DNA from: Phycisphaerae bacterium | Lineage (GTDB): Bacteria; Planctomycetota; Phycisphaerae; SM23-33 | Assembly (NCBI GenBank): GCA_049510055.1 | Contig: JBEKZI010000002.1 | Coordinates: 17,132-81,131 of the forward strand | Length of the DNA: 64,000 nt | Reading direction: 5' to 3' | Part shown: positions 1-64,000 of the stretch, one piece after another | Layout: each line of letters starts with the position of its first letter | Numbering within the stretch: position 1 is the stretch's first letter | Notes under the pieces: generated by a model | What the model was told of the DNA's origin: nothing | The model's database searches: none | Seen by the model: only the letters and a program-made list of their open reading frames with translations | Made by a program: the position numbers and the translations under genes

Positions 1-2169
1 ATCGACAGGGCCGAGCCGAGCTGCTGCAACAGCAGCAATTGCCCGCCCATCAGGCTTCCCAGCGTGGCGGCCATAATCAGGCCGCAGGAGGAGATCACCG
101 GCCCGGTGGACACCATCGCCCGCCGCGTGGCCTGGAGCACCGTCGCCCCGACCGCCTCCTGGGCTAGGCGCGCCGCCAGGAAAATGTTGTAGTCCTGCCC
201 GACGGCCACCATCACCACGAACAGGAAGACCTTCACCTTCCAGTCCAGGCCCGGTTGGCCCATGAAGCTCGTCCACACCCAGTCGCTCAGGCCCAGCGTG
301 GCCAGGTAGCTCAGGAGCGTCGAGCCGACCATGAATGCCGACAGCAGTGGGTCGCGAAGGAGGGCCAGGACGATCAGGAAAATGGCCGTCAGCGCCAGCA
401 GGGCGATGCGGTGGAAATCCCCGTGCGTGACGGTTCGGATGTCGGCCATCTCAGCCGTCGCGCCGGCGGCCAGGACGGACGCGTGCAAGTTCAGTGGGGT
501 CATAGCGGCTGAGGCCATGCGGAGAATGTCCTGGAGCGACGCCATGGCCTCGAGCGTCAGGGCCGGCTGGTCCAGCAACACGGTCATCCGCATGGCCTTG
601 CCGTCGGCGCTGAGATACTCCGGCCCGACGATCGTCCCGGCTGAGGATGTGACCAGGAGGTTCGTGGCCGGATTTTCCGAGGCGCCCAACGGGGCGTTTA
701 TGCTGCGGATGTCGCTGATGTGGGGCAGCGTCCGAACGGCCTGGGTGATCTGCCGGGCTGCGGTGTCCCACTGCGGCGGCCCCAGGGGCGAGGCGGCCTC
801 GATCAGCAAGGTGACGGGGGCAATCTCGCCCGCCGGCCAATGCCACTTAGCCATCTCCAATCCCCTGGCTGCCCCGCCCAGGCCGGCGTGCTCGTAGGCC
901 TTGATCGAGGCTAGAGTATCGTACACCCAAGTGACGCGCAGGGCGTTGACAGCCGGCCCGGCCAGCACCACCAACGTCACCGTCAGCATCAGAATCGGCC
1001 GACCTGTAATCGCCCGCGCCAGCGCCGGCCAGAGTTCGAATCGCCGGCCGGAGGGCAAGACCGAGGTTTGGCCAAAGTCCGTCCGCATCGGCCAAAATAA
1101 TTTTGCACCGAAGATGCCCACGATCGCCGGCGCCAGCGTCACCGAGGCCAACATGGCCGTCACCACCGCCGCCGCCACCGCCGGCCCGGCCGTGCGGAAC
1201 ATGCCGTACCGCGCGAACGACATCATGGTCAGCCCGGCCGTGACCGTGCAGGCCGAGGCCACGATGGTGGGGAAGCACTGCGTGAGGCTTTCGGCCGCCG
1301 CGTGCGGAGGATCGATCCCGGCGGCCAGCAGCTCGCGGTAGCGGCTGATCAACAGCAGCGTGTAGTCCACACCGGCCCCGTAGAGCAGCACGAACACGAA
1401 GATGTCCTCCGCCGTGCCGACGTGCAGGCCGAACCGGTCCGCCAGGGTCAGGCCCTTGATGGCCACCACCGCCGCTAGGCTGATCGCGCCCAACGGCACC
1501 AGCGGCGCCACCGGCGAGCGGTACACAAGCAGCAGGATCACCACCACCGCCACGAGCGTGACCAGAATCGTGCGGCGATGGCTGTCTCGGGCGGCTACCG
1601 CGTAGTCATGTCCGAAGCCGGCCGATCCGGTGACGGCCGCCGACAGCCCCGCCGGCAGGGGGCGGGCCTCCACGACCGCGCGCGTGTGGGCGACGAGGCG
1701 GTCGGTGCGCATCGCGATGAAGTTGGTTGGGAACGCGGCCAGCACCAACGCCGCCTGCCCGTGGGGACCGACGGGACTGATCAGCAGGTTCCGCCACATC
1801 GGTTGGCCGGTCAGCGGGTTGGATGGGGCCTCCAGGGCTCGGGGCGAAAGGACCGTCACGCCGGCCAGATCCGCCACGTTGGCCTGGGCGGTGGGCGTCA
1901 GCAGGCGCCCGGCGACGCTCTCGATGGCGGCGTAATCGGCGGAGATGAGCGCCCCGTTTTTCCTCTCGAAGATCATGGCCGCTTCGCTCCGCCCGCTGCG
2001 TTGAGGGAAATAGCGGACCATCGCCTCGTCGGCGCGGCAGGAGGGTAAGTCGGCGGGCAGCAGGGGGGGTTCCTGCGATTTTCGAGGATCCTTGGGCGGC
2101 ACCAGCGCCGCCAGCAGCACCGCCGCGCCTATCCAGGCGGCCAAGACGACCCAGCGGGCTCGGTACACT
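1..2169 (-). CDS. MMPL/RND-superfamily membrane transporter (3' end truncated by window start)
   Basis: Minus-strand translation reads through position 1 with no stop, so the ORF track could not list it. It contains the MMPL-type motifs ...VGQDYNIFLAARL... and ...YGAGVDYTLLLISRYREL... The likely start is the GTG at 2169, followed by an N-terminal TM helix (VYRARWVVLAAWIGAAVLLAALV). Confidence 0.65.
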
Positions 2170-2271
2170 CTCTGGCCGATGCTTCCGGTTCCCTGGGACA
2201 AGGCTCTATCCGTTTCGCTTGCCGTCTTCGATGAGTTTCGCCGAACCACTTCGCGCCAGGATCGGCCGAGG

Positions 2272-3309
2272 CTACTTGAATTTCATTTCGACGCCGGTGG
2301 CGCGCCACGCCTCGATCAGCTTGCGGGCTTCGAGGAGCAGGTCCGACAATTGATTCGTGGCCGTGACCATCGTCTCGTAGAGCTGCGGGTCGTTGACCAG
2401 CTTGCCCAGCGTGCCCTGGCCGGAATCTATCTTTCGGGCGGCCCGATCCAGCGTGACCATCAACCGGGAGAGGTCGTCGGCGTCCTGGATGAGCTTGTCG
2501 GCCAGAGCGTTGATTTTCTGGCTGCTGTCGGTCGCGATGCCGGTAATCTGTCGGGTGGACTCTTTGGCCTGCTGGGCGAAGTCTTTAAGGGCCTCCATGG
2601 CGTCGGTGGCCTTGCCCGCCGCGTCCGCCGTTCTGGCCATCAGAGCTTCCATGTTTTCCTGGTTCTGAACGTTGCCGAAGATGGCATGCAGGTCGTCCAG
2701 GGTGCGGTTGATGCGTTCCAGCGTTCCGCGGAGGCCGGCGCTGGGTTCCGTCGTGGCCCCTGCCGGTGCGGTGGCGCCGGTCGTCGGCGCCAGGGCCTCG
2801 TTGAGGGTCTTGGCCAGTTTGGAAACGTTCATCATGGTCTCGTTCAGCTCCGGCGGGAACAGCCCGTTGCCGCGAGCGACGCCCTCCAGCACGGCGGAGC
2901 CGTCGTCGGGCAGGTACCGGGGCTGGCCGGTTTGACTGCTGATGGGCATGGGGCCTTCGGGAACCAGGTCCAGGTACCCCTTGCCGACCATGCCCTTGGA
3001 GAAGACCGTCGCCTGGGTGTTGGCCGGCAGGCGGATGGAGCGATCGATCCGCGCGGTGACGGTGATGCCCTTGGCCGGGTCGGCCGTCTCGGTGAAGTTC
3101 ACGCCGATTATCTTGCCCACGCGGATGCCGTGGAGGTACACGTCGTCGCCGACGGTCATGTCGTGGGTGGAGTCGAACCGCATCGCCACGATGTAGCCGG
3201 TCTGCAGGAGCTGAGGGATGCCCGTGAAGATCAGGATGAGCATTCCCAGCAATCCCAGGGCGATGATGACCGTCAGTCCTACGGCGATGTTGCGGGTTCT
3301 GTCCGTCAT
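2272..3309 (-). CDS. MCE/MlaD-family protein (outer-membrane lipid asymmetry / Mce-like substrate-binding component)
   Basis: 345 aa with a single N-terminal TM segment followed by an MCE domain (GIRVGKIIGV...). A coiled-coil-like C-terminal region is also present. It sits immediately downstream of an MlaF-like ATPase. Confidence 0.75.
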   Translation of the reverse strand: MTDRTRNIAVGLTVIIALGLLGMLILIFTGIPQLLQTGYIVAMRFDSTHDMTVGDDVYLHGIRVGKIIGVNFTETADPAKGITVTARIDRSIRLPANTQATVFSKGMVGKGYLDLVPEGPMPISSQTGQPRYLPDDGSAVLEGVARGNGLFPPELNETMMNVSKLAKTLNEALAPTTGATAPAGATTEPSAGLRGTLERINRTLDDLHAIFGNVQNQENMEALMARTADAAGKATDAMEALKDFAQQAKESTRQITGIATDSSQKINALADKLIQDADDLSRLMVTLDRAARKIDSGQGTLGKLVNDPQLYETMVTATNQLSDLLLEARKLIEAWRATGVEMKFK

Positions 3310-3327
3310 AGCGGGTTCTCCGCGATT

Positions 3328-4149
3328 CTAGGTTTCGGGGCCGTCGTTGAAGCTTTCCAACCGTCCGGTGCGCAGTTGCGCCAGCTCCTCTTCACTGGCC
3401 CGGCCCTCGACGAATCGGGCTACGATCTCGTTGTCCACGTCGCCGAGGTGGTCGGGCGTCATGTCGGCGATGAATCGTCCCTGGTAGAGCATGACGACGC
3501 GGTCGGCGATCTTGCGCGTCGATTGCATGTCGTGGGTTACGACGAGGGCCGTATTGCCCAGCGTGTTCTTCAGCTTCAGGATGAGTTCGTTGATCAGGTC
3601 GGCGCGGATCGGGTCCAGACCGGTGGTCGGCTCGTCGTAGAGGATCACCTTAGGGTTCAGCACGATGGCCCGCGCCAGGGCGACGCGCTTTTTCTCGCCG
3701 CCGGACATTTCCTCGGGGAACTTCTGCTGGGCGCCGTCCAGGCCGACCACCCGGAGCACCTCCTGGCATCGCTGGCGGGCCACGTCCAGGCTGTGGCCGT
3801 TGCCCTCGATCATCGGGAAGCAGATGTTCTCTTCCACGGTCATCGAGTCGAATAAGGCCGCCCCCTGGAACAAAAAACCGATCTGCCGGCGGATCGGCAC
3901 CAGCTCCCGCTCGCTCATGGCCGAGACTTCGTTTTCCTCAAAGTATACTTTGCCCTTGTCCGGCCGGATGAGGGAGACGATGTGCTTCAGCGTCACGCTC
4001 TTGCCGCAGCCGGACGGGCCGATGATCACCGTGATCTTGCCGGGGGCGATGTTCAGATTGACGGCGTTGAGAACGACCCGGCTGTCGAAGGCCTTGGTCA
4101 CGTTCTTCAGCCGGATGATGGGCTCTGTGTCGCTCATGTGTCGGTTCAC
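3328..4149 (-). CDS. ABC transporter ATP-binding protein (MlaF-like)
   Basis: Walker A (GPSGCGKS), ABC signature (LSGGEKKRVALARA) and Walker B (ILYDEPTTGLD) are all present. Length is 273 aa. Confidence 0.9.
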   Translation of the reverse strand: MNRHMSDTEPIIRLKNVTKAFDSRVVLNAVNLNIAPGKITVIIGPSGCGKSVTLKHIVSLIRPDKGKVYFEENEVSAMSERELVPIRRQIGFLFQGAALFDSMTVEENICFPMIEGNGHSLDVARQRCQEVLRVVGLDGAQQKFPEEMSGGEKKRVALARAIVLNPKVILYDEPTTGLDPIRADLINELILKLKNTLGNTALVVTHDMQSTRKIADRVVMLYQGRFIADMTPDHLGDVDNEIVARFVEGRASEEELAQLRTGRLESFNDGPET

Positions 4150-4183
4150 CGGGCCGCCGCCTGGGGACGTCGCGCCGGCCGCT

Positions 4184-4645
4184 TTAGTCTCCCAGCCTCA
4201 GCATCATGGCCGTTTCGTCGCAGGCCTCGGCCTTGGGGCAGGAAATGCACTCCCGCCAGACCTTCTCGGGAAGGTCTTGGCGGTCGATGACCTCAAAGCC
4301 GTGGCGGGTGAAGAAGTCCTTTTCATACGTCAGCGCGAATAGCCGCTTGACGCCCAGTCGCCGGGCGTCGGCCAGGGCGGCTTGAATCAGCGCCGAACCG
4401 ACGCCTTTGCCCTGTTCCTGCGGGCGCACGGCCAGGGACTTCACCTCGGCCAGGTCCGCCCAGAACAGGCTGACGGCCACACATCCTAAAAATCGGCCTT
4501 CGGCGTCTCCAGCTACAAGAAAATCCCGCAAGGAATTATAGACGCTTTCGAGGCTTCGGTGCAGCATCTTGCCTCGTTCGGCGTAGTAGTTGATTACCTC
4601 GCAGAGGGCTTCGGCGTCGGCGACTGTGGCGGGTCGAATGGTCAT
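4184..4645 (-). CDS. GNAT family N-acetyltransferase
   Basis: Acetyl-CoA binding motif (QEQGKGVGSALI) in a roughly 150-aa protein. The ORF could extend to 4687, but the ATG at 4645 (MTIRPAT...) is preferred. Confidence 0.75.
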   Translation of the reverse strand: MTIRPATVADAEALCEVINYYAERGKMLHRSLESVYNSLRDFLVAGDAEGRFLGCVAVSLFWADLAEVKSLAVRPQEQGKGVGSALIQAALADARRLGVKRLFALTYEKDFFTRHGFEVIDRQDLPEKVWRECISCPKAEACDETAMMLRLGD

Positions 4646-4801
4646 CGCGCGTATTCTAACCAGTTGCCCGCCCGGCGGGTAAGCCAAAAGCGCCGCCGCG
4701 GCGGGGGCAGCGAGGGTCCACCAGTTTTCTAGCCGCCGGGGCCGAGGGGCGGTATCATGGCTGGGGCGCTCCTAAAATGACCGGGTGGAAAGGACGCGAC
4801 T

Positions 4802-6292
4802 ATGGCGGAACTGGTAAAACCGCGTTGCCTCTTCGTCGTTTTCGGGGCCACCGGGGATTTAACGGCCCGCAAGATCGCCCCCGCCCTGTACAACCTCCTC
4901 CGCGACGAAAAGCTCCCGGCGGAGACCGTCGTGCTGGGCGTGGCCCGGCGGCCGTTCACCGACGAACAGTTCCGCGACATGATGTTCGGGGCCCTGACCA
5001 AGCATTCGCGCAGCCAGCCGGTTGACCAGGAGCTGTGGAATCGCCTGGCCCCCAACTGGCACTATCACGCCGCCCGCTTCGACCAGGAGCAAGATTTCCA
5101 ATCCCTCGCCGGGCGCATCCGTGAGCTGGAGGCGGCGGGTCCGCCCACCTGCCGGCTGCTGTATCTGGCGGTGATACCGGAGCAGTTGGAGCAGGTCGTG
5201 TCCAGTATCGGCAAGGCCGGCCTGAACAAGCCCGGCGCCGAGAACGGCTGCGTGCGAGTGGTGGTGGAAAAGCCCTACGGCACGGACCTGCCTTCGGCCG
5301 AGAAGCTCAACGCCTGCCTGCTGGACGTGTTCCAGGAATCCCAGGTCTGCCGCATCGACCATTACCTGGGCAAGGAGACGGTCCAGAACCTCTTGGTGCT
5401 GCGGTTCGCCAATGTGGTCTTCGACCCGCTGTTCAGCCGGCAGTTCGTGGACCATGTGCAGATCACCACGGCCGAGTCCGTCGGCATGGAAGGCCGCCGC
5501 GGGCCGTACTACGAGTCGGCCGGGGCGCTGCGCGACATGGTCCAGAGCCACATGCTCCAGCTGCTGGCCCTGATCGCCATGGACGTGCCGGCGCGGCTGG
5601 ACGCCCAATCCATCCACAACGAGAAGGTCAAGGTCCTCCAATCCATCGTCTCGATGACGGCGGACCAGGTCGCCCATCGCACCGTGCGCGGGCAGTACGT
5701 CGCCGCCGCCGGCCAGGTCGGCTACCGCCAGGAGCAGGGCGTCGCGCCCGACAGCCAAGTGGAGACCTACGCGGCCTTGACGCTCTACGCGGACACCTGG
5801 CGATGGGCCGGCGTGCCGTTTCACCTGCGGACGGGCAAGGCCCTGGCCGCCAAGGTCAGCCGGATCGACGTCGTCTTCAAGCGCGAGCCGCTGGACCTGT
5901 TCAGCGAGCTGGGCTGCGACTTCCGCGGCCCCAACCGGCTGGTCATCCGCATCACGCCCGACGAGGGGCTCAGCCTGGTCATCGACGGCAAGGTGCCCGG
6001 CGTGGGCATGACGCTTCGGCCGGTGCGCATGGACTTCGATTACGGCGCGACGTTCGCCTCCGCCTCGCCGGAGGCCTACGAGCACCTGCTGCTGGACGCC
6101 ATCCACGGCGAGACCACGCTGTTCCTGCGGGACGACGAGGTGGAGGCCTCCTGGCGGATCATCGACGCCATACGGGCTTCATGGAACCACAATGGAATGC
6201 CGAAGCTTATAATGTATCCCGCCGGCAGCCAGGGACCGGCGGAGGCCAAGCGGCTGCTGGGCGATCCGTACAGAGATTGGTATCCCCTTTAG
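4802..6292 (+). CDS. zwf: glucose-6-phosphate 1-dehydrogenase
   Basis: Carries the NADP-binding motif GATGDLTARK and the G6PD active-site motif DHYLGKE. Length is 496 aa. Confidence 0.95.
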   Translation: MAELVKPRCLFVVFGATGDLTARKIAPALYNLLRDEKLPAETVVLGVARRPFTDEQFRDMMFGALTKHSRSQPVDQELWNRLAPNWHYHAARFDQEQDFQSLAGRIRELEAAGPPTCRLLYLAVIPEQLEQVVSSIGKAGLNKPGAENGCVRVVVEKPYGTDLPSAEKLNACLLDVFQESQVCRIDHYLGKETVQNLLVLRFANVVFDPLFSRQFVDHVQITTAESVGMEGRRGPYYESAGALRDMVQSHMLQLLALIAMDVPARLDAQSIHNEKVKVLQSIVSMTADQVAHRTVRGQYVAAAGQVGYRQEQGVAPDSQVETYAALTLYADTWRWAGVPFHLRTGKALAAKVSRIDVVFKREPLDLFSELGCDFRGPNRLVIRITPDEGLSLVIDGKVPGVGMTLRPVRMDFDYGATFASASPEAYEHLLLDAIHGETTLFLRDDEVEASWRIIDAIRASWNHNGMPKLIMYPAGSQGPAEAKRLLGDPYRDWYPL

Positions 6293-6324
6293 TTTTTTTT
6301 TCGCCTTGTGCACCGGGTGCGGTT

Positions 6325-7101
6325 ATGACGCAGGCGAGTCATCACGCCAAAGTCATCGTGGAGCGCACCGTCGAGCAGGCCACCGCGACGGCGGCGGAAC
6401 TGTTCAAGACGATCATCTGCGAGGCGGTGGGGCATCGCGGCGTCGCGCACGTCGCCCTGGCCGGCGGCACGACGCCCCACGCGCTGTACCAGATACTGGC
6501 CGCCGGCGCCACCAGCGGCCAGATTCCCTGGCGGAAGGTGGAAATCTTCTTCGGCGATGAGCGCGACGTGCCGCAGGACCACGTCGAGAGCAACTACGGC
6601 ATGGCCCAGCGGAACTTGCTGGACCACGTGCCCATCGACCTGGCCCGCGTCCATCCCATGCCCGCCGACGCCGACGACATCCAGGCCGCCGCCCGGCAAT
6701 ACGAGCAGGACATCCGCCGCATCGTCCCGGCCGACGGCGGCGACGTGCCGCGCTTCGACCTGATCCTGCTGGGCATGGGCGGCGACGGCCACACGGCCAG
6801 CCTGTTCCCCAACACCGACGCCCTGAAGGAACACAAGCACCTGGTCTACGCCGGGTTCGTGCCGGTCCTGGGCCGCAAACGCATGACCTTCACCTACCCG
6901 CTCATCAACGCCGCCCGGCACGTGGTTTTCCTGGTCACCGGCAGCGACAAGGCCGAGGCCGTGCTGGGCGTGCTGGGGGAGAGCGAGGACATCCGCAAGC
7001 AGCTCCCCGCCGCGGCCGTCCACCCGGCCCACGGCGCCCTGACCATGATCCTGGACGCCGCCGCCGCACGCCTCACAGGCATCGCCCCGGCTGGGGCGTA
7101 A
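6325..7101 (+). CDS. pgl: 6-phosphogluconolactonase
   Basis: Pgl/DevB-like sequence (ALAGGTTP...LLGMGGDGHTASLFP). It is in frame inside the long read-through ORF 5803..7101, and the true ATG is at 6325, just after zwf. Confidence 0.9.
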   Translation: MTQASHHAKVIVERTVEQATATAAELFKTIICEAVGHRGVAHVALAGGTTPHALYQILAAGATSGQIPWRKVEIFFGDERDVPQDHVESNYGMAQRNLLDHVPIDLARVHPMPADADDIQAAARQYEQDIRRIVPADGGDVPRFDLILLGMGGDGHTASLFPNTDALKEHKHLVYAGFVPVLGRKRMTFTYPLINAARHVVFLVTGSDKAEAVLGVLGESEDIRKQLPAAAVHPAHGALTMILDAAAARLTGIAPAGA

Positions 7102-7216
7102 CCACATGCGGGGCGGGTGCCACGGCAGCGTTTCTTGCTGCCGTGTGAATGAATTATAGAGAGGTTTGCACGGCTGCACACAACACAGCCGTGGCACCGT
7201 GCAGAAAGGGTGATTT

Positions 7217-7870
7217 ATGGCTGCACATCTTGATACGCGACGGGCGAGACTCTACGGACGGGGATTTCGGTGGACTACGTCGACACGCTTCTGGACAACA
7301 GTAGTTAGCATGTGTGTTGTTCCGCTTGGTTTTCTAAGTCCCATAGACTGTTCGCGATGGACTGGGAAAGAAGAGCCTCCCCCTATGCCGCCGGTAGTTA
7401 TTGCCGTTGGTTGGAGTGCGGTTCTGTCCAACACAAGCGATCTTCCGCTAGGCATCGGTGGCGAACTTATGACTTGGTCAGCTAAAGCACCTCACCATAC
7501 TGAGATACGTATGCTTTACGAAGGAACAGTCGAGGGCCACCCTGCCAAAGGGTACTCGGTGTGGGCCGATAGCAACGCTGGTCCAGCGAGTAAAGAAGTA
7601 TACCGCGTTCTTTGCTCAGTGGTCAGGGAAGAGGGGCATCCGATAGTCGTGATCGAAGGGACTTCCGAAGTCGCCTGGCAACTTAAGGTTACCGAAGAGG
7701 GGAACAATGTAATCGTAGCCCAACAAGGGGATAAGGAGTCGGCTCTGCCGCTTGACCTACAGCCGGGACCGTTCCATATCAGGATTGAAGCTCGCGAGCA
7801 GAAGGAAACGAAGCAGAACCCTAGCTCGATGCCGCTTCCTACAACCGATCGATCTTCGCCGCCAGGATGA
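7217..7870 (+). CDS. hypothetical protein (low-GC orphan ORF; start uncertain)
   Basis: 217-aa ORF in a region whose GC drops to roughly 50%, against about 68% in the flanks. No recognisable domain was found. An internal start such as MPPVVIAVGW is possible. The 3' end overlaps the convergent PCD gene by about 30 bp. Confidence 0.35.
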   Translation: MAAHLDTRRARLYGRGFRWTTSTRFWTTVVSMCVVPLGFLSPIDCSRWTGKEEPPPMPPVVIAVGWSAVLSNTSDLPLGIGGELMTWSAKAPHHTEIRMLYEGTVEGHPAKGYSVWADSNAGPASKEVYRVLCSVVREEGHPIVVIEGTSEVAWQLKVTEEGNNVIVAQQGDKESALPLDLQPGPFHIRIEAREQKETKQNPSSMPLPTTDRSSPPG

Positions 7871-8159
7871 AGTCGCTTTCGTGCAGGCCGTTGATCTTGT
7901 GCGTCCACAACTCGATGCGGACGGTGCCCCAGGTGAAGTGAATCCACGGATGGTGGCCTTCCTGCTCGGCCAGGGCGCCCACGCGATTGACGAATTCCAG
8001 CGCCTTGGCGAAGTCGGGGAACTTCCACGTGCGGCTGATGTGATGCTCGTTGACGACCTCCCAGGCCGGGACGTGCTGGTGATATTCTTCGAGCTTCTCG
8101 CCCTTCAGCGGCGCCACGCCGCCGCGGCACGGAACGCATTTCTGATCGGCTAGAGACAT
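7839..8159 (-). CDS. phhB: 4a-hydroxytetrahydrobiopterin (pterin-4-alpha-carbinolamine) dehydratase
   Basis: PCD family signature (...EGHHPWIHFTWGTVRIELWTH...). The ATG at 8159 (MSLADQKC) is preferred over the GTG at 8243. Confidence 0.8.
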   Translation of the reverse strand: MSLADQKCVPCRGGVAPLKGEKLEEYHQHVPAWEVVNEHHISRTWKFPDFAKALEFVNRVGALAEQEGHHPWIHFTWGTVRIELWTHKINGLHESDFILAAKIDRL

Positions 8160-8271
8160 AGGATGGCCCTTTCCGAACGCCTGTGAAGCCCCCGCCGTGA
8201 GGCGGGGGATGCCGTTCCTTATGAATGATATCCCCGTGCTCACGCACGGGGCTTTACGGACATGCTATATT

Positions 8272-9750
8272 TTAGAATTGTTTCCGCCGCCGCGCGGGGG
8301 GGATGCCCAGCAGCTTGCGGTACTTGGCCACGGTGCGGCGGGCGATGTCCAGGCCGCTTTTCTTCAACTCGGCGGCCAGGGCGTCGTCGTCCAGCGGGGC
8401 GGCCTTGTCCTCGCCCTCGATAATCTCGCGGAGCTTGACCTTCACGGCGTCCCAGGCGACGTTCTGGCCGTCGGCGGTGGTCGTGCCGCCGGAGAAGAAC
8501 ATCCGCAGCGGGAAAATGCCCACGGGCGTCTGGGCGTACTTGCCCGCCACCGCGCGGCTCACCGTGGCCACGTGCACGCCGACCTTGGCGGCGATGTCGG
8601 CCATCGGCAGCGGGCGCAGGGCCTCGGGGCCGTCCTCCAGGAACTGCCGCTGCACCTTGAACACCTCCTCGGCCACGCGGCGGACCGTCTCGCGCCGCTG
8701 CTGAATCGCCCCGATCAGCCACTGGGCCGAGCGAATGTTTTTCAGGATGAACTGCCGCGCCTGCGAGTCGGCGCCGCGATCGCGGGCCATCTTGCGGTAG
8801 GCCTTGGAGATGTACAGACTCGGCTGATTGCCATCCGACAGCGTGATCTTGATCTCCCCGCCGGCCAGCACTTCCACGAAGACGTCCGGCGAAATGACCG
8901 GCACGGTTCGCTGGCCCACCAGCGAGCCGGGCCGAGGGTTCAGGCGCGACAGGCTCTCGATGGCGGCCTTGATTTCCGGCAGCGATTTGCCGGTGCGCTT
9001 GACGATCTGCGGCAGGCGGTTCATCTCGATGTCGCGGAGGAACCGCTGCACCAGGTCCATTTCCAGCGACACGTCCGCCCCGGCGGTGGCCTCGGCCGCC
9101 AGTTGCAGCATCAGGCACTCGCGCAGGTCGCGGGCGCCCACGCCGGGCGGCTCCAGCGTCTGCACCAGCGACAGCGCCGCGCGCAGGTCGGCCAGGGAGA
9201 CCGGCTCGTTGGTCTGCTTGGGCATCTCCTCCAGGGGCGTGCGGAGGTAGCCGTCCTCGCCGATAAAGTTGATGATCAGCCGGCCGGCGGCGCGGACGGA
9301 TTCCGCGGCCTCGATGAACGCCCACTGCTGGAGCAGGTAATCGTTGAGCGACTGCTCCGGCGCGGGGGCGTTGGCCATGGCGTCCATCTTGGGGTCGCGC
9401 TCCCCACTGACCGGACGGGGCCGCGGGGAGGCCTCGCGGTAGGCGAGCTCCGAGTCGTACTCGTCCGCGAAGTCGTCCAGACGCTTGAAGTCTTCCTTGT
9501 GGTCGTCGGCGGCGTCCACCACCATGTCCCGCTCGCCGGAGGCGTCGGCCTCCTCGTCGCGGTTGGGCGGGGCCTCTTCGTCCACCCCCGGCTCGTGCAG
9601 CTCCAGCACGGGATTGGACTGAAGCTCCGCCTCGATCCGCTCCTGCAAGGCCAGCATCGGCAGCTGGAGGATCTCCATCGACTGGATGAGCCGCGGGGAG
9701 AGCTTCATCCGCTGCTCGAGCCTGAGCTGTTGCGACGCGTCAAACCTCAT
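8272..9750 (-). CDS. rpoN: RNA polymerase sigma-54 factor
   Basis: N-terminal activator-interacting region (LQLPMLALQERIEAELQSNPVLE), a core-binding region, and the C-terminal RpoN box (ARRTVAKYR). Confidence 0.95.
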   Translation of the reverse strand: MRFDASQQLRLEQRMKLSPRLIQSMEILQLPMLALQERIEAELQSNPVLELHEPGVDEEAPPNRDEEADASGERDMVVDAADDHKEDFKRLDDFADEYDSELAYREASPRPRPVSGERDPKMDAMANAPAPEQSLNDYLLQQWAFIEAAESVRAAGRLIINFIGEDGYLRTPLEEMPKQTNEPVSLADLRAALSLVQTLEPPGVGARDLRECLMLQLAAEATAGADVSLEMDLVQRFLRDIEMNRLPQIVKRTGKSLPEIKAAIESLSRLNPRPGSLVGQRTVPVISPDVFVEVLAGGEIKITLSDGNQPSLYISKAYRKMARDRGADSQARQFILKNIRSAQWLIGAIQQRRETVRRVAEEVFKVQRQFLEDGPEALRPLPMADIAAKVGVHVATVSRAVAGKYAQTPVGIFPLRMFFSGGTTTADGQNVAWDAVKVKLREIIEGEDKAAPLDDDALAAELKKSGLDIARRTVAKYRKLLGIPPARRRKQF

Positions 9751-9853
9751 GACGCACCATTCTACGCGCGATCGGGCGGCGTTGGCAACGCTCGGCGGGG
9801 ATTGAGGGGTTCAGCCGGCGTAAGCAGGGCACGCCGAGAGGGTTGGGGAGCGC

Positions 9854-10453
9854 TCACATCGGCCGGCGTTCGTTGATGGCGTCGGCGAGGATGGATTTTG
9901 CGGCGTATTCGATCTGTCCGCCGGCCGGCAGCCCGCGCGCCAGGCGCGTGATCTTCACGCCCTTGGGGGTCAGGAGCGACGTGATGTGCAAGGCCGTGCC
10001 GTCGCCGGCCACGGTGGGGTTGGTGGCCAGGATCACTTCCTTCACGCCGCCGGCGGCCACGCGGCGGACCAGCGGCTCGATGGTCAGGTCCTCGGCCTCG
10101 CTGCCCTCCAGCGGGGCGATGTGCCCCCCCAGCACGTGATAGACGCCGCGATAGGCGCCGGTGGACTCCAGGGCCAGGACGTCCTTGGGCTGCTCCACCA
10201 CGCAGAGGATGCTCTTGTCCCGCCGCGGGTCGGCGCAGACCGCGCACAACTCGCCCTCGGCCAGGTTGAAGCATGTCTTGCACGGCCGGACGCGCTGCTT
10301 GACGTCGCGGATGGCGTCGGCCAAGGCCATCGCCTCCTGCGGCGTGCTCTTGAGCAGATAAAACGCCAGCCGCTCCGCCGTCCGCGCCCCGATGCCGGGC
10401 AGCTTGCCCAGCTCCGCCATCAGTCTCTGGATTGTTTCGCTATAGGCAGCCAT
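9854..10453 (-). CDS. recR: recombination protein RecR
   Basis: Helix-hairpin-helix (LPGIGARTAERL), C4 zinc finger (CKTC...CAVC) and Toprim domain. Length is 199 aa. Confidence 0.95.
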   Translation of the reverse strand: MAAYSETIQRLMAELGKLPGIGARTAERLAFYLLKSTPQEAMALADAIRDVKQRVRPCKTCFNLAEGELCAVCADPRRDKSILCVVEQPKDVLALESTGAYRGVYHVLGGHIAPLEGSEAEDLTIEPLVRRVAAGGVKEVILATNPTVAGDGTALHITSLLTPKGVKITRLARGLPAGGQIEYAAKSILADAINERRPM

Positions 10454-10459
10454 GGCCGG

Positions 10460-10789
10460 TCACCCCAATAATCCGTCCATGCCGGGCGGCAGAGGCATGC
10501 CGCCGGTCAGTTCGTTCATGGCCTCAGCCGCGGCCGTGGCGGCCTTGTCCTGGGCGGCAGAGACGGCCGCCTTGATCAGGTCCTCCAGCATGGCCGCGTC
10601 GCCCTCGGCCAGCAATGGCGTGGAGATTTTCAGGTCCACCAGTTGCATCTTGCCATTGACCGTCGCCGTGACGGCCCCGCCGCCAGCGTCGGCGGAGTAT
10701 TGGCTGGCGGCAATCTTGGCCTGGATTTCAGGCAGCCGCCGCTTCATTTCCCCAGCCAGCTTGATCATTTTTCCAAGGTCGCCGAACAT
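10460..10789 (-). CDS. ybaB: YbaB/EbfC family nucleoid-associated protein
   Basis: MFGDLGKMIKLAGEM... is a typical YbaB N-terminus. The ATG is at 10789; the track's start at 10798 is a GTG. Confidence 0.9.
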   Translation of the reverse strand: MFGDLGKMIKLAGEMKRRLPEIQAKIAASQYSADAGGGAVTATVNGKMQLVDLKISTPLLAEGDAAMLEDLIKAAVSAAQDKAATAAAEAMNELTGGMPLPPGMDGLLG

Positions 10790-10835
10790 TGTTCTCACTT
10801 ATTCCTTGCTTGCGGTGCGGCGGCCTGCCGGCGGT

Positions 10836-12530
10836 TCAGGATTCTTCCGGACTGACCGGGCCTTGGTCCTTGCGGATGTCCACCACCTCGCCGCCGAACA
10901 GGTCCACCACCGCGCGGACGGAGGGGTCCTTGTTGATGGCGTTCTTTTCCGCCGTGCTGAGCCCGCCGAACGCCGGGCCGTTGGCGCCATTGGCGCCGTT
11001 GATCCGCTGGTAGCGGCACTGCACCTGCCTGCCGGCCAGGGCGGACAAGGCGGCGCTGATGGCGGCGTCCAGTTGCGAGGAGCACTTCTGGCGGAGCGTT
11101 TCGTGCTTGGCGTCGAAGGCCAGCGTCAGCACGCCGCCGTCGAAGGCCGCGACCTTGGCGGGGGCGATCAGGCCGGCCACCTGCGCCTGCTTGGCCGCCG
11201 CCAGGGCCTCCACCACCCGCATCCAGTTGCCCGCCAGCCACGAGGCGTTCCACTGCAACGCCACCGGCGCCGCACCGGCCGAGGGAGGCGACGGCGATGC
11301 GGCCGCGGCGGGGGCGGATTGGAATAGTGCGCTGGCCGAGGAACCACGCTGCGCCGGGGACGCGGCGGGCCGAGCCACGGGGCCGCCGGTCCGCAGCGTT
11401 TCCAGACGTTCGATGAGACTGCCGGGGTCCACGAACTTGTCTGCCTCGGCCAGGCGGACTAGCCCGGCCTCCAGCAGCGCCCGGCCCAGCGACGACGTGC
11501 GGACGTTGCGGGCCAGCATGGCTGCCACTCCCACCGCCTGGACCAGCGCCGGCAGCGAGAATCGCCCCGTCAGCTCAGCCACCTCGTGGCGCTGGGCGTC
11601 GGCCAGTTCCACCAGGTCGCTGTCGGTGCCGCACAGGGCGAGGATCATCATGTTTCGGAACACCTCGCCGATGGCGGCGGCCGCCGAGACCAGCGTAATG
11701 CCCGATTCCAGCATGCCGGCCAGTTCCGCCAAGGCGGCCGCGGACTGCCCGTCGGCAATCGCCCGGGCGATGGCGATGGTCCGCTGGTCGGCCGGTGTGC
11801 CCAGGACGCGCACGACCTCGGCGTCGGTGACTTTTTCCCCGCCGGCCAGGAGCTGGTCCAGCAGGCTCAGGCCGTCGCGCATGGAGCCGGCGGCGGCGCG
11901 GGCGATGCGAAACAGCGCGTCGGCGTCGGCGTGGACCTTCTCGGCCTTGCAGATCGCGGCCAGGTGGTCGGCGATTTTCCGCGTGGGGATGTTGCGGAAG
12001 TCGAACCGCTGGCAGCGGGACAGGATGGTGGGGGGGACCTTCTCGGCCTCGGTGGTGGCGAAGATGAACTTGACGTGCTCGGGCGGCTCTTCCAGCGTTT
12101 TGAGCAGGGCGTTGAAGGCCTCGCGGGTGAGCATGTGGACTTCGTCCACGTAGTAGATGCGGTAGCGGCTGCGTGCGGGGCGAAGGATGGCGTTGGCGCG
12201 GAGCTGGCGGATTTCATCGATGCCGCGGTTGGAGGCCCCGTCAATCTCGGCCACGTCGATGTCGTCGCCGCGGGCGATGGACACGCAGGCGTCGCAGCGG
12301 TTGCAGGGGGCCGGCGTGGGGGCCTTGGCCGAAAGGCAATTGAGCGCCTTGGCGAAGATGCGGGCCATGGTCGTCTTGCCGACGCCGCGCGTGCCGGTGA
12401 ACAGGTACGCGTGCGCCACGCGGCCGGTTTCGATGGCGCCGACCAATGTGCGGGCGATCGGCTCCTGGCCGATGACCTGGTCGAACGTCTCGCTGCGGTA
12501 CTTCCGCGCCAGGACAAGATAACTGGCCAT
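10836..12530 (-). CDS. dnaX: DNA polymerase III subunit gamma/tau
   Basis: AAA+ clamp-loader motifs (GTRGVGKTT, zinc module CNRCDACVSI, SRC motif TILSRCQRFDF). The ATG at 12530 (MASYLVLARKYR) is preferred. The longer ORF running to 12659 would overlap the SRP RNA. Confidence 0.95.
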   Translation of the reverse strand: MASYLVLARKYRSETFDQVIGQEPIARTLVGAIETGRVAHAYLFTGTRGVGKTTMARIFAKALNCLSAKAPTPAPCNRCDACVSIARGDDIDVAEIDGASNRGIDEIRQLRANAILRPARSRYRIYYVDEVHMLTREAFNALLKTLEEPPEHVKFIFATTEAEKVPPTILSRCQRFDFRNIPTRKIADHLAAICKAEKVHADADALFRIARAAAGSMRDGLSLLDQLLAGGEKVTDAEVVRVLGTPADQRTIAIARAIADGQSAAALAELAGMLESGITLVSAAAAIGEVFRNMMILALCGTDSDLVELADAQRHEVAELTGRFSLPALVQAVGVAAMLARNVRTSSLGRALLEAGLVRLAEADKFVDPGSLIERLETLRTGGPVARPAASPAQRGSSASALFQSAPAAAASPSPPSAGAAPVALQWNASWLAGNWMRVVEALAAAKQAQVAGLIAPAKVAAFDGGVLTLAFDAKHETLRQKCSSQLDAAISAALSALAGRQVQCRYQRINGANGANGPAFGGLSTAEKNAINKDPSVRAVVDLFGGEVVDIRKDQGPVSPEES

Positions 12531-12629
12531 GCGACTTTCCGTAGCCCTCCGTCCGTGCGGGGGCGGTTCGTTAATAGAAATGCCGTGCAACTTCGCGTCG
12601 AAACTCCGCGACAGGGGCCCGCCAAGCAG

Positions 12630-12745
12630 GCCAGCTCCAGCCAGGTTGCCCTCCGGCACACGCCGACGAATCGCTTATGGCTGCTTCCTTCCGGACCTGA
12701 CCAGGTTCACGCGTCAACGTTGCAGAGGACCCAGCCTTCAACGCT
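12630..12745 (-). ncRNA. ffs: signal recognition particle RNA (small 4.5S type)
   Basis: The minus strand reads ...GCAACGUUGACGCGUGAACCUGGUCAGGUCCGGAAGGAAGCAGCCAUAAGCGAUUCGUCGGCGUGUGCCGGAGGG... This contains the universally conserved domain IV (CCUGGUCAGGUCCGGAAGGAAGCAGCCA, GGAA tetraloop), identical to the E. coli 4.5S core. The gene lies immediately upstream of dnaX, as in many bacteria. The ends are approximate. Confidence 0.75.
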
Positions 12746-13010
12746 ACCTGAGCGACGGACTGGTCCCGCCACTGAGGCCCTCGGCGAAGCATTCGGTCCC
12801 GCACAAGCGGATTTCGGGTCATCCCGATTGCTCGGGAATCAGGGCACCGCTAGCGCCCCACCTAGCACGGCGAGGCCATCATATCCAGGCCGGGACGGGG
12901 GAGCAAGACACGCGGGGGAAAAGATATCCGCAGAATGTCGCTATTACGGCAGCAGCGGTACCACACGTGATCAGAATGGCCTGATTTTATCCGCTGCTTT
13001 GGGGCACTGG

Positions 13011-13229
13011 CTAGCGAGGTGCTTTCAGAGCCCAGACGAGTAGGATGATCCATGCCACCACCGTTGCTCCGAGCAGGAAATTGAGCAAAAAGATCGTCTT
13101 TATACGGGGGTGTTTTTGTCGAAAAGCCATGTAGGTTGGGAGAAAATAGATAAAGAGAAATACAATCGCAACTGGGAACATCCACAACTGAAATGTAAAT
13201 GTCGCTAGCATGACCAATACTCCTGACAA
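13011..13229 (-). CDS. superinfection immunity (Imm)-like small membrane protein
   Basis: 72 aa with two TM helices. The motif YFLPTYMAFRQKHP...NFLLGATVVAWIILLVWAL matches the Imm_superinfect family pattern (YFLP..IA..RKH...N.LLGWT..GWI.AL.WA). Local GC is about 45%. Confidence 0.55.
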   Translation of the reverse strand: MSGVLVMLATFTFQLWMFPVAIVFLFIYFLPTYMAFRQKHPRIKTIFLLNFLLGATVVAWIILLVWALKAPR

Positions 13230-13266
13230 AGGCGCAGTACCTCTCAGAGGTCAATGCTGAGAAGCA

Positions 13267-13569
13267 CTACGCCGTCTTGCCCATGGAGGCCTGGAGCTTC
13301 TGCTTCATCATCCGGCCGACCTTGAACTTCACGGTCTTCTTGGGCGGGACCTGGACGCGCTCCAGGGTCTTGGGGTTCTGGGCCATGCGGGCGGCGCGCT
13401 GCTTGGTCTCAAAGACGCCGAAGTCGCGGAACTCCAGGCGATTGCTGCGCCCCAGCTCCTCGATCATCTCGTCGAGAAAGCTCTGCACGATCTTCTTGAC
13501 CACCACGCGGGTGACGTCCGTCTTGTCGGCGATGCGGTCGACCAACTCTTTCTTCGTTACCGTGTGCAT
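13267..13569 (-). CDS. HU/IHF family DNA-binding protein
   Basis: Sequence MHTVTKKELVDRIADKTDVTRVVVKKIVQSFLDEMIEEL...FRDFGVFETKQRAAR...VPPKKTVKFKVGR shows a typical HU/IHF fold. The ATG at 13569 is preferred. Confidence 0.85.
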   Translation of the reverse strand: MHTVTKKELVDRIADKTDVTRVVVKKIVQSFLDEMIEELGRSNRLEFRDFGVFETKQRAARMAQNPKTLERVQVPPKKTVKFKVGRMMKQKLQASMGKTA

Positions 13570-13762
13570 GAACGTCCCCTTCTCATTCAGTCCGCCTTGC
13601 GGCGGGTTCAAAATTATGTTACGTCCGATGATCTACGAAACGCAACGCGCTGTGAAGTGCCCGAAGTAACCTGCAATATGCGACTTATATTATCCATGGC
13701 CCGCGGCCGTTTCAAGTAATTTCCGCTATAAGTTTTCGCCGGTTTTTCCGGCCGGCGAAAGC

Positions 13763-16435
13763 TTACTCCTGGTACGGTCCGCGCGGGCGGAATTCCAGTT
13801 TCGACCGCCGCGGAATCAGGCCCTGCTCTTCGAAGAGCATCAGTTCGTTGTCGTGCTGCAACCAGCAGGCCGGCAGATAATAGTATTCCTGCGGGCCGAT
13901 GGTCCAGAACCGTCCGACGTTATGGCCGTTCAGGAAAAGCTGGCCCTTTTTGGCGCCGGCCAGGTGCAGGAACAGCGGCACGTGCCGCTCGTCGCAGGTG
14001 AACTTGGCCGCGTACCAGGCCGGCTGGTCCTTGCCCACGATGTGCCCGCCGCGGGTCGGCGTGCCCCACGGCCGGAAGCTCCAGGCGGCGTCGTGCGACA
14101 GCGTCTCCAGCAGGCTGTGCAAGGAGAAGCTTTCCAGCGTTTGGTCGCTGACGTCGCCCCACAGCAGCAGCTTGATGACGTTGCGGCCTTTCTTCAACTC
14201 CGCCCCCAGCGTCACGTCGCCGAAGTTATTGCAGCCGGCCGGGAAAAAGCCCGCCGTCCGCTCGTTGCAGATCACCGCCACGGGGTGGGGGATGTCTGTG
14301 AACGACAGGTGCAGGGGCGTCACGCGGCTTAGCGAGACGTTGGCGACGGCTTCCCAGACGGCCGCGTGCTCCAGGGCCGGCAGGTAGTGCACGTGCTGGC
14401 GCGGAACGATGCGCCGCGGGAAGGTTTCGGCGCGCTGGAGCTTGAATTTCAGCGACATGGCCTCGGCGTCGTAGATGGGGCCGAACAGGCCCTTGGGTTC
14501 GCCGAACATCGGTCCGGAGGTGAATCGGCCGAGATTGTCCACCAGCGCCGTCAGGATATTTTTGCCGGATCCGGAGCCGGACTTGAACGTCGCCGCCATG
14601 GGCTGGCGGACGGCGTCGGCCCCGCGGCCCCAGGTGCCCAGGAGCTTGCCGTTGAAGTACAGCGTGGCGCGGTCGGAGCAGTCCGGCAGGAACAGTTGCC
14701 GCCGGCCGGGCTTGACGTTGGAGAACTCCACGCGATACCAGGTGTAGCCGTAGTGCTGCCCCAGGTGGTCGGCGCTCCGTGCCCGGTCGGCCTTCTGCCA
14801 TTGCAGGTCCTTGGCGGTCGACTCGCGACAGACGGCGATGCGGTGCCAGGCGCCCAGCCGCGGCGCGGCCGCCGTGCGCGGCAGGGGCTTGGCCTTGTGG
14901 CGCGTCAGCGTGCCTTCGGCTAGCGACAGCGCGACGTATTCTTCGGCGCCCTTCAGTTCGGCTTCCTCGACGGTATTGCCGACGAACTGCGGGCCGAAGA
15001 CCAGTGCCTCGTCCACCAGCCAGGTTCGCATCGCAAGCTCGCTGCGGACGACGATCACCGTCAATCCCTGATGCTCGACGATCTTGGGCTCATCCTCGGC
15101 CGGCACGGGGATGGCGAGTTCCTTGCCGTTGACGCTGATCCGCCCCTGCCAGTCGGCCGGGCCGTGCAGGACGAGGAATTTTTGGGCGAATAGCCCCAAC
15201 GGCGTGAGGTTGGAGTAATCCAGCGTGGCAGTGGGGCTGAGTTTCAGGTCCACCGGCACGGCCGCGGCGCCGAGGGGTTCCAGTGGCACGTCCAGCTCCT
15301 TGCCGGCCGGCAGGGAGACGTGGACGGCGGCGATGTCGACCCGCCCGTTGTTGGTGACCACGGCCCAGCGGCCCAAGGGGCCGGAGAGGTTCAGCACGGC
15401 CGTGGCGTCGTGGATGCTGGCGCCGGGGGGGTCCATGGCGGCCTGGGCGAAGTACGGGCCCATGTGGTTGGCCAGCATGTTCACCAGGCGGGTGGCGTAG
15501 TACTTCTCGGTCAGCCCGCCGCCCTCGGCGATGGGGGCGTCGCAGTCGTAGCTGGTCGTCTGGTAGGCGGCCTGGCCTGATTCCAGCCGGCCGCCCCAGA
15601 AGTCGAAGTTCGTCCCGCCGTGGAACATGGCGTAGTTGAACTGTCCGCCGAGGCCGAGGATCTCCATCGCGCGGCGGGCGACTTGGCGGGCGTCGCGCCG
15701 CGGATGGGCGCCGCCCCAGCAATCGGCCTGGCCGGTCTGGAATTCCGAAACCACCAGCGGGAGGTTCGGCTGCCGCAGCCGCAGACGCTTGAGCATCTGC
15801 ACGGCGTCGTCCCAGGCCTGGACGGATTCGATGCCGTCCGGCAGCGGCGGCTCGGAGAACAAGTTGGCGGTGATGATCGGGATCTCAAAGCCGTACCGGC
15901 GGAAAAGCTGGTGGATGAACTGAAGATAGTTCAGCCGGTCGGGCATGGTGGTAAAGACGTACTCGTTTTCGTTCTGGATCAGGATGATGTTCCCGCCGCG
16001 GGTGACCTGGAGCTCGGCCAGGCGGGGCAGGACCTGGCGGAAGTACTTGTCGAAGTAGTGCGTGAAGGCGGCGTTGGCGGTGCGGTAGGCGATGCCTTGT
16101 TTGGTCGTCAGCCAGCCGGGCAGGCCACCGAAGTCCCAGCCGTCGCCGATGTAGGGCCCCGGGCGCAGGATGACGTACAGACCCATCTGGGCCGCCAGGC
16201 GCACGAAACTGGTGACGTCGTGATCGCCGGCCAGCTGCCACTGCCCCTCGGCCGGCTCGTGAAAGTTCCACGCCACGTACGTCTCGATGCAGTTCAGCCC
16301 CGCGCGTTTGGCCTTCAGCAGGCGATCGGACCACAGGGCCGAGGGCGTGCGGAAATAGTGGATGGACCCGCTGACCAGCCAGATGGGTTTGCCGTCCACA
16401 AAAAAGCATCTATCGTCATGTGTTACAGTGGCCAT
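13763..16435 (-). CDS. glycoside hydrolase family 35 beta-galactosidase
   Basis: 890 aa. The N-terminal GH35 catalytic domain (FFVDGKPIWLVSGSIHYFR...ETYVAWNFHEP...IQNENEY) is followed by beta-sandwich domains. Confidence 0.9.
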   Translation of the reverse strand: MATVTHDDRCFFVDGKPIWLVSGSIHYFRTPSALWSDRLLKAKRAGLNCIETYVAWNFHEPAEGQWQLAGDHDVTSFVRLAAQMGLYVILRPGPYIGDGWDFGGLPGWLTTKQGIAYRTANAAFTHYFDKYFRQVLPRLAELQVTRGGNIILIQNENEYVFTTMPDRLNYLQFIHQLFRRYGFEIPIITANLFSEPPLPDGIESVQAWDDAVQMLKRLRLRQPNLPLVVSEFQTGQADCWGGAHPRRDARQVARRAMEILGLGGQFNYAMFHGGTNFDFWGGRLESGQAAYQTTSYDCDAPIAEGGGLTEKYYATRLVNMLANHMGPYFAQAAMDPPGASIHDATAVLNLSGPLGRWAVVTNNGRVDIAAVHVSLPAGKELDVPLEPLGAAAVPVDLKLSPTATLDYSNLTPLGLFAQKFLVLHGPADWQGRISVNGKELAIPVPAEDEPKIVEHQGLTVIVVRSELAMRTWLVDEALVFGPQFVGNTVEEAELKGAEEYVALSLAEGTLTRHKAKPLPRTAAAPRLGAWHRIAVCRESTAKDLQWQKADRARSADHLGQHYGYTWYRVEFSNVKPGRRQLFLPDCSDRATLYFNGKLLGTWGRGADAVRQPMAATFKSGSGSGKNILTALVDNLGRFTSGPMFGEPKGLFGPIYDAEAMSLKFKLQRAETFPRRIVPRQHVHYLPALEHAAVWEAVANVSLSRVTPLHLSFTDIPHPVAVICNERTAGFFPAGCNNFGDVTLGAELKKGRNVIKLLLWGDVSDQTLESFSLHSLLETLSHDAAWSFRPWGTPTRGGHIVGKDQPAWYAAKFTCDERHVPLFLHLAGAKKGQLFLNGHNVGRFWTIGPQEYYYLPACWLQHDNELMLFEEQGLIPRRSKLEFRPRGPYQE

Positions 16436-16830
16436 TCGTCTGTCAGCCCCCTAAACCGTCGCCTCAGAAATGGGTTCGCCAAGATGCGAAGCATTTGTGG
16501 CATGAGTTTACGTTTTGTCATAGACCATGCAACAGAAAATAGGACGCAGAATCGGTTTGCGGCTAAAAATGGCGTACGATTTAGCAGTCTAGCCTAAAAG
16601 GTATGCTTATCATATTTTCTGGTTCCATAGTAGTAATATTTTGAATAAGTCAAAACGTTGTGTTTTATAAGTACTTTATTTTTATGGCATTACACTCAAT
16701 ATGCCTTCCTGGTCGCACTCCATGCTCATGCGAAAAAACTGAATAAGATAAGCTTATGAATAAGTTCAAACGTGGGTGAAAAATAGCCCTAATCTGGGAT
16801 GAAAAAATGGGCTAACATCGCCTGGCGGCT

Positions 16831-17895
16831 TCAGTAAACCCGCCGTGGCAGCCTGACGGGCCTTCCCAGGCGTTGGGAGCGGTACAGGCCCTCCAGGATG
16901 GCGATGACGGCCCGGCTTTGGGCAGGTGGCACCGGCACGGCCGTGCGGCCAAGGATGGCCTCGGCGAACAGGCGGATCTCTGTGTGGTAGGGCTTTTCGG
17001 CCGCCTGGCGGACCTCCAGTCGCTTGTCGGCGAAGTCATGGCGGGTGTGGTCGTAGTACTCGCATTCCGGCCAGGTCGCGCCGGCCTCGGTGCCGAACAG
17101 GTCGATCCGCTGCTGCTGGCGGATCTTGGTGTTGAGCATCCAGCTGCATTCCAGCGTCAGCGCGGCGCCGTCGGCGAAACGCACCAACGCGGCGGCGAAG
17201 TCTTCCACGTCCAGGCGCTTCTTGTCGAAGCAGCCCCAGTTCCATTCGCTCCAGCTATCCGGCCGGCGGGCCAGCTTGGTCACGGCCAGGCCGTCCACCG
17301 AGACCGGATCGAAGTTGTCCATTAGGTGCATGGCCAGGTCCAGCACGTGGACGCCCACGTCGATGCACGCCCCGCCGCCGGAAAGCCGCCGGAAGATAAA
17401 GCCCTCGCGCGTGGGCAGCATCCGCCGCCGCAGGTACCAGGCGCGGGCGTAGTAGACTTCCCCCAGCGGATGGCGCATCAGGTATTTCTTGAGGGCCAAG
17501 CTGGTGGACTCGAACCGCTGGTGTTGGGCGCACATGAGCTTTCGCCGCGCCTTGATCGCCGCGGCCATCATCGCATCCACGTCCTTGGCCGTCAGGGCCA
17601 GGGGCTTTTCGCACAGCGCGTGCTTGCCGCTGCGCAGGGCGGCGATGGTCAGGGGGGCGTGGAGGCGGTTGGGCGTGATGATGTCCACCACGTCGATGTC
17701 TTTGCGGGCCAGCAGCCGCCCGGCCGAAGGCTCGACGTCGGGAATGCCGAACATCTTGGCCCGCTCGACCGCGCGCGAACGGACGATGTCCGTGATAGCG
17801 ACCAGCCGGACGCCCTTGAGGCGCGTCCAGCCCTCACCGTGCATGCCGGCGATTCCCCCCGCCCCGATCATGCCCACGCGCAGCGGCCGGCTCAT
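16831..17895 (-). CDS. Gfo/Idh/MocA family oxidoreductase
   Basis: N-terminal Rossmann motif VGMIGAGGIAGMHGEGW and a C-terminal GFO_IDH_MocA domain. The ATG is at 17895. Confidence 0.9.
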   Translation of the reverse strand: MSRPLRVGMIGAGGIAGMHGEGWTRLKGVRLVAITDIVRSRAVERAKMFGIPDVEPSAGRLLARKDIDVVDIITPNRLHAPLTIAALRSGKHALCEKPLALTAKDVDAMMAAAIKARRKLMCAQHQRFESTSLALKKYLMRHPLGEVYYARAWYLRRRMLPTREGFIFRRLSGGGACIDVGVHVLDLAMHLMDNFDPVSVDGLAVTKLARRPDSWSEWNWGCFDKKRLDVEDFAAALVRFADGAALTLECSWMLNTKIRQQQRIDLFGTEAGATWPECEYYDHTRHDFADKRLEVRQAAEKPYHTEIRLFAEAILGRTAVPVPPAQSRAVIAILEGLYRSQRLGRPVRLPRRVY

Positions 17896-18140
17896 GGAAT
17901 GGCTCTCCTTTGACTCCAGCGGCTTTCCAAACGCTGATAAAAGCATAGGACAACGGCGGGGCATTCACAAGACTTGCAACCGCCGCGGTGAGCTCGCCGC
18001 TGTCCGCCGCGCCGCGGAGCCGGGGCGAAGCGTCCAAGACCCGCCGAATCCTTGATTCGCCTTGACAGCCTTTGCGGCCAAACCTACCATCGGTCCCCGG
18101 CGAAAAGCAAAGTTCCGCTAGCCTGGAGGACGGGTAAATC

Positions 18141-19394
18141 ATGGGTTCGTTCATACGCCGTTTCGCGGGTGTGTTCCTGGGAATTCTCTTGTGTTGGAGC
18201 ACGATGGCCTGGGGCCAAGGGGCCGCCAGGACGGCCACGTCCCGGCCTCGATCGCGGGGCGGGAGAGCGGCAGCCGTGACGACGACAGCTCCGGCCCCGG
18301 CCGCGGCCACGGCTCCGGCGGCCACCATGCCGGCGGAAGCGCTGCCGGAGATTCAGATTCCCGCGATGTCGCTGAAGTCCGGCCTGCTCGAGGCCGACCT
18401 GACCGTCGTCGACCGCTACATCGCCTTCTGGGTGGGCAAGCTGACTAACGCCACCGACGAGAACACCATTCTGGAAGCCCGCAAGCGTTTAATCACCGGT
18501 TATCGCAAGTACGACAGTTGGCAGTACCAGAACGTTTACGCGGGCCGGGCCTCCAAGGCCCTGCTTCCCCTGCTGGAGGTGCAGGAGGTGCAAAAACAGA
18601 TCAACGCCGCCCTGGCGATCTCGCAGATGCGCCAGGTGACCGTTCAGCCGGCCCTGGAAGTGCTGGTGGTCAATCCCAATCCGGCCCTGCGGCTGTACGG
18701 CTGGGCGGGATACCGGGGCATCCGCATGCTGGTGCTGGGCCAGGGCAAAGAAGCGGTGGACGTGATGATGAAATCGCTGGCGAAGGCGTCGCTGACGGAG
18801 GATTCCGGGGCGGTGATGGGCGCGGTCCTGGGGATGATGTACCTGGACCCGGACCGCCCCTCGATGGTGACGCCGGTGATGTTCGAAGACGCGCGCGAGC
18901 GGTTGTTCCAGACGTTCCGCCAGGCTTGGCCGCGGGTGTGCACCAAGGTGCTGGAGGGCGACGCGGATATGACCGCCGCCGCCGGCGACGGGCTGAGCGC
19001 CCTGCGGAAAATGTCGGCCGGCGTGGCCGCCAAGGGAGAGATTCCGCAAGGGGCGGTGCAGATGATCGTAGACCTGGCGTCCTGCGCGTCCAAGGCCTAT
19101 GCCAAGGCCGTGGGGAACGGCTTGCCGTCCGTCAGCGCCGAGGCGCTGCTTCGCGACAGCGAGGACGCCCTGAACGCCATCACGGAGCTGCGCCGGGCGC
19201 CGATTTCCGAAGCCCTAGCCGCCAAGAACGAGGCGGAACGCGCCGCGGCGGTCGATGACGCCGTCGACAAGTGGATCGACTTCCTCAAGAACGCCAACTG
19301 GCCGATTCAGGAGCCGAAGTTCCAGGCCTCCGCGGGGGCCGCCACGTCGCAGCCGGCCCCGGCAGCAGCGCCGGCCCCGACCTCGACCCCATAA
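18141..19394 (+). CDS. hypothetical secreted protein
   Basis: 417 aa. A signal peptide (MGSFIRRFAGVFLGILLCWSTMAWG) is followed by an Ala/Pro/Thr-rich linker. Third-position GC is high, consistent with genuine coding. A GGAGGA SD motif sits 8 nt upstream of the start. Confidence 0.6.
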   Translation: MGSFIRRFAGVFLGILLCWSTMAWGQGAARTATSRPRSRGGRAAAVTTTAPAPAAATAPAATMPAEALPEIQIPAMSLKSGLLEADLTVVDRYIAFWVGKLTNATDENTILEARKRLITGYRKYDSWQYQNVYAGRASKALLPLLEVQEVQKQINAALAISQMRQVTVQPALEVLVVNPNPALRLYGWAGYRGIRMLVLGQGKEAVDVMMKSLAKASLTEDSGAVMGAVLGMMYLDPDRPSMVTPVMFEDARERLFQTFRQAWPRVCTKVLEGDADMTAAAGDGLSALRKMSAGVAAKGEIPQGAVQMIVDLASCASKAYAKAVGNGLPSVSAEALLRDSEDALNAITELRRAPISEALAAKNEAERAAAVDDAVDKWIDFLKNANWPIQEPKFQASAGAATSQPAPAAAPAPTSTP

Positions 19395-19460
19395 TCCCGT
19401 CCTACGGATAGAATGCATCCAACGTCGCGATTTGCGGCGCCTATCGGCAGGTGAATCGCC

Positions 19461-20687
19461 ATGTCCGCTCGCTCCATCGCCCAAGACCCGGCAGACTGGC
19501 GGACCTCGGTGGCGGTCGCCGCGCTGAACGAGCAGACCTTCATCCGTCTCGTGCTGAGCGGCCAGGTCGGTCCCGGCGCGCCGGGATCGCCGCGATGGAA
19601 AAAGGTTTCCGTCCGGCCGGTGCTCGTCCGCGGCCGGCGGTGCTGGCAATTCTCGTACTTCGACGCCGCCCGCAACGTCGTGGCCAACTTCACCCGCGCC
19701 AAGCTGGACAAGCCCCTGGCGGACGTCCTGGCCATGCCTTTCGGCCACGTCGAGGTGCAATCGACCGCCGGCGGCCTGCACATCCGCATCACGAAAAAGG
19801 GCAAGGTGCTGATGAGCCGCGGCAAGCCCGCCCCCGCGGCCGCCCCGGCCGACCTGGCCCACAACCGCCCCAAGGACTACCTGCTGCCGCCGGAAAGCCA
19901 CGGGCCGTTCCTGCGGGCCATCGGCGTGGCCGATAGCCGCGGGCAGGTCCGGCCGACCATGCAGGGCAAGTTCGCGCAGGTGAACGAGTTCTTGCGCGTC
20001 ATCGACCAGACGATCGCTCCGTTGGGCCGTGGCGGGCGGACTATTTCCATCGTCGATTGCGGCTGCGGCAGCGCGTACCTGACCTTCGCGGCGTTCCATT
20101 TTCTCCGCAATGTTCGCGGCCTGGACGTTCGTGTGGCCGGCATCGACGCCAAGGCCGATCTGGTCGCCAAGTGCGCGGCGCTGCAAAAGGAGCTGGGCTA
20201 CCAAGAGCTGGAGTTCTCCGCCTGCACCATCGCCGACTATGCCCCGCCCGGGCCGGTGGACGCGGTGCTCAGCCTGCACGCCTGCGACACGGCCACGGAT
20301 GAAGCTATCGCCCGCGGCGTGCAGTGGGGCAGTGCCGTCATCCTGGCCGCCCCGTGCTGCCAGCACGAGCTGCATCATCAGCTCAAGACGGAACTGTTCC
20401 GCCCGCTGCTGCGGCACGGCATCCTCCGCGAGCGCCTGGCTGACCTGCTGACCGACGCGTTCCGCGCGGCCGCCCTGCGAATCACGGGCTACCGCACGGC
20501 CGTGGTGGAGTTCGTCTCGCCGGAACACACGGCCAAGAATCTCCTGATTCGCGCCGAGGCGGGCCTCAAGCCCGGGGCGGCGGAATTCATCCGCGAATAC
20601 CAGGCCCTCCGCGACTTCTGGCAAGTCCGCCCGGCCATCGAGGAATTGCTGGGGGAATCTTTTCGTCATTTCCTGGCAGCAGACTAG
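19461..20687 (+). CDS. class I SAM-dependent methyltransferase
   Basis: Motif I (VDCGCGSAYLT) and downstream methyltransferase-fold motifs (DAVLSLHACDTATDEA). Length is 408 aa. Confidence 0.8.
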   Translation: MSARSIAQDPADWRTSVAVAALNEQTFIRLVLSGQVGPGAPGSPRWKKVSVRPVLVRGRRCWQFSYFDAARNVVANFTRAKLDKPLADVLAMPFGHVEVQSTAGGLHIRITKKGKVLMSRGKPAPAAAPADLAHNRPKDYLLPPESHGPFLRAIGVADSRGQVRPTMQGKFAQVNEFLRVIDQTIAPLGRGGRTISIVDCGCGSAYLTFAAFHFLRNVRGLDVRVAGIDAKADLVAKCAALQKELGYQELEFSACTIADYAPPGPVDAVLSLHACDTATDEAIARGVQWGSAVILAAPCCQHELHHQLKTELFRPLLRHGILRERLADLLTDAFRAAALRITGYRTAVVEFVSPEHTAKNLLIRAEAGLKPGAAEFIREYQALRDFWQVRPAIEELLGESFRHFLAAD

Positions 20688-20810
20688 TATTCCTCAGTGA
20701 TTGTCCGGTAATCCGGTTCCCTTCCGGCCGTTTCAGTTGACGGGCGCTGCTGCGGCGGTGTTTACTATCGCCGGAGCCGCCGGCGGATAGGCCAGACGAA
20801 AGGAATCGTG

Positions 20811-22697
20811 ATGAGATCGGGAAGAAAAACACTGCTCATCCTGGCGTGTGTGGTCGCGGTGGCCGTCGCCATCGTCGGCTGCGAGAAAAAGGCCGACCAT
20901 CAGCCGACTACTCAGCCGGTTCGACCTAGCTCATCGCAAGCGGCCGCCACGCAAGCTGTTTCGCCTACGGGCCAGCAAATCTTTCGGCCGCGGGGCGGCG
21001 GGCTGGCGGGCATCTTCGGCCCGGCCACGGCGGAGGGCTACAAGCCCGTCATCGGCCGATTCGGCGGGCGGATCGTCTTGGCCGCAATGGGGGAGCCCAA
21101 GACGTTCAATCCCATCGTCGCCAACGAGACCTCTAGCACCGACGTGGCCGGCTTGATGTGGGAAGGCCTGACCATCACCAATCCCTGGACGACGGAGGTG
21201 GAGGCCAACCTGGCGATCAGTTGGACGCACGACGATAGTGGCCTCGTCTGGACCATCCGCCTGCGCCCGGGCGTCCAGTGGTCCGATGGCAAGCCTTTCA
21301 CGGCGGACGACGTGGTATTCACCTACCAGACCCTCTACGACCCCAACATCAGTGCGCCAATGCGCGACCTGCTGAGCGGGCCGCACGGGGAGAAGTGGAA
21401 GGTCGAAAAAATCGACGACCTGACGGTGCGCTTCACGCTGTTCCAGAAAAACGCCATCTTTCCCGAGCTGATCGGCCAGGCGATCATCCCGCGGCACGCC
21501 TTCAAGCCGCTGGTGGACGGCGGGCGGTTCGACGCGGCCCTGGGGACCGACACGCCGCCGGAGAAGTTCGTGGGCACCGGCCCGTTCCTGCTGGCCCGCT
21601 ACGAGATCGGCAACCGCGTCGTCATGAAGCGCAACCCGCTGTACTGGCGGACCAACGCCGCCGGCCAGCGCCTGCCGTATCTGGACGAGATGGTCTTTGT
21701 CACCGTGCCCGACTTCAACGTGCAGATGCTGAAGTTCCAGAATGGCGAGGTGGACGTGCTTCAGATGCGGCCGGCGGATTTCCCCATCCTGGCTAGCCAG
21801 CGCCACGCCGACTTCGACCTCTATCGCCTCGGCCCGCGCCTGGGCTGCTTCTTTCTGTTCTTCAACCAAAACAGCGGCTCGGACAAAGGCGGCAAGCCCT
21901 TCGTCGATCCGCGCAAGCTCACCTGGTTCCGCGACCCGCGCTTCCGCCAGGCCATGGCGTACGCCGTGGACCGCCGGAGCATCGTGAACGACGTCTTCAA
22001 CGGCCTGGCCTATCCTGAATACGCCGAATACCCCGACCAGCTCCACTTGCCGTTCGTCCCGCCGGATATGCCGCGGTTCGAATACAATCCCGCCAAGGCC
22101 AAGGCGCTATTGGCCGAGATGGGCCTGAAGGATCGCAACGGCGACGGCGTGCTGGAGGACGCCGACGGCCGGGCGGTGGAGTTCAACCTCACCACCAACG
22201 CCGAGAACACCGACCGCGTCAAGGTGGCCGAGGTCATCCGCAAGGACCTGGAGAACCTGGGCATTCGCGTGAACTTCCGCCCGATGGCCTTCAACACGCT
22301 GGTCAGCAAGCTGGACGCCACCTTCGACTGGGAGGCCTGCCTGATGGGCCTGACGACCAGCCTGGACCCGCACTTCGGCGCCAACGTGTGGCTCAGCAGC
22401 GGGCAGACCCACATGTGGTTCCCCCAGCAGAAAACGCCCTCGACGAAATGGGAGGCGGAGATCGACAAGGTCTTCGCCGAAGGCATCCAGGAGCTGGACC
22501 CGCAGACGCGCGCGAAGATTTATTGGCGCTACCAGGAAATCGCCGCCGAGGAGCAGCCGCTGATCTACATCGTGACGCAGGAGGGCCTGGTCGCGATCCG
22601 CACCAAGTTCGCCAACGTCTTTCCCACGGGCCTGACGGCCATGCCGCAGTGGGGCGTGCTGAACCATCTGGAGGAGATTTACATTAAGGCGGATTAG
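20811..22697 (+). CDS. ABC transporter substrate-binding protein, family 5 (peptide/nickel, DppA/OppA-like)
   Basis: Lipoprotein-type signal peptide (LILACVVAVAVAIVGC) followed by an SBP_bac_5 domain. It is the first gene of a 5-gene ABC operon. Confidence 0.9.
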   Translation: MRSGRKTLLILACVVAVAVAIVGCEKKADHQPTTQPVRPSSSQAAATQAVSPTGQQIFRPRGGGLAGIFGPATAEGYKPVIGRFGGRIVLAAMGEPKTFNPIVANETSSTDVAGLMWEGLTITNPWTTEVEANLAISWTHDDSGLVWTIRLRPGVQWSDGKPFTADDVVFTYQTLYDPNISAPMRDLLSGPHGEKWKVEKIDDLTVRFTLFQKNAIFPELIGQAIIPRHAFKPLVDGGRFDAALGTDTPPEKFVGTGPFLLARYEIGNRVVMKRNPLYWRTNAAGQRLPYLDEMVFVTVPDFNVQMLKFQNGEVDVLQMRPADFPILASQRHADFDLYRLGPRLGCFFLFFNQNSGSDKGGKPFVDPRKLTWFRDPRFRQAMAYAVDRRSIVNDVFNGLAYPEYAEYPDQLHLPFVPPDMPRFEYNPAKAKALLAEMGLKDRNGDGVLEDADGRAVEFNLTTNAENTDRVKVAEVIRKDLENLGIRVNFRPMAFNTLVSKLDATFDWEACLMGLTTSLDPHFGANVWLSSGQTHMWFPQQKTPSTKWEAEIDKVFAEGIQELDPQTRAKIYWRYQEIAAEEQPLIYIVTQEGLVAIRTKFANVFPTGLTAMPQWGVLNHLEEIYIKAD

Positions 22698-22706
22698 AAG
22701 GACGCC

Positions 22707-23675
22707 ATGGGCGCGTACATCGTTCGGCGCATCCTGATTACGCTGGTGATGCTGCTGGCGGCTTCGGTGCTGGGCTTCGGCGTCATGAAGCTCACGCCGG
22801 GCAATTATTTTCAGCGCCTGTTGCAGGACCCGCGGATCAACCGGACCTACGTCGAGCAGGAAATCGCCAAGCGCGGGCTGAACAAGCCCGTGACCCAACA
22901 ATACGGCCTGTGGCTGTGGCGGTTGGGGCACGGGGACATGGGGACGAGCTTCATCCACAACCAGCCGGTCGCGAAGGTCATCGGCAGCCGGCTGATCAAC
23001 ACGCTGGTCATGAACCTGGCCGCCATCACGGTCACCTGGGTGCTGGCCATCCCGCTGGGCATCTACGCGGCCGTGCACCAGTACCGCTGGTCCGACAAGC
23101 TGCTCAGCGGCCTGAGCTTCGTGGGCATGAGCACGCCGGGCTTCTTTCTGGCCTTGCTGCTGATGTGGATTTTCTCGGGGCTACTGGGCCTGCTGCCGGC
23201 CGGCGGGCTGACCGGCGTGGACCACGACAGGCTCTCCGTCGCGGGCAAGTTGGCCGATTACGCCGCCCACCTGGCCATCCCGACCGTCGTGCTGTCGGTG
23301 GGCGCATTGGCCAGCCTCCAGCGGATCACGCGGGGCAACATGCTGGAGGTGCTCCGCCAGCAGTACATCGTCACCGCCCGCGCCAAGGGGCTCAGCGAGC
23401 GGCGGGTGATCTACCGCCACGCGCTCCGCAACGCGATCAATCCGCTGATCACGATCTTCGGCTACGAATTCGCCGGCCTGTTCAGCGGGGCGGCGCTGAT
23501 GGAAATCATCCTGAACTATCCCGGCATGGGCATGCTCATGTACGACTCCATCCAGGCCAAGGACGAGCCGATGGTCATGGCCGGGTTCCTGATGGGCGCG
23601 ATGATGCTGCTGCTGGGCAATCTCCTGGCCGACGTCCTGCTGGCCGTCGTCGACCCGAGGATCAGCTACCGGTAA
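22707..23675 (+). CDS. ABC transporter permease (DppB/OppB-like)
   Basis: Six TM helices and a BPD_transp_1 signature (ITARAKGLSERRVIYRHALRNA). Confidence 0.9.
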   Translation: MGAYIVRRILITLVMLLAASVLGFGVMKLTPGNYFQRLLQDPRINRTYVEQEIAKRGLNKPVTQQYGLWLWRLGHGDMGTSFIHNQPVAKVIGSRLINTLVMNLAAITVTWVLAIPLGIYAAVHQYRWSDKLLSGLSFVGMSTPGFFLALLLMWIFSGLLGLLPAGGLTGVDHDRLSVAGKLADYAAHLAIPTVVLSVGALASLQRITRGNMLEVLRQQYIVTARAKGLSERRVIYRHALRNAINPLITIFGYEFAGLFSGAALMEIILNYPGMGMLMYDSIQAKDEPMVMAGFLMGAMMLLLGNLLADVLLAVVDPRISYR

Positions 23676-23680
23676 GAACC

Positions 23681-24804
23681 ATGGCCAAAGAAACGTTCCA
23701 CGACGAGACGGCGGTGATGGCAGAGGCCATGGGGCCTTGGAAGCTGGCCTGGCGCCAGCTTTGCAGGCATCGCCTGGCCGTCTGGGCCGGGCGAATCCTC
23801 GTGGCCATGTATCTCATCATGCTGCTGGACGGTTTCCTGTGTCCCTACGATTACGACTCCCAGCGGCGCGACCACGCCTACCATCCGCCCAGCCGGCTGC
23901 ACGTCTTCGACGCGCAGGGCCGGTTCCATCTCCGCCCGTTCGTCTACGGCAGCGGCTACACTTTCGATCCCGTCACGTTCGAGCGGCGATGGACGGAGGA
24001 CCCCGGTCAGATTTATCCGCTGCGATTTTTTGCCGCCGGCGACTCGACGACGATGCTGCTGAGCCTGATTCCGATTCATTGGCACTTGTTCGGCGTGGAC
24101 GCCCCCGGGCGGCTGTACCTGCTGGGGGCCGACTACAACGGCCGCGACATCTTCAGCCGGCTGATCTTCGCCGGCCGCGTCAGCCTGACCATCGGCCTGG
24201 TGGGCACGACCATCAGCATGGTCATCGGCATGCTCATCGGCGGGCTCAGCGGCACCCTCGGCGGCTGGGGCGACAATCTCATCCAGCGCCTCTGCGAGCT
24301 GATCATGCTCATCCCCGGCCTGTACACGTTGATGATCCTATACAACGCCCTGCCCGCGGGGCTCAGCAGCGTGCAGGTGTACTTCGGGGTGGTGGTGATC
24401 CTGGCCTTCATCGGCTGGGCGAGCCTGGCGCGGATCATCCGCGGCATGGTGCTGAGCATCAAGACCAGCGACTTCGTGACGGCCGCCCGGGCCGCGGGCG
24501 TCGGCCCTTGGCGGATCCTGGTCCGCCACGTGCTGCCCGGCACGTTCAGCTACGCCATCGTGGCCGCCTCGCTGAGTATTCCGGCCTACATCCTGGGCGA
24601 GAGCGGCCTGAGCCTCATCGGCATGGGCATTCAGGACCCCACGCCCAGCTGGGGCAACATGCTCCACGATGCCGTCAACATCGCCGAGTTGACCAAGCAT
24701 CCCTGGCTGCTGTGGCCGGGGGCGGCGATCTTCGTCACCGTGATGGCCTTCAACTTCCTGGGCGACGGCCTGCGCGACGCCCTGGACCCGCGCATGAGGA
24801 CGTC

Positions 24805-24808
<4 letters not shown>
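23681..24808 (+). CDS. ABC transporter permease (DppC/OppC-like)
   Basis: In frame within the fused ORF 22910..24808. The true ATG is at 23681 (MAKETFHDE...), giving a DppC-type permease with the EAA motif region. Confidence 0.9.
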
Positions 24809-25840
<1,032 letters not shown>

Positions 25841-25848
<8 letters not shown>

Positions 25849-26899
25849 CGCCGGCGGCGACATCCTCCTGAAGGTCGAAGGGCTGCGGACGTACTTCCCC
25901 GTCCGCCGCGGCCTGTTTTCGCGCGTCCACAATTACGTCCGCGCGGTGGACGGCGTGGACCTGACCGTCCGCCGCGGCCGAACGCTGGGGCTGGTGGGCG
26001 AGAGCGGCTCGGGCAAGACCACCGTGGGCCGGACGCTCCTGCGGCTGATGCCGGCCACGGCGGGGCGGGTGATCTTCGACGGCGTGGACGTGTTTTCGCT
26101 GCGGCGCCGGCCGCTGCGAAGCCTGCGGCGGCGGATGCAGATGATCTTCCAGGACCCCGTCGGCTCGCTGAACCCGCGCATGTCGGTGGGGGACATCGTG
26201 GCCGAGCCGCTGGCGGTGCATCACATCGTGCCGCGCCGCCAGCGCCGCCGGCGCGTCGCGGAGATGCTGGAGCGCGTGGGCCTGTCGCCCGAACACGCCA
26301 ACCGCTATCCGCACGAATTTTCCGGCGGCCAGCGGCAGCGGGTCGGCGTCGCGCGGGCGCTGGCGACCGGGCCGGACCTCATCGTGGCCGACGAGCCGGT
26401 CAGCGCCCTGGACGTGTCCATCCAGGCCCAGGTGCTCAATCTGCTGGGCGACCTCCAGGCGGAGATGGGCCTGGCGTACCTGTTCATCGCGCACAACCTG
26501 GCCGTCGTGGAGCACTTTGCCGACGAGGTGGCCGTGATGTACCTGGGGAAAATCGTCGAGCAGGCCTCGCGCGACGCCCTCTACGCCCGGCCGACTCATC
26601 CGTACACGCGGGCGCTGCTGTCGGCCGTGCCGCAGCCGGTCCCCGGCCGGCCGAAGCAGACCATACGCCTGGCGGGGGAAGTCCCCTCGCCGATCAATCC
26701 GCCGCCTGGATGTGCGTTCCATCCCCGCTGCCCGCTGACGCGCCAATTGGCTGAAGATACCGACGCCGGCCGGACGGTGACGATCCTCAGCGAGGGCGAG
26801 CCGGTGCGCATTCTGGCCCGTTGCATGACCGAGCAGCCGCGATTGCTCCCCATCCCCGACGACCCCACGCATTGCCACGCGTGCATGATTCAGCAGTAA
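25841..26899 (+). CDS. ABC transporter ATP-binding protein (DppF/OppF-like)
   Basis: Walker [10 protein letters not shown], signature FSGGQRQRV, and a C-terminal Cys-rich tail. Confidence 0.9.
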
Positions 26900-26955
26900 T
26901 CGCGAGTCGCGAATCTCGAATTGTTTTTCGACCTCCGACCTTCGACCTCCGAACT

Positions 26956-28032
26956 TTATTTCTCCCCCAGCGTCTCCAGAATCCGCAAGTAGCTCTCATA
27001 GCGTCGCGGGCGGATCATATTCGCCTCCACGGCCGCCCGGACGGCGCAATCCGGCTCGTGGGTGTGCGTGCAATCGCGGAAGTGGCAACTGGGGGCGTAC
27101 GCGTCGAACTCCGGGAAGTACCACGGCAGTTCGGCGGCCGCCAGGTCGACGCCCAGCTCGCGCACGCCGGGGGTGTCGACGACCAGCCCCCCGGCCGGGG
27201 GCGGCAGGTCGTAGATGCGGGCCGCGGCGGTGGTGTGCCGCCCGCGCTCGTCTCGCATGCGGATGGGCCGCGTGGCGGCGGCCGCGTCGGGAATCAGGGC
27301 GTTGATCAGCGTGCTCTTGCCCACGCCCGATGCCCCGGCCAGCACGGTCCGCCGGCCGGTCAGCGCCGCACGCAGTTCCTCCAGGCCCGCGCCCGTCAGG
27401 GCCGAGCAGAGGATCGTCTTCAGCCCCAGGTCGTCGAATCCTGCCAGGGTCGCCTTGGGCGGCTTGGCCAGGTCGATCTTGTTGATCGCCAGCAGCGGGC
27501 GCAGCTCGCCGCGCTCGGCCACGATGAGAAAGCGGTCCACCACGGCCGCCCGGAGCGCCGGCTGGCGCACCGACATCACAATCAGCAACTGGTCCACGTT
27601 GGCGACCAGGACCTTCTCCAGATGCTGCGTTTCGTACTTGTCGAACCGCTTGGCCGATCGCGGCTGGGGGCGCACCAGCGCGCTGGATCGCGGCTGGCGG
27701 GCCAGGATCATGCCGTCGGCGCGGTCTTTGTCGCCGCCGGCGGCGCTGACGTGCTCCCGCAGAGTTAATGCGACCGTCACGACGTCGCCGACGGCCAGGG
27801 CGCTGGAACCTTCCGGCGCGCGGAACGTCTTGACGATGCCGCACAATAGCGCCCGCCCCTGGATCCGCACGATCGCCCCGCCGGGGAAAAAGCCCATGAC
27901 CAGCCCCTCGGCCTTGGGCAGGCCTTCCAGGTTTTCCTGCGGCGCCTCCAGGCGGTGGGCGGGCAGCTTTACCTCGCGGCGGGCAGACCTGCGCTGAGAC
28001 GTGGTCCTGTCGGCCACGTCATCGCTGGACAT
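26956..28032 (-). CDS. rsgA: ribosome small subunit-dependent GTPase A
   Basis: OB-fold N-terminus and a circularly permuted GTPase domain (NKIDL...GASGVGKSTLINAL...DTPG), with a C-terminal zinc-finger CHFRDCTHTHEPDC. The ATG at 28032 is preferred; a GTG at 28086 is the alternative. Confidence 0.85.
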   Translation of the reverse strand: MSSDDVADRTTSQRRSARREVKLPAHRLEAPQENLEGLPKAEGLVMGFFPGGAIVRIQGRALLCGIVKTFRAPEGSSALAVGDVVTVALTLREHVSAAGGDKDRADGMILARQPRSSALVRPQPRSAKRFDKYETQHLEKVLVANVDQLLIVMSVRQPALRAAVVDRFLIVAERGELRPLLAINKIDLAKPPKATLAGFDDLGLKTILCSALTGAGLEELRAALTGRRTVLAGASGVGKSTLINALIPDAAAATRPIRMRDERGRHTTAAARIYDLPPPAGGLVVDTPGVRELGVDLAAAELPWYFPEFDAYAPSCHFRDCTHTHEPDCAVRAAVEANMIRPRRYESYLRILETLGEK

Positions 28033-28101
28033 AGCGTTTTGCCAATCCTTGATGCGATGCTGAGATTTTCCTTTGTGTCGAGCCACGGTTGATCTCGGTG
28101 T

Positions 28102-28968
28102 CTATGTTCGGCTATGAGTAGCGCACCGCACCAGCGAGCGAAGCAGGCGCGCATTGATCAGGTCCCACGCCCGGCCGCGATTGTCAAGGCCCTTGGGCGT
28201 TTCAAGAAGCCCTGCTACGGCGGCCAGGCGGGGATCGTTGACGAAATTTGCGAATCCCCGCCGGCCGATTTGCCCGCGGCCAATGTGGACGTGGCGGTCC
28301 AGCCTGCTACCCAGCGGGCCCAGCGAATCGTTCAGGTGCACGGCCCCCAGGCGGTCGGGGCCGATGACGCGGTCGAATTCGGCCATCGTCTGCCGGTAAG
28401 CCTGCGGCGTGCGGACGTCGTACCCGGCGGCGAAGACGTGGCAGGTGTCCAGGCACACGCCGAACCGCTCGCCTTGCTCCAGCAGGGCCAGGATGTCCGC
28501 CAGCTCCCCGAATGTTCCGCCGATGGTGTGGCCTGCCCCGGCGGTGGTTTCCAGCAGTATCCGCGGGGAAGGGTGCGGGCAGGCAGCCATGATCCGGTTG
28601 AGCGCCTCGGCGATGCGCCGGATACCTTCCTGCCGGTCGGGGCAGGAGCCGGGATGGATGACCAGGGCGTCGATCCCCAGCCGTCCGCAGCGGTCCAGTT
28701 CCTCGGCCGTGGCGGCCAGTGATTTTTGGCGGACTTCCTGCTCGCCGGCCAGGTTCACCAGGTACGAGCCGTGCGCCACGACCGGCCCGATTTCCAATTC
28801 CCGCCGCGTCCGCCGGAAAAGCTGGGCGGCCCGGGCCGTCAGCGGCGGCGCCGACCACTGCCGCTGATTGCGGACGAACATGGCCAGGGCGTCGAAGCCG
28901 TATTCACGGGCGCGGACCAGCGCCTGCTCCAACCCGCCGGCAATGCTCATGTGGGCGCCCAAAAGCAT
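28102..28968 (-). CDS. nfo: deoxyribonuclease IV (endonuclease IV, AP endonuclease)
   Basis: AP_endonuc_2 TIM-barrel motifs (GAHMSIAGG, LLETPKG) with conserved His and Asp metal ligands. Confidence 0.9.
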   Translation of the reverse strand: MLLGAHMSIAGGLEQALVRAREYGFDALAMFVRNQRQWSAPPLTARAAQLFRRTRRELEIGPVVAHGSYLVNLAGEQEVRQKSLAATAEELDRCGRLGIDALVIHPGSCPDRQEGIRRIAEALNRIMAACPHPSPRILLETTAGAGHTIGGTFGELADILALLEQGERFGVCLDTCHVFAAGYDVRTPQAYRQTMAEFDRVIGPDRLGAVHLNDSLGPLGSRLDRHVHIGRGQIGRRGFANFVNDPRLAAVAGLLETPKGLDNRGRAWDLINARLLRSLVRCATHSRT

Positions 28969-29078
28969 GGCCGGATTTTACACAAGGGGCGGGTCGGGCG
29001 ACATCGCCGGCTGTTTCGGCTGGTTTCGGTGGACAGCGCCGGCGGCTATGATGGTGGTGGCAAGGCGGGGCGGAACCC

Positions 29079-29501
29079 ATGGCCAAGAGCTACGAGACGA
29101 TCGACCACCCGGCCGACGCCGGTCTGGAGGCCCGGGCCGACACGCTGGCGGAACTGCTGGAGGCGTTGGCCGAGGGCATGGCCGAGCTCATCTGTCCGCC
29201 GTCGTCGGTCGCTCCGGCGGCCTGGCGGACCGTGGCCGTCGTGGCCGAGGACCTGGAGGCTGCGGCCGTAGACTTCCTCAGCGCCGTCCTGAAGGTCATC
29301 CAGGTGGAGCACTTCATGGTGGCGCAGGTGAGCGTGCGCGAAGCCACGGGGAACGCCTTGTCGGCGGAGGTGGCGGGGGAGCCTTACGACCCCGCCAAGC
29401 ACGAGTTGGCGCGGGAGATCAAGGCCGTGACGTATCATCAATTGAAGATCGCCCGCGGCGAGGACGGCCGGTGGTTCGGCCGGGTCATCTTCGACCTGTG
29501 A
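29079..29501 (+). CDS. archease (RtcB activator)
   Basis: 140 aa. Conserved N-terminal ETIDHPADAGLEA and C-terminal YHQLKI...GRVIFDL motifs. Confidence 0.85.
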   Translation: MAKSYETIDHPADAGLEARADTLAELLEALAEGMAELICPPSSVAPAAWRTVAVVAEDLEAAAVDFLSAVLKVIQVEHFMVAQVSVREATGNALSAEVAGEPYDPAKHELAREIKAVTYHQLKIARGEDGRWFGRVIFDL

Positions 29502-29509
29502 GGTGCGCC

Positions 29510-30976
29510 ATGGCCATGACCAAAAAATTCCAAGGTCCCATCGAGCCGATCGACGCCAACCGCTGGCGGATTCCCAAAAGCTGGCGGGCCGACATGCGCG
29601 TGGACGGCATCCTTTATTGCAGCCGCGAGCTCATCGACGACGCCCTGAACGGCGGCGGCTGCGATCAGGTGGCCAACGTCGCGACGCTGCCGGGCATCGT
29701 GACGGCCTCGATGGCCATGCCGGACATCCATTGGGGGTACGGTTTTCCCATCGGCGGCGTGGCCGCGACGGACGTCGAAGCCGGCGGCGTGATCTCGCCC
29801 GGCGGCGTGGGGTACGACATCAACTGCGGCGTGCGCCTGCTGCGGAGCGACCTGACGGCCCAGGACGTTCGGCCGCGGCTGAAGGAGCTGGTGGACCAGC
29901 TTTTCCGCGACATGCCGGCCGGCGTGGGCGTCGGCGGACCGTTTCAGTTCTCCGGCGGCGAGATCGCCAAGATTCTGGCCGGCGGATCGCGCTATCTGGT
30001 CAGCCGGGGCCTGGCGAGCGAGGAGGACCTGGCCGCGACGGAATCGGGCGGCTGCCTGGACGACGCCGACCCCGACGCCGTCTCCAAGGAGGCCTGCCAT
30101 CGCGGGGCCGACCAGTGCGGCACGCTGGGCAGCGGCAACCACTTCGCGGAGGTGCAGGTGGTGGACCACGTCTTTGACCGCGACGCGGCGGAGGCCTGGG
30201 GCTTGGCCGAGGGCCAGGTAACCTTCATGATCCACTGCGGCAGCCGCGGCCTGGGCCACCAGGTGTGCGAGGACTACATCCGCGCCCTGCGGACCGTCCC
30301 GGCCCAGTACGGCATCACGCTGCCGGACCGCCAGCTGGTCTGCGCGCCGGTGGACAGCCCCCCTGGCCGGCAATACCTGGGGGCGATGCGGGCGGCGGCC
30401 AACTTCGCCTGGGCCAACCGCCAGCTCCTGGTGCATATCCTGCGGGCGACGCTGGCGCGGTTTTTCGGCCGCTCGGCGGAGTCGCTGGGCCTGCGCCAGG
30501 TGTACGACGTGGCCCACAACATCGCCAAGCTCGAGACGCACGTGGTGGACGGCCTGCCGCGCAAGCTCTGCGTGCACCGCAAGGGCGCCACGCGAGCGTT
30601 CCCGGCGGGGCACGGTGAGCTGGCGCCGGCGTATCGCAAGACCGGCCAGCCGGTGCTGATCCCCGGCGACATGGGCCGGGCCAGTTACGTGCTGGTCGGC
30701 ACGGCCGGGGCCATGGAGCAGACCTTCGGCAGCACCTGCCACGGCGCCGGGCGCGTGATGAGCCGCCAGGCCGCCATCGCCCGCGCCCGTGGCCGGCGGA
30801 TCGACCAGGAACTGGCCGCTGTCGGCATCATCGCCCGGGCCCGCGGACGGACGGGCCTAGCCGAGGAGCAGCCCGAGGCCTACAAGGACGTGGACGCCGT
30901 GGTCGAGTGCGTCCACCAGGCGGGCTTGTCGCGCAAGGTCGCACGTTTGAAGCCCATGGGGGTCGTCAAAGGCTGA
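29510..30976 (+). CDS. rtcB: RNA-splicing ligase RtcB
   Basis: In frame inside the fused ORF 28868..30976. The true ATG at 29510 lies 9 nt after the archease stop. RtcB metal-binding motifs (DINCGVR, GSGNHF, HCGSRG, NHAG-like CHGAGR) are present. Confidence 0.95.
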   Translation: MAMTKKFQGPIEPIDANRWRIPKSWRADMRVDGILYCSRELIDDALNGGGCDQVANVATLPGIVTASMAMPDIHWGYGFPIGGVAATDVEAGGVISPGGVGYDINCGVRLLRSDLTAQDVRPRLKELVDQLFRDMPAGVGVGGPFQFSGGEIAKILAGGSRYLVSRGLASEEDLAATESGGCLDDADPDAVSKEACHRGADQCGTLGSGNHFAEVQVVDHVFDRDAAEAWGLAEGQVTFMIHCGSRGLGHQVCEDYIRALRTVPAQYGITLPDRQLVCAPVDSPPGRQYLGAMRAAANFAWANRQLLVHILRATLARFFGRSAESLGLRQVYDVAHNIAKLETHVVDGLPRKLCVHRKGATRAFPAGHGELAPAYRKTGQPVLIPGDMGRASYVLVGTAGAMEQTFGSTCHGAGRVMSRQAAIARARGRRIDQELAAVGIIARARGRTGLAEEQPEAYKDVDAVVECVHQAGLSRKVARLKPMGVVKG

Positions 30977-31191
30977 ACGCCCGCCGGATCCGCGGCCAGG
31001 CGTGCATTTCAAACGCTTGCATGCTTGCATAAAAGGAGGTCGTCCCTATACTAAACCGACGCGCGGTACGCAACGGTTTGGGTCGCGGGGAGAGTTTTAA
31101 CCAGGACCAGGACCGAGACCTGGATCGAGACCTGGACCCGAACCTGAATTTGAGCCCGCCGTAGGCGGGCCTGTAATTACGAGGAGCCGTC

Positions 31192-33483
31192 ATGGCACTG
31201 CAATTCTTCCGTCGCCGTCAGAAGATGGTGATCATCATCATGGTCGTCCTTATGGTCAGCTTCCTGGTCGGCGGATACGGTCTGTCGTCGGCGTTCCGCA
31301 GGAACCGGGGCGCCGCGGCCATCGGGACGACCAAGTTCGGCAAGCTGACGCTGGTGGACTTGTCCGCGGCGGAAGGGGACCTGATGATGTTGAGGATCCT
31401 CAACCGCAACGTGGCCGATCAGGACTTCGCGGTGCTGATGGCCAACGGAGAGAACGTCGGCCTGGCCTACGCGCTGCTGCGGCAGGAGGCGTCCAAGGCG
31501 CCCGATATCGTGACCGATGACGACGTCAACCTCTTCCTCCTCCAGCGGGGGCTGGAAGGGGCGCAATTTCAGGCTCTGCTGGGGGCGTTAACATCGCGAA
31601 TGTCCGGCGTCAGCGAGGAGCAGATCCGCGGCGTCATTGCGCGGTGGGTGAAAGTGGAGAAGTGTTTTACCGACACGACGTTCTACGCCGCAACGTCGGC
31701 CTGCTACGGCGCGGCGACCTCCGAGCAGGAGATGCGTCATCTCTTTGAGGACCTGCTGGAAAGGATCGACCTTCGCGTCGCTGCGCTCAAGGCCGAGAAT
31801 TTCCTCAAAGACGTCCCCGAACCGAATGACGCGGAGATCCAGGTTCAGTTCGCCAACTACCGTTCCGAGCTGCCCGGCCGCGGCAACGAGAAGAACCCCT
31901 TCGGCTTCGGCTATGCTCAGTCCGACCGGGCGTCGGTCCGCTACCTGCTGGTCCGCCAGGACGTCCTGGCGCGGGTCGCGCGCCCGACCGACGAGGAACT
32001 GCGCTCCTACTACATCAGCCACCGGTCTTCGTACGTCAAGAAGATCGCCCTGGAGACCCAGCCGGCGGAGACGACGGCCACCCAGCCCGTCGCCTTCCGC
32101 GAGGAACCGCTGACGTTTTCCCAGGCCAGGCCGCAGATTGTCAAGGACCTTACCGCGCTGGCCGTTCGCCGGGCGGTGGAAAACCTGGTCAGCCAGGCCA
32201 AGATGTTCATGGACCAATACGCCTCCGGCGAACACGGCTCGGCGTCCAATGCCTATGAATACGCCTTGGCGCGGATGACGGTCCCGGCCGACGCCGTCCT
32301 GGCCAAGCCGCTGACCGACGTGCACCTTCGCGCCCAGCCGCTGGAGCAGGCCGTCGCGGCCTTGGCGGAAAAAGCCGGCCTGGAGGCCATCGCGTTTCCC
32401 TGGGGCCCGCAAGGGGACAAAACGCTGGACCCCAACGTCAAGGTGACGATCGACGCCGACAGCATCACGCTGGGCGAGGCCTTGGACAAGCTGTGCGTGC
32501 AACTTAAGTGGCCGAAGCTGAAGTGGGCGGAGACGGTGGGCCTCAAAGGCGACCTGTTCTCCGTAGGCGGCGACGGGAGCGTGGACTTCTTCCCCCTCCT
32601 GATGCGGCAGACGCCTCCGATGGACCTTAATGAGATGGAGGCGGATGAGGTCCTGGGACACAGCTACACGTCCTCCGAGGAGCCGCTGGTTCGGCTCGTC
32701 TTCACCGCCCAGCCGTTCGGGCGGTCCGTGCCGGGCGGCGGGTTGAAAGTGGGCAGCGACGGTCCGAGCATGATCGTGGTCGGTCCGCAGCCGGGCCGGT
32801 TGCTGTGGCAATTGGCCGATGCCAAGCCCTCGCACATGCCTCAGCGCCTTGACGACGTGCCGGGCCTGAAAGACAAGGTCAAGCAGGACATTCGGATCGG
32901 CGCCGCCTTCGTGCGGGCCGATGAGAAGGCCAAACAGGTCCGCCAAGAGGCGGCCAAGTCCGGCCTGCAAGCTGCGGCCAAGAAGGCCGGACTCGAGACA
33001 TTCCAGACCGGCCCGTTCGCCCGCCGCATAGAAACCTCGCCCCAGCGGCAGTATCAGGCGATGGCAGGGATGACCGGCCAGATGTCATTCGTCACGCTGG
33101 CGATGCAGCCGCCTTTCATCTACCCGCTGACGGAGGTGCCGGGCCTGGACTTCAAGGACACCGCCGACGTGCAGACCTTCATGAACGCGGCCTTCGCCTT
33201 GGCCCCGGTCAATATCGAGCCGCCGTACCCCTCCAAACCGCCGACGGTAGGCATGGTGTCGATCCCGTTCGCCCGGCAAGTGCTAGTCATGGAACGGACG
33301 GGTTACGAGCCGCCGGTGGCCGGCGAGTATGCCCGCCTCAAAGGCATCCTGGCCGCTCAACTGGAGATTAGCGACCAGTGGCGCAGCCGAGTGGGTTGGT
33401 TTGGCCTGCCGAACATCGCCCAGCGCCTGGAGTACAGGCCTCGCCAGGGCGGCCTACCGGTGGAAACGCCGGCTGAGGAATAG
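31192..33483 (+). CDS. SurA-N-domain / PpiD-like periplasmic chaperone family protein (function tentative)
   Basis: 763 aa. The N-terminus MALQFFRRRQKMVIIIMVVLMVSFLVGG resembles the PpiD/SurA_N_3 membrane-anchored N-terminus. No clear parvulin motif was seen. Confidence 0.55.
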   Translation: MALQFFRRRQKMVIIIMVVLMVSFLVGGYGLSSAFRRNRGAAAIGTTKFGKLTLVDLSAAEGDLMMLRILNRNVADQDFAVLMANGENVGLAYALLRQEASKAPDIVTDDDVNLFLLQRGLEGAQFQALLGALTSRMSGVSEEQIRGVIARWVKVEKCFTDTTFYAATSACYGAATSEQEMRHLFEDLLERIDLRVAALKAENFLKDVPEPNDAEIQVQFANYRSELPGRGNEKNPFGFGYAQSDRASVRYLLVRQDVLARVARPTDEELRSYYISHRSSYVKKIALETQPAETTATQPVAFREEPLTFSQARPQIVKDLTALAVRRAVENLVSQAKMFMDQYASGEHGSASNAYEYALARMTVPADAVLAKPLTDVHLRAQPLEQAVAALAEKAGLEAIAFPWGPQGDKTLDPNVKVTIDADSITLGEALDKLCVQLKWPKLKWAETVGLKGDLFSVGGDGSVDFFPLLMRQTPPMDLNEMEADEVLGHSYTSSEEPLVRLVFTAQPFGRSVPGGGLKVGSDGPSMIVVGPQPGRLLWQLADAKPSHMPQRLDDVPGLKDKVKQDIRIGAAFVRADEKAKQVRQEAAKSGLQAAAKKAGLETFQTGPFARRIETSPQRQYQAMAGMTGQMSFVTLAMQPPFIYPLTEVPGLDFKDTADVQTFMNAAFALAPVNIEPPYPSKPPTVGMVSIPFARQVLVMERTGYEPPVAGEYARLKGILAAQLEISDQWRSRVGWFGLPNIAQRLEYRPRQGGLPVETPAEE

Positions 33484-33584
33484 CCACAGATGGCCGAAGG
33501 CTTGACAGCATCGCCGAGGCCGCTAGAGTGAATGGTCACCGGCGCGGGGCTTTCCTCGTGAAGGCCTCCGGCGCCGCGGCGCGC

Positions 33585-33657
33585 GGGCAGGTAGCTCAGC
33601 CGGTAGAGCACATGACTGAAAATCATGGTGTCGGCGGTTCAATTCCGCCCCTGCCCA
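33585..33657 (+). tRNA. tRNA-Phe (anticodon GAA)
   Basis: 73-nt cloverleaf. Acceptor stem GGGCAGG/CCTGCCC, D-arm GCTC-AGCCGGTA-GAGC, anticodon stem-loop CATGA-CTGAAAA-TCATG, and T-arm GGCGG-TTCAATT-CCGCC. CCA is not encoded. Confidence 0.95.
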
Positions 33658-33696
33658 TTCCCGGAAGTCTTCGCCGCCCGCCAAGGTCCGTCCTGT

Positions 33697-35124
33697 ATGA
33701 CAAAGCGCAACCTCATTTGGGCGATTCTTCTCCTTGCCGCCGCCGTGATCCTGGTGTGGGCGAGGAAGCCGGCGGTCCAGCCGCCCAAGGAGGCCGGCGT
33801 CCGGCCGCCGCTTCGCCCGCTGGTGGAGACCTACGATCTCATCAAGGACAAAGGTTACCGTCCTCGCGATGACGCCGAGCTGGTCCGCGGCGCGGTGGGG
33901 GGCATGGCGGCCGCGGCGGACGAGTACTCCACGTATATCCCGCCTGAAAAGGTCGAGGCGTTCCGTCACCGCATGGAAGGCATCGACCGCGGCGTGGGGC
34001 TGAAGCTGGATCAGGTCGGCGATCATGTCGAGGTGAGCCGGATCCTGCCGGGTTCGCCCTCCGCGCGTGCCGGCGTGGCCGCCGGGGAGGCCCTGCTGAC
34101 GGTGGACGGCCGGGCCGTGGAGGGGCTGTCGGCGGCGGAGGCGGAGCGGCTCGTCAACGATGGGCCGGTGGGCAGCTCCGTGAAGTTGGAGACCGTCTCG
34201 AGCGACGACCAGGTCCGGTCCCTGGCGCTGACCCGCCAGGAGTTTCCGGTGGAATCGGTCACGGGACTGTGGCGCGGCGACAGGGGCCAGTGGAATTACC
34301 TGGCCTGGAGCAAGCCGCCCATCGCGTACATCCATATTAATGAATTTGTGCGTCGCACGGCCGAGGAGGTGCAGGTCGCCCTGCGGGGGCTCGACACGTT
34401 CGGCGGCCTGGTGCTGGACCTGCGGGACAACCCCGGCGGGCAGCTCCCCGCCGCCGTCGACGTGGCCGACCTGTTCCTCAAAGAAGGCCCCATCGTGACG
34501 CTGGAGGACAAGTCCGGCAAGGATCGGCCGCGGACGGCCCGGTCGGAAGGGACGTACCGTGAGGACCTGCGAATCGTCGTGCTGATCAACGACCGCACAG
34601 CCTCGGCCGCCGAGATTGTCGCCGGGGCCCTGGCCGCCAACCGCCGGGCCGTGCTGGTCGGCACGCGGACCAAGGGCAAAGGATACATCCAGAGCATGTT
34701 CCGCCTGCCCGACGACGTGGGCGAGATGAACCTCACGACCGCCGAATTTCTCGTGGGCGACGGCCGGTCGATCCAGCGCCAACCGGGCAGCGCGTCCTGG
34801 GGCGTGGACCCGGACGTGGAAATAAAGCTCTCGCCGCTGAATGCGTTCCGCCTGTCGCGGCTTCGCCCTCGCCTGGAGGTGCCGGCGCCTCCCACGCCGA
34901 CGACGGCCGCGGTCACCGCCGCTGCAGGAAAGCGTCCCAAGGCGGCGCTGCCGGCGGCCGCCCCAGCCGCCAAGCAGCCGGCGGACCTTTTGCTTCCCCT
35001 GGACGACCAGCTTCGCAAGGCCGTGGAGCTTCTGGCTGATCCTGAGGCGTTCGACGCACTTCTGAAACAATCGCCCTCGGCCTTGGCGCCCGCGGCCTTC
35101 ACGAGGAAAGCCGCCGCGCGATAG
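33697..35124 (+). CDS. S41 family carboxyl-terminal processing peptidase (PDZ domain)
   Basis: The ATG at 33697 (MTKRNLIWAILLLAAAV..., N-terminal anchor) avoids overlap with tRNA-Phe. A PDZ domain (GDHVEVSRILPGSPSARAGV) and S41 catalytic motifs (DLRDNPGG, INDRTASAAEI, TRTKGKG) are present. Confidence 0.85.
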   Translation: MTKRNLIWAILLLAAAVILVWARKPAVQPPKEAGVRPPLRPLVETYDLIKDKGYRPRDDAELVRGAVGGMAAAADEYSTYIPPEKVEAFRHRMEGIDRGVGLKLDQVGDHVEVSRILPGSPSARAGVAAGEALLTVDGRAVEGLSAAEAERLVNDGPVGSSVKLETVSSDDQVRSLALTRQEFPVESVTGLWRGDRGQWNYLAWSKPPIAYIHINEFVRRTAEEVQVALRGLDTFGGLVLDLRDNPGGQLPAAVDVADLFLKEGPIVTLEDKSGKDRPRTARSEGTYREDLRIVVLINDRTASAAEIVAGALAANRRAVLVGTRTKGKGYIQSMFRLPDDVGEMNLTTAEFLVGDGRSIQRQPGSASWGVDPDVEIKLSPLNAFRLSRLRPRLEVPAPPTPTTAAVTAAAGKRPKAALPAAAPAAKQPADLLLPLDDQLRKAVELLADPEAFDALLKQSPSALAPAAFTRKAAAR

Positions 35125-35161
35125 CCCGAAAACCGCCACCGACACGAGCCTGCAATCGCCT

Positions 35162-36238
35162 ATGGCTGATGCGACGATCATTCTGGGCATCGAGACCAGT
35201 TGCGACGAGACCTCCTGCGCCCTGGTGGCCGAAGGGCGACGGGTGTTGTCCAACGTCGTGGCCAGTCAGATCGACCTGCACGCCCGGTTCGGCGGCGTGG
35301 TGCCGGAGGTGGCCTCCCGCGCCCACATCGAGGCCATCAACGCTGTTCTCGACTCGGCCCTGAAGGCCTCGGGCGTCAGGCCCGATCAGATCGCCGCCGT
35401 GGCCGTCACGAATGAACCGGGGCTCATCGGCTCGCTGCTGGTAGGCCTGATGGCGGCCAAGACGCTGGCGTGGGTGTGGGACGTGCCGCTGGTGGGCGTC
35501 AACCACGTCTATGCCCACGCCTATTCGCCCGCCCTGGACGCCGAGCCTATCGACTATCCCGCCGCGGCGCTGATCTGCTCCGGCGGGCACACGGCGCTGT
35601 ACCGCTGCACCGGGCCGACGGAGCTGGAGCTGATCGGCACGACGATCGACGACGCCGCCGGCGAGGCCTTCGACAAGGTGGCCCACATCCTCCAGGTGGG
35701 CTATCCCGGCGGGCCGGTCATCGACCGCCTGGCCACCGGCGGCAACCCCCAAGCCGTCGCGTTCCCGCGATCTTTCTTGCGTGGTCCCGGCGCGCCGGGA
35801 CTGGATTTTTCCTTCAGCGGGCTGAAGACGGCCGTGCTGTACCACGTCAACGGTACGCCCGGCCTGAAGCGTCAAGCCCGCGCCGTGGCAGGCGCCGGCG
35901 CCGGCAAGGGTGCCGCCTATCTGACGAAGCAGGAATTGGCCGACGTGGCCGCCAGCTTCCAGGCCGCCGTGGTGGACGTGCTGATCTCCAAGCTCCGCCG
36001 CGCCGCCAAGGTCACCGGTGCCCGGACGCTGATCCTCGGCGGCGGCGTGTCGGCTAACTCGGCCTTGCGCCAGGCGGCCGGGGAACTGGCTGAAAAGTGC
36101 CGCTGCACGCTCCGCATGCCGCAGTTGTGCTATTGCGTGGACAACGCGGCCCAGACGGCCGGCCTGGCCTGGCACTACCTGCGCAGCGGCCGAACGGCCG
36201 ACCTGGACCTGGAAGCCTTTGCCACCGTGCGGCGATGA
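35162..36238 (+). CDS. tsaD: tRNA N6-adenosine threonylcarbamoyltransferase
   Basis: N-terminal ILGIETSCDETS, metal-binding H..H motif, and a Kae1/Gcp fold. Length is 358 aa. Confidence 0.95.
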   Translation: MADATIILGIETSCDETSCALVAEGRRVLSNVVASQIDLHARFGGVVPEVASRAHIEAINAVLDSALKASGVRPDQIAAVAVTNEPGLIGSLLVGLMAAKTLAWVWDVPLVGVNHVYAHAYSPALDAEPIDYPAAALICSGGHTALYRCTGPTELELIGTTIDDAAGEAFDKVAHILQVGYPGGPVIDRLATGGNPQAVAFPRSFLRGPGAPGLDFSFSGLKTAVLYHVNGTPGLKRQARAVAGAGAGKGAAYLTKQELADVAASFQAAVVDVLISKLRRAAKVTGARTLILGGGVSANSALRQAAGELAEKCRCTLRMPQLCYCVDNAAQTAGLAWHYLRSGRTADLDLEAFATVRR

Positions 36239-36268
36239 CGCACGCCGCCGGGCGGGTATAATGCCATC

Positions 36269-37039
36269 ATGAACGCAGACGCCCTCAAGCAACTCCTGGA
36301 AGCCGTGCGAAGCGGCAAGCTCACCGTCGAGCAGGCCATCTCGCAACTGCGGCATATGCCCTTCGAGGACATGGGCTTTGCGCGGGTGGACCACCACCGT
36401 GCCATCCGCTGCGGCTTTCCGGAGGTGATCCTCTGTGCCGGCAAGACCGTCGATCAGGTGCAGAGCATTTTCCATCGCCTGGCCGAGCACGGCGGCAACG
36501 TCCTGGCTACGCGGGCCGACCGCCCGACGTACGAGGCCGTCGCGAGCGCCTTTCCCGCCGCCCAGTATCACGAGTTGGCGAGGGCGATCACGCTTCGCCA
36601 AGGCTCTCCGCCCACCCCGGCGGGGCACATCGCGGTCGTGGCCGCCGGCACCAGCGACCTGCCCGTGGCCGAGGAGGCCCGCGTTACGGCTGAGATCATG
36701 GATCAGCGGGTCACCACGCACTATGACGTGGGCGTGGCCGGCCTGCACCGGCTGCTGGCGGAGAGCGCCTCGCTCCAGCAGGCTCACGTGGTGGTCGTCG
36801 CGGCCGGCATGGAAGGGGCCCTGGCCAGCGTGGTGGGCGGGCTGGTGGCCGTGCCGGTGATCGCCGTGCCGACCTCGGTGGGCTACGGTGCCAGCTTCGG
36901 CGGCCTGGCGGCCCTGCTGAGCATGTTGAACAGTTGCGCCTCATCCGTCAGCGTGGTGAACATCGACAACGGATTCGCCGCCGGCTACATTGCCGCGATG
37001 ATCAATCGCCGGACTGCGCCCGGCAAGAGCGGGGACTAA
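36269..37039 (+). CDS. larB: nickel-pincer cofactor biosynthesis protein LarB (PurE-like carboxylase/hydrolase)
   Basis: N-terminal helical region followed by an AIRC/PurE-like domain (IAVVAAGTSDLPVAEEA...VVVVAAGMEGALASVVGG). This matches the LarB family architecture. Confidence 0.7.
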   Translation: MNADALKQLLEAVRSGKLTVEQAISQLRHMPFEDMGFARVDHHRAIRCGFPEVILCAGKTVDQVQSIFHRLAEHGGNVLATRADRPTYEAVASAFPAAQYHELARAITLRQGSPPTPAGHIAVVAAGTSDLPVAEEARVTAEIMDQRVTTHYDVGVAGLHRLLAESASLQQAHVVVVAAGMEGALASVVGGLVAVPVIAVPTSVGYGASFGGLAALLSMLNSCASSVSVVNIDNGFAAGYIAAMINRRTAPGKSGD

Positions 37040-37042
37040 ACC

Positions 37043-37963
37043 ATGGCGAAGGCGAAGACAGTGGCAATGGCGAAAAGCGTCAAACGGATTCAGACGGTGG
37101 CTCACCTGGCCCCGCGGCGTCGCGACGCCCACAAGGGCGACTTCGGCCGCGTGCTGGTCGTGGGCGGCTCGTCGGGGATGATCGGGGCGGTGGGCCTGGC
37201 CTGCAACGCGGCCTTGCGCGGCGGGGCGGGTCTGGTGACCTTCGCCGCGCCGCGAACCGTCCAACCGTTCATCGCCACCGTGTGTCCCTGCGCCACGTCC
37301 ATTCCGCTGGCGGCGGACGACCGCGGCCAGTTGCAGGCCGAGGCCGTGCGGCAGGTGGTCCAAGCCGCCGGCCGGGCCGACGTTTTGGCCATCGGGCCGG
37401 GCATGGCCACGGGAAGCGTCCAGCAGCAGATCGTCCGCGCCGCCCTGGAGCTGACGTGCCCGGTGGTCCTCGACGCCGACGGCTTGAACAACCTGGCCGC
37501 CATCGACGGCTGGCCCGCGATTCGCCGCTGCCCGCTGATCCTCACGCCGCACCCCGGCGAGTTCTCACGCCTGACGCAGCGGCCGACGAAGGATATCCAG
37601 GCCCGTCGCGAATCGGCCGTCCGGGCCGCGATGAAGAATTGGCTAGCCGCCGCGCCACGCGGCGCCGGTGCGATTGTCTGCGTGCTGAAGGGCGCCGGCA
37701 CGGTCGTCTCCGACGGCCGGCGGGTGTACGTCAACGAAACGGGCAACCCCGGCATGGCCACCGGCGGCACCGGTGACGTGCTGACGGGCCTGACCGCCGC
37801 CCTCATCGGCCAAGGGCTGAAACCGTTTGAAGCAGCCTGCCTGGCCGTCCGCTGCCACGGCCGGGCCGGCGACCTGGCGGCTGAGCAGCTCGGCCAGGTC
37901 TCCCTGATCGCCTCCGACCTGCTGGACTTCCTCCCGGCGGCCATGAAAGAAGTCGTGGCCTGA
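37043..37963 (+). CDS. nnrD: ADP-dependent NAD(P)H-hydrate dehydratase (YjeF C-terminal domain)
   Basis: Carbohydrate-kinase-like fold with HKGDFGRVLVVGGS and C-terminal GTGDVLTG motifs. Confidence 0.85.
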   Translation: MAKAKTVAMAKSVKRIQTVAHLAPRRRDAHKGDFGRVLVVGGSSGMIGAVGLACNAALRGGAGLVTFAAPRTVQPFIATVCPCATSIPLAADDRGQLQAEAVRQVVQAAGRADVLAIGPGMATGSVQQQIVRAALELTCPVVLDADGLNNLAAIDGWPAIRRCPLILTPHPGEFSRLTQRPTKDIQARRESAVRAAMKNWLAAAPRGAGAIVCVLKGAGTVVSDGRRVYVNETGNPGMATGGTGDVLTGLTAALIGQGLKPFEAACLAVRCHGRAGDLAAEQLGQVSLIASDLLDFLPAAMKEVVA

Positions 37964-38057
37964 CCGGTCGCGACAATCCTTTGAAGGAATAATGCAACGG
38001 GCGGACCTTTTTCAGAAAAAGGTCCGCCCGTCGAACTACTTGCAGAACGCGTACCGC

Positions 38058-38609
38058 TTACCTGCGTCGCCGCAACACTGCCAGTCCGCCCAAGGTCAAC
38101 AATGACAGCATCGCAGGCTCAGGAACTACCTCGACTGTTACGCTGCCCGAATTGTCAACCCTGTAGTCATCGCTAATGGCCAAATACACCGCTTCACCGG
38201 TTCCCATAAAGTAATAGCGGTAGATGTGGTTTGACGAGAACACATGAGGTTCCCAACTGTTTCCGTCTGAGGAGCCTAACCAATCGACGTAGGCACCATT
38301 TATCGTGATGTCGTGGATGTCGTCCGAATACTGATGCGTGTCATACAATTCAACCCAGGGGACGTTTTGGTCTTGGCCAGGTAAGGTCCATTCTGCATCA
38401 CAGAGCAAGGTGCCATAGTTCTCATACTGGGTTTTGCTGGCAATCCACGTACCGGAGGCAATGAATACGTAAGCTCTGCCTGCCTCCAGTGGCGAAGTCC
38501 ACACTCCATTGTCGGTGGAAGATATCTGCAACGTTTCTCCGGACGCTAAACTAACTGCTACGAACAACACAGCAAAAGCAGCAATCATAAAGTAGGACTT
38601 GCCCTTCAT
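38058..38609 (-). CDS. PEP-CTERM sorting domain-containing secreted protein
   Basis: Signal peptide plus a C-terminal VPEPAMLSLLTLGGLAVLRRRR (PEP motif, TM helix, Arg-rich tail). Local GC is lower than the surroundings. Confidence 0.75.
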   Translation of the reverse strand: MKGKSYFMIAAFAVLFVAVSLASGETLQISSTDNGVWTSPLEAGRAYVFIASGTWIASKTQYENYGTLLCDAEWTLPGQDQNVPWVELYDTHQYSDDIHDITINGAYVDWLGSSDGNSWEPHVFSSNHIYRYYFMGTGEAVYLAISDDYRVDNSGSVTVEVVPEPAMLSLLTLGGLAVLRRRR

Positions 38610-39003
38610 CGAAATACCCTTCCTTTCAAACGGGCCCCGATGGTTTCCAAGACATACTGCCCTTGAGACGATTTGAATGGCTGTCCCGCTGTCAGAACTG
38701 TCGGGGCTCTTTGCATTCCGGCAACAGGATCACCCAACAGACGGCAACACATGTTTAGGCACACTATGGAAACTTGCCCGTGCGGGCTTCAGGCGGGAAC
38801 GAGTGAGCGGGATCGCTACTCGCCTTGCGACTTGCAACAAACTCCGCCGCTTCCCCCAGCGGAGGTCGAAGCGAGCGGCATTTTATCTCTATGCGGCCCA
38901 AAGTCAAGCGGAGAGCCTCGCGCGGCCGCGACTTGACGGAGCGTTATCTCAAACCTACCATCGCGTCAGCGTGGTCGAACCTCACCTATCATTGTGTGCG
39001 GGC

Positions 39004-39858
39004 ATGAAGCGTTTCCTGACGGCCATAGTCCTTCTGACGGTGTTGCCGTCCTGCCACGAGCAGGCGGCCGTCCGCAACGCGCCGTCGCCGCGGATCGTGA
39101 GCTTTTCGCCCGCGATCACGGCCATGATTTTTGAGCTGGGGCTGAGCGACCACCTGGTCGGCGTGACCACGCAAGACGTGCAGCCCGACGGCGTCCGGCG
39201 GCCCGTCGTCGGCGATGCGTTCTCCGTCAACGACGAGGCGGTGCTTTCCGTCCGGCCCGACGTGCTGTTGGTGCAGATGAACGTGGACCGCTTCGCGGCC
39301 GTCCGCAGGCTGGATCCCAACATCCGAATCGAGCGCATCACCATCGAGACGCTCGACGACATCGCCGCGGCCCTGGAGCAGATCGCCGCCCTCGCCGGCC
39401 AGAGGCAAAAAGGCCTCGACGCCCGTAAAACTTTCCAGGATGCCCTGGAGAAGGTCCGCCAGCGCGTCGCGGGCAAGCCGAGGCCGGCGGTGCTGTTCCT
39501 CACCGATTACCAATCCCTCGGCACGGGCGGGCGCGATACGTTCGTCGATCAGATGATCCAAGTCGCCGGCGGCATCAACGTGGCTGAAAAGTATTCCGGC
39601 TGGACGACGATGACGGCTGAGGGCATCATGGCGGCCGCCCCGGAAGTGCTCATCTGCCAGGTGGCCGCCGGCGCCGAGGCCCAGCGCGCCAAAAAGTTCC
39701 TGGAGGGCCTCAAGGACGTTCCGGCCGTCCGGGACGGCAGGGTCTATCTGGTGACCGACCGGCGGTGGACGATTCCCTGTGCGGCCATGGCGTCGTTCAC
39801 GGCGGACCTGGCCGACATGATCCATCCCGCCGGCGGCGGAGGCAGCCATGGACACTAA
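39004..39858 (+). CDS. ABC transporter periplasmic substrate-binding protein (BtuF/FhuD-like, cobalamin or iron-siderophore family)
   Basis: ATG at 39004 (MKRFLTAIVLLTVLPSC, lipobox) followed by a Peripla_BP_2 fold (IVSFSPAITAMIFELGLSDHLVGV). Confidence 0.85.
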   Translation: MKRFLTAIVLLTVLPSCHEQAAVRNAPSPRIVSFSPAITAMIFELGLSDHLVGVTTQDVQPDGVRRPVVGDAFSVNDEAVLSVRPDVLLVQMNVDRFAAVRRLDPNIRIERITIETLDDIAAALEQIAALAGQRQKGLDARKTFQDALEKVRQRVAGKPRPAVLFLTDYQSLGTGGRDTFVDQMIQVAGGINVAEKYSGWTTMTAEGIMAAAPEVLICQVAAGAEAQRAKKFLEGLKDVPAVRDGRVYLVTDRRWTIPCAAMASFTADLADMIHPAGGGGSHGH

Positions 39859-40858
39859 CGCTCCCGGCCATGAGCCGACGGCCGTGGTGAACTTCCGGTC
39901 GCTGGCCGTCGATCTGGGCATTCTGGCGGCCCTGGCGGCGGGCGTGGCGATTGGGTGCAGCTTCATCGGCATCGCGCGGTTCGGCTGGACGGTCTGGGCG
40001 ATGCGCCTGGTGCGTCTGGCGACGGCGGCGACGGTGGGGGCGGCGCTGGCCACGGCCGGCATGGCCCTTCAGGCGATGCTCCGCAATCCGCTGGCCGAGC
40101 CCTACATCCTGGGCGTGTCCACCGGGGCGGGCGTGGGCGTGCTGGTGGGCGGCGTGCTGGCGGGGGCCATCGGCCTGGCCGGCTGGGCCAGCGAGCCGAT
40201 CCTGGCGCTGGTGGGGGCGCTGGCGACGTGCCTGGTGGTTTACGGCATCGCCCAGCGGCACGGCCACCTGGACCCGTACGTGCTGCTGCTGTCGGGCGTG
40301 ATCGTCAACGTTTTCAACGGCGCGCTGATGCTGGCCATCCTGCTGGTGGCCAATCCCAATGACATCCTCAACTTCGTCGGCTGGGGCATGGGGCAGATCC
40401 GCGACACGACCGACGTCTCCTTGCTGGTCGTCTGCGCCGCAGCGGCTGTGGCGGGCTGGGGCGTGCTGCTGGTTCGCGGGGCGGCCTTCAACGCCCTGGG
40501 GCTGGGCGACGACGTGGCGGCCTCCATCGGCGTGCACGTCCGCCGCCTGCGCGTGGAGACCTTCGCGGTGGCCGCGGTGATGACGGCGGCGGCGGTGGCC
40601 CTGGCCGGGCCGATCGGCTTCGTAGGCCTGATCGTGCCGCACGCCTGCCGCCTGCTCGTCGGCCCGGACCATCGCCGCCTGGCCGTCTGGTGCGGGCTGG
40701 TGGGGGCGATCTTCCTGATGCTCGCCGACACGCTCTGCCGCACGGCCGGGGAGTGGGTCGCGGTGGGCTCGGTGCCGGTGGGGGTCATCACGGCGCTGGC
40801 GGGCGGGCCGTTCTTCATCTTCCTGCTCCGCCGCCGCAGCCGGGAGGCCCCGCTATGA
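39848..40858 (+). CDS. FecCD-family ABC transporter permease (BtuC/FhuB-like)
   Basis: About 10 TM helices with a typical FecCD core (NPLAEPYILGVSTGAG). It overlaps the SBP stop by 11 nt. Confidence 0.9.
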   Translation: MDTNAPGHEPTAVVNFRSLAVDLGILAALAAGVAIGCSFIGIARFGWTVWAMRLVRLATAATVGAALATAGMALQAMLRNPLAEPYILGVSTGAGVGVLVGGVLAGAIGLAGWASEPILALVGALATCLVVYGIAQRHGHLDPYVLLLSGVIVNVFNGALMLAILLVANPNDILNFVGWGMGQIRDTTDVSLLVVCAAAAVAGWGVLLVRGAAFNALGLGDDVAASIGVHVRRLRVETFAVAAVMTAAAVALAGPIGFVGLIVPHACRLLVGPDHRRLAVWCGLVGAIFLMLADTLCRTAGEWVAVGSVPVGVITALAGGPFFIFLLRRRSREAPL

Positions 40859-41637
40859 GCGATCCGCACATCCTGGCGGCCAAGGACCTGGTCTTCGCCT
40901 ATGAATTGGACCGGCCCGTGCTGCGCGGCGTGAGCCTGACCGCCGCAGCCGGCAAGCTGCTGTGCGTGCTTGGACCCAACGGTTCCGGCAAGACCACGCT
41001 GCTGCGTTGCCTGCTGGGACAGCTCCGCCCGGTAGGCGGAGAGATACGCCTGGACGACAAGCCCCTGGGCCGATATTCCCGCCGCGGCCTGGCGCGGCTG
41101 ATGGCCTATGTGCCGCAGACGCCGCAATCGGCCTTTGCGTTCACCGTGCAGGAGCTGGTGTTGATGAGCCGGCTGTCGCACACCGGCCTGCTGGGCCTGG
41201 TGGGCCAGCACGACCTGGCCGTGGCGCATCAGGCGATGAGGATGACCGGTGTGGCGGAGCTGGCCGACCGGACGCTGGAAGAATTGTCCGGCGGCGAGGC
41301 CCAGTGCGCGATGGTGGCCCGCGCGCTGGCCCAGCAGCCGTCGGTGATGATGCTGGACGAGCCTACCAGCCACCTGGACCTGCGCAATCAGCTCGTGGTC
41401 AATCGCATGATGCAGCGGCTGGCGCACGAGTGGGGAATGGCCGTGGTGTGCATCAGCCACGACGTAAACCTGGCCGCGCGGTTTGCCGATGAACTGATGC
41501 TGATGCGCGCCGGGGAAGTCGTGGCCGCCGGGGAGGCCTCGGCCGTCATTCGCGAGGACCTGCTGGAGCAAACCTACGATGTGAAGGTCGAGCTGATTCC
41601 CACCGGCGAGGCGATGCCGGTGGTGCGGGCGAAATAG
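40855..41637 (+). CDS. ABC transporter ATP-binding protein (BtuD/FecE-like)
   Basis: ATGA overlap with the upstream permease. Walker A GPNGSGKTT and signature LSGGEAQCAMVARAL are present. Confidence 0.9.
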   Translation: MSDPHILAAKDLVFAYELDRPVLRGVSLTAAAGKLLCVLGPNGSGKTTLLRCLLGQLRPVGGEIRLDDKPLGRYSRRGLARLMAYVPQTPQSAFAFTVQELVLMSRLSHTGLLGLVGQHDLAVAHQAMRMTGVAELADRTLEELSGGEAQCAMVARALAQQPSVMMLDEPTSHLDLRNQLVVNRMMQRLAHEWGMAVVCISHDVNLAARFADELMLMRAGEVVAAGEASAVIREDLLEQTYDVKVELIPTGEAMPVVRAK

Positions 41638-41654
41638 AGAGGCGCAGAGCAGAA

Positions 41655-42596
41655 ATGGACCGTCGGTGCATTCAGGGTTTGGAGTCGCTGCCCGCCGAGG
41701 TGCGGGGCGGCGTGCTGACCATCGGCAACTTCGATGGCGTGCACCTGGGCCACCAGAGGATCCTGGATACCGCCCGCGGCCTGGCCGACGCCCAAAACGC
41801 CGCCGTGATCGCCCTGACGTTCGACCCGCCGCCGGACCTGGTCCTTCGGCCGGCCGACCCGCCCCGGCGGATCTCGCCTCACGCCGAGCGGTGCCGCCTG
41901 CTGCTGGACGGCGGGGCCGATTGGGTGGTCACGCTAAAGGCCGAGCCGGCCCTGCTGGGCATGGAGCCGGATGAGTTCGTCCCCAAAGTGCTTCTGGGGC
42001 CGTTCGCCCCCGCGCACCTGGTGGAGGGAGAGGACTTTTTCTTCGGCCGCGGGCGCAGCGGCACAGTGCGGACGCTGGAAGACTGGGGCCGGCGTGCGGG
42101 CTTCGGCGTGCACGTCATCGAGGCCGTCACACTGGACTTTCCCGAGGGCGCCAGCCGGATTTCCAGCTCGCTGATTCGCAGCCTCATCGTCGCCGGCCGG
42201 GTCGCCGACGCCCACCGCTGCCTGGGCCGGGAATTCACCCTGTTCGGCACGGTGGTCGCCGGCCAGGGCCAGGGCCGCACGATGCAATTTCCCACCGCCA
42301 ACATCGAGCCGACCGAGCAGGTCGTTCCCGCTGACGGCATCTACGCCGGCCGGGCGGTCGTCGGCGGCCGGCGCACGCCCGCGGCGATCAGCATCGGCCA
42401 CAAGCCCACGCTGGGGCCGATCCCCGGCCGCGCGGTCGAGGCGTATCTGCTGCACATCGACGCCGACTGCTACGGCCAGCCGATGCAGCTGAGCTTCGTC
42501 GCCCGCCTGCGCGACCAGCAAAAGTTCGCCGGCGTGGATGAGCTACGGGCGCAAATCGCAAAGGACGTGGAGCGTGTCCGCCAAATCTGCCGGTAA
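41655..42596 (+). CDS. ribF: bifunctional riboflavin kinase / FMN adenylyltransferase
   Basis: FAD synthetase N-terminus (LTIGNFDGVHLGHQ) and riboflavin kinase C-terminus (GRTMQFPTANI...). Confidence 0.9.
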   Translation: MDRRCIQGLESLPAEVRGGVLTIGNFDGVHLGHQRILDTARGLADAQNAAVIALTFDPPPDLVLRPADPPRRISPHAERCRLLLDGGADWVVTLKAEPALLGMEPDEFVPKVLLGPFAPAHLVEGEDFFFGRGRSGTVRTLEDWGRRAGFGVHVIEAVTLDFPEGASRISSSLIRSLIVAGRVADAHRCLGREFTLFGTVVAGQGQGRTMQFPTANIEPTEQVVPADGIYAGRAVVGGRRTPAAISIGHKPTLGPIPGRAVEAYLLHIDADCYGQPMQLSFVARLRDQQKFAGVDELRAQIAKDVERVRQICR

Positions 42597-43560
42597 AGTT
42601 CCTGCCAAAGTGCTGGCCGCCCTGCGCAAGGCCGGGTCGCTGCTGGTCGTGACGCACGCCCGGCCGGACGGCGACGCCCTGGGCTCGATGGCGGCGCTGA
42701 CGCGGTCGGCCCGCGCCGCCGGCAAGACGGTCGCAATGCTCATGCCGGACGGCGTCCCGATGCGCTACGCATTCCTGTTCGCCGCCGAGACGCCCGCCGG
42801 CGTGGAGCGGTTCGCCGAGCTGGCGGGCCGGGCGGAACTGGTCGTGATCGTGGACACCAGCGTGCTGAGCCAGCTGGACGGCTTGGACAAGCACCTTCCG
42901 GCCGTGGCGGATAAGCTCCTGATTATCGACCACCACGCCACGCCAGGCCAGTTAGGCGGCCTCTTGTGGAGCGATCCTTCCGCGGCCGCCTGCGGCGTGA
43001 TGTTGGCGGAGCTGATCGAGGCCCTGGGCTGGCCGATGGACCAAGCGACGGCCGAGGCGATGCTGACGGCCATCGTCAGCGACACGGGCTGGTTCCAGTT
43101 CGCCAACACCGACGCCCGCTGCCTCCGCCGCGCCGCGGCGCTGCTGGAAGCCGGCGTGGCCGCCACTGGCCTCTACGACCGCTTGTTCCGCAACGATCGG
43201 CCGCAGCGCCTGAAGCTGACCGCGCGGATGCTGGCGAGCCTGGAACTGCACGGCGAGGGGCAACTGGCCGTGATGACGATCCGCAAGGCCGACTTCGCCG
43301 CCGCCGGCGCCAAGGCCGAGGAGACGGAAAACCTCATCAACGAGGCCCTGCGCATCGGCAGCGTGGAGGCGGCGGTCCTGCTGACGGAGGTGGACGGCAT
43401 GACCCGCGTCAGCCTCCGCAGCCGCCGGCGAATCGACGTCTCCGCCGTCGCCCAGCGCTTCGGCGGCGGGGGGCATCAGCGCGCCGCCGGCTTCCGTAGC
43501 ACCGAACCCCTCGACGCCGTCAAGCCGCGCATCGTCCAAGCCGTGATCGAAGAGTTGTAA
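42538..43560 (+). CDS. nrnA: DHH-family bifunctional oligoribonuclease / pAp phosphatase NrnA
   Basis: DHH motifs (VTHARPDGDALGS, DHH at IIDHHAT) and a DHHA1 domain (GGGHQRAAG). The start is uncertain. The ATG at 42538 overlaps ribF by 59 nt; in-frame GTGs at 42574 and 42610 are alternatives. Confidence 0.8.
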   Translation: MSYGRKSQRTWSVSAKSAGKVPAKVLAALRKAGSLLVVTHARPDGDALGSMAALTRSARAAGKTVAMLMPDGVPMRYAFLFAAETPAGVERFAELAGRAELVVIVDTSVLSQLDGLDKHLPAVADKLLIIDHHATPGQLGGLLWSDPSAAACGVMLAELIEALGWPMDQATAEAMLTAIVSDTGWFQFANTDARCLRRAAALLEAGVAATGLYDRLFRNDRPQRLKLTARMLASLELHGEGQLAVMTIRKADFAAAGAKAEETENLINEALRIGSVEAAVLLTEVDGMTRVSLRSRRRIDVSAVAQRFGGGGHQRAAGFRSTEPLDAVKPRIVQAVIEEL

Positions 43561-43586
43561 CTCCAAGGCTTGTCCTGGTTCTTCCT

Positions 43587-43618
43587 AACAGTCGAACAGT
43601 CTAACAGTCTAATAGTCT
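43587..43618. repeat. tandem 8-bp repeat (AACAGTCT)x4, slightly degenerate
   Basis: The units are AACAGTCG, AACAGTCT, AACAGTCT and AATAGTCT. They lie directly after the nrnA stop and directly upstream of a TTGACA-N18-TAAAGT promoter-like element at 43627..43656. Confidence 0.6.
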
Positions 43619-44218
43619 AAAATTTCTTGACAGGGAGTGATGCACGCCGCTAAAGTTCTTTTCGTTGCAGGTGCCCGCAAGGGCCAACAGGGAAGGCCGT
43701 GAAAGTCGGCCGCGGACGCGCCGCTGTAACCGGCGACGACCGCCGCACGTAAGGCCACTGTCTCGACGCGTGGTCGGGATGGGAAGGCGCGGCGGAAGGA
43801 CGACCCGGGAGCCAGAAGACCTGCCTGCAACCAACCTGGTTGAGCCTCCGCGAGTCATCGGCTGACCGGATCGTGTTTTCTGACGCACGATGCCCCGGGG
43901 CCGCGGCGGACGCGAGGTTCCGGGGTTTTTCATGTGCGGCATGGCCGAGACGCGAACCGCTGGCCCGCCCAACGCGGCATTCGCCCGCCCGGCCTTCGCC
44001 TCCAATCCCCGACAGGTTGCCGATGGACCGGCCTTGCGCCCGGGCTCGCCCATCAGCCGCCATCCGGTGCGATAAGGGAAGGATCGAAAGGAACTCCAGG
44101 AACTTTAAAGAGTCGACACTGTGGTTTTGGTATGCACGCACGTCCCCCTGGCCTCTGGTCAGGGGGCAAGGAAGGCGGCGGCCGATGGGCCGCCCGAGAA
44201 GCTCGAAAGGATTGCATC

Positions 44219-44920
44219 ATGAGAGTTGTCACATTTGCGTTGATCGCGGGAATATCCCTGGCCTCCATGACCGCGGCCGGGGCGAGTTACGCCTACGTCG
44301 GCAGCGGCGACAAATTTGCCAAGGTGTTGTTGGAGTTCAGCGACGGGGCCATATACGCTTTCGGCGTGTCCTTCAGCGACGCCAACACCACCGGCATCGG
44401 CCTGATGGACCTCATCGAGTCCGGCACCACGCTGACCACGGTACGCGTGAACGATCCGTACTTTGGCACCTACATTGACGGCATCTCGTATGAAGGTCAC
44501 AGCAACTCCGGCTACGGCGGCGGGGCGATGTGGTGGCACTATTGGGGCAAGGACCCCTCAGCCGACTGGGCCCTGTCCTGGGTCGGCGCCAGCAGCCGCA
44601 TCGCCACCAACGGCTGCGCCGATGGATGGATTTACGGCCTGGACGACGCGCCGCGCCTGCCCGGCGACGCGACGGGAGACGTCAGCGTCGATGACGCCGA
44701 CTTCGGCGCGATCGCCAGAAACTGGATGCAGAGCGGCAGGACCTGGGCCGACGGCGACTTCACCGGCGATGGCGTCGTGAACGGCGACGACTTCAGCGCG
44801 TTGGCCCGGTTCTGGGGGTTCGGCCAGGCGCCTTCCTCGTCGGCTTCGATACCCGAGCCGGCCACGATTGTTTTGCTGGCCGGCGGTTCGCTGTTGTGGC
44901 TGCGACGAAACGTTGGATAG
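44219..44920 (+). CDS. PEP-CTERM protein with dockerin-like tandem repeats
   Basis: Signal peptide MRVVTFALIAGISLASMTAAGA. Dockerin-type Ca-binding-like repeats (GDVSVDDADFGAIARNW, GDFTGDGVVNGDDFSALARFW) are present. The C-terminus is IPEPATIVLLAGGSLLWLRRNVG. A paralogous C-terminal half is at 58289..59185. Confidence 0.75.
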   Translation: MRVVTFALIAGISLASMTAAGASYAYVGSGDKFAKVLLEFSDGAIYAFGVSFSDANTTGIGLMDLIESGTTLTTVRVNDPYFGTYIDGISYEGHSNSGYGGGAMWWHYWGKDPSADWALSWVGASSRIATNGCADGWIYGLDDAPRLPGDATGDVSVDDADFGAIARNWMQSGRTWADGDFTGDGVVNGDDFSALARFWGFGQAPSSSASIPEPATIVLLAGGSLLWLRRNVG

Positions 44921-45027
44921 TTGGATCGTTGGATGAAAGTTTTTCCGGCGGAAGGGCTCGGGCCCGGAGGGTTTTTTGTTAGTGGTGCTCGAGCCCCCGC
45001 TGGAATTTGCCGGAATTTGAAAAACCT

Positions 45028-45777
45028 ATGCACTGCAAAACGGCACATCACGCCTTCACGCTGCTGGAACTGCTGGTCGTCATTAGCATTATGACGTTGC
45101 TGATCGGCGCGATTCTGCCCTCGCTGGCCGCCTCCAAGGACCTGGCCCGATCGGCCACGTGCCTGACGAACCTGCACGCCCTGGGCGTGTCGATGGCCCT
45201 GTATCACAACGCCTCCAACGGGATGTTCTGGCCCTGCTACACCACCGGCAGCTATTTCTGGGGCACGTCGTCCGTGCCGGTGGACACGCAGCACAGCCCG
45301 CTGCTGGTCTATTGTGAAACGGGGCTGAGGACCTTCTGGTGTCCGCAGCTGCCGTGGGGCAGCTACGTGCCGCAAGGGCGCGTCAACGAGCCGACGACCA
45401 CCTATGGCTACAACGCCTGGTGCCTGGACCCGCCGTTCTGGGGGCGGAAGGACGCCAAGGGCAACCCCATGCCCACCAAGCGGATGGCGGATCTGAAAAA
45501 TCCGTCTGACCTGTTCGTCTTTGCCGACTCGGCCATGTTCTGGAAGCCGGCCGGCGTGCCGATCTTCCAGAACAGTACGTCGCTGGACCCCGTCACGCTG
45601 GGGGCCTGGGGGGACAACAAAACGCCCGCCACGCACTTCCGCCACATGGACAAGGTCAACGCCCTCACCGCCGACGGCAGGGCGGGCTCCTTCGGCCTGG
45701 AGGGCGGAACGATGCTCGACGCGGAGCACAAGCTGGGGTTTGTGGGAGCGAGCAATGTCCCGCATTATGATCAATAG
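45028..45777 (+). CDS. DUF1559 / H-X9-DG family protein with prepilin-type N-terminal cleavage-methylation domain
   Basis: N-terminus AFTLLELLVVISIMTLLIGAILP is a type IV pilin-like methylation motif. C-terminus HFRHMDKVNALTADG is the H-X9-DG motif. This family is characteristic of Planctomycetota/PVC genomes. Confidence 0.85.
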   Translation: MHCKTAHHAFTLLELLVVISIMTLLIGAILPSLAASKDLARSATCLTNLHALGVSMALYHNASNGMFWPCYTTGSYFWGTSSVPVDTQHSPLLVYCETGLRTFWCPQLPWGSYVPQGRVNEPTTTYGYNAWCLDPPFWGRKDAKGNPMPTKRMADLKNPSDLFVFADSAMFWKPAGVPIFQNSTSLDPVTLGAWGDNKTPATHFRHMDKVNALTADGRAGSFGLEGGTMLDAEHKLGFVGASNVPHYDQ

Positions 45778-46165
45778 CGCGATCGTCGCCGCGGTTCTGT
45801 TCGCGGCCTTGGCCTGGCCCGGCTGCTCCAAGGAGTACGCGCGCCGGCCGCTGGGCAAGGATGGACCCGAGGGCCAGGAAGTGCGGGGCATGGTCGCGGC
45901 CCTCCGCTCGGCTGACGCGACCGGGCTGGAAGCGGTCCTGCGGCGGCAGATGGCGGGCGGATTGACGGAGCTTCAGGCCCAGTCGCTGGAGGCGACATTG
46001 ATTCAACTGGCCAAGGCGGAGGCGGTGGAATTGGAGGCCCTGGATCGCTTCGGCGAGGACGTGACTCGCGCGGCCTTGCGCGTGACTTCGGGCGGCGCGT
46101 CGCGGACGGTGTGCCTGCTGCTGGTACGGGCCGACGGCCGACTTCGCTGGGCCGGCCGGAACTAG
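45755..46165 (+). CDS. hypothetical small lipoprotein
   Basis: 136 aa. A signal peptide with a Cys (AALAWPGC) is followed by an alpha-helical region. It overlaps the DUF1559 gene's stop by 23 nt, suggesting translational coupling. Confidence 0.45.
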   Translation: MSRIMINSAIVAAVLFAALAWPGCSKEYARRPLGKDGPEGQEVRGMVAALRSADATGLEAVLRRQMAGGLTELQAQSLEATLIQLAKAEAVELEALDRFGEDVTRAALRVTSGGASRTVCLLLVRADGRLRWAGRN

Positions 46166-47166
46166 CGCGTCGCCGTCTCCAGCTTTAGATTGTCCACCAG
46201 CTCGTTGACGCGCGCCATTTCCTCGGCGCTGAGGACCAGCGCGGCGGCCGCGGCGTTCTCGCGAGCCTGTTGGGCGTTTCGCGCCCCCACCAGCGCGGCG
46301 GTGACACCCGGCTGATGGATCGTCCACTGGATGACCACCTGCGACACCGTGGCCTTGTGGGCGGAAGCGATGGGGCGCAGCTCGTCCAGCATCGCGTTGA
46401 CTCGTTTGAGGTTCTCGCCCTTGAAATAAGGACTGTCGGGGCGATTGTCGCCCTTGGCGAACCGGCTGGCCTCGGTGAACTTACCGGTGAGCAGCCCGCG
46501 CTGCAGCGGGCTGTACGCCAGCACGGCCAGGCCGCGACGGCGGCACAAGGGGATGACGTCCTTCTCCAGGTCGCGCTTGACCATGCTGTAGGGCCCTTGG
46601 TAGGAGGCCAGGGGCACCCTCTTAGCGGCCTCCTCGGTCTCGGCGGCGGTGAAGTTGCTCACGCCGGCGGCGAGAATCTTGCCATCCTTCAGCAGCTTGT
46701 CCATGGCCTCCATCGTCTCGGCCACCGGCGTGGTGTGATCGCGCCAGTGGCATTGATACAGGTCGACGTGGTCGGTCTTCAGCCGCCGCAGGCTCCGCTC
46801 GCATTCCTCCAGGATGTCCTTCTTGCGGGCGTTGAGATAGAGCTTGACGGGCCGGCCGGCGTTGTCGGTGGACTCAAAGTAGAACTCGCCCTCCTGCTTG
46901 TCCCAGCGGATGCAGTATTTGGTGAGGATCTGCACCTTGTCGCGCTTCGGCCCAGCCAGGACTTTGCCGATAAGCTCCTCGCTGTAGCCGAATCCGTACA
47001 CGGGCGCCGTGTCGATGGAGGTGACGCCCTCGGCGACGGACGTTTCGATGGCGGCGACGGCGTCGGCCTCGTTCTGCGGACCCCACATCCAACTGCCGAT
47101 GGCCCAGGCCCCGAACGTCACGACCGAGACCTTCACGTCGCTGCTGCCCAGCTTGCGATATTCCAT
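46162..47166 (-). CDS. aldo/keto reductase family oxidoreductase
   Basis: AKR motifs (IDTAPVYGFGYSEELIGK, catalytic tetrad region, LAYSPLQRGLLTGK). Length is 334 aa. Confidence 0.9.
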   Translation of the reverse strand: MEYRKLGSSDVKVSVVTFGAWAIGSWMWGPQNEADAVAAIETSVAEGVTSIDTAPVYGFGYSEELIGKVLAGPKRDKVQILTKYCIRWDKQEGEFYFESTDNAGRPVKLYLNARKKDILEECERSLRRLKTDHVDLYQCHWRDHTTPVAETMEAMDKLLKDGKILAAGVSNFTAAETEEAAKRVPLASYQGPYSMVKRDLEKDVIPLCRRRGLAVLAYSPLQRGLLTGKFTEASRFAKGDNRPDSPYFKGENLKRVNAMLDELRPIASAHKATVSQVVIQWTIHQPGVTAALVGARNAQQARENAAAAALVLSAEEMARVNELVDNLKLETATR

Positions 47167-47260
47167 GAGCGGACTCCTTCGCCTCAGACTTCGGGGATAG
47201 CGGCTCGCCTCATTATAGGCGTGATTCGCAAAGCCGCCAGGGTCCGGCCATCATCGCCCG

Positions 47261-48463
47261 TCACCGCGACGGCGGGCTGACTGCCGCCGGGGTATGCCGG
47301 CCGACCCGCAGGGCGGCGAGAATGCTTCCGCCGGCCGCCAGCACGCCTGTCAGGAACGCCCAGGAGTAGCCCAAACGGCTCCACAGCAAGCCGCCCACCA
47401 GCGGCATCAGCACGGCCGCAACGTGGTTCATCGCGATCCCCATGCTGAGCGTGGAGGTGTGCTCGCGGGAGGGGGCGATGCGATTGACGTAGGTGGTCAG
47501 CGCCAGGGCGAAGACGAAGAACGCGTTGTCGACGACGTACAGCGCGTACAGCACCGCCCGGTTGGGGATGGTCGCGTAGCCGACGAAGAAAACCGTCAGG
47601 CAGCTGTAATAGAACAGCAGGATCTTCCGTTCGCCGATGCGGTCGATGAGCTTGCCGACGGCCGGGGAGGCGAAGTATCCGACGGTCTGGACGCAGCCGG
47701 ACAGCAGCAGCATGTGCGTCAGCGGCGCCCCGTAGACCTTCACCAGCAGGTAGGTGGCGAACGAGATCGATATCTGCTTGCGCCAGCCTTCCAGCAGGCA
47801 CAGGATGTAGTACAGTCCGTAGCGTCGCCGCAGCACCAGCGGGGCGCGCGAGGCGCGAATCTGCCGGGGAATGCCCAGGCACGCCGCCGCGGCCATCACC
47901 GCCGCGGCCGAGGCCACCAGGTACAGCGGGCGCATCGGCACGCCCAGGCGCGTCAGCACGTAGGCCCCGGCCAGCCCCGCCCCGAAGCCCAGGACGCTGC
48001 TGGCCTGGATTTGCCCCAGGCGGTGGCCCGCGCGGCCGGGCTCCGCCAGGGCCAGCGTTATGGAGTTGGGCAGCGGCATCCAGATGTGCAGGCCCTGGCT
48101 CCAGACCAGGCTCAGCAGCACGATCTGAGTGAAACTGCCGGCGCGAAAATAGGCCCCCAGGCCCACGGCTACCAGGATCAGCATGGCCGATCCGACCAGC
48201 GGTTCGGCCAGCCCCGCCATCAGCGCCAGCAGCAGGAAGGCGGTAATGCCGCAGCTTTCGCGGGCGGCCTCCAGAAAACCGAGCTGCTGGCCGGAAATCC
48301 TGATCTGTTCCCACAGGAAGTTGGCGTTCAGGCCCATCTGCAGGGCCATCGTGACGCCCGCCCCGGCCACCGCCCAGCCCAGGAAGAACAATCCCCGTCG
48401 CCGGTGAGCGGCGGCCGGGTCGGCGGCGACGGCGGACAGGGGAATGGGTTCTTCGCCAGGCAT
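47261..48463 (-). CDS. MFS transporter
   Basis: About 12 predicted TM helices. This is preferred over the overlapping alternate-frame ORF 47184..48482, which is Arg/Gly/Pro-rich. The ATG at 48463 is preferred; the ORF is open to 48502. Confidence 0.8.
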   Translation of the reverse strand: MPGEEPIPLSAVAADPAAAHRRRGLFFLGWAVAGAGVTMALQMGLNANFLWEQIRISGQQLGFLEAARESCGITAFLLLALMAGLAEPLVGSAMLILVAVGLGAYFRAGSFTQIVLLSLVWSQGLHIWMPLPNSITLALAEPGRAGHRLGQIQASSVLGFGAGLAGAYVLTRLGVPMRPLYLVASAAAVMAAAACLGIPRQIRASRAPLVLRRRYGLYYILCLLEGWRKQISISFATYLLVKVYGAPLTHMLLLSGCVQTVGYFASPAVGKLIDRIGERKILLFYYSCLTVFFVGYATIPNRAVLYALYVVDNAFFVFALALTTYVNRIAPSREHTSTLSMGIAMNHVAAVLMPLVGGLLWSRLGYSWAFLTGVLAAGGSILAALRVGRHTPAAVSPPSR

Positions 48464-48606
48464 GAAAGAGCGAAACGTACACGGGCGCGGGCCGCGATGC
48501 AACCCCGGCGCGCCGGCGCCATCCCTCTAACAGAAGCCCCGGCCGTAAGGCCGGGGATGATTTTGCCGAAGAGCACCATCCCCGCCCTGACGGGCGGGGC
48601 TTCTCA

Positions 48607-48690
48607 TTACGGCGCGGCTTCCAGGCGCAGGAAGTCGTACATGATGGCCATAACTTTCACATCGCTGCTGTCTAACACACGATATTCCAT
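48607..48690 (-). pseudogene. chimeric 27-codon remnant ORF (AKR 5' end fused to rhamnogalacturonan-lyase 3' end)
   Basis: It encodes MEYRVLDSSDVKV-MAIMYDFLRLEAAP*. The first 13 aa and the upstream RBS region are about 80% identical in DNA to the start of the AKR gene at 47166 (MEYRKLGSSDVKV). The last 14 aa match the C-terminus of the 49699..51552 protein (AIMYDFLRLEVAP*). Confidence 0.45.
48620..48649. repeat. left copy of 30-bp perfect direct repeat TCCAGGCGCAGGAAGTCGTACATGATGGCC
   Basis: Identical to 49713..49742. With 2 mismatches the similarity extends to about 41 bp. Together the two copies flank a roughly 1.06-kb low-GC insert. Confidence 0.85.
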
Positions 48691-48845
48691 CGCGGACTCC
48701 TTGTCTGGTGTGCCAATGGACAGTGAAACACGCTATCATAGGAAAGCCTTAGCGCCTGGAAGAAGATGTGACAATATGTATGCATCGCCGTTTCCCTACA
48801 ACCTAACCGGGAGCGGATAGGGCTGTTAGCGGAGAACATAGATAA

Positions 48846-49673
48846 ATGAGCAAAGAGGGGAAGCAAGAACCATTCTCGAAGCGGTACGGGCATGCTCCAG
48901 GCGATAGAGAGATAACAATCTGGGAAGATGCGCCAGCGGGTTTCCGCCACGTTGTCCTCGAAGCAGCCAAGCAAGAGTGTGGACTTACCCCGTCTATGTT
49001 ACGGGACATTGTCTGCCGCATCTTGCGGGTGCCACCCAATCCTCAAAACTGGTCAGAATACCCGAACATTTGGAACGAAGTTAAGGAGCTTGCCTCTACA
49101 TGCGAGTGGTACCGATTCTATGATATCGTAGAGACTATTGCCCAGTGCCGTAGGCAGCCATCATGGGGAGAGAGGGACGCTTTTTCCCAAGAGATAAACG
49201 ATTGCCTTCGTGAGATGGGCGTTGGGTGGCAACTTAAGGACAACCTGATCCAAATTCGTGGGAGCGATACCCACGAAGAACTCGTTCGTACCGCTATAGA
49301 GGTCATTTCGTCATCTGGTTTGAGCACTGCGCAAGGAGAAATCGCAGAGGCGATACGGGACTTATCGCGACGACCTGATCCGGATTTGTCCGGTTCAGTT
49401 CATCACGCTATGGCAGCTCTTGAGTGCGTTGCCAGAGAAGTCATTCAGGATGCTAAGCCTACTTTGGGTGATCTAGTTAGCAGACATCCGGAATGGTTCC
49501 CAAAACCACTCGACGAAATTGTGTCGAAGGCTTGGGGCTATGCCTCTGAGAATGCCCGGCACGGCAGGGAAGATCGCAAGCTAGATCGCACTGATGCGGA
49601 ACTGATTGTAGGTCTTTGCTCGGTGGTCACAACCTACTTGTTGCGGAAGAGAACAGAAAACAACCAAAGTTAG
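48846..49673 (+). CDS. putative AbiJ-like abortive-infection protein (AbiJ-NTD-like N-terminus with C-terminal HEPN-like R-x-HG motif); functional call tentative
   Basis: 275-aa ORF in a roughly 48% GC island. The N-terminus (FSKRYGHAPGDREITIWEDAPAGFRHVVLE) resembles the AbiJ N-terminal domain pattern FS.RYG..P.......E....R..L. The C-terminus (ENARHGRED) resembles the HEPN Rx4-6H motif. No database search was possible. Confidence 0.4.
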   Translation: MSKEGKQEPFSKRYGHAPGDREITIWEDAPAGFRHVVLEAAKQECGLTPSMLRDIVCRILRVPPNPQNWSEYPNIWNEVKELASTCEWYRFYDIVETIAQCRRQPSWGERDAFSQEINDCLREMGVGWQLKDNLIQIRGSDTHEELVRTAIEVISSSGLSTAQGEIAEAIRDLSRRPDPDLSGSVHHAMAALECVAREVIQDAKPTLGDLVSRHPEWFPKPLDEIVSKAWGYASENARHGREDRKLDRTDAELIVGLCSVVTTYLLRKRTENNQS

Positions 49674-49698
49674 TGGGGTCTCATACAACATAAACGAC

Positions 49699-51552
49699 TC
49701 AGGGCGCGACCTCCAGGCGCAGGAAGTCGTACATGATGGCCGCGCGGGGCAGCGAGAGGGGATCGTAGCCGGCGTCGGTCGGATTGGACTTGACCAGTTC
49801 CAGCGACAGCACGTTGCGGCCTTGCTTCAGCAGCGAGGCGTCGAACTCCACGGTCCACAGGCGGTATTGGCCGGCCAGAGTCGCGTCGCGGTACACGCTG
49901 CCGTCGTTGGAGAGCTTTTGGCGGCCGATCTCGGCGTCGTTGACGCGGACGACCAGTTCTGGCTCGCGCACCGCCCCGGCGATTCCAATCATCAGGACGG
50001 CCTTGCCGGTCTGAGCGGCCGGTGAGTCGAAAACCACCCGCCAGGTGGGGCAATGCCAGCTTCCGTCGGGCTTCTGGACGACGGGCTGGCAGTAGTTCCA
50101 GTCAGTTTTCTCGCGGCTGCGGCCGATGGTGAAGGTCACGTCGTCGGGGAAGTCCGCCAGGTACTTGTTCCACAGGCCGAACTGCCGCGGCAGGCCGCCG
50201 TAGCGGAATTCGCCGGCGGTGCGGTCGGGCGTGCCGATCTGCCACAGCGTCCGCCCGTGCGTCAGCGGCTGGAAGTCGATTTGCCCCAAGGCCACCGTCT
50301 TGCCGGCGTCCACGGAGACGCCGTCGCGGCGAAGCTCACCGGCCTGGCCGGGCACGAAGGCGTAGAGGGTGTACTGTCCCGGCCGGACGCTCTGGATTGT
50401 GAACGTCCCGTTGCCGGCGGTGCGCGTCCAAAAGATATAGCCCTTACCCTGGGTCTGCCAGTCGCCGTCTTTGTCGGCCAGGATTACGCGGGCGTCGGCC
50501 GCCGGCGTGCGGCCTTGGATCATCAGCCGCCCGGCCACCTGCCCGCGGTCGTGCGGATAGGCCGGGTGATCCATCCACGCGTACGGCCAGGCGGCCTGCT
50601 CCTGGCGGGCGCGGGCCTTGGCGTCTTCCCAAGCGGCCTGGGGCGTGGCGGCGCGGTTGAGATAGAGGAAGAACGGCCCGTAGAGCTTGGTCCACTCCGC
50701 CCCGGCTCCGGCAGGAAAGTCCATGGCCGTGCGGATGAGAAAATGTCCGGAGTGCAGCATCTTCAGCACGATGACGTCATCTTCGTGGACCTGGAGGTCC
50801 TGCTTGGTGGGTCCGCCGTTGAGGTACTCGTTGCTGGCGGAGATGACCCACACGCCGCCGGCCGGCCCGGCCACGCCGTGGACGTGATGGTTCTCCTCGA
50901 AGTCGGCCAGGTTGTACTTGGTGGCGATCCGCCCGCCGGGGAACATCACCGTCGCGTCGGTCACGGGCGTGAGCTTGGCGTTGGGGTCGGCCAGCTTTGG
51001 AAACTCGCCCTGCGTCTGATCGTTGACGAAGTAGTGGGTGAACAGGTCCCGCCGCAACTTCAGCACCAGCCGCGTCTGGCCCAGGCTGGCCCGGGGGGCG
51101 TCTGGACCGTGGCGATAGACGACAAAGCAGTACACGCCGCTGTCCCCCGGCCGCAGGATGTAGTGCAGCTCGGTGTCGAAGGGGAAAATCTCGTCGCCGG
51201 CGAAGGCAAAGGCGACCTCGATGAAGTCTTTGTCGTTGCGGACCAGGCGGTATTCGGGGTGCGTCATCCGCCGGGTGCCGGCCTTGCGCGGCGAGGGTTT
51301 GGGCCCGCCGCCGTTGGCGTCGAAGTAGATGGTCTTGCCCGTCGTCAGCACGTCCGGCCCGCCGACCAGGCGCCAGGAGAGAATCTGGCCGGTGGCCTTG
51401 TCGATGACCAGCGAGATTTGGCTGTTGGTAAGTTCCACGGTGTCGCTCGTTTCAAGGAGTGTCGGGTGGGGCAGGGGCGTCGTCGGCCTGGCCGCGGGGA
51501 TCGCCGTGGCCGCTAGGCAGGCGATCACGGTAGCGACGATCCAGCGATTCAT
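49699..51552 (-). CDS. rhamnogalacturonan lyase-like polysaccharide lyase (PL4-like; tentative)
   Basis: 617 aa. A signal peptide (MNRWIVATVIACLAATAIPAA) is followed by a beta-rich multi-domain architecture. Motifs resembling the PL4 RG-lyase central and C-terminal domains are present (GTFTIQSVRPGQYTLYAFVPG). Confidence 0.55.
   Translation of the reverse strand: MNRWIVATVIACLAATAIPAARPTTPLPHPTLLETSDTVELTNSQISLVIDKATGQILSWRLVGGPDVLTTGKTIYFDANGGGPKPSPRKAGTRRMTHPEYRLVRNDKDFIEVAFAFAGDEIFPFDTELHYILRPGDSGVYCFVVYRHGPDAPRASLGQTRLVLKLRRDLFTHYFVNDQTQGEFPKLADPNAKLTPVTDATVMFPGGRIATKYNLADFEENHHVHGVAGPAGGVWVISASNEYLNGGPTKQDLQVHEDDVIVLKMLHSGHFLIRTAMDFPAGAGAEWTKLYGPFFLYLNRAATPQAAWEDAKARARQEQAAWPYAWMDHPAYPHDRGQVAGRLMIQGRTPAADARVILADKDGDWQTQGKGYIFWTRTAGNGTFTIQSVRPGQYTLYAFVPGQAGELRRDGVSVDAGKTVALGQIDFQPLTHGRTLWQIGTPDRTAGEFRYGGLPRQFGLWNKYLADFPDDVTFTIGRSREKTDWNYCQPVVQKPDGSWHCPTWRVVFDSPAAQTGKAVLMIGIAGAVREPELVVRVNDAEIGRQKLSNDGSVYRDATLAGQYRLWTVEFDASLLKQGRNVLSLELVKSNPTDAGYDPLSLPRAAIMYDFLRLEVAP
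49713..49742. repeat. right copy of 30-bp perfect direct repeat (inside the 3' end of the rhamnogalacturonan lyase-like gene)
   Basis: Identical to 48620..48649. Confidence 0.85.
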
Positions 51553-51725
51553 GGGCGCTCTCCATTAGTTGTGAGGGGCGGCGGGGCTCCTGTCCCGCCG
51601 CCTGGAACGCTATTCGAGACGATTTTTGCGCGGTGGGACAGGAGCCCCACCGCGCCCCAGGATAATGTTGTGAAACCGATTTTCACGCCGCTAACCATTG
51701 TGCGCCTCGAGAGGGGGTTGCGGCA

Positions 51726-51772
51726 AAAAGAAAAGCTGCGAGCCTTGTGGGCGTCGCAGCTTTTTCTTTTTC
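51726..51772. terminator. bidirectional rho-independent terminator downstream of the 16S rRNA gene
   Basis: AAAAAGAAAA-GCTGCGAGCC-ttgtg-GGCGTCGCAGC-TTTTTCTTTTT: a GC-rich hairpin flanked by an A-run on one side and a T-run on the other. Confidence 0.6.
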
Positions 51773-51909
51773 AGAAAAAGTTCACAGTGTGCCGTCGTTG
51801 GCTCGGCGTCGCCGCCGAATTGTCCGTAGACCGCGAGGTCTGGCGGACGAGGTTGTGCTGACTATTTGAATCGCCCAGATCGCTCTGAAGCGAAGCCTAG
51901 ATGATCCTC

Positions 51910-53471
<1,562 letters not shown>

Positions 53472-54265
53472 ATATCGTTTGAATCCCCACGAGGGGGCTT
53501 CGTGCGATAGAAGACTTTGAATCTGGTGGCCGGGCCGTTTTAGGGGTGGCCCGGCCGGTCTTGACCCCTCGGCGAACCGAAGGATCAAGGCTGTAACTCA
53601 AAACTCTGGATTCCTTATGTAGGCAATCACGAGGAGTTTCGAGCCGCCGGGTCTCTCGCAAGCGGACCCGGCATGGATCGTTTGTCCCGTCCCGGTGGAC
53701 GGGCCACACCCTCGTGACGGCATCACTGTTCACTTTTGAAAAAGCAGTTTTTCGTTCCGCCCCGTACCGCAGCCGGCCTAAGCGCCGGCCCGACGTCCAA
53801 TGGGAGGGGCGATTGTATCGCCCGCACCGCACCGGTCAAGAACAATAATTTCAGAAAAACAGAAACAAAAATACAAAACGCAAAAACCCCTCGCGGACCC
53901 TCAACGGCCCACGGCGATTTGCTCAGGATTGCCGCCTTCTCAGCGGCCTGGCTCGACTTGCAACCCTTTTATCGTCCGTCGTCTGTCACACCCCAGGCCG
54001 TTCGCCCAGCCAGTAGATGATGTCGGCCATCAAGCTAAATCACTATAGCAGCCCGGCGAGGGTAAGTCAAGCAAACCGGCCCACGGCCGAGACGAAAGAA
54101 ACAGCCAAGAGCGACACAGAGGCGCAGAGACGCGGAGGAATTTAAAGGCGAAAACTTTCTTAGGGTATTCTCTGCGCCTCTGTGCTTGCCTGCCGGTAGG
54201 CAGGTCGAAAAGGTGTTGTCGTCGCGAGTTGGGGGGCAGTGGAGGATGGCGGCGCGAGGGGGGCC

Positions 54266-55114
54266 TTACGTTCCGCTTTTTCCCTTGGAGCCTTTTTTCT
54301 TCGGCAGTCCCTCGATGATCAGCCGCAGGATGGCGTTGGCGGCGCCGTCGGCGTCGTGGTGGGCGGTCACGTAGTCCGCCACGGCCAGGACGCCGGGCGT
54401 GGCGTTGCCCATCGCGACGGCGATGCCCGCCCACTGGAGCATGTCCACGTCGTTGTCGTTGTCGCCGATGGCCATCACTTCGTGGCTGGCCACGCCCAGT
54501 TCCCCGGCCACGGCACGCAGGGCTTTGGCCTTGGAGACCGTCGCGTGGCAGATCTGGAGCAGGTGGTCCTCGGTCATCATCACGTTGACCTGCTGGGGAT
54601 GCGCCTGGACGATCGCGCGGCCCACCTTCAGCAGCGGTTCCGGCTGGCCCAGCAGCAGCAGCTTGGTCACCGGCACGGTCAGCCAATCGTCCACCGGAGC
54701 GATGACGTCGGGGTTAAACACCTTGCCCGTCTCGGTCAGAAAGGCCGGGTCCAGGCGGTCGGTGCACCAGCGGTCGAGGATCTCCGCCGAGACGAGCACC
54801 TGCGGATATTCTTTCCGCGCCAAGGTCACGATGTCGCGGGCGATGTCGATGGCGATGGGGAGGTGCAGGATCACGGTGCCGGAGGGCGGGTCCAGCACCA
54901 AGGCCCCGTTGTAGCAGATCATGGGCGTGTCCAGGTCCAGCAGATTGTAGAAGGGCATCACGCTCCGCGGCGGTCTGGCCGAGGCCAGCACGACGTGCAC
55001 GCCGGCCTCCTGCCGCGCTCGCCTCAGGATGGCCGCGGTGGTCACGGTCACCTGCTTGGCGGAGTTCAGCAGCGTGCCGTCCAGGTCTATGGCGACCATG
55101 TGGATCTTGCTCAT
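54266..55114 (-). CDS. Cof-type HAD-IIB family hydrolase
   Basis: HAD motifs (DLDGTLL; GDNDNDVDML) with a Cof-like cap. Length is 282 aa. Confidence 0.9.
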   Translation of the reverse strand: MSKIHMVAIDLDGTLLNSAKQVTVTTAAILRRARQEAGVHVVLASARPPRSVMPFYNLLDLDTPMICYNGALVLDPPSGTVILHLPIAIDIARDIVTLARKEYPQVLVSAEILDRWCTDRLDPAFLTETGKVFNPDVIAPVDDWLTVPVTKLLLLGQPEPLLKVGRAIVQAHPQQVNVMMTEDHLLQICHATVSKAKALRAVAGELGVASHEVMAIGDNDNDVDMLQWAGIAVAMGNATPGVLAVADYVTAHHDADGAANAILRLIIEGLPKKKGSKGKSGT

Positions 55115-55352
55115 GGGGCGTTCCTCGGCCAGACCATCATAATCGCGGGGGACCCGATAGTGAACCTCCCTGCCGGCGCCTGCTTGCCGATAGGCCGCAG
55201 GGGCTTGTCGCGGCCGTAGTTACGGCCTGCGCGGAGGAGAGAATTTTCCGCACATGCATCTCTAACCTTCATAGTGGGTTATAACGGCAAATTTCAGCCG
55301 CTTCTTTTGGTCGAAAAAATGCAATTTTTGCGGGATTCGTCTGTTTTTATCC

Positions 55353-55382
55353 TTGACGTTTTGGGGCCTTGGAGGTTAGAAT
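55353..55382 (+). promoter_or_regulatory. sigma70-like promoter (TTGACG-N18-TAGAAT) for PEP-CTERM paralog 1, giving a leader of about 260 nt
   Basis: Hexamers read directly from the sequence. The leader contains the hairpin GTCTC-TTAGGAG-GAGAC, with GGA in its loop. Confidence 0.45.
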
Positions 55383-55644
55383 GCAAATCATGTAGCGTAC
55401 CAGTGTTTGAGGAGACGCGGTACGCAAGCCAACAAGTCTCTTAGGAGGAGACTAAACGGCACCCGGATCGGTGATGATTTTGGGTTGGCCGCATCGGCAC
55501 ATAACGCTCAAGACAAGCGAGTGCCGCCGCTGATGAGAATCTACACGAAAAACAAGCATGAGTGTGCTTTGCGTGTAGTCACTCCGCAAAACGTAAGGTA
55601 GGGATCAACCCCCCCTAAAGCGAGAGAAGAAGGAGAGAGGCATT

Positions 55645-56391
55645 ATGAAGAAGTTAGTGGTAGCGAGTTTGGTTCTTGGATTATGTGTGGTGGCCGCGCA
55701 GGCCGGTCCGATTACGAGGACCATCAGCTACGTCGGCACCTATACGGTCACAGGCGACACCGGCACTGCCAACGTCAGCGTGTATAACATCACGGAGTAT
55801 AGCACCGCTCCCAACACGACGTTCCAGACTGTCGTGGACATGACGTTTGGAACGGCTGCGGGCCAGGGCGGTCAAAACCCGTTCCAGGCTGCCTATACCA
55901 CCAAGACAAAGGTGGGCGGCGTCTGGACGTATCCGGTGAACTTGACCCCCACGGAAGACTCTGACTCGTACTGGGATCCGAACGACGGGAGCCACATCTA
56001 CCAGTCCGATTCCCGGTTTATGCCCTCCAGTGCCAATCCCAGCGACCCGTGCGGCGGCATCGAGAACTGGCTGGCCATCCAAGCCCCGACCGAGACGAAC
56101 GATCGGTCTATCGATCCGAACAACGCCGTGTCCGATGACATTGTTCTGGGCAAGGGCGGCCTGAGCACGATCTCCGCGATTCCGGTGCCGATGCAGAGCG
56201 GCTCTTTGCAACTGCTCGTTGCCAGGATCGGCGTCGTGGCGGGAGACACGGTGTGGGGCCTGGACCAGTCGGCGTACTATGACGGCATCGCCGACAGGTC
56301 GCTCAATGAAACGTTTATAGTCCCTGAACCGGCGACGCTGGCATTGCTGGGACTGGGCGCTGTGGCCCTGATTCGTCGTCGCAGAGGCTAG
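55645..56391 (+). CDS. PEP-CTERM sorting-domain protein, paralog family A (copy 1)
   Basis: Signal peptide MKKLVVASLVLGLCVVAAQA. Conserved core includes DPCGGIENWLAIQAPTETND. C-terminus is VPEPATLALLGLGAVALIRRRRG. Confidence 0.85.
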   Translation: MKKLVVASLVLGLCVVAAQAGPITRTISYVGTYTVTGDTGTANVSVYNITEYSTAPNTTFQTVVDMTFGTAAGQGGQNPFQAAYTTKTKVGGVWTYPVNLTPTEDSDSYWDPNDGSHIYQSDSRFMPSSANPSDPCGGIENWLAIQAPTETNDRSIDPNNAVSDDIVLGKGGLSTISAIPVPMQSGSLQLLVARIGVVAGDTVWGLDQSAYYDGIADRSLNETFIVPEPATLALLGLGAVALIRRRRG

Positions 56392-56447
56392 CCGCAAGCC
56401 GCCAATAGATTCAAGAACCTGACTCTAGCAGCAGTGGGGTTGACCCC

Positions 56448-56483
56448 CTAAGGGCCTCGGTTATGCCGAGGCCCTTAGCTTTT
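56448..56483 (+). terminator. rho-independent terminator
   Basis: TAAGGGCCTCGG-ttatg-CCGAGGCCCTTA followed by GCTTTT. Confidence 0.6.
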
Positions 56484-56638
56484 CCAGGTGTTTATTCTCA
56501 AGACATTTCTATCCGCAACACTAGCTTTGAAAAGCAGTTGCGCTTGCATGGCTTGATGATCCGAAGTCGGGCCTGTGCCTCCAGTTTTGCAAGGCGGTGA
56601 CATTCCTGTGAAATTGAGGGGGGATGTCCGTTTTGTTC

Positions 56639-56667
56639 TTGACAACCCGGCCGTTTGCCTATAGTAT
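56639..56667 (+). promoter_or_regulatory. sigma70-like promoter (TTGACA-N17-TAGTAT) for paralog 2, giving a leader of about 190 nt rich in GGAGC motifs
   Basis: Near-consensus hexamers. The leader contains at least 7 GGA motifs (CGGAGCAGGAGCCGACGGAGCAC, UUGGAGCG, AUGGAGCC, AAGGAGCG, AGGGAGCA, plus the SD GAAGGAGAUA). Confidence 0.5.
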
Positions 56668-56859
56668 CCCTAATGTAGTGTCCGAACGGAGCAGGAGCCG
56701 ACGGAGCACCTCTCCTGAGCTTAAGTTGGAGCGTTTTCCCTAACTGTTGCATGGAGCCGTTGTTAAGCCTAAGGAGCGCCCCTTTAACAATGAAGGCAAG
56801 GACTATTTTTCCCTCGTAAGGCAGGGAGCAACCCCCCTAATGTGATGAAGGAGATAGGT

Positions 56860-57600
56860 ATGAAAAGGATGCTAGTAGCGAGTTTGGTTCTTGGACTATG
56901 TGCCGTGGTGGCACACGCTGGCCTTGTTATAACGGTTACCAAGGTCGGCAGCGCACTGACGGTCCAGGGTGATCAAGGCTCTGCCGTCGTTGATGTGTAT
57001 GACATCACGATATCGAGCCCCAATGCCAATACGTTCGAGACCACCGTGGACATGACGATCGGAGCAGCCACGGGCAAGGGTAGCGATCCGTTCCAGGCTG
57101 CCTATACCACCAAGACGAAGGTGGGCGGCAAGTGGACGTATCCGATTAACCTGACCCCGTCGGAAGACTCTGATTCGTACTGGGATCCGTGCGATGGCAG
57201 CAACATCTACCAGGCCGATTCTCGGTTCCTTCCCTCCGCCGCGGATGCCAATGATCCGTGCGGCGGCATCGAGAACTGGCTGGCCATCCAAGCCCCGACT
57301 GAGACGAACGATAAGTCTATCGATCCCAATCGGGCCATTGCCGATGACATTGTTCTAGGCAAGGGCGGTCTGAGCACGATCTCCGCGATTCCGGTGCCGA
57401 TGCAGAGTCCTTCTCTGCAACTGGCGGCTGTCCGGGTCGGCGTTGTTCAAGGCACGCAGGTTTGGTGCCTGGACCAGTGCGCGTGGTATGACGGCGTGGC
57501 AGACCAGAGCGACAACGTTACCTTTATGATTCCCGAGCCGGCAACGCTGTCTATGCTGTGCCTGGGCGCTTTGGCCCTGATTCGTCGTCGTAGGAGCTAG
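56860..57600 (+). CDS. PEP-CTERM sorting-domain protein, paralog family A (copy 2)
   Basis: MKRMLVASLVLGLCAVVAHA...IPEPATLSMLCLGALALIRRRRS. It is about 75-85% identical to copy 1 over the core. Confidence 0.85.
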   Translation: MKRMLVASLVLGLCAVVAHAGLVITVTKVGSALTVQGDQGSAVVDVYDITISSPNANTFETTVDMTIGAATGKGSDPFQAAYTTKTKVGGKWTYPINLTPSEDSDSYWDPCDGSNIYQADSRFLPSAADANDPCGGIENWLAIQAPTETNDKSIDPNRAIADDIVLGKGGLSTISAIPVPMQSPSLQLAAVRVGVVQGTQVWCLDQCAWYDGVADQSDNVTFMIPEPATLSMLCLGALALIRRRRS

Positions 57601-57668
57601 CCACAAGGCTATAGATTCGAGAGCCTACTCACAGAATGCATCTACATGATCGTGGGGTTGTACCCTTT

Positions 57669-57702
57669 AGGGCCTCGGCAAAACCGAGGCCCTTGTTTTT
57701 TT
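57669..57702 (+). terminator. rho-independent terminator
   Basis: AGGGCCTCGGC-aaaa-CCGAGGCCCT followed by TGTTTTTTT. The stem sequence is shared with the terminator at 56448. Confidence 0.65.
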
Positions 57703-57748
57703 GCGAGGGGCGTGGCCGGGAGACGGTGCCATCGCAGCAGGGGGGAAA

Positions 57749-58069
57749 TTAGAAGTGCAGGGCCAGAGGTTGGGTGAACTGCACGGCCAGGCCCACGGTC
57801 GCCCCGTCCAGCTCCTCCATGCGGGTGATGCATCCGCTGCCGCGCACGGCCCCATCGCGGCTGGAGTGCCCTCCTCCGGCTGGGACGGCCAGGATGAAGT
57901 CCAGCGGGCTGCCCGCGGGGGGCGCCTCGGCGGCCGGAATGCGAAGGTACATGCCTCCCGAGGAGACGTTGCCCGTGACCCAGGGGCCTGAGGAGGGAAG
58001 CCGGCCGGCGCCCGAAACGGACCAGTGCAGGGGCAACCGCCGATGTTGGCGGCGTTCGGTGTTTGCCAT
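57749..58069 (-). CDS. PilZ domain protein (putative c-di-GMP receptor)
   Basis: 106 aa. The ATG at 58069 is preceded by a GGAGAG SD. PilZ signature motifs RRQHRR (RxxxR) and NVSSGG (D/NxSxGG) are present. Confidence 0.6.
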   Translation of the reverse strand: MANTERRQHRRLPLHWSVSGAGRLPSSGPWVTGNVSSGGMYLRIPAAEAPPAGSPLDFILAVPAGGGHSSRDGAVRGSGCITRMEELDGATVGLAVQFTQPLALHF

Positions 58070-58288
58070 GGCGATCTCTCCTTGGGACGAGCAGCCTCGG
58101 CCACAGTCAGCCGATAGGAAGGATAGCACCCTACCCCTGCCGGAGGCAAGGGCCTCCTATAAGCAAGGCATTCCGGAGAAAGTGGGGGAGTTTTCCTGAA
58201 TTTCTTCCCAGTTCCCTCAGGCGTGCTTGGCGAAACGGCTGTTTTGGGGTATACTGTAACCCCAAGGCGTAAGGAGGATGGGCCGGAG

Positions 58289-59185
58289 GTGGACGGCGTG
58301 CGGAGGTGGACGCAAATAGTTTGTCTTGTCGTTTTGACGGCGTCCCCGGCGTGGGCGGCGACGCTGACGTTGACGTTGGCTCAGCCGACGCTCGGGCAAT
58401 GGGAGGTCTTCGGCCAGCTCAGCAACAATACCGACAACGACGGCCTGTCCAGCCTCATCATCAATGTCCAGGCTGTCGGCGGTGACGTGGGCGTCAGCTC
58501 CTCCCTGAACGATTTGCCCCACGGCACGCACTACTATTTGCTGGACGGCAATGTGCAGTCGCAGCTCGTCGGCTTTACCGAGTTCCGCAGCGACGGCAAC
58601 AGCGGCATCGGCATCTGCGCCGGCCAAAAGACGACCTCTCTGGGACAGGTGGTGCTGACGGACGTGGGCTACTCCGCCGGCAGCACGCCCGGCGACCAAA
58701 CCGGCCTGGGGCTGGGACCGACGCAGATCTCCTGGTCCGCCCCCCTCCTGATCGCCAGCGGCTCCTACAGCGGGACGTATGGCACGTTGTCGGTGGCGGT
58801 GGGGGCGGGGCAGGTCAACGTGCTGAACGAAGGCCGCAACCCCGCTCAGACCGGCGGCGTGCACAAGATCGAGAGCGTCGTGAGCGGCTCACTTCGAATT
58901 TACCACGTCGGCGACGCCACGGGCGATGACAAGGTCGACAGCAACGACTTTGGCGCGCTAGCCAGAAACTGGCTGCAAAGCGGCAAGACCTGGGCCGACG
59001 GCGACTTCAACGGCGATGGCGTCGTGGACGGCACGGACTTCGGCGCGTTGGCCCGCAACTGGGGCTGGTCGGCGTCGGCCTCCATGTCCAGCGCGACGGC
59101 GGCTACGCTCCCCGAACCGGCCACGCTGGCCTTCCTGGGCCTGGGCGCCATGACGCTGCTCGTCCGCGGCCGGCGCAGCCGCTGA
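58289..59185 (+). CDS. PEP-CTERM protein with dockerin-like repeats (paralog of 44219..44920)
   Basis: A GTG start at 58289 lies 12 nt after an AAGGAGG SD. Signal peptide is VRRWTQIVCLVVLTASPAWA. Repeats are DSNDFGALARNWLQSGKTWADGDFNGDGVVDGTDFGALARNW. C-terminus is LPEPATLAFLGLGAMTLLVRGRRSR. Confidence 0.75.
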   Translation: MDGVRRWTQIVCLVVLTASPAWAATLTLTLAQPTLGQWEVFGQLSNNTDNDGLSSLIINVQAVGGDVGVSSSLNDLPHGTHYYLLDGNVQSQLVGFTEFRSDGNSGIGICAGQKTTSLGQVVLTDVGYSAGSTPGDQTGLGLGPTQISWSAPLLIASGSYSGTYGTLSVAVGAGQVNVLNEGRNPAQTGGVHKIESVVSGSLRIYHVGDATGDDKVDSNDFGALARNWLQSGKTWADGDFNGDGVVDGTDFGALARNWGWSASASMSSATAATLPEPATLAFLGLGAMTLLVRGRRSR

Positions 59186-59338
59186 AAATCAGCCCACCCG
59201 CTTATCCTCCTCCCCCCAAAAATACATCACACGCAAGTGCTTTTGAGCTTGATTTTTAGGTGCTTTAGTGATATAGCATCCTTCATCTAAGGGCGTGGAG
59301 CGCACACCTGAACGCCAAAGGAAGGAAGGGGTTGTCTC

Positions 59339-60088
59339 ATGAAAAGAATCCTTATTATCAGTTTAGTTCTTGGGTTATGCGATGCGGCGTCGCAGGCCGG
59401 TCTGGTTATAACGGTCGATAAGGTCGGCACCTATACGGTTACGGGCGATACCGGCTCGGCCCTCGTGGATGTGTATGACATAATCATGTCGAGCCCCAAT
59501 GCCAACACGTTCCAGACGACCGTGGACATAACGTTTGGGACGGCTGCGGGGTATGGCGGTCAAAACCCGTTCCAGGCTGCCTATACCACTAAGACGAAGG
59601 TGGGCGGCAAGTGGACGTATCCGGTGAACCTGACCCCCTCGGAAGATGCCGACGGGTATTGGGATCCGTGTGACGGCAGCAACATCTACCAGGCCGATTC
59701 TCGGTTCCTGCCCTCCAGCGCCGACGCCAACGATCCCTGCGGCGGCATCGAGAACTGGCTGGCCATCCAAGCCCCGACCGAGACAAACGATGGGTCCATC
59801 GATCCGAACAACGCCGTGGCCGATGACATTGTCCTTGGCAGGGGCAGCCTGAGCACGATCTCCGCGATTCCGGTGAAAATGCAGAGTCCCAATCTTGTGC
59901 TGCCAGTTGCCAGGATCGGTATCGTGCGGGGAGACGTGGTCTATGTCAAAGACGAATGTGCTTACTATGACGGCATCGCAGACCGGTCCGATATTCCGGG
60001 GTTTGTCTATGCTCCTGAACCGGCCACGCTGACCTTCCTGGGCCTGGGCGCCGTGACGCTGCTGGCCCGCCGCCGGCACGGCCGCTGA
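59339..60088 (+). CDS. PEP-CTERM sorting-domain protein, paralog family A (copy 3)
   Basis: MKRILIISLVLGLCDAASQA...APEPATLTFLGLGAVTLLARRRHGR. Confidence 0.85.
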   Translation: MKRILIISLVLGLCDAASQAGLVITVDKVGTYTVTGDTGSALVDVYDIIMSSPNANTFQTTVDITFGTAAGYGGQNPFQAAYTTKTKVGGKWTYPVNLTPSEDADGYWDPCDGSNIYQADSRFLPSSADANDPCGGIENWLAIQAPTETNDGSIDPNNAVADDIVLGRGSLSTISAIPVKMQSPNLVLPVARIGIVRGDVVYVKDECAYYDGIADRSDIPGFVYAPEPATLTFLGLGAVTLLARRRHGR

Positions 60089-60223
60089 AAATCCGCCGGC
60101 CGCCGGCAATACGTTGACATACATGAAAGCACCTGGAAGCATAACTTTCAGGTGAGGTAGCTTTCCAACCATCAAGGCGTGTGGAGCACACACCTAAAGC
60201 GCAGGAAAGGAAGGGGTTTGGCC

Positions 60224-60997
60224 ATGAAACGAATCCTTATTATCAATTTGGTTCTTGGGTTATGCGCTGCGGCGGCGCAGGCCGGGATCATGTGGCCGGT
60301 CTTGACCGGACCGATTACTATCACGATGGAAAAAGTCGGCACCTATACGGTTACAGGTGACACCGGTTCCGTCATTGTCAATGTGTATGACATGACGATG
60401 TCGTGCCGTAATCCCAACACGTTCCAGACCGTCGTGGACTTGACGATTGGGTCAGCTTGCGGCCGCGGTGATGACCCATTCCAGGTAGGCTTGGTGAACA
60501 AGACGAAGGTCGCCGGCAAGTGGGCGTATCCGGTTGCCCTGACCCCCACCGAAGACGACGATGCCACCTTCTTTGACCCCAATGACGGGACCAACCAGTA
60601 CCAAGCCGACTCGCGGTTCATGCCCTCCAGCGCCGATGCCAACGATCCGTGTGACGGCATCGAGAACTGGCTGGCCATCCAACGGCCGACCGAGACGAAC
60701 GATGGGTCTATCGAGCCGAACACCGCTGTCCCGTATGCCTCCGTCCTGGGCAAGGGCAGCATGGAGGTGATCGCCGCGATTCCGGTGGTGATGCAGAGCC
60801 CTAATCTAAAGCTGAAGGTCGCCCGGATTGGTATCGTGCAGGGAGACATGGTCTATTTCGAAGACCAGTCTGCTTACTATGACGGCATCGCAGACCGGTC
60901 CGATATTCCGGTGTTTCTCTGTGCTCCTGAACCGGCCACGCTGGCCTTCCTGGGCCTGGGCGCCGTGACATTGCTTCGTCGCCGCCGCGGCCGCTGA
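60224..60997 (+). CDS. PEP-CTERM sorting-domain protein, paralog family A (copy 4)
   Basis: The ATG at 60224 (MKRILIINLVLGLCAAAAQA) lies within the ORF 60179..60997. C-terminus is APEPATLAFLGLGAVTLLRRRRGR. Confidence 0.85.
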   Translation: MKRILIINLVLGLCAAAAQAGIMWPVLTGPITITMEKVGTYTVTGDTGSVIVNVYDMTMSCRNPNTFQTVVDLTIGSACGRGDDPFQVGLVNKTKVAGKWAYPVALTPTEDDDATFFDPNDGTNQYQADSRFMPSSADANDPCDGIENWLAIQRPTETNDGSIEPNTAVPYASVLGKGSMEVIAAIPVVMQSPNLKLKVARIGIVQGDMVYFEDQSAYYDGIADRSDIPVFLCAPEPATLAFLGLGAVTLLRRRRGR

Positions 60998-61132
60998 GAA
61001 TCCGCCGGCCGCCGGCAATACGTTGACATGCGCGAAAACACCTGAAAGCGTAACTTTCAGGTGAGGTAGCTTTCCAACCATCAAGGGGTGTGGAGCACAC
61101 ACCTAAACCCCACCAGAGGAAGGAGTTGTATC

Positions 61133-61900
61133 ATGAAACGAATCCTTATTATCAATTTGGTTCTTGGGTTATGCGCCGTGGCGGCACAAGCCGGGATCAC
61201 GTGGAATGTCTTGACCGGGCCGATTAATATCACGATGGAAAAAGTCGGCACCTATACGGTCACGGGGGACAGCGGTTCCGCCATTGTCAATGTGTACGAC
61301 ATGACGATGTGGTGCCGTGATCCCAACACGGTCGAGACGGTCGTGGCCTTAACGATTGGGTCGGCCACGGGCGCGGGTAGTGATCCGTTCCAGGCTGCCT
61401 CGGTGTACAAAGCAGGTAGCAAGTATCATATCGGGTTAACTCCCGTGGAAAGTGCTGACGAGACATTTTTGGATCCGTGCGACGGGAGCAATGCCTACCA
61501 GGCCGATTCCCGCTTCATGCCCTCCGGTGAGTATACCGATCCCAACGATCCGTGTGACGGCATCGAGAACTGGATGAACCTTCGAGTGCCGACCGAGACG
61601 AACGATGGGTCTATCGACCCCAACCAGAATGTGGACGGTGACATGATGCTGGGTAAGGGCGGTATGGAGGTGCTCGTCGCGATTCCGCTGGCAATGCAGA
61701 GCCCTAATCTAAAGCTAAAGATCGCCCGGATTGGTATCGTGCAGGGAGACATGGTCTATTTCCAAGACCAGTCTGCTTACTATGACGGCATACGTGACTT
61801 GAGCGAGTACACAGCGCCGATTCTTGTTCCCGAACCGGCGACGCTGGCCTTCCTAAGCCTGGGCGCCGTGACATTGCTTCGTCGCCGCCGCGGCCGCTGA
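61133..61900 (+). CDS. PEP-CTERM sorting-domain protein, paralog family A (copy 5, most diverged)
   Basis: ATG at 61133 (MKRILIINLVLGLCAVAAQA). The central region is diverged (AASVYKAGSKYHIGLTPVESADETF). C-terminus is VPEPATLAFLSLGAVTLLRRRRGR. Confidence 0.85.
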   Translation: MKRILIINLVLGLCAVAAQAGITWNVLTGPINITMEKVGTYTVTGDSGSAIVNVYDMTMWCRDPNTVETVVALTIGSATGAGSDPFQAASVYKAGSKYHIGLTPVESADETFLDPCDGSNAYQADSRFMPSGEYTDPNDPCDGIENWMNLRVPTETNDGSIDPNQNVDGDMMLGKGGMEVLVAIPLAMQSPNLKLKIARIGIVQGDMVYFQDQSAYYDGIRDLSEYTAPILVPEPATLAFLSLGAVTLLRRRRGR

Positions 61901-61940
61901 AAATCCGCCGGCCGCCGGCAGCAAGTTAACGCACACAAAG

Positions 61941-61981
61941 GCACCTGGAAGCTTGACTTTCAGGTGCCTTTGATGTAATAT
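61941..61981 (+). promoter_or_regulatory. intergenic module: palindrome GCACCTGGAAG-CTTGAC-TTTCAGGTGC overlapping a near-consensus promoter (TTGACT-N17-TAATAT)
   Basis: A 9-10 bp inverted repeat (GCACCTGAA / TTCAGGTGC) brackets the -35 hexamer. The same module, with variations, recurs upstream of copies 4, 5, 6 and 7. Confidence 0.55.
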
Positions 61982-62037
61982 CCCTGCATATCAGGAGGGG
62001 GTGCTCCCCCCTAAAAAGAGAGGAAAGGGGTCGTGTC

Positions 62038-62793
62038 ATGAAAAGAATCCTTATTATGAGTTTGGTTCTTGTGTTATGCGCCGCGGCCGCGCAGGCTGGT
62101 TTGGTTTATACGGTTAATTATATCGGTGCCTATACGGTTACGGGTGATACCGGCTCGGCCCTCGTCGATGTATGGGACATCTATTCGTCGAGCCCTAATT
62201 CAAACACGTTCCAGACCACCGTGGACTGGACGTTTGGGACGGCCATAGGCGCCGGCGGCAATGACCCGTTCCAGGCTGCCTATACCACCAAGACGAAGGT
62301 CGGAGGCAAGTGGACGTATCCAGTGAACCTGACCCCCACGGAAGACTCTGACTCGTACTGGGATCCGTGCGATGGTAGCCACATCTATCAGACCGATTCC
62401 CGGTTTATGCCCTCCAGTTCCAATCCCAGCGACCCGTGCGGCGGCATCGAGAACTGGCTGGCCATCCAAGCCCCGACCGAGACGAACGATCGGTCTATTG
62501 ATTCCAATGAAGCCGTTGCCGATGACATTGTCCTGGGCAAGGGCGGCCTGAGCACGATCTCCGCGATTCCTGTGCCGATGCAGAGTCCTTCTCTGTACTT
62601 GCTCGTTGCCCGGATCGGCGTCGTGCGAGGAGACATGGTCGGGTGCTTGGACCTGAGCGCGTGGTATGACGGCATTGCCGACCGGTCGGATGATAACTTC
62701 TTTTGGTTATCTTATCCTGGACCTGAACCGACGACGCTGACCTTCCTGGGTCTGGGCGCCATAACATTGCTTCGCCGCCGGCGCGGCCGCTGA
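62038..62793 (+). CDS. PEP-CTERM sorting-domain protein, paralog family A (copy 6)
   Basis: MKRILIMSLVLVLCAAAAQA...GPEPTTLTFLGLGAITLLRRRRGR. Confidence 0.85.
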   Translation: MKRILIMSLVLVLCAAAAQAGLVYTVNYIGAYTVTGDTGSALVDVWDIYSSSPNSNTFQTTVDWTFGTAIGAGGNDPFQAAYTTKTKVGGKWTYPVNLTPTEDSDSYWDPCDGSHIYQTDSRFMPSSSNPSDPCGGIENWLAIQAPTETNDRSIDSNEAVADDIVLGKGGLSTISAIPVPMQSPSLYLLVARIGVVRGDMVGCLDLSAWYDGIADRSDDNFFWLSYPGPEPTTLTFLGLGAITLLRRRRGR

Positions 62794-62935
62794 AAATCAG
62801 TCGGCCGCCGGCAATACGTTGACATGCACGAAAGCACCTGAAAGCTTGACCTTCAGGTGCTTTCGTGATATAGCGCCCTTCATCTAAAGGCGCGGAGCAC
62901 ACATCTAAAAGCGCCAGGAAGGGAAGGGTTGGACC

Positions 62936-63703
62936 ATGAAACAAATCCTTATTATCAATTTGGTTCTTGGGTTATGCGCCGTGACAGCACAGGCCGCGCC
63001 CAGGCCGATCATGCCCGGACCGCTGAATATCTCGTTGGAAAAAGTCGGTACGTACACGGTGACGGGTGATACCGGCACGGCCAATGTGGATGTGTACGAT
63101 ATCATCATGTCGAGCCCCAATTTCAACACGTTCCAGACGACCGTAGACCTGACGATTGGAGCAGCCACGGGCCAGGGCTCCGACCCGTTCCAGGCTGCCT
63201 ATACCACCAAGACGAAGTACGGTGGCAAGTGGACGTATCCGGTTAACCTGACCCCCACGGAAGACGACGACGGGTATTGGGATCCGAACGATGGCAGCAA
63301 CATCTACCAGGCCGATTCTCGGTTCCTGCCCTCCAACGCGGATGCCAACGATCCATGCGGCGGCATCGAGAACTGGCTGGCCATCCAAACGCCGACCGAG
63401 ACGAACGATGGGTCCATCGAGCCGAACACCGCTGTCTCATATGCCTCCGTCCTGGGCAAGGGCAGCATGGAGGTGATCGCCGTGATTCCGGCACCGATGC
63501 GGAGCCCCTCTTTGCAGCTGCTCGTTGCCAGGATCGGCGTCGTGGCGGGAGACACGGTTTGGGGCCTGGACCAGTCGGCGTGGTATGACGGCGTGGCAGA
63601 CCAGAGCGATAGGGAGCTGTTTCTGATTCCCGAACCGGCGACGCTGGCCTTCCTGGGCCCGGGCGCCGTGACGCTGCTTACCCGCCGCCGGCACGGCCGC
63701 TGA
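62936..63703 (+). CDS. PEP-CTERM sorting-domain protein, paralog family A (copy 7)
   Basis: MKQILIINLVLGLCAVTAQA...IPEPATLAFLGPGAVTLLTRRRHGR. Confidence 0.85.
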   Translation: MKQILIINLVLGLCAVTAQAAPRPIMPGPLNISLEKVGTYTVTGDTGTANVDVYDIIMSSPNFNTFQTTVDLTIGAATGQGSDPFQAAYTTKTKYGGKWTYPVNLTPTEDDDGYWDPNDGSNIYQADSRFLPSNADANDPCGGIENWLAIQTPTETNDGSIEPNTAVSYASVLGKGSMEVIAVIPAPMRSPSLQLLVARIGVVAGDTVWGLDQSAWYDGVADQSDRELFLIPEPATLAFLGPGAVTLLTRRRHGR

Positions 63704-63770
63704 AAATCAGTCGGGGGCGAAGGGGGAATGCTCTACCTGGGGTCCGCCCTTGCGCACCGCCGGTGGCGGT

Positions 63771-64000
63771 CTAGGCCTGGGCGTATTTCTCCGGTGGGGC
63801 GAACAGGAACATTGCGACCATCAGCGCCCCGACCGCCAGCAACAGCAGGCCGCGGCGCGTCGAAAGGCGCTGAATCTTGGCGGCGGCGATGATTTCCCAG
63901 CCGGCGGGGGGCTCGGGGCGCGGATAGCGGACGGGAATCACCACGTCGGGCGGCGGCCGGGTGGCCCCGGCCGGCGGGACGATCACCTCGTTGTCGGGCA
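63771..64000 (-). CDS. hypothetical membrane-anchored protein (5' end probably beyond window)
   Basis: The reading frame stays open to the window edge. The C-terminal part has a TM helix (LLLLAVGALMVAMFLFA) and a Pro-rich region. Support is weak. Confidence 0.25.
   Translation of the reverse strand, partial: PDNEVIVPPAGATRPPPDVVIPVRYPRPEPPAGWEIIAAAKIQRLSTRRGLLLLAVGALMVAMFLFAPPEKYAQA

Follow-up and report, generated by a model that had tools for sequence, protein, structure and literature searches.

The closest described counterparts of the leaders reported here are the 5' UTRs regulated by CsrA or RsmA, such as those of pgaABCD and glgC in E. coli and of psl in P. aeruginosa. The classical CsrA/Rsm consensus consists of GGA followed by U/Y and then by G. 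Another relevant system is the STAB-SD of Bacillus thuringiensis cry3A, and S-layer genes are likewise known to have long, structured 5' UTRs. To our knowledge, RNA-level regulation is almost entirely unexplored in Planctomycetota, and the same applies to the control of PEP-CTERM/exosortase cargo genes beyond the proteobacterial sigma-54 systems.

In a 64-kb stretch of Phycisphaerae DNA (hereafter the window), two regions very probably constitute the unusually long 5' leaders of a pair of PEP-CTERM genes, p1 and p2, which encode surface proteins and would each be transcribed from a promoter of their own. By comparing these leaders with the systems above, both likenesses and differences may be recognized. 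As far as the available descriptions of CsrA/RsmA-regulated leaders extend, the two sets share a long 5' UTR ahead of biofilm or surface-matrix genes, several GGA sites, one of them on the SD and a second within or beside a small hairpin 25-30 nt further upstream, and rapid evolution of the sequence outside the motifs. On the other hand, according to the same descriptions, the known sites follow (A/C)A(N)GGA(U/Y)G, whereas the motif here is GGAGC or GGAGGAGA and the sites are not preferentially located in predicted loops. Similarly to STAB-SD and S-layer leaders, the present ones carry, far ahead of the start codon, an SD-like sequence that no start follows; they also have a stable hairpin at the 5' side and a product that is a very abundant secreted surface protein. 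They differ in having several motifs instead of one, in that many of these motifs are GGAGC, a poorer match to the anti-SD than GGAGG, and in that the AGGAGG of one hairpin (H2, below) is predicted to be paired. The second leader, with its repeated-GGA array amid fast-drifting sequence, recalls the CsrB/RsmZ sponge RNAs. However, neither leader is free-standing and neither displays its motifs in a series of hairpin loops. A role as a sponge is unlikely, since each RNA is the 5' UTR of a translated gene and runs into the coding sequence with no intervening terminator. Finally, like the c-di-GMP-I (GEMM) and c-di-GMP-II riboswitches, the leaders stand by a c-di-GMP-related gene (PilZ) and ahead of surface/biofilm genes, but they have no junction architecture and no expression platform, and they match neither model. 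In general, they look like uncharacterised post-transcriptional control regions that correspond to no known riboswitch.

Organization of the locus and promoters

The genes, promoters and leaders of the locus are as follows (window coordinates).

51913-53470, reverse strand: 16S rRNA gene, found by an Rfam search of the window
54266-55114, reverse strand: Cof-type HAD hydrolase
55353-55382, forward strand: promoter 1, TTGACG-18-TAGAAT, 10/12 match to a sigma-70-like consensus
about 55389-55644, forward strand: leader 1, of p1, from the putative TSS
55645-56391, forward strand: p1, PEP-CTERM paralog
56450-56476, forward strand: terminator-like hairpin of p1, with the mini-hairpin GGGGUUGACCCC ahead of it (from 56436); kept in 10 genes
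56639-56667, forward strand: promoter 2, TTGACA-17-TAGTAT, 10/12 match to a sigma-70-like consensus
about 56674-56859, forward strand: leader 2, of p2, from the putative TSS
56860-57600, forward strand: p2, PEP-CTERM paralog
57749-58069, reverse strand: PilZ gene

Beyond the PilZ gene lie a dockerin/PEP-CTERM gene and five further paralogs (p3-p7), and the position of PilZ next to PEP-CTERM genes is syntenically conserved. The terminator-like hairpin of p1 gave a weak BjrC68-like match in a cmscan against Rfam. The names carried by identical proteins assign the window to a Phycisphaerae MAG.

An earlier note on this DNA had pointed out promoter-like hexamers at 55353 and 56639, far upstream of the start codons. 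Both are indeed present, and they are the two top-scoring sites of a promoter scan over 9 kb (55000-64000). Between each of them and its AUG, scanning revealed no other consensus promoter and no intrinsic terminator. Given these promoter positions, and with the TSS taken to lie about 7 nt past the -10 element (+/- 3 nt for leader 1), the leaders are ~256 nt and ~186 nt long. They resemble each other only in the -35 region and in the final ~50 nt.

Comparison with a sister genome

A 301-kb JGI contig of a sister genome (L002) carries the syntenic locus, with HAD, three PEP-CTERM genes, PilZ and dockerin. Its 16S rRNA is 99.5% identical to that of the window, while the PEP-CTERM proteins are only ~33% identical. 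Leader 1 is 87.8% identical to L002 3582-3831 and leader 2 is 87.7% identical to L002 4834-5018; the DNA directly upstream of the -35 element reaches 55% at promoter 1 and 48.5% at promoter 2. L002 has the same hexamers at both promoters, and every mismatch within the promoters (6 in promoter 1 and 4 in promoter 2) falls in the spacer between them (joint P ~0.003).

The identity of the leaders, 88% compared to 50-58% in the flanking spacers, was not retained as proof of strong constraint. The 4-fold degenerate sites are themselves 86% (HAD) and 79% (PilZ) identical, against 88-90% for the leaders, so that it is the flanking spacers that are hyper-diverged and the leader that is not unusually conserved. 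With substitutions at 9.7% of leader positions vs 15.9% of 4-fold sites (P = 0.026), the leaders appear modestly more conserved than this neutral proxy. The closeness of these identities favours an explanation in which the distal promoters are real and the leaders are largely non-functional transcribed spacer. The distal sequence would then be debris of promoter turnover and decayed RBS modules, the likeness to L002 would reflect a short divergence time, and only the 50 nt next to the SD would matter. In view of the substitution patterns and motif counts described below, we consider this quite unlikely.

Because each leader is represented by only two distinct sequences, covariation is minimal (leader 1 shows 2 double changes, leader 2 a single one). 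A protein scan of genome contigs yielded no further relatives for covariation, and a metagenome scan yielded only a contig of the same population; L033-L035 have identical leaders. The contigs originate from peatland samples of JGI, such as 3300018024 and 3300018004.

Outside the leaders, the spacers at 55115-55352, 56486-56638 and 58130-58289 are only 48-55% identical to L002, far below the 4-fold sites, and have therefore been replaced or turned over unusually fast. The mature PEP-CTERM domains are also diverged (~33%; window 55700-56300 and 56920-57520 vs L002 3890-4460 and 5080-5650), whereas identity stays at ~75-90% from the promoter through the leader and signal peptide, and again over the PEP-CTERM tail and the adjoining 3' UTR. 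This pattern looks like cassette-like replacement or diversifying selection of the surface protein between conserved flanks.

Leader 1 is predicted to form five hairpins

Leader 1 is predicted to be strongly folded, with an MFE of -89.1 kcal/mol (z = -4.06 vs shuffles), and it is much more folded than shuffles in both the window and L002. The predicted fold is a chain of five independent hairpins.

55395-55425, forward strand: H1, 5'-proximal hairpin, GCGUACC.GUGUUU-GAGG-AGACGC.GGUACGC, holding the first GAGGAGAC copy
55435-55453, forward strand: H2, 8-bp stem in the MFE fold, AGUCUCUU-AGG-AGGAGACU, then UAAAC
55457-55491, forward strand: H3, imperfect hairpin; in L002 one pair is changed on both sides and one on one side, and both pairs are kept
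55495-55526, forward strand: H4, CGGCAC..CGCU-loop-AGCG.GUGCCG in the alignment fold; L002 changes in loop and bulge only
55541-55578, forward strand: H5, inverted repeat CUACACG...CGUGUAG; outer stem invariant in L002, interior variable

H1 begins ~7 nt from the putative 5' end and differs from L002 by a sole C>U change that retains a G-U pair, and H2 is invariant. H2 corresponds to the hairpin GUCUC-UUAGGAG-GAGAC that had been reported before; that hairpin is real and lies at 55436-55452, within the 8-bp stem and one base away from the reported position. The direct repeat reported for this leader was found as well, in the form of two GAGGAGAC copies (55409-55416 and 55445-55452). Relative to the fold of the window sequence, the L002 substitutions break 5 MFE pairs of leader 1 compared to 9.9 expected (P = 0.0098). 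In the MFE fold, H1 and H2 present GG in the loop. GGA as such is not in excess in leader 1 relative to shuffles (GGA 6 vs 5.2 expected; GGAG 4 vs 1.8, P = 0.08); consequently, the description of both regions as long GGA-rich leaders holds for the length of both and for the GGA content of leader 2, but not for the GGA content of leader 1.

H2 also contains a perfect SD-like AGGAGG (55443-55448), and no AUG, GUG or UUG occurs within 12 nt downstream of it. This element introduces the main rival to a regulator-based mechanism. In this rival, start-less SD-like sequences (GGAG or AGGAGG) would pair with the 16S 3' end as 30S standby or STAB-SD-like sites and, together with H1, would shield the mRNA from 5'-end-dependent decay and raise the level of abundant surface proteins, with no dedicated regulator involved. 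The 16S 3' end is canonical (...CACCUCCUUUCU) and complementary to the AGGAGG of H2, and the position of H1 close to the 5' end is in keeping with a shielding role. However, the AGGAGG is largely sequestered in the predicted fold, with P(unpaired) of 0.62 and 0.01 at its two GGAG positions. Considering also the points from leader 2 and from the wider family given below, we regard ribosome binding and stabilisation as a rather unlikely explanation of the leaders as a whole.

Known RNA classes and small open reading frames

A second-messenger riboswitch had been proposed for the leaders in view of the neighbouring PilZ gene. A cmscan of 55100-57000 against all 4227 families of Rfam 15, c-di-GMP-I (RF01051) and c-di-GMP-II (RF01786) included, gave no match in either leader at E <= 10 except for one chance match (CRISPR-DR57, 17 bits, 55580-55609). 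Similarly, the search of the whole window at the Rfam gathering threshold returned nothing in the leader region, and no Rfam family was detected at E <= 1 in the leaders of 8 related loci. No known class of second-messenger riboswitch was thus matched, and the PilZ neighbour, although conserved in synteny, provides no RNA-level link. The part of the riboregulatory proposal that stands is compatibility with a CsrA target, given the strand-specific GGAG(C) motifs described below.

Leader 1 might instead hold a ligand-sensing riboswitch of a new type, or another structured sensor, that responds to c-di-GMP or some other signal and is possibly linked to PilZ. This would agree with the strong folding of this leader, with the tolerance of the fold to the L002 substitutions and with the syntenic conservation of PilZ. 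On the other hand, besides matching no Rfam model, the fold is a chain of independent hairpins and not a multi-helix junction with conserved unpaired cores, it has no terminator and no clear SD-sequestering alternative, and the sequence of leader 1 is not conserved past one sister genome. A pairing of CACUCC with the SD is seen in the window but is absent from L002, and a switch via the GAGGAGAC repeat was rejected because the alternative pairing is 13.7 kcal/mol less stable. A sensor of this kind is very improbable.

The reading frame at 55407-55601, previously judged to be non-coding, has a TTG start and no SD, and in L002 it shows a frameshift close to its end along with codon changes that are nonsynonymous in 10 cases and synonymous in 5, in agreement with that judgement. 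A leader peptide at 55474 was also rejected, as this 19-codon AUG ORF meets a stop after 4 codons in L002, and the leader 2 AUG at 56789, considered as a uORF, is lost in L002.

The GGAGC array of leader 2

Leader 2 contains 7 GGAGC in addition to the GGAG of the SD, which confirms an earlier count of seven or more GGAGC/GGAG motifs, and 0 GCTCC. The expected number of GGAGC is 0.44, none of 5000 dinucleotide shuffles reached 7, and the count is the unique maximum among the 186-nt stretches of the window. Six of the motifs are distal.

56688-56707, forward strand: three GGAGC forming a 5' cluster (at 56688, 56694 and 56703)
56728-56777, forward strand: three further GGAGC (at 56728, 56753 and 56773), kept in L002 while the flanks change

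The seventh, at 56825, lies inside the SD-proximal module (module 2, below), so that leader 2 has 6 extra sites in ~125 nt. All seven are retained in L002 while their flanks mutate; among the 20 changes in this leader (17 substitutions and 3 deleted positions), 0 fall in any GGAG (P = 0.02). In addition, an A at -2 (the ANGGA form) precedes 6 of the 8 GGAG sites, counting the 7 GGAGC and the SD (P = 0.004, post hoc), and this A before GGA is missing in the other leaders of the family. As for structure, leader 2 has an MFE of -47.4 and is not more folded than shuffles (z = +1.48), its predicted fold contains no 5' hairpin, and the L002 changes break 8 of its pairs compared to 7.9 expected, which lends no support to a structure. 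The GGAG motifs have a mean predicted unpaired probability close to the average of the leader and not above it.

These features bear on the ribosome-binding explanation introduced above, against which stand the missing 5' hairpin and the strict GGAGC at 7/7 sites, the latter indicating recognition beyond 4-nt pairing. They also raise the question of DNA-level operators, in which case the GGAGC repeats would bind a transcription factor downstream of the promoter as a roadblock or an activator. The exactness and repetition of the motif and its conservation in L002 would suit operators. However, the strand bias is strict, both here and across the family (below), no palindrome or dyad is present, the spacings of 6, 9, 25, 25, 20 and 52 nt are off the helical repeat, and GGAGC is also found in the hairpin loops of the short p3, p4, p5 and p7 UTRs. 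Operators are therefore very unlikely.

The SD-proximal module and the wider family

Both leaders end in a related module that includes the SD.

55591-55637, forward strand: SD-proximal module 1, CGUAAGGUAGGGAUCAACCCCCCCUAAAGCGAGAGAAGAAGGAGAG; SD AAGGAG at 55630-55635; AUG at 55645
56814-56856, forward strand: SD-proximal module 2, CGUAAGGCAGGGAGCAACCCCCCUAAUGUGAUGAAGGAGAU; SD AAGGAG at 56848-56853; AUG at 56860

This ~50-nt module is composed of UAAGG, a short G/C hairpin with GGA on the loop side, an A-rich stretch and a strong purine SD. It is conserved family-wide as UAAGGYAGGGANNAACCCCCC...GAGAAGGAGA, with the A-rich stretch followed by GCGAGAAGGAGA, and 55591-55644 is 98% identical to L002 (ungapped aligned columns). 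The GGA of the module lies 25-30 nt upstream of the SD GGA; in p1, these two sites are at 55601-55604 and 55632-55634 and are accompanied by the H1 and H2 motifs. Thus, p1 and p2 each possess at least two GGA sites with one overlapping the SD, the arrangement by which CsrA/Rsm targets are recognized. No covariation was observed in the module, as its 12 class-A copies have in common only an invariant 3-bp GGG/CCC stem; the variants at p3-p7 have another stem, GUGUG/CACAC, in the same position. The view that leader 2 consists of tandem decayed module copies proved marginal, with one segment scoring 23 vs 17 +/- 3 (P = 0.053), and leader 1 gave no signal of decayed copies.

By using the HAD protein as a syntenic anchor together with one DNA-pattern scan, related loci were collected from at least 8 further genomes (L004, L022, L025, L039, L041, L043, L044, L045 and L046/L003). 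In at least 9 genomes, TTGAC[GA]-16/18-TAnnnT is always located 190-312 nt upstream of the AUG of the PEP-CTERM genes in first and second position, and the leader length falls in this range in 13/13 cases. This supports the long leaders as a conserved trait of this PEP-CTERM gene family. In an all-against-all BLAST of the leaders, only the SD-proximal module is shared with more distant genomes, and the distal leaders are unalignable once 16S identity is 96.8%. The comparison with homologous leaders, which had been put forward as a check on the riboregulatory proposal, therefore gave a divided outcome, in that the architecture and the ~50-nt module are conserved but the distal sequence does not align beyond L002.

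Although the distal sequences cannot be aligned, their motif content recurs. In 13 distal leaders (2306 nt, SD module removed), GGAG occurs 37 times and CTCC 4 times (16 and 1.7 per kb), compared to 14 and 12 times, that is, at the genome background, in control spacers just upstream of the promoters (2794 nt); the difference in strand bias is significant (Fisher P = 0.001; 0.004 without the window). The L046 distal leader opens with GGAGC-ggua-GGAGC-agu-GGAGG and resembles the 5' cluster of leader 2. The base 3' of distal GGAG is C in 13 cases, A in 7, G in 5 and U in 4, and the GGAGGAGA-type motifs in the first-gene leaders of other genomes are the same as the real SDs of the family. Strong folding is not general, since z < -2 was obtained only in the leader-1 type and in L041_g1, the others ranging from -1.4 to +2.1. 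In five loci, a further promoter-like site immediately precedes the module, at about -52 to -60, and a short form of the leader may therefore suffice in these genomes.

For the pairing of start-less motifs with the 16S 3' end, the identity of the GGAGGAGA-type motifs with real SDs is a supporting point, as is the depletion of the anti-SD-like CTCC in leaders (4 in 2.3 kb vs 12 in 2.8 kb of control). However, a G after distal GGAG would extend the anti-SD pairing, and it is not preferred. The explanation by transcribed spacer, in turn, gains from the loss of alignment in distal leaders, from the promoter-like sites next to the module and from the one leader 2 segment that is like a decayed module copy. 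It is opposed by the GGAG enrichment and CTCC depletion that recur in independent lineages and are absent from adjacent spacers, by substitutions that avoid GGAG (P = 0.02) and the leader-1 stems (P = 0.01), by the folding of leader 1 far beyond shuffles in both genomes, and by the leader length, which is kept in all 13 cases.

Proposed mechanism

Judging from these comparisons, the GGAG motifs are probably functional at the RNA level. A cis-acting RNA is indicated because the motifs are strand-specific, conserved and reiterated, with one copy in the module and one in the SD. It is a reasonable possibility, still short of probable, that the leaders act in cis and offer their GGA(G/C) sites for recognition by an RNA-binding factor, of which a CsrA-like one is the likeliest; the narrower proposal that a CsrA-type factor acts on them is put forward more tentatively. 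In the proposed mechanism, each leader would combine the family-wide ~50-nt SD-proximal module with a lineage-specific distal domain that contributes extra sense-strand GGAG, placed within the five-hairpin stack in leader 1 and in the six-GGAGC array of poorly structured RNA in leader 2. The distal sites, the module and the SD would be bound by a protein specific for GGA in RNA, with a CsrA-family dimer as the likeliest candidate, and this binding would set ribosome access and mRNA lifetime. Finally, the output of the abundant and variable surface proteins would track the global state of the cell (biofilm or floc vs free-living).

In carrying GGAGC and in being predicted to be of no more than average accessibility, the sites depart from classical CsrA sites. 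A tblastn search with the E. coli and B. subtilis CsrA queries, covering the 64-kb window and 85 kb of related loci, detected no csrA; CsrA has been reported as widely found in Planctomycetota (PMC13443453). The accessible portions of the literature contain no described CsrA targets in Planctomycetota or in the PEP-CTERM family. The leaders are best filed as a further example of motif-array 5' leaders, a placement that draws on comparative statistics from few genomes. A more distant alternative, which we consider doubtful, would be a Phycisphaerae-specific system in which a non-CsrA factor reads GGAGC/GGAGGAGA arrays and leader 1 represents a new structured RNA domain, so as to coordinate which of the hypervariable, recombining PEP-CTERM members are expressed. 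If true, this would amount to antigenic-variation-like expression control in free-living peat bacteria.

Irrespective of the factor, the leaders of this syntenically conserved locus supply cis elements that can be tested (promoter, GGAG(C) array and SD-proximal module) and a defined motif, GGAG(C), for genome-wide searches. They may also connect a global RNA-binding regulator with surface or floc proteins. For now, their practical use is modest: long 5' UTRs can be annotated better in Phycisphaerae MAGs, and a seed is provided for an RNA family that may be built when further genomes become available.

Other features of the locus

Another observation concerns the 3' ends of the genes. A 3' UTR of ~80 nt is kept in 10 genes from at least 7 genomes (window 56392-56485 and 57601-57705; L002, L004, L022, L025, L039 and L041), and it persists even in genomes whose distal 5' leaders do not align. 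Its elements follow the order GAACCU..., a GCAUC/GAUGC hairpin, the GGGGUUnnnCCC mini-hairpin and a AAGGGCCUCGG/CCGAGGCCCUU terminator. This conserved 3' UTR may act as a stability element or be the source of an sRNA.

The intergenic regions of p3-p7, which are short (60089-60223, 60998-61132, 61901-62037 and 62794-62935), have several features in common. The stop codon is followed by the palindrome GCCGGCCGCCGGC; a hairpin formed by CACCUGGAAGC...CUUUCAGGUG has a -35-like TTGAC in its loop; and a UTR hairpin whose loop contains GGAGC is followed by CUAAA and then the SD. Among p3-p7, p6 alone passed the promoter consensus scan.

The 16S rRNA gene adjoins the HAD / PEP-CTERM locus in the window, L002 and L039. 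The 64-kb window contains this 16S gene and no 23S rRNA gene anywhere, and the rRNA genes are therefore unlinked. The Rfam search of the window at the gathering threshold also located a cobalamin riboswitch (43652-43842, forward strand, 110 bits), a large bacterial SRP RNA (12583-12870, reverse strand, 141.7 bits) and a tRNA (33585-33657, forward strand).

Variation within the population was also noted. Contig L001 (1-1130) carries a hybrid gene with the 5' part of p1 and the 3' part of p2 behind leader 1, with leader 2 deleted, and paralog p5, found in both the window and L033, is apparently missing from L034. In L022, another Phycisphaerae MAG, two Acido-Lenti-1 RNA motifs occur in opposite orientation directly downstream of the PEP-CTERM homologue (4229-4275, reverse strand, and 4378-4424, forward strand), with scores of 43.2 and 38.5 bits vs a gathering score of 37.

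Follow-up and report, generated by a model that had tools for sequence, protein, structure and literature searches.

Within an array of PEP-CTERM genes in the window (the whole stretch of 64,000 nucleotides analysed here), a small gene for a stand-alone PilZ protein runs antisense to its neighbours, and the locus raises the question of whether this protein is a c-di-GMP receptor dedicated to the PEP-CTERM proteins encoded around it or has come to lie there for other reasons. The earlier note had favoured the former, with c-di-GMP controlling how the array proteins are exported, anchored or associated with EPS; its picture of a PilZ gene embedded antisense in the array is sustained by the present analysis, whereas its functional reading and the terminator proposed to serve both strands are not. 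The gene probably encodes a monocistronic, minimal PilZ receptor of a Phycisphaerae subfamily, with a place in the array that is best explained by the history of the locus and by an ancestral pairing with a gene for a TIM-barrel protein (TIM gene).

A conserved gene for a single-domain PilZ protein

The ORF (Table 1) has an ATG start, a TAA stop and 106 codons, and its product is MANTERRQHRRLPLHWSVSGAGRLPSSGPWVTGNVSSGGMYLRIPAAEAPPAGSPLDFILAVPAGGGHSSRDGAVRGSGCITRMEELDGATVGLAVQFTQPLALHF. Because the window is GC-rich (0.57–0.71) and three other ORFs of 96–160 aa overlap the same DNA, the coding status of this frame needed demonstration. The GC content by codon position (0.70/0.59/0.83) resembles that of the neighbouring real genes, substitutions are most frequent at third positions, followed by first and then by second positions, and the dN/dS values obtained in comparisons with the orthologous DNA of two related lineages, L007 and L009, are 0.28, 0.44 and 0.27, every time the lowest among the six frames; the value of 0.28 corresponds to the comparison of the window with L007, both without the TIM gene. 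The eight database homologues with 58–95% identity are all 106–110 aa long and have common N- and C-termini, the length and both ends are kept in orthologues down to 56% identity, and the identical protein is encoded on nine contigs from several samples. The ribosome-binding site, already judged good in the earlier note, has GGAG-type counterparts at the equivalent place before the orthologues in L007, L009, L011 and L059, and the N-termini of the orthologues all begin at the ATG-equivalent M-[AT]-x-x-E-R-R; a longer version of the ORF starting from a GTG at 58129 (57749–58129, 126 aa) was rejected, since the orthologues align at the ATG. The 106-aa ORF is thus a genuine, conserved gene, in agreement with what had been claimed for it.

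Table 1. Coordinates, in the window, of the PilZ gene and of the other features considered
Feature	Position	Strand	Evidence
rpoN gene	8272..9750		
AP_endonuc_2 gene unrelated to the TIM gene	28102..28968		
Isolated 16S rRNA gene	51913..53470		
Cof-type HAD hydrolase gene	54266..55114		
PEP-CTERM paralogue 2, convergent with PilZ	56860..57600	+	Pfam PEP-CTERM 23 bits; family comparison
Intrinsic terminator of paralogue 2: 10-bp GC-rich stem, then TGTTTTTTTG	57669..57693	+	terminator scan, sequence reading
PilZ gene, 106-aa single-domain protein (R7xxxR11; N34-V-S36-S-G-G39)	57749..58069	-	ORF, Pfam PF07238, orthologues, dN/dS, AF2/Foldseek
Ribosome-binding site of the PilZ gene: AAGGAG 8 nt 5' of ATG	58070..58090	-	read from sequence
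Divergent intergenic region, PilZ / dockerin gene	58091..58288	.	by-eye window–L007 comparison, promoter scan
Putative PilZ promoter, CTTGCC-N19-TATCCT preceded by TGC	about 58109..58139	-	conserved with L007
Putative sigma-70-like site of the dockerin gene	58227..58255	+	promoter scan
Dockerin-like PEP-CTERM gene, divergent from PilZ (GTG 58289 or 58298)	58289..59185	+	Pfam Dockerin_1 30.6 bits, PEP-CTERM 21.7 bits
Five of the seven PEP-CTERM paralogues	59339..63703		

The assignment to the PilZ family was approached through profiles, motifs and predicted structure. The HMM comparison with Pfam PilZ (PF07238) that had been suggested as a check is passed marginally, at 24.2 bits where the gathering cut-off is 22.5 (+1.7 bits, E 4.3e-5), and the match covers residues 5–100 of the protein and positions 1–86 of the 102 in the profile. 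An exhaustive profile search retrieves 347 representative relatives at E <= 0.001, nearly all of 100–135 aa and consisting of this domain alone, and 91 of the 92 aligned members of this wider family match PF07238 (best E 2.7e-13); the NCBIfam scan of the window protein gives only TIGR02266 below threshold (16 bits, cut-off 68.7). The canonical RxxxR and D/NxSxGG motifs recognised previously are present as RRQHRR (residues 6–11, containing R7-Q-H-R-R11) and NVSSGG (residues 34–39), 22 residues apart, and are kept in all close orthologues, the hydrophobic L12 and L14 after R11 completing an RxxxRhxh pattern. The motif pair alone is weak evidence for a PilZ protein, since the loose expression RxxxR...[DN]xSxxG matches 4 of the 561 ORF segments of at least 60 aa in the window, the other three in non-coding frames. 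The 92-sequence alignment places R7xxxR11 onto RxxxR and N34-x-S36-x-x-G39 onto [D/N]xSxxG, with R7, R11 and S36 conserved in at least 90% of the sequences and G39 invariant, and in the alignment of the 21 members of the subfamily the invariant positions include R7, R11, S36, G38 and G39, together with P63, G65, G67, G79, R83 and F98. Three motifs are specific to the subfamily, VP(P/A)GxGxS, RGxGxVxR and a C-terminal FTxPLxLxF, all of them found in the window protein (VPAGGGHS, RGSGCITR and FTQPLALHF), and these may form a candidate surface for binding a partner.

When the 92-sequence profile is compared with the sequences of the PDB, the matches are Bacillus subtilis YpfA/MotI (5vx6, E 1.1e-8), PA0012 (8u0i) and a cellulose-synthase PilZ domain (4i86). 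A profile restricted to nine close orthologues recovered designed armadillo repeats only, a spurious result driven by a repeated W..GN[IV][AS]SGG-like motif, and was discarded. The AF2 model, built from a nine-sequence alignment and therefore of moderate confidence (mean pLDDT 71, pTM 0.64), with a low-confidence N-terminus around RxxxR, has six strands forming a beta-barrel, and the top 18 PDB chains found with it by Foldseek are all PilZ domains, most of them c-di-GMP-bound, at TM 0.5–0.6; the best matches include MotI, Alg44, PA0012, BcsA, MapZ and the tetrameric Xanthomonas PilZ protein, with PlzA just lower (rank 23). The canonical PilZ domain consists of six strands and a single long C-terminal alpha-helix (Galperin and Chou, 10.1101/814665). 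The window protein, in contrast, ends eight residues past strand 6 and its model has no C-terminal helix, an absence that leaves the ligand-binding motifs unaffected. The 106-aa product has PilZ as its single domain, and its ligand-binding motifs are intact; it is a new member of a well-known family and otherwise an ordinary receptor, which presumably binds c-di-GMP and would act as an adaptor on another protein. That the ORF is instead nonfunctional, as a chance ORF in GC-rich DNA or as the decaying leftover of an operon that lost its other gene, would accord with the abundance of long spurious ORFs in such DNA, three of which overlap it, with the chance recurrence of the motif pair and with the marginal Pfam score, but this appears refuted, as far as the sequence data allow, by the dN/dS values of 0.27–0.44, the conserved length and termini, the occurrence of the identical protein in different samples and the match of the predicted fold, and is extremely improbable.

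Transcription and surroundings of the PilZ gene

The arrangement described previously, with PilZ divergent from the dockerin-like gene, convergent on paralogue 2 and antisense within the array, is correct as a description. The stop codon of paralogue 2 is 149 bp from PilZ, the intergenic region between PilZ and the dockerin gene is of about 220 bp, and the latter gene has orthologues in L007, L009 and L011 with 65–73% identity. The orientation of PilZ relative to the PEP-CTERM genes is the same in all the orthologous loci, and the window gene forms no same-strand operon with PEP-CTERM or exosortase genes. Since PilZ is convergent with one PEP-CTERM neighbour and divergent from the other, it is not co-transcribed with them; it shares no transcript with any gene of the array and is probably monocistronic.

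The hairpin downstream of paralogue 2 had been suggested as a terminator that may serve both strands. The T-run that follows the stem exists on the plus strand only, whereas on the minus strand, where the hairpin lies 55 nt past the PilZ stop, the tail is UAAAGGGUAC, with no U-tract, and the terminator scan calls the plus strand only. In addition, the convergent genes abut or overlap in L007 and L062, leaving no room for an equivalent hairpin, and the idea of a shared terminator is therefore unsupported. On the other side of PilZ, the comparison by eye of the window with L007 reveals a common upstream sequence, CTTGC-N19-TGCTATCCT, which is plausibly an extended -10 promoter of PilZ, and a putative sigma-70-like site precedes the dockerin gene (Table 1). 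Sigma-54 promoters were also considered before the array genes and rejected, with 19 matches against 31 expected, no enrichment and none well placed. An rpoN gene is found elsewhere in the window.

From about 57 kb towards about 44 kb, the window contains PEP-CTERM genes, the genes for a Cof-type HAD hydrolase and for an isolated 16S rRNA, and those for a rhamnogalacturonan lyase, an MFS transporter and an aldo-keto reductase, among others, and neither exosortase nor EPS-biosynthesis genes appear among the Pfam-annotated genes of the window. The genes of the 64 kb and of about 5 kb of flanking DNA include no GGDEF or EAL gene, that is, no diguanylate cyclase or phosphodiesterase, so that the existence of c-di-GMP signalling in this organism is an assumption. 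About 6.5 kb before the start of the window, with a peptidase S13 gene on one side and a cdsA-like gene on the other, there is a second stand-alone PilZ gene (107 aa, Pfam 41 bits). The relatives found among GTDB genomes are Phycisphaerae MAGs, and the database names of the neighbouring proteins also refer to Phycisphaerae.

The TIM-barrel gene and the probable history of the locus

The steady partner of this PilZ family in the relatives is the TIM gene, which encodes a xylose-isomerase-like TIM barrel of 276 aa (PF01261, AP_endonuc_2, 84.8 bits) distantly similar to L-ribulose-5-phosphate 3-epimerase. In about 17 distinct lineages whose PilZ is 35–63% identical to that of the window (L009, L011, L059, L062 and about 13 others, namely L020, L021, L023, L024, L026–L030, L034/35, L037, L040, L042 and L044), it immediately precedes PilZ on the same strand, and the TIM proteins of these lineages are 58–85% identical to each other. 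The flanks of the pair are variable, with genes for a GDSL lipase, GH106, lysyl-tRNA synthetase, an ABC ATPase, an anti-sigma-antagonist-like protein or a LuxR-type regulator, and the persistence of the two genes amid these changes is the pattern that would be expected of a functionally coupled pair. A UgpC/MalK-like ABC ATPase gene (NF008653, 488 bits against a cut-off of 432) is directly upstream of PilZ in four to five lineages (L031/32, L036, L038 and L043), and in L024 and L040 the order is ABC-TIM-PilZ. The TIM family has 5480 homologues at E <= 1e-40, Phycisphaerae and other Planctomycetota being among the matches listed, and when the contexts are sampled from the TIM side PilZ is found downstream in three of four (L059, L062 and L064, with L065 as the one without it).

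Upstream of PilZ in the window, in L001–L008 and in L018, neither the TIM gene nor any remnant of it is present. A search for a remnant between PilZ and the dockerin gene returned noise only (E > 0.2), and the only other AP_endonuc_2 gene of the window (Table 1) was rejected as the missing partner, being unrelated, so that the 64 kb are without a TIM gene. In a search of the protein database, no TIM homologue of more than 70% identity came from the 1.3-Mb metagenome contig of which the window forms part, or from sample sources typical of this organism, which suggests, though not conclusively, that the gene has been lost from this genome. Given that the partner of PilZ in the relatives is lost here, the position of PilZ in the array looks mostly accidental.

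The relationship with the PEP-CTERM genes is apparent in the six lineages in which PilZ is at least 50% identical to that of the window (the window itself, 100%; L007, 83%; L009, 63%; L062, 59%; L011, 56%; L059, 50%). In all of them, two to three copies of homologous PEP-CTERM genes are immediately downstream of PilZ and convergent with it, with gaps of -4 to 150 bp, and are followed by the HAD gene, except that the L011 locus ends before that position. The entire region of L007 and of L009 is collinear with the window, and the adjacency there consequently says little, while in L059 and L062 the block formed by TIM-PilZ, the PEP-CTERM genes and HAD persists even though both outer flanks differ, which lends modest support to a linkage and suggests that the adjacency is not purely accidental. 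Five of the seven paralogues of the array are missing from L007, whose dockerin gene is directly followed by a 151-aa gene and enolase; they would represent a lineage-specific expansion after the split from L007, and the embedding of PilZ in the array is therefore recent.

According to the explanation preferred here, the ancestral state would have been a two-gene unit in which the TIM gene, coding for a sugar-phosphate isomerase/epimerase-like protein, was followed by PilZ, and the unit would have come, in one clade, beside a fast-evolving cluster of PEP-CTERM genes and the gene for the Cof-type HAD phosphatase. In the lineage of the window and in L007, TIM would then have been deleted, leaving PilZ with its own promoter beside the dockerin gene, and only in the lineage of the window would five more PEP-CTERM paralogues have been amplified on the far side. 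The PilZ protein itself would be a small adaptor that binds a second protein directly and thereby modifies its activity, like the stand-alone MapZ and MotI. For the PilZ family as a whole, gene context best supports the TIM enzyme or the sugar-uptake pathway as the partner, and not the PEP-CTERM proteins. The narrow Pfam pass, the AF2 model from nine sequences, the missing C-terminal helix, the lack of diguanylate cyclase and phosphodiesterase genes in the 64 kb and the block conserved in L059 and L062 were counted against this explanation.

It is possible, although rather doubtful, that PilZ still serves the ancestral sugar pathway in the window organism, through c-di-GMP control of a TIM enzyme and/or a UgpC/MalK-type ATPase encoded elsewhere in the genome, with the PEP-CTERM proteins as bystanders. 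Such a role is suggested by the recurrence of the same-strand TIM-PilZ pair with varied flanks, by the ABC-PilZ or ABC-TIM-PilZ arrangements of six to seven more lineages and by the high conservation of the TIM family, but it has to be reconciled with the absence of the TIM gene from the locus and from the 64 kb, with its suggested loss from the genome and with the occurrence of TIM without PilZ in L065; moreover, we know of no interaction between a PilZ protein and xylose-isomerase-like or UgpC-type enzymes. For the PilZ family as a whole, the sugar-pathway role seems to be founded about as well as a role in the display of the PEP-CTERM proteins, or better, and the partner best supported by gene context would be the TIM enzyme or the sugar-uptake pathway and not the PEP-CTERM proteins.

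PEP-CTERM proteins as possible targets and comparison with known PilZ systems

The proposal closest to the earlier note is that PilZ is a dedicated c-di-GMP switch for the exosortase-dependent sorting, anchoring or EPS association of the neighbouring PEP-CTERM proteins, acting, for instance, through binding to the exosortase or to the Arg-rich cytoplasmic tails of the precursors. In agreement with it, the homologous PEP-CTERM genes are downstream of PilZ in all six closest lineages, the block is kept in L059 and L062, the PEP-CTERM family of the array is rare (10 database hits, of which nearly all belong to this same locus), and PilZ domains control exopolysaccharide machines elsewhere, as in Alg44 and BcsA, both of them among the fold matches. 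That family is narrow and fast-evolving, its proteins being 28–40% identical between lineages and 54–74% among paralogues within a genome, and L063 has a member of it without a PilZ gene. None of about 35 loci of more distant PilZ homologues (30–49% identity, plus L020 at 55%), many of them on short contigs, has a PEP-CTERM gene within 2 kb. The single case, a PEP-CTERM gene 1.1 kb downstream of the 31%-identical PilZ in L012, was rejected as independent support because its product is unrelated to the array family. A neighbour of this kind is unsurprising given the background density of such genes.

A scan for PEP-CTERM tails with a regular expression finds eight genes in the array and two in the remaining 55 kb of the window, which corresponds to about one per 25–30 kb outside the array and indicates that PEP-CTERM genes are common in this genome. 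The convergent and divergent orientations, with no common transcript, the lack of exosortase and EPS genes in the window and the existence in the genome of at least one further stand-alone PilZ gene, in an unrelated context, also speak against a dedicated switch, and full-text searches of the literature found no paper linking a PilZ protein to PEP-CTERM sorting. A switch of this type is possible, the case for it being adjacency within one clade only, but we consider it unlikely: beyond that adjacency, the control proposed in the earlier note finds no support, given the separate transcripts, the persistence of TIM as neighbour, the recent origin of the paralogues and the second PilZ elsewhere, and the gene context does not single out the array as the target of PilZ. 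A composite of both roles, in which the Phycisphaerae subfamily of helix-less mini-PilZ proteins originally served as c-di-GMP adaptor of the TIM enzyme and the UgpC-type ATPase, and its window member was kept after the loss of TIM because it also gated, or was rewired to gate, the exosortase-dependent display of PEP-CTERM proteins, is quite unlikely.

In architecture, the nearest known proteins are stand-alone adaptors such as MapZ (PA4608; PDB 5xly and 5y4r) and PA0012 (8u0i) of P. aeruginosa. They consist, like the window protein, of one PilZ domain of about 100 aa and nothing else, and the predicted barrel superposes on their structures with TM of about 0.5; the sequence identity is, however, just 15–20%, the window protein lacks the C-terminal helix of the canonical, MapZ-type domain, has its own subfamily motifs and has no chemotaxis or motility genes nearby. 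MapZ is a c-di-GMP-dependent adaptor acting on CheR1, and by analogy a similar mode would be expected for the window protein. MotI (DgrA/YpfA) of B. subtilis is the best match by both profile (E 1.1e-8) and Foldseek (E 2.8e-4, TM 0.61), through its C-terminal PilZ domain, although MotI has two domains and 216 aa, is YcgR-like and acts on the flagellar stator, whereas the window protein is the PilZ domain alone. The PilZ domains of Alg44 (4rt0) and BcsA (4hg6 and 4p00) have the same fold and motifs as the window protein and provide the precedent for c-di-GMP control of the export of cell-surface polymers, but there the PilZ domain is joined to the secretion machine or is one of its parts, while the window protein is free and has no gene for a synthase, co-polymerase or exosortase in its vicinity.

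The neighbours of PilZ carry the sorting signals known from the PEP-CTERM/exosortase systems (TIGR02595, exosortase EpsH), as exemplified by the PepA flocculation system of Zoogloea. EpsA and the other known regulators that NCBIfam lists for these systems belong to families other than PilZ, and to our knowledge no PilZ component has been described for these systems; a genuine link of PilZ to the PEP-CTERM proteins would give exosortase sorting its first described input from a second messenger. As far as we know, c-di-GMP signalling has received little study in Planctomycetota, where no target of a PilZ protein is known. Full-text searches found no paper on PilZ function in this phylum. A link to the TIM enzyme or the UgpC-type ATPase would mean, if true, second-messenger control of carbohydrate uptake or metabolism, and either link would define a class of PilZ target that we have not seen described. 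With the PilZ gene itself being ordinary, the most interesting by-product of the analysis is the recurrent TIM-PilZ pairing, with or without the sugar ABC ATPase, a concrete and testable candidate for c-di-GMP control in these polysaccharide-degrading bacteria.

PilZ genes and their neighbours

On many contigs of Phycisphaerae type, the stand-alone PilZ gene belongs to a unit of two genes, in which a 276-aa xylose-isomerase-like TIM-barrel gene is followed by the mini-PilZ gene; the flanks of this conserved unit differ between contigs, and in some of them it is preceded by a UgpC/MalK-like ABC ATPase gene. The two-gene unit is not present in the lineage of the window. A second stand-alone PilZ gene (107 aa) lies on the same contig as the window, some 6.5 kb ahead of the window's first nucleotide (in locus L017), between a peptidase S13 gene on one side and a CTP_transf_1 (cdsA-like) gene on the other, and its product shares only 33% identity over 60 aa with the window PilZ.

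Locations of the features discussed (the TIM-barrel–PilZ units are examples, and further contigs carry the unit)
Feature	Location	Strand	Match
TIM-barrel–PilZ unit	L009 9130-9960		
TIM-barrel–PilZ unit	L011 5345-6175		
TIM-barrel–PilZ unit	L024 8964-9794		
TIM-barrel–PilZ unit	L059 6001-6831		
TIM-barrel–PilZ unit	L064 5001-5831		
Second stand-alone PilZ gene	L017 3861-4184		Pfam, 41.2 bits
Five tandem PEP-CTERM paralogues	window 59339-63703	+	
Conserved 151-179-aa gene	window 63771-63986	-	
Conserved 151-179-aa gene	L011 3660-4199		
Conserved 151-179-aa gene	L007 8387-8842		
rpoN (sigma-54)	window 8272-9750	-	
Large SRP RNA	window 12583-12870	-	
16S rRNA gene, complete, solitary	window 51913-53470	-	
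Cobalamin riboswitch	window 43652-43842	+	Rfam RF00174, 110 bits
233-aa ORF, dockerin-like match and PEP-CTERM tail	window 44219-44920	+	

Amplification of the PEP-CTERM paralogues

Amplification specific to this lineage produced the five tandem PEP-CTERM paralogues and, along with them, the conserved sequences that precede them (a hairpin, GCACCTGAAAGC...GCTTTCAGGTGC, and a TTGACAT box); the related contig L007 is without this amplification. Identity among the paralogues of this genome is 54-74%, but it falls to 28-40% when they are compared with those of related lineages, which points to rapid diversification or to repeated independent duplication. The window carries rpoN; a search of the sequence upstream of the PEP-CTERM genes turned up no consensus promoter for sigma-54. 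The arrangement of enolase, a conserved 151-179-aa gene and the dockerin-PEP-CTERM gene is kept in all collinear relatives; the product of the conserved gene ends in ...LLLLATGALLVALFLFAPPEKY and has no match in Pfam or NCBIfam.

The 16S rRNA gene and the cobalamin riboswitch

The 16S rRNA gene, flanked by the genes for a HAD hydrolase and a rhamnogalacturonan lyase, is complete, and no 23S, 5S or tRNA gene occurs anywhere within the 64-kb window, so the rRNA genes appear to be unlinked; L007 and L009 have gaps of matching size at the equivalent position.

The cobalamin riboswitch stands immediately 5' of the 233-aa ORF, whose dockerin-like match is sub-threshold (21.8 bits against a cut-off of 22.9) and whose product shares 58% identity, over 86 aa, with the array's dockerin protein. 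This product may be a surface protein that is regulated by B12 and sorted by an exosortase, perhaps one for corrinoid capture. A BtuF/FecCD/ABC-type operon is situated a few kb upstream of the riboswitch and ORF, at about 38.7-41.6 kb.

Follow-up and report, generated by a model that had tools for sequence, protein, structure and literature searches.

Leaders controlled by CsrA/RsmA are familiar from glgC and pgaA of E. coli and from hag of B. subtilis. Stabilizing stem-loops are found between genes and at the 3′ ends of messages, as exemplified by the REP hairpins of malEFG and the hairpin of the puf operon, and so-called I-shaped terminators lack a U-tract. Other stabilizing stem-loops are 5′-terminal, as in the 5′ UTR of ompA and in the aprE and ermC leaders of B. 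subtilis. The rule for a CsrA site is A(N)GGA presented in a hairpin (PMC10729762). For the cargo genes of PEP-CTERM/exosortase systems the only upstream site described is the sigma-54/PrsR motif, which goes along with PrsK/PrsR/PrsT and does not extend beyond Proteobacteria (Haft et al. 2006, PMC1569441).

The window analyzed here, a stretch of 64,000 nucleotides (64 kb) from a Phycisphaerae bacterium, contains seven paralogous PEP-CTERM genes of approximately 250 codons, each of which encodes a signal peptide and a PEP-CTERM tail. The locus gives three handles on the regulation of such genes in Planctomycetota: a family- and strand-specific leader motif; two neighboring paralogs, gA and gB, one with a long structured 5′ UTR and the other (gB) with a long unstructured one; and an intergenic hairpin that would have evolved after tandem amplification had removed the original terminator. 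The elements involved are new examples of ordinary kinds, namely a promoter, an intergenic stem-loop and a leader motif. The account which we prefer combines an amplified repeat unit, a large inverted repeat (HP2) that would act as a hairpin in read-through RNA, and a leader module that would be a factor-binding site. We put the probability of this account at about 45%, and all transcription start sites (TSSs) and 3′ ends in it are predictions.

Layout of the locus and origin of the array

The paralogs and the spacers in front of the array genes are located as follows.

55645-56391: gA, standalone paralog
56860-57600: gB, standalone paralog
59339-63703: tight array g1-g5
59339-60088: g1
60224-60997: g2
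61133-61900: g3
62038-62793: g4
62936-63703: g5
59186-59338: spacer u1
60089-60223: spacer u2, the copy that had originally been flagged
60998-61132: spacer u3
61901-62037: spacer u4
62794-62935: spacer u5

Canonical hairpin-plus-T terminators are present 3′ of both gA and gB. Between gB and the array lie a PilZ-domain gene on the opposite strand and then a dockerin/PEP-CTERM gene that ends at 59185. The neighborhood of the array encodes a PilZ protein, a 151-amino-acid protein without Pfam family, enolase and a DUF6768 protein; neither a helix-turn-helix protein nor another DNA-binding regulator is found among these neighbors, the conserved one being the PilZ-domain gene. The protein fold is confidently modeled as a β-sandwich (pLDDT 86.7) for which a comparison with the PDB returned no significant match (best E 4.5e-3, TM < 0.3) and no clue to regulation. 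DNA identical to that of the window is present on peat-metagenome contigs. The strain contigs L001-L006, L020 and L022 have spacers identical to those of the window and thus add no covariation data.

The sequence-only reading had described a module that is conserved in each spacer and consists of a GC-rich near-palindrome after the stop codon, a promoter, an inverted repeat around the −35 hexamer, and a leader with a hairpin and a Shine-Dalgarno (SD) sequence. Each of the four is found, although some copies lack one or another of them. The spacer of 135 bp unites the promoter, the leader and the junction from the duplication of one surface-protein gene, which was copied five times in the recent past. 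Jukes-Cantor distances among the spacers range from 0.14 to 0.52, compared with dS values of 0.38 to 0.69 for the genes of the array; within the repeat unit, blocks of identity form a mosaic as gene conversion would give.

A protein-based scan of species genomes revealed no relatives, a metagenome scan for relatives revealed one short contig, and a word-index protein search returned the organism's own paralogs only. Leaders for comparison were obtained from contigs of distant homologs, detected by an exhaustive profile search, and from loci anchored by synteny on the neighboring HAD hydrolase, which yielded three related loci; at E ≤ 1e-40 this hydrolase has 1319 homologs. The array is absent from L023, whose HAD hydrolase is 88% identical, and from L024; in both, the 151-amino-acid gene and enolase come immediately after the dockerin-type gene. 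At its 3′ end and flank the L023 dockerin gene aligns with the 3′ ends of g1-g5 and with the flank behind g5. The promoter embedded in the array, with its spacer GGTGYTTT.AGTG, has a homolog in TTGACA-17-TAGCTT located 5′ of the third L023 paralog (gene 6746-7429), where a GC palindrome also precedes the −35 hexamer. Absence of the array from L023 and L024, together with 3′ ends and a promoter homologous to those of L023, argues that the array is a lineage-specific amplification with the GC palindrome (HP1) at its junction, and we infer that HP1 is where the old 3′ flank meets the old upstream region. The array would have been inserted between the stop codon of the dockerin/PEP-CTERM gene and the old 3′ flank of that gene, and a spacer would accordingly read, in order, about 12 nt of old 3′ flank, HP1, an orphan TTGACA, HP2, the ancestral promoter and a leader of about 55 nt. 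The two short elements at the start of the spacer are these.

60095-60107, + strand: HP1 of u2, GCCGG-ccg-CCGGC, after the stop codon
61004-61016, + strand: HP1 of u3, likewise
61907-61919, + strand: HP1 of u4, likewise
62800-62812, + strand: HP1 of u5, likewise
60114-60119, + strand: orphan TTGACA of u2, starting 25 nt after the stop codon
61023-61028, + strand: orphan TTGACA of u3, likewise
61926-61931, + strand: TTAACG at the corresponding place in u4
62819-62824, + strand: orphan TTGACA of u5, likewise

The GC palindrome that had been noted after each stop codon is confirmed in u2-u5 and is absent from u1; its folding energy is −4 to −7 kcal/mol (−7.0 in u2). The orphan TTGACA has no −10 hexamer at 16-18 nt, and 7 of the 14 columns around it are variable.

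Since divergence is near-synonymous and two syntenic relatives are devoid of the array, most of the "conservation" of the spacer represents descent from recent tandem amplification. Control of the whole family had been proposed on the grounds of the shared module, much of whose similarity is simple descent. More generally, a "conserved intergenic module" within an array of paralogs is mostly inheritance, and a functional reading applies only to islands whose conservation exceeds synonymous divergence. Such islands exist in u2-u5, where HP1 has 2 variable columns out of 17 and the core arms of HP2 have 2 out of 20, together 4/37 compared with 54/92 elsewhere (including the stretch from SD to ATG with 14/20). 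Fisher's test gave p = 4e-7 when the two islands were taken together and 1e-4 for the core of HP2 by itself (2/20 versus 54/92), statistics that are weak because there are only four copies of HP2 and five of the leader, and all strain contigs are identical.

The position of HP1 at the amplification junction and its high conservation would suit a model in which HP1 and HP2 function as DNA, that is, as cruciforms or hot spots of recombination which cause array units to be gained and lost and hence the copy number of a surface-protein family to vary. Also consistent with this model are the strain contigs L002 and L006, which lack exactly g3; the crossover falls between a TGAG marker and GGCAGCAAG, in 19 identical bases that contain HP1. 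However, the position of the crossover depends on a single SNP, approximately 60 nt of identical coding sequence are found just upstream so that ordinary unequal homologous recombination suffices, and there is neither a recombinase gene nearby nor an attC-type core site (GTTRRRY), which leaves the hot-spot model very unlikely. An integron attC site was likewise rejected because GTTGACA misfits GTTRRRY, the "cassettes" are paralogs with an SD of their own, and no integrase is encoded nearby.

Promoters and the large inverted repeat HP2

Three array spacers contain sequences with the appearance of a promoter.

59249-59277, + strand: probable g1 promoter in u1, TTGATT-17-(TGa)TATAGC, read by eye
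61953-61981, + strand: sigma-70-like g4 promoter in u4, TTGACT-17-TAATAT, 9/12 in a consensus scan that no other array spacer passed
62846-62874, + strand: probable g5 promoter in u5, TTGACC-17-(TGa)TATAGC, read by eye outside the scan report

A promoter had been assigned to each spacer. It is clean in u4 and plausible in u1 and u5, whose −10 hexamers are devoid of the final T and which both have 17-nt spacing and a TGn extension, but it is lost in u3 and in the flagged copy u2. In these two spacers the hexamer homologous to −35 has become ATAACT and GTAACT (CATAAC and CGTAAC when read from the HP2 loop), and a common deletion of 6 nt shortens the promoter spacer. Genes g2 and g3 would probably be expressed by read-through from g1.

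As in the PEP-CTERM genes of Proteobacteria, a conserved upstream sequence is shared here, and most non-array copies are single-gene units. Unlike the proteobacterial site, which is a sigma-54 site at the DNA level, the array promoters look sigma-70-like and have no −24 GG/−12 GC. No match to the sigma-54/PrsR motif TGGCAC-N5-TTGCW was found in any array spacer at up to two mismatches, and a sigma-54 promoter was therefore rejected; the window as a whole contains 19 matches compared with a chance expectation of 31.

The copies of the large inverted repeat, HP2, are listed next.

59230-59272, + strand: degraded HP2 of u1, left arm decayed; eight central pairs, three of them G·U; −8.6 kcal/mol
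60130-60154, + strand: HP2 of u2, 10-bp hairpin CACCUGGAAG-cauaa-CUUUCAGGUG with one G·U pair; −13.0 kcal/mol
61039-61063, + strand: HP2 of u3, perfect 10-bp hairpin with loop CGTAA and no promoter; −13.5 kcal/mol
61933-61975, + strand: HP2 of u4, 16-bp stem, extendable beyond a bulge; −26.8 kcal/mol
62827-62867, + strand: HP2 of u5, perfect 16-bp stem, TTGACC contained in the 9-nt loop; −25.7 kcal/mol

The inverted repeat is real and far beyond chance, as its 25-nt core CACCTGRAAG-N5-CTTTCAGGTG matches four times in 64 kb compared with 0 expected. By contrast, the claim that it brackets the −35 hexamer holds for u4 and u5 only: in u4 the −35 hexamer TTGACT lies in and beside the loop and the 3′ arm of HP2 is the promoter spacer, whereas the u2 loop CATAA contains no −35 hexamer and the left arm of u1 is degraded. 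No relative possesses the left arm of HP2, which appears to be a new, inverted copy of the ancestral promoter spacer.

Folding of whole spacers gave z-scores of −3.85 for u4 and −3.92 for u5, with none of 200 shuffles folding as well. In the outer stem of HP2 three pairs differ between u4 and u5 on both sides, a result reached by 17 of 500 shuffles, and 80.6% of the cells pair, as opposed to 32-49% when the partner is slid by one to three columns; compensatory changes in the outer stem are thus shown. As to the strand, the sole variable position of the core is G·U or A-U on the + strand, which also accommodates the G·U pairs of u2 and u4. Although u1 no longer has the DNA palindrome, its eight central pairs are kept via the three G·U wobbles. 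An A·C mismatch in u5, however, would be a G·U pair on the opposite strand, which makes the strand evidence mixed, and the hints favor a + strand RNA hairpin weakly. Compensatory changes in a DNA palindrome may also arise unselected through hairpin-templated repair.

The sequence-only reading had interpreted the palindrome at −35 as the operator of a dimeric regulator and combined it with binding of CsrA to the GGA motifs of the leader loop and the SD sequence, the two acting on the whole family. An inverted repeat which is centered on the −35 hexamer in u4 and u5, with a 10-bp core that is nearly invariant, is what an operator would look like; yet the palindrome persists in the promoterless spacers u2 and u3, whereas u1 has a promoter without the DNA palindrome (and without an upstream paralog). 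Moreover, the outer arms are not fixed half-sites but covary when u4 is compared with u5, the stems reach 16-19 bp, and no DNA-binding regulator adjoins the locus. The operator reading is weaker than the CsrA reading taken up below, and the combined model is improbable.

It is rather doubtful, too, that the spacer has no function beyond that of a duplicated promoter, SD sequence and junction, with palindromes that are kept by hairpin-templated repair or gene conversion and leader covariation that is due to chance in G/C-rich sequence. The overall near-neutral divergence of the spacers, the mosaic of identity blocks that points to gene conversion, the resemblance of the HP2 left arm to an inverted copy of the promoter spacer and the mere four to five copies would all agree with this. 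It has to be set against the core of HP2, which is a conserved island with variable sequence on both sides (p = 1e-4, as given above) and has stayed intact in u2 and u3 despite decay of the promoter.

Returning to the preferred account, HP2 would act as RNA only in read-through transcripts coming from the upstream paralog because transcripts from the embedded promoters are predicted to start downstream of it. In such transcripts HP2 may constitute a 3′ hairpin without U-tract that stops or stabilizes the upstream message and shields the next promoter, and it may replace the canonical terminator which the amplified unit left behind. This replacement is plausible given that the non-array paralogs of the window and its relatives end in a conserved hairpin plus T-run whereas the array units do not. 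With −13 to −27 kcal/mol, HP2 qualifies as the GC-rich hairpin of an intrinsic terminator. No U-tract follows it, however (the tails are AGGTAGCTTT, TAATATCCCT and ATATAGCGCC), and a terminator scan which did find the gB terminator reports none here. Since the locus otherwise uses canonical terminators, efficient intrinsic termination at HP2 is doubtful; processing or stabilization is as likely as termination.

HP2 resembles the malEFG and puf hairpins and the I-shaped terminators in being stable and GC-containing, in its location between co-oriented genes and at the presumptive end of the upstream message, and in having no T-run. It differs from them in that its four copies in the 64 kb are confined to the array, that the loop of two of them (u4, u5) harbors the −35 hexamer of the next gene, and that its locus elsewhere employs canonical hairpin-plus-U terminators. 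A REP/BIME element was rejected because the four copies in the array are the only ones in 64 kb. A search of the locus, the spacers and the leaders against Rfam gave nothing at gathering score, and up to E = 10 it gave chance-level hits only, for example mir-87 on HP2 with 23 bits compared with a gathering score of 49.

Leader hairpins and the GGAGC...CCUAA module

Structures in the array leaders are the following, together with the SD sequence of the flagged copy.

59292-59316, + strand: leader hairpin of u1, GGCGU...ACGCC
60176-60202, + strand: leader hairpin of u2, slipped 4-bp stem GCGU/GCGC around GGAGCACACACCUAA (60183-60197)
61085-61111, + strand: leader hairpin of u3, GGGGU...ACCCC, with a C-G pair turned into G-C
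61997-62010, + strand: leader hairpin of u4, GGGGG-UGCU-CCCCC, like the hairpin of the non-array paralogs
62889-62915, + strand: leader hairpin of u5, GGCGC...GCGCC, with a U-A pair turned into C-G
60203-60216, + strand: purine-rich SD sequence of u2, AGGAAAGGAAGGGG, in front of the ATG at 60224

The stems GGCGU/ACGCC, GGGGU/ACCCC and GGCGC/GCGCC, which had been reported to co-vary between copies, are indeed present in u1, u3 and u5, whereas u2 has the slipped stem of 4 bp only and u4 a different hairpin. Co-variation itself is borne out: compensatory changes are present, all 24 of 24 cells of the 5-bp stem are paired, and 4 of 120 permutations of the 3′ arms equal this. The innermost pair is U-A in u1, U·G in u2 and C-G in u5. 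At another pair u1 has C-G where u3 has G-C, and a further change, from G-C to U-A, is seen in the homologous leader that belongs to the second paralog of L018. The leader hairpins are, however, not more stable than shuffles (z −0.5 to +1.0), a competing inner stem GUGUG/CACAC exists in the leaders of u2 and u3, and the minimum-free-energy fold chooses the originally proposed stem in u5 only.

A purine-rich SD sequence with GGA, as had been described, is present in every copy. The 3′ end of the 16S rRNA in the window reads CACCUCCUUUCU; in view of this tail the invariant C after GGAG argues against simple pairing with the anti-SD. A helix between CCUUC and GAAGG that sequesters the SD in folds of the full spacer was rejected because it would lie upstream of the predicted TSS and pyrimidine and purine runs pair trivially.

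The loop that had been regarded as a conserved sequence, GGAGCACACACCUAAA, is one instance of a recurring motif, GGAGC-N(3-13)-CYUAA, that is confined to PEP-CTERM leaders within the window: all six matches to GGAGC-N3-13-CYTAA (four in gB, one each in u2 and u3) are located there, as against 1.3 expected. The gB leader holds most of them.

56674-56859, + strand: 5′ UTR of gB; its seven GGAGC and its four GGAGC-N-CYUAA modules share the + strand

These GGAGC, seven within 150 nt, form the densest cluster of the window, in which the background is 1.6 per kb, and GCTCC does not occur among them. A related 20-mer, AAGGCAGGGA(GC/AU/UC)AACCCCCC, precedes the ATG by 25-35 nt in gA, in gB and in distant homologs on other contigs and metagenome-assembled genomes, and is near-invariant among genes whose products are only some 35% identical. 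It starts 7-10 nt after the −10 hexamer of a TTGACA-17-TAGTAT/TACTAT promoter in L018 and L019, and in L011 a GATAAT −10 hexamer sits 6 nt 5′ of it. In 13 such leaders from across the family, the predicted hairpin comes down to three invariant G-C pairs without covariation, and what is conserved is sequence rather than demonstrable structure. A coding or uORF function of the motif was rejected because the count of C is variable and L023 has not preserved the small ORF of the gB leader.

The leader findings bear on the two alternatives introduced above. If the spacer had no added function, z-scores near 0 for the leader hairpins and a family-wide hairpin without covariation would be expected; on the other hand, every substitution in the arms of the leader stem preserves pairing, GGAGC...CCUAA is strand-specific and peculiar to this family's leaders, and the 20-nt motif is near-invariant despite the low identity of the products.

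Binding of CsrA to the leader is possible. GGA occurs in four of the five array leaders and at every SD, and the seven GGAGC of the unstructured, conserved gB leader, five of them in A-N-GGA context, lend CsrA more support than was available when it was first suggested. CsrA/FliW has been reported for the phylum Planctomycetes (PMC4682653, PMC10729762), yet tblastn found no CsrA in the window and 27 loci (only noise with E > 0.1). Several features of the leaders likewise do not conform to CsrA sites: the invariant C after GGAG and the CCUAA partner are not CsrA features, the array loop measures 15-17 nt and the first G of GGA is paired in some predicted folds, in the array copies the base two positions before GGA is G instead of A, and GGA is missing from the loop of orthologous leaders in which that loop reads AAUAA or GAUAA. 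GGA at the SD is uninformative because any SD of the AAGGAG/GGAGG type contains it. The array leaders resemble CsrA/RsmA-controlled leaders in that GGA is found upstream of and over the SD, that one paralog leader carries several GGA-containing motifs roughly 20-25 nt apart, and that cell-surface genes are concerned; they are unlike them with respect to the combination of GGAGC with CCUAA, the 15-17-nt loop, and a GGA that straddles stem and loop.

The 5′-terminal stabilizers of ompA, aprE and ermC are matched in placement wherever a promoter can be recognized (L018, L019, L011, u1, u4 and u5): there the leader hairpin starts no more than a few nucleotides from the predicted TSS, and the SD follows it at a distance of 12-25 nt. 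Unlike those stabilizers, the leader hairpins are weak (−4 to −11 kcal/mol), no better than shuffles and conserved in sequence above pairing, and the motif of gA and gB is 150-200 nt away from the predicted promoter.

In the preferred account, the leader module would most likely serve as a strand-specific site at which a putative factor recognizes single-stranded RNA. The leader would offer a single GGAGC...CCUAA module, enclosed by the covarying stem, to this RNA-binding factor or to the ribosome, and the factor would set translation or mRNA stability. It is tempting to go further and speculate that GGAGC...CCUAA plus AAGGCAGGGA(GC/AU)AACCCCCC represents a new cis-regulatory RNA module peculiar to a rapidly evolving family of PEP-CTERM surface proteins in Phycisphaerae, that a dedicated CsrA-like or new RNA-binding regulator reads it and coordinates the paralogs, and that HP2 has a dual use, ending the upstream message as RNA and carrying the next promoter as DNA; we regard this extended version as tentative and on the unlikely side.

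The conserved 5′ UTRs of gA and gB are more promising leads than the array spacer. From the −35 hexamer to the signal peptide the gB leader is 90% identical to its L023 ortholog, compared with 36% identity of the proteins, and it folds worse than shuffles (z +1.5 and +2.0).

Paralog divergence and copy number of the array

The paralog region was compared between the window and the related loci L023, L024 and L026, which had been found via a neighbouring HAD hydrolase gene.

Window 55645–63703; L023 6746–9598; also L024 and L026: paralog region
57749–58069, minus strand: PilZ-domain gene (c-di-GMP-binding type)

The seven window paralogs, i.e. the stand-alone genes gA and gB and the array g1–g5, share 59–79% identity with one another but just 32–36% with the paralogs at the syntenic locus of a relative; the HAD hydrolases of the two loci are 88% identical. 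Conserved despite this divergence are the signal peptides and PEP-CTERM tails of the proteins as well as the UTRs and terminators. This is a pattern of concerted evolution. The PilZ-domain gene lies amid the PEP-CTERM paralogs in conserved synteny in the window, L023, L024 and L026.

Array copy number is polymorphic: g3 is exactly missing from two strain contigs (L002, 5984–6120; L006, 5994–6130; compared with window 60998–62037). At the junction in both contigs, the TGAG stop context of u3, the spacer ahead of g3, is joined to GGCAGCAAG of u4, the spacer ahead of g4, which points to a crossover inside 19 identical bases containing the GC palindrome HP1.

With the exception of the PEP-CTERM tail, the family proteins match no family in Pfam/NCBIfam. 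The AlphaFold model of the g4 protein (62038–62793), taken to represent the family, is a confident β-sandwich (pLDDT 86.7, pTM 0.79) for which a Foldseek search against the PDB returned nothing significant (best E 4.5e-3, TM < 0.3).

Untranslated regions of the non-array paralogs

55389–55650, plus strand: gA 5′ UTR (leader), 262 nt
56674–56859, plus strand: gB 5′ UTR (leader), ~190 nt
Window 56400–56490 and 57600–57705; also 3′ of paralogs in L011, L018, L023, L024 and L026: conserved 3′ UTR of non-array paralogs

The gA leader folds at −89.1 kcal/mol compared with −71.2 kcal/mol for shuffles (z −3.82), none of 200 shuffles being as good. All 76 predicted pairs are kept in the L023 ortholog, with two double compensatory and four wobble-compatible changes, and an Rfam search gave no match to this leader. 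The leader is a candidate for an undescribed structured leader RNA.

The gB leader folds more poorly than shuffles (z +1.5 and +2.0) and carries seven copies of GGAGC, a motif of the array leaders, all on one strand. Identity between gB and its L023 ortholog amounts to 90% in the leader and 36% in the proteins.

Common to the 3′ UTRs of the non-array paralogs is the motif ..gcatc..gatgcGGGGTT.aaCCC.., and they end in a terminator (AAGGGCCUCGG-loop-CCGAGGCCCUU) followed by a T-run. The array genes lack this conserved 3′ UTR and terminator.

Other RNAs in the window

Matches at the Rfam gathering level were obtained for four further RNAs.

51913–53470, minus strand: 16S rRNA
12583–12870, minus strand: large bacterial SRP RNA
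43652–43842, plus strand: cobalamin riboswitch
33585–33657, plus strand: tRNA
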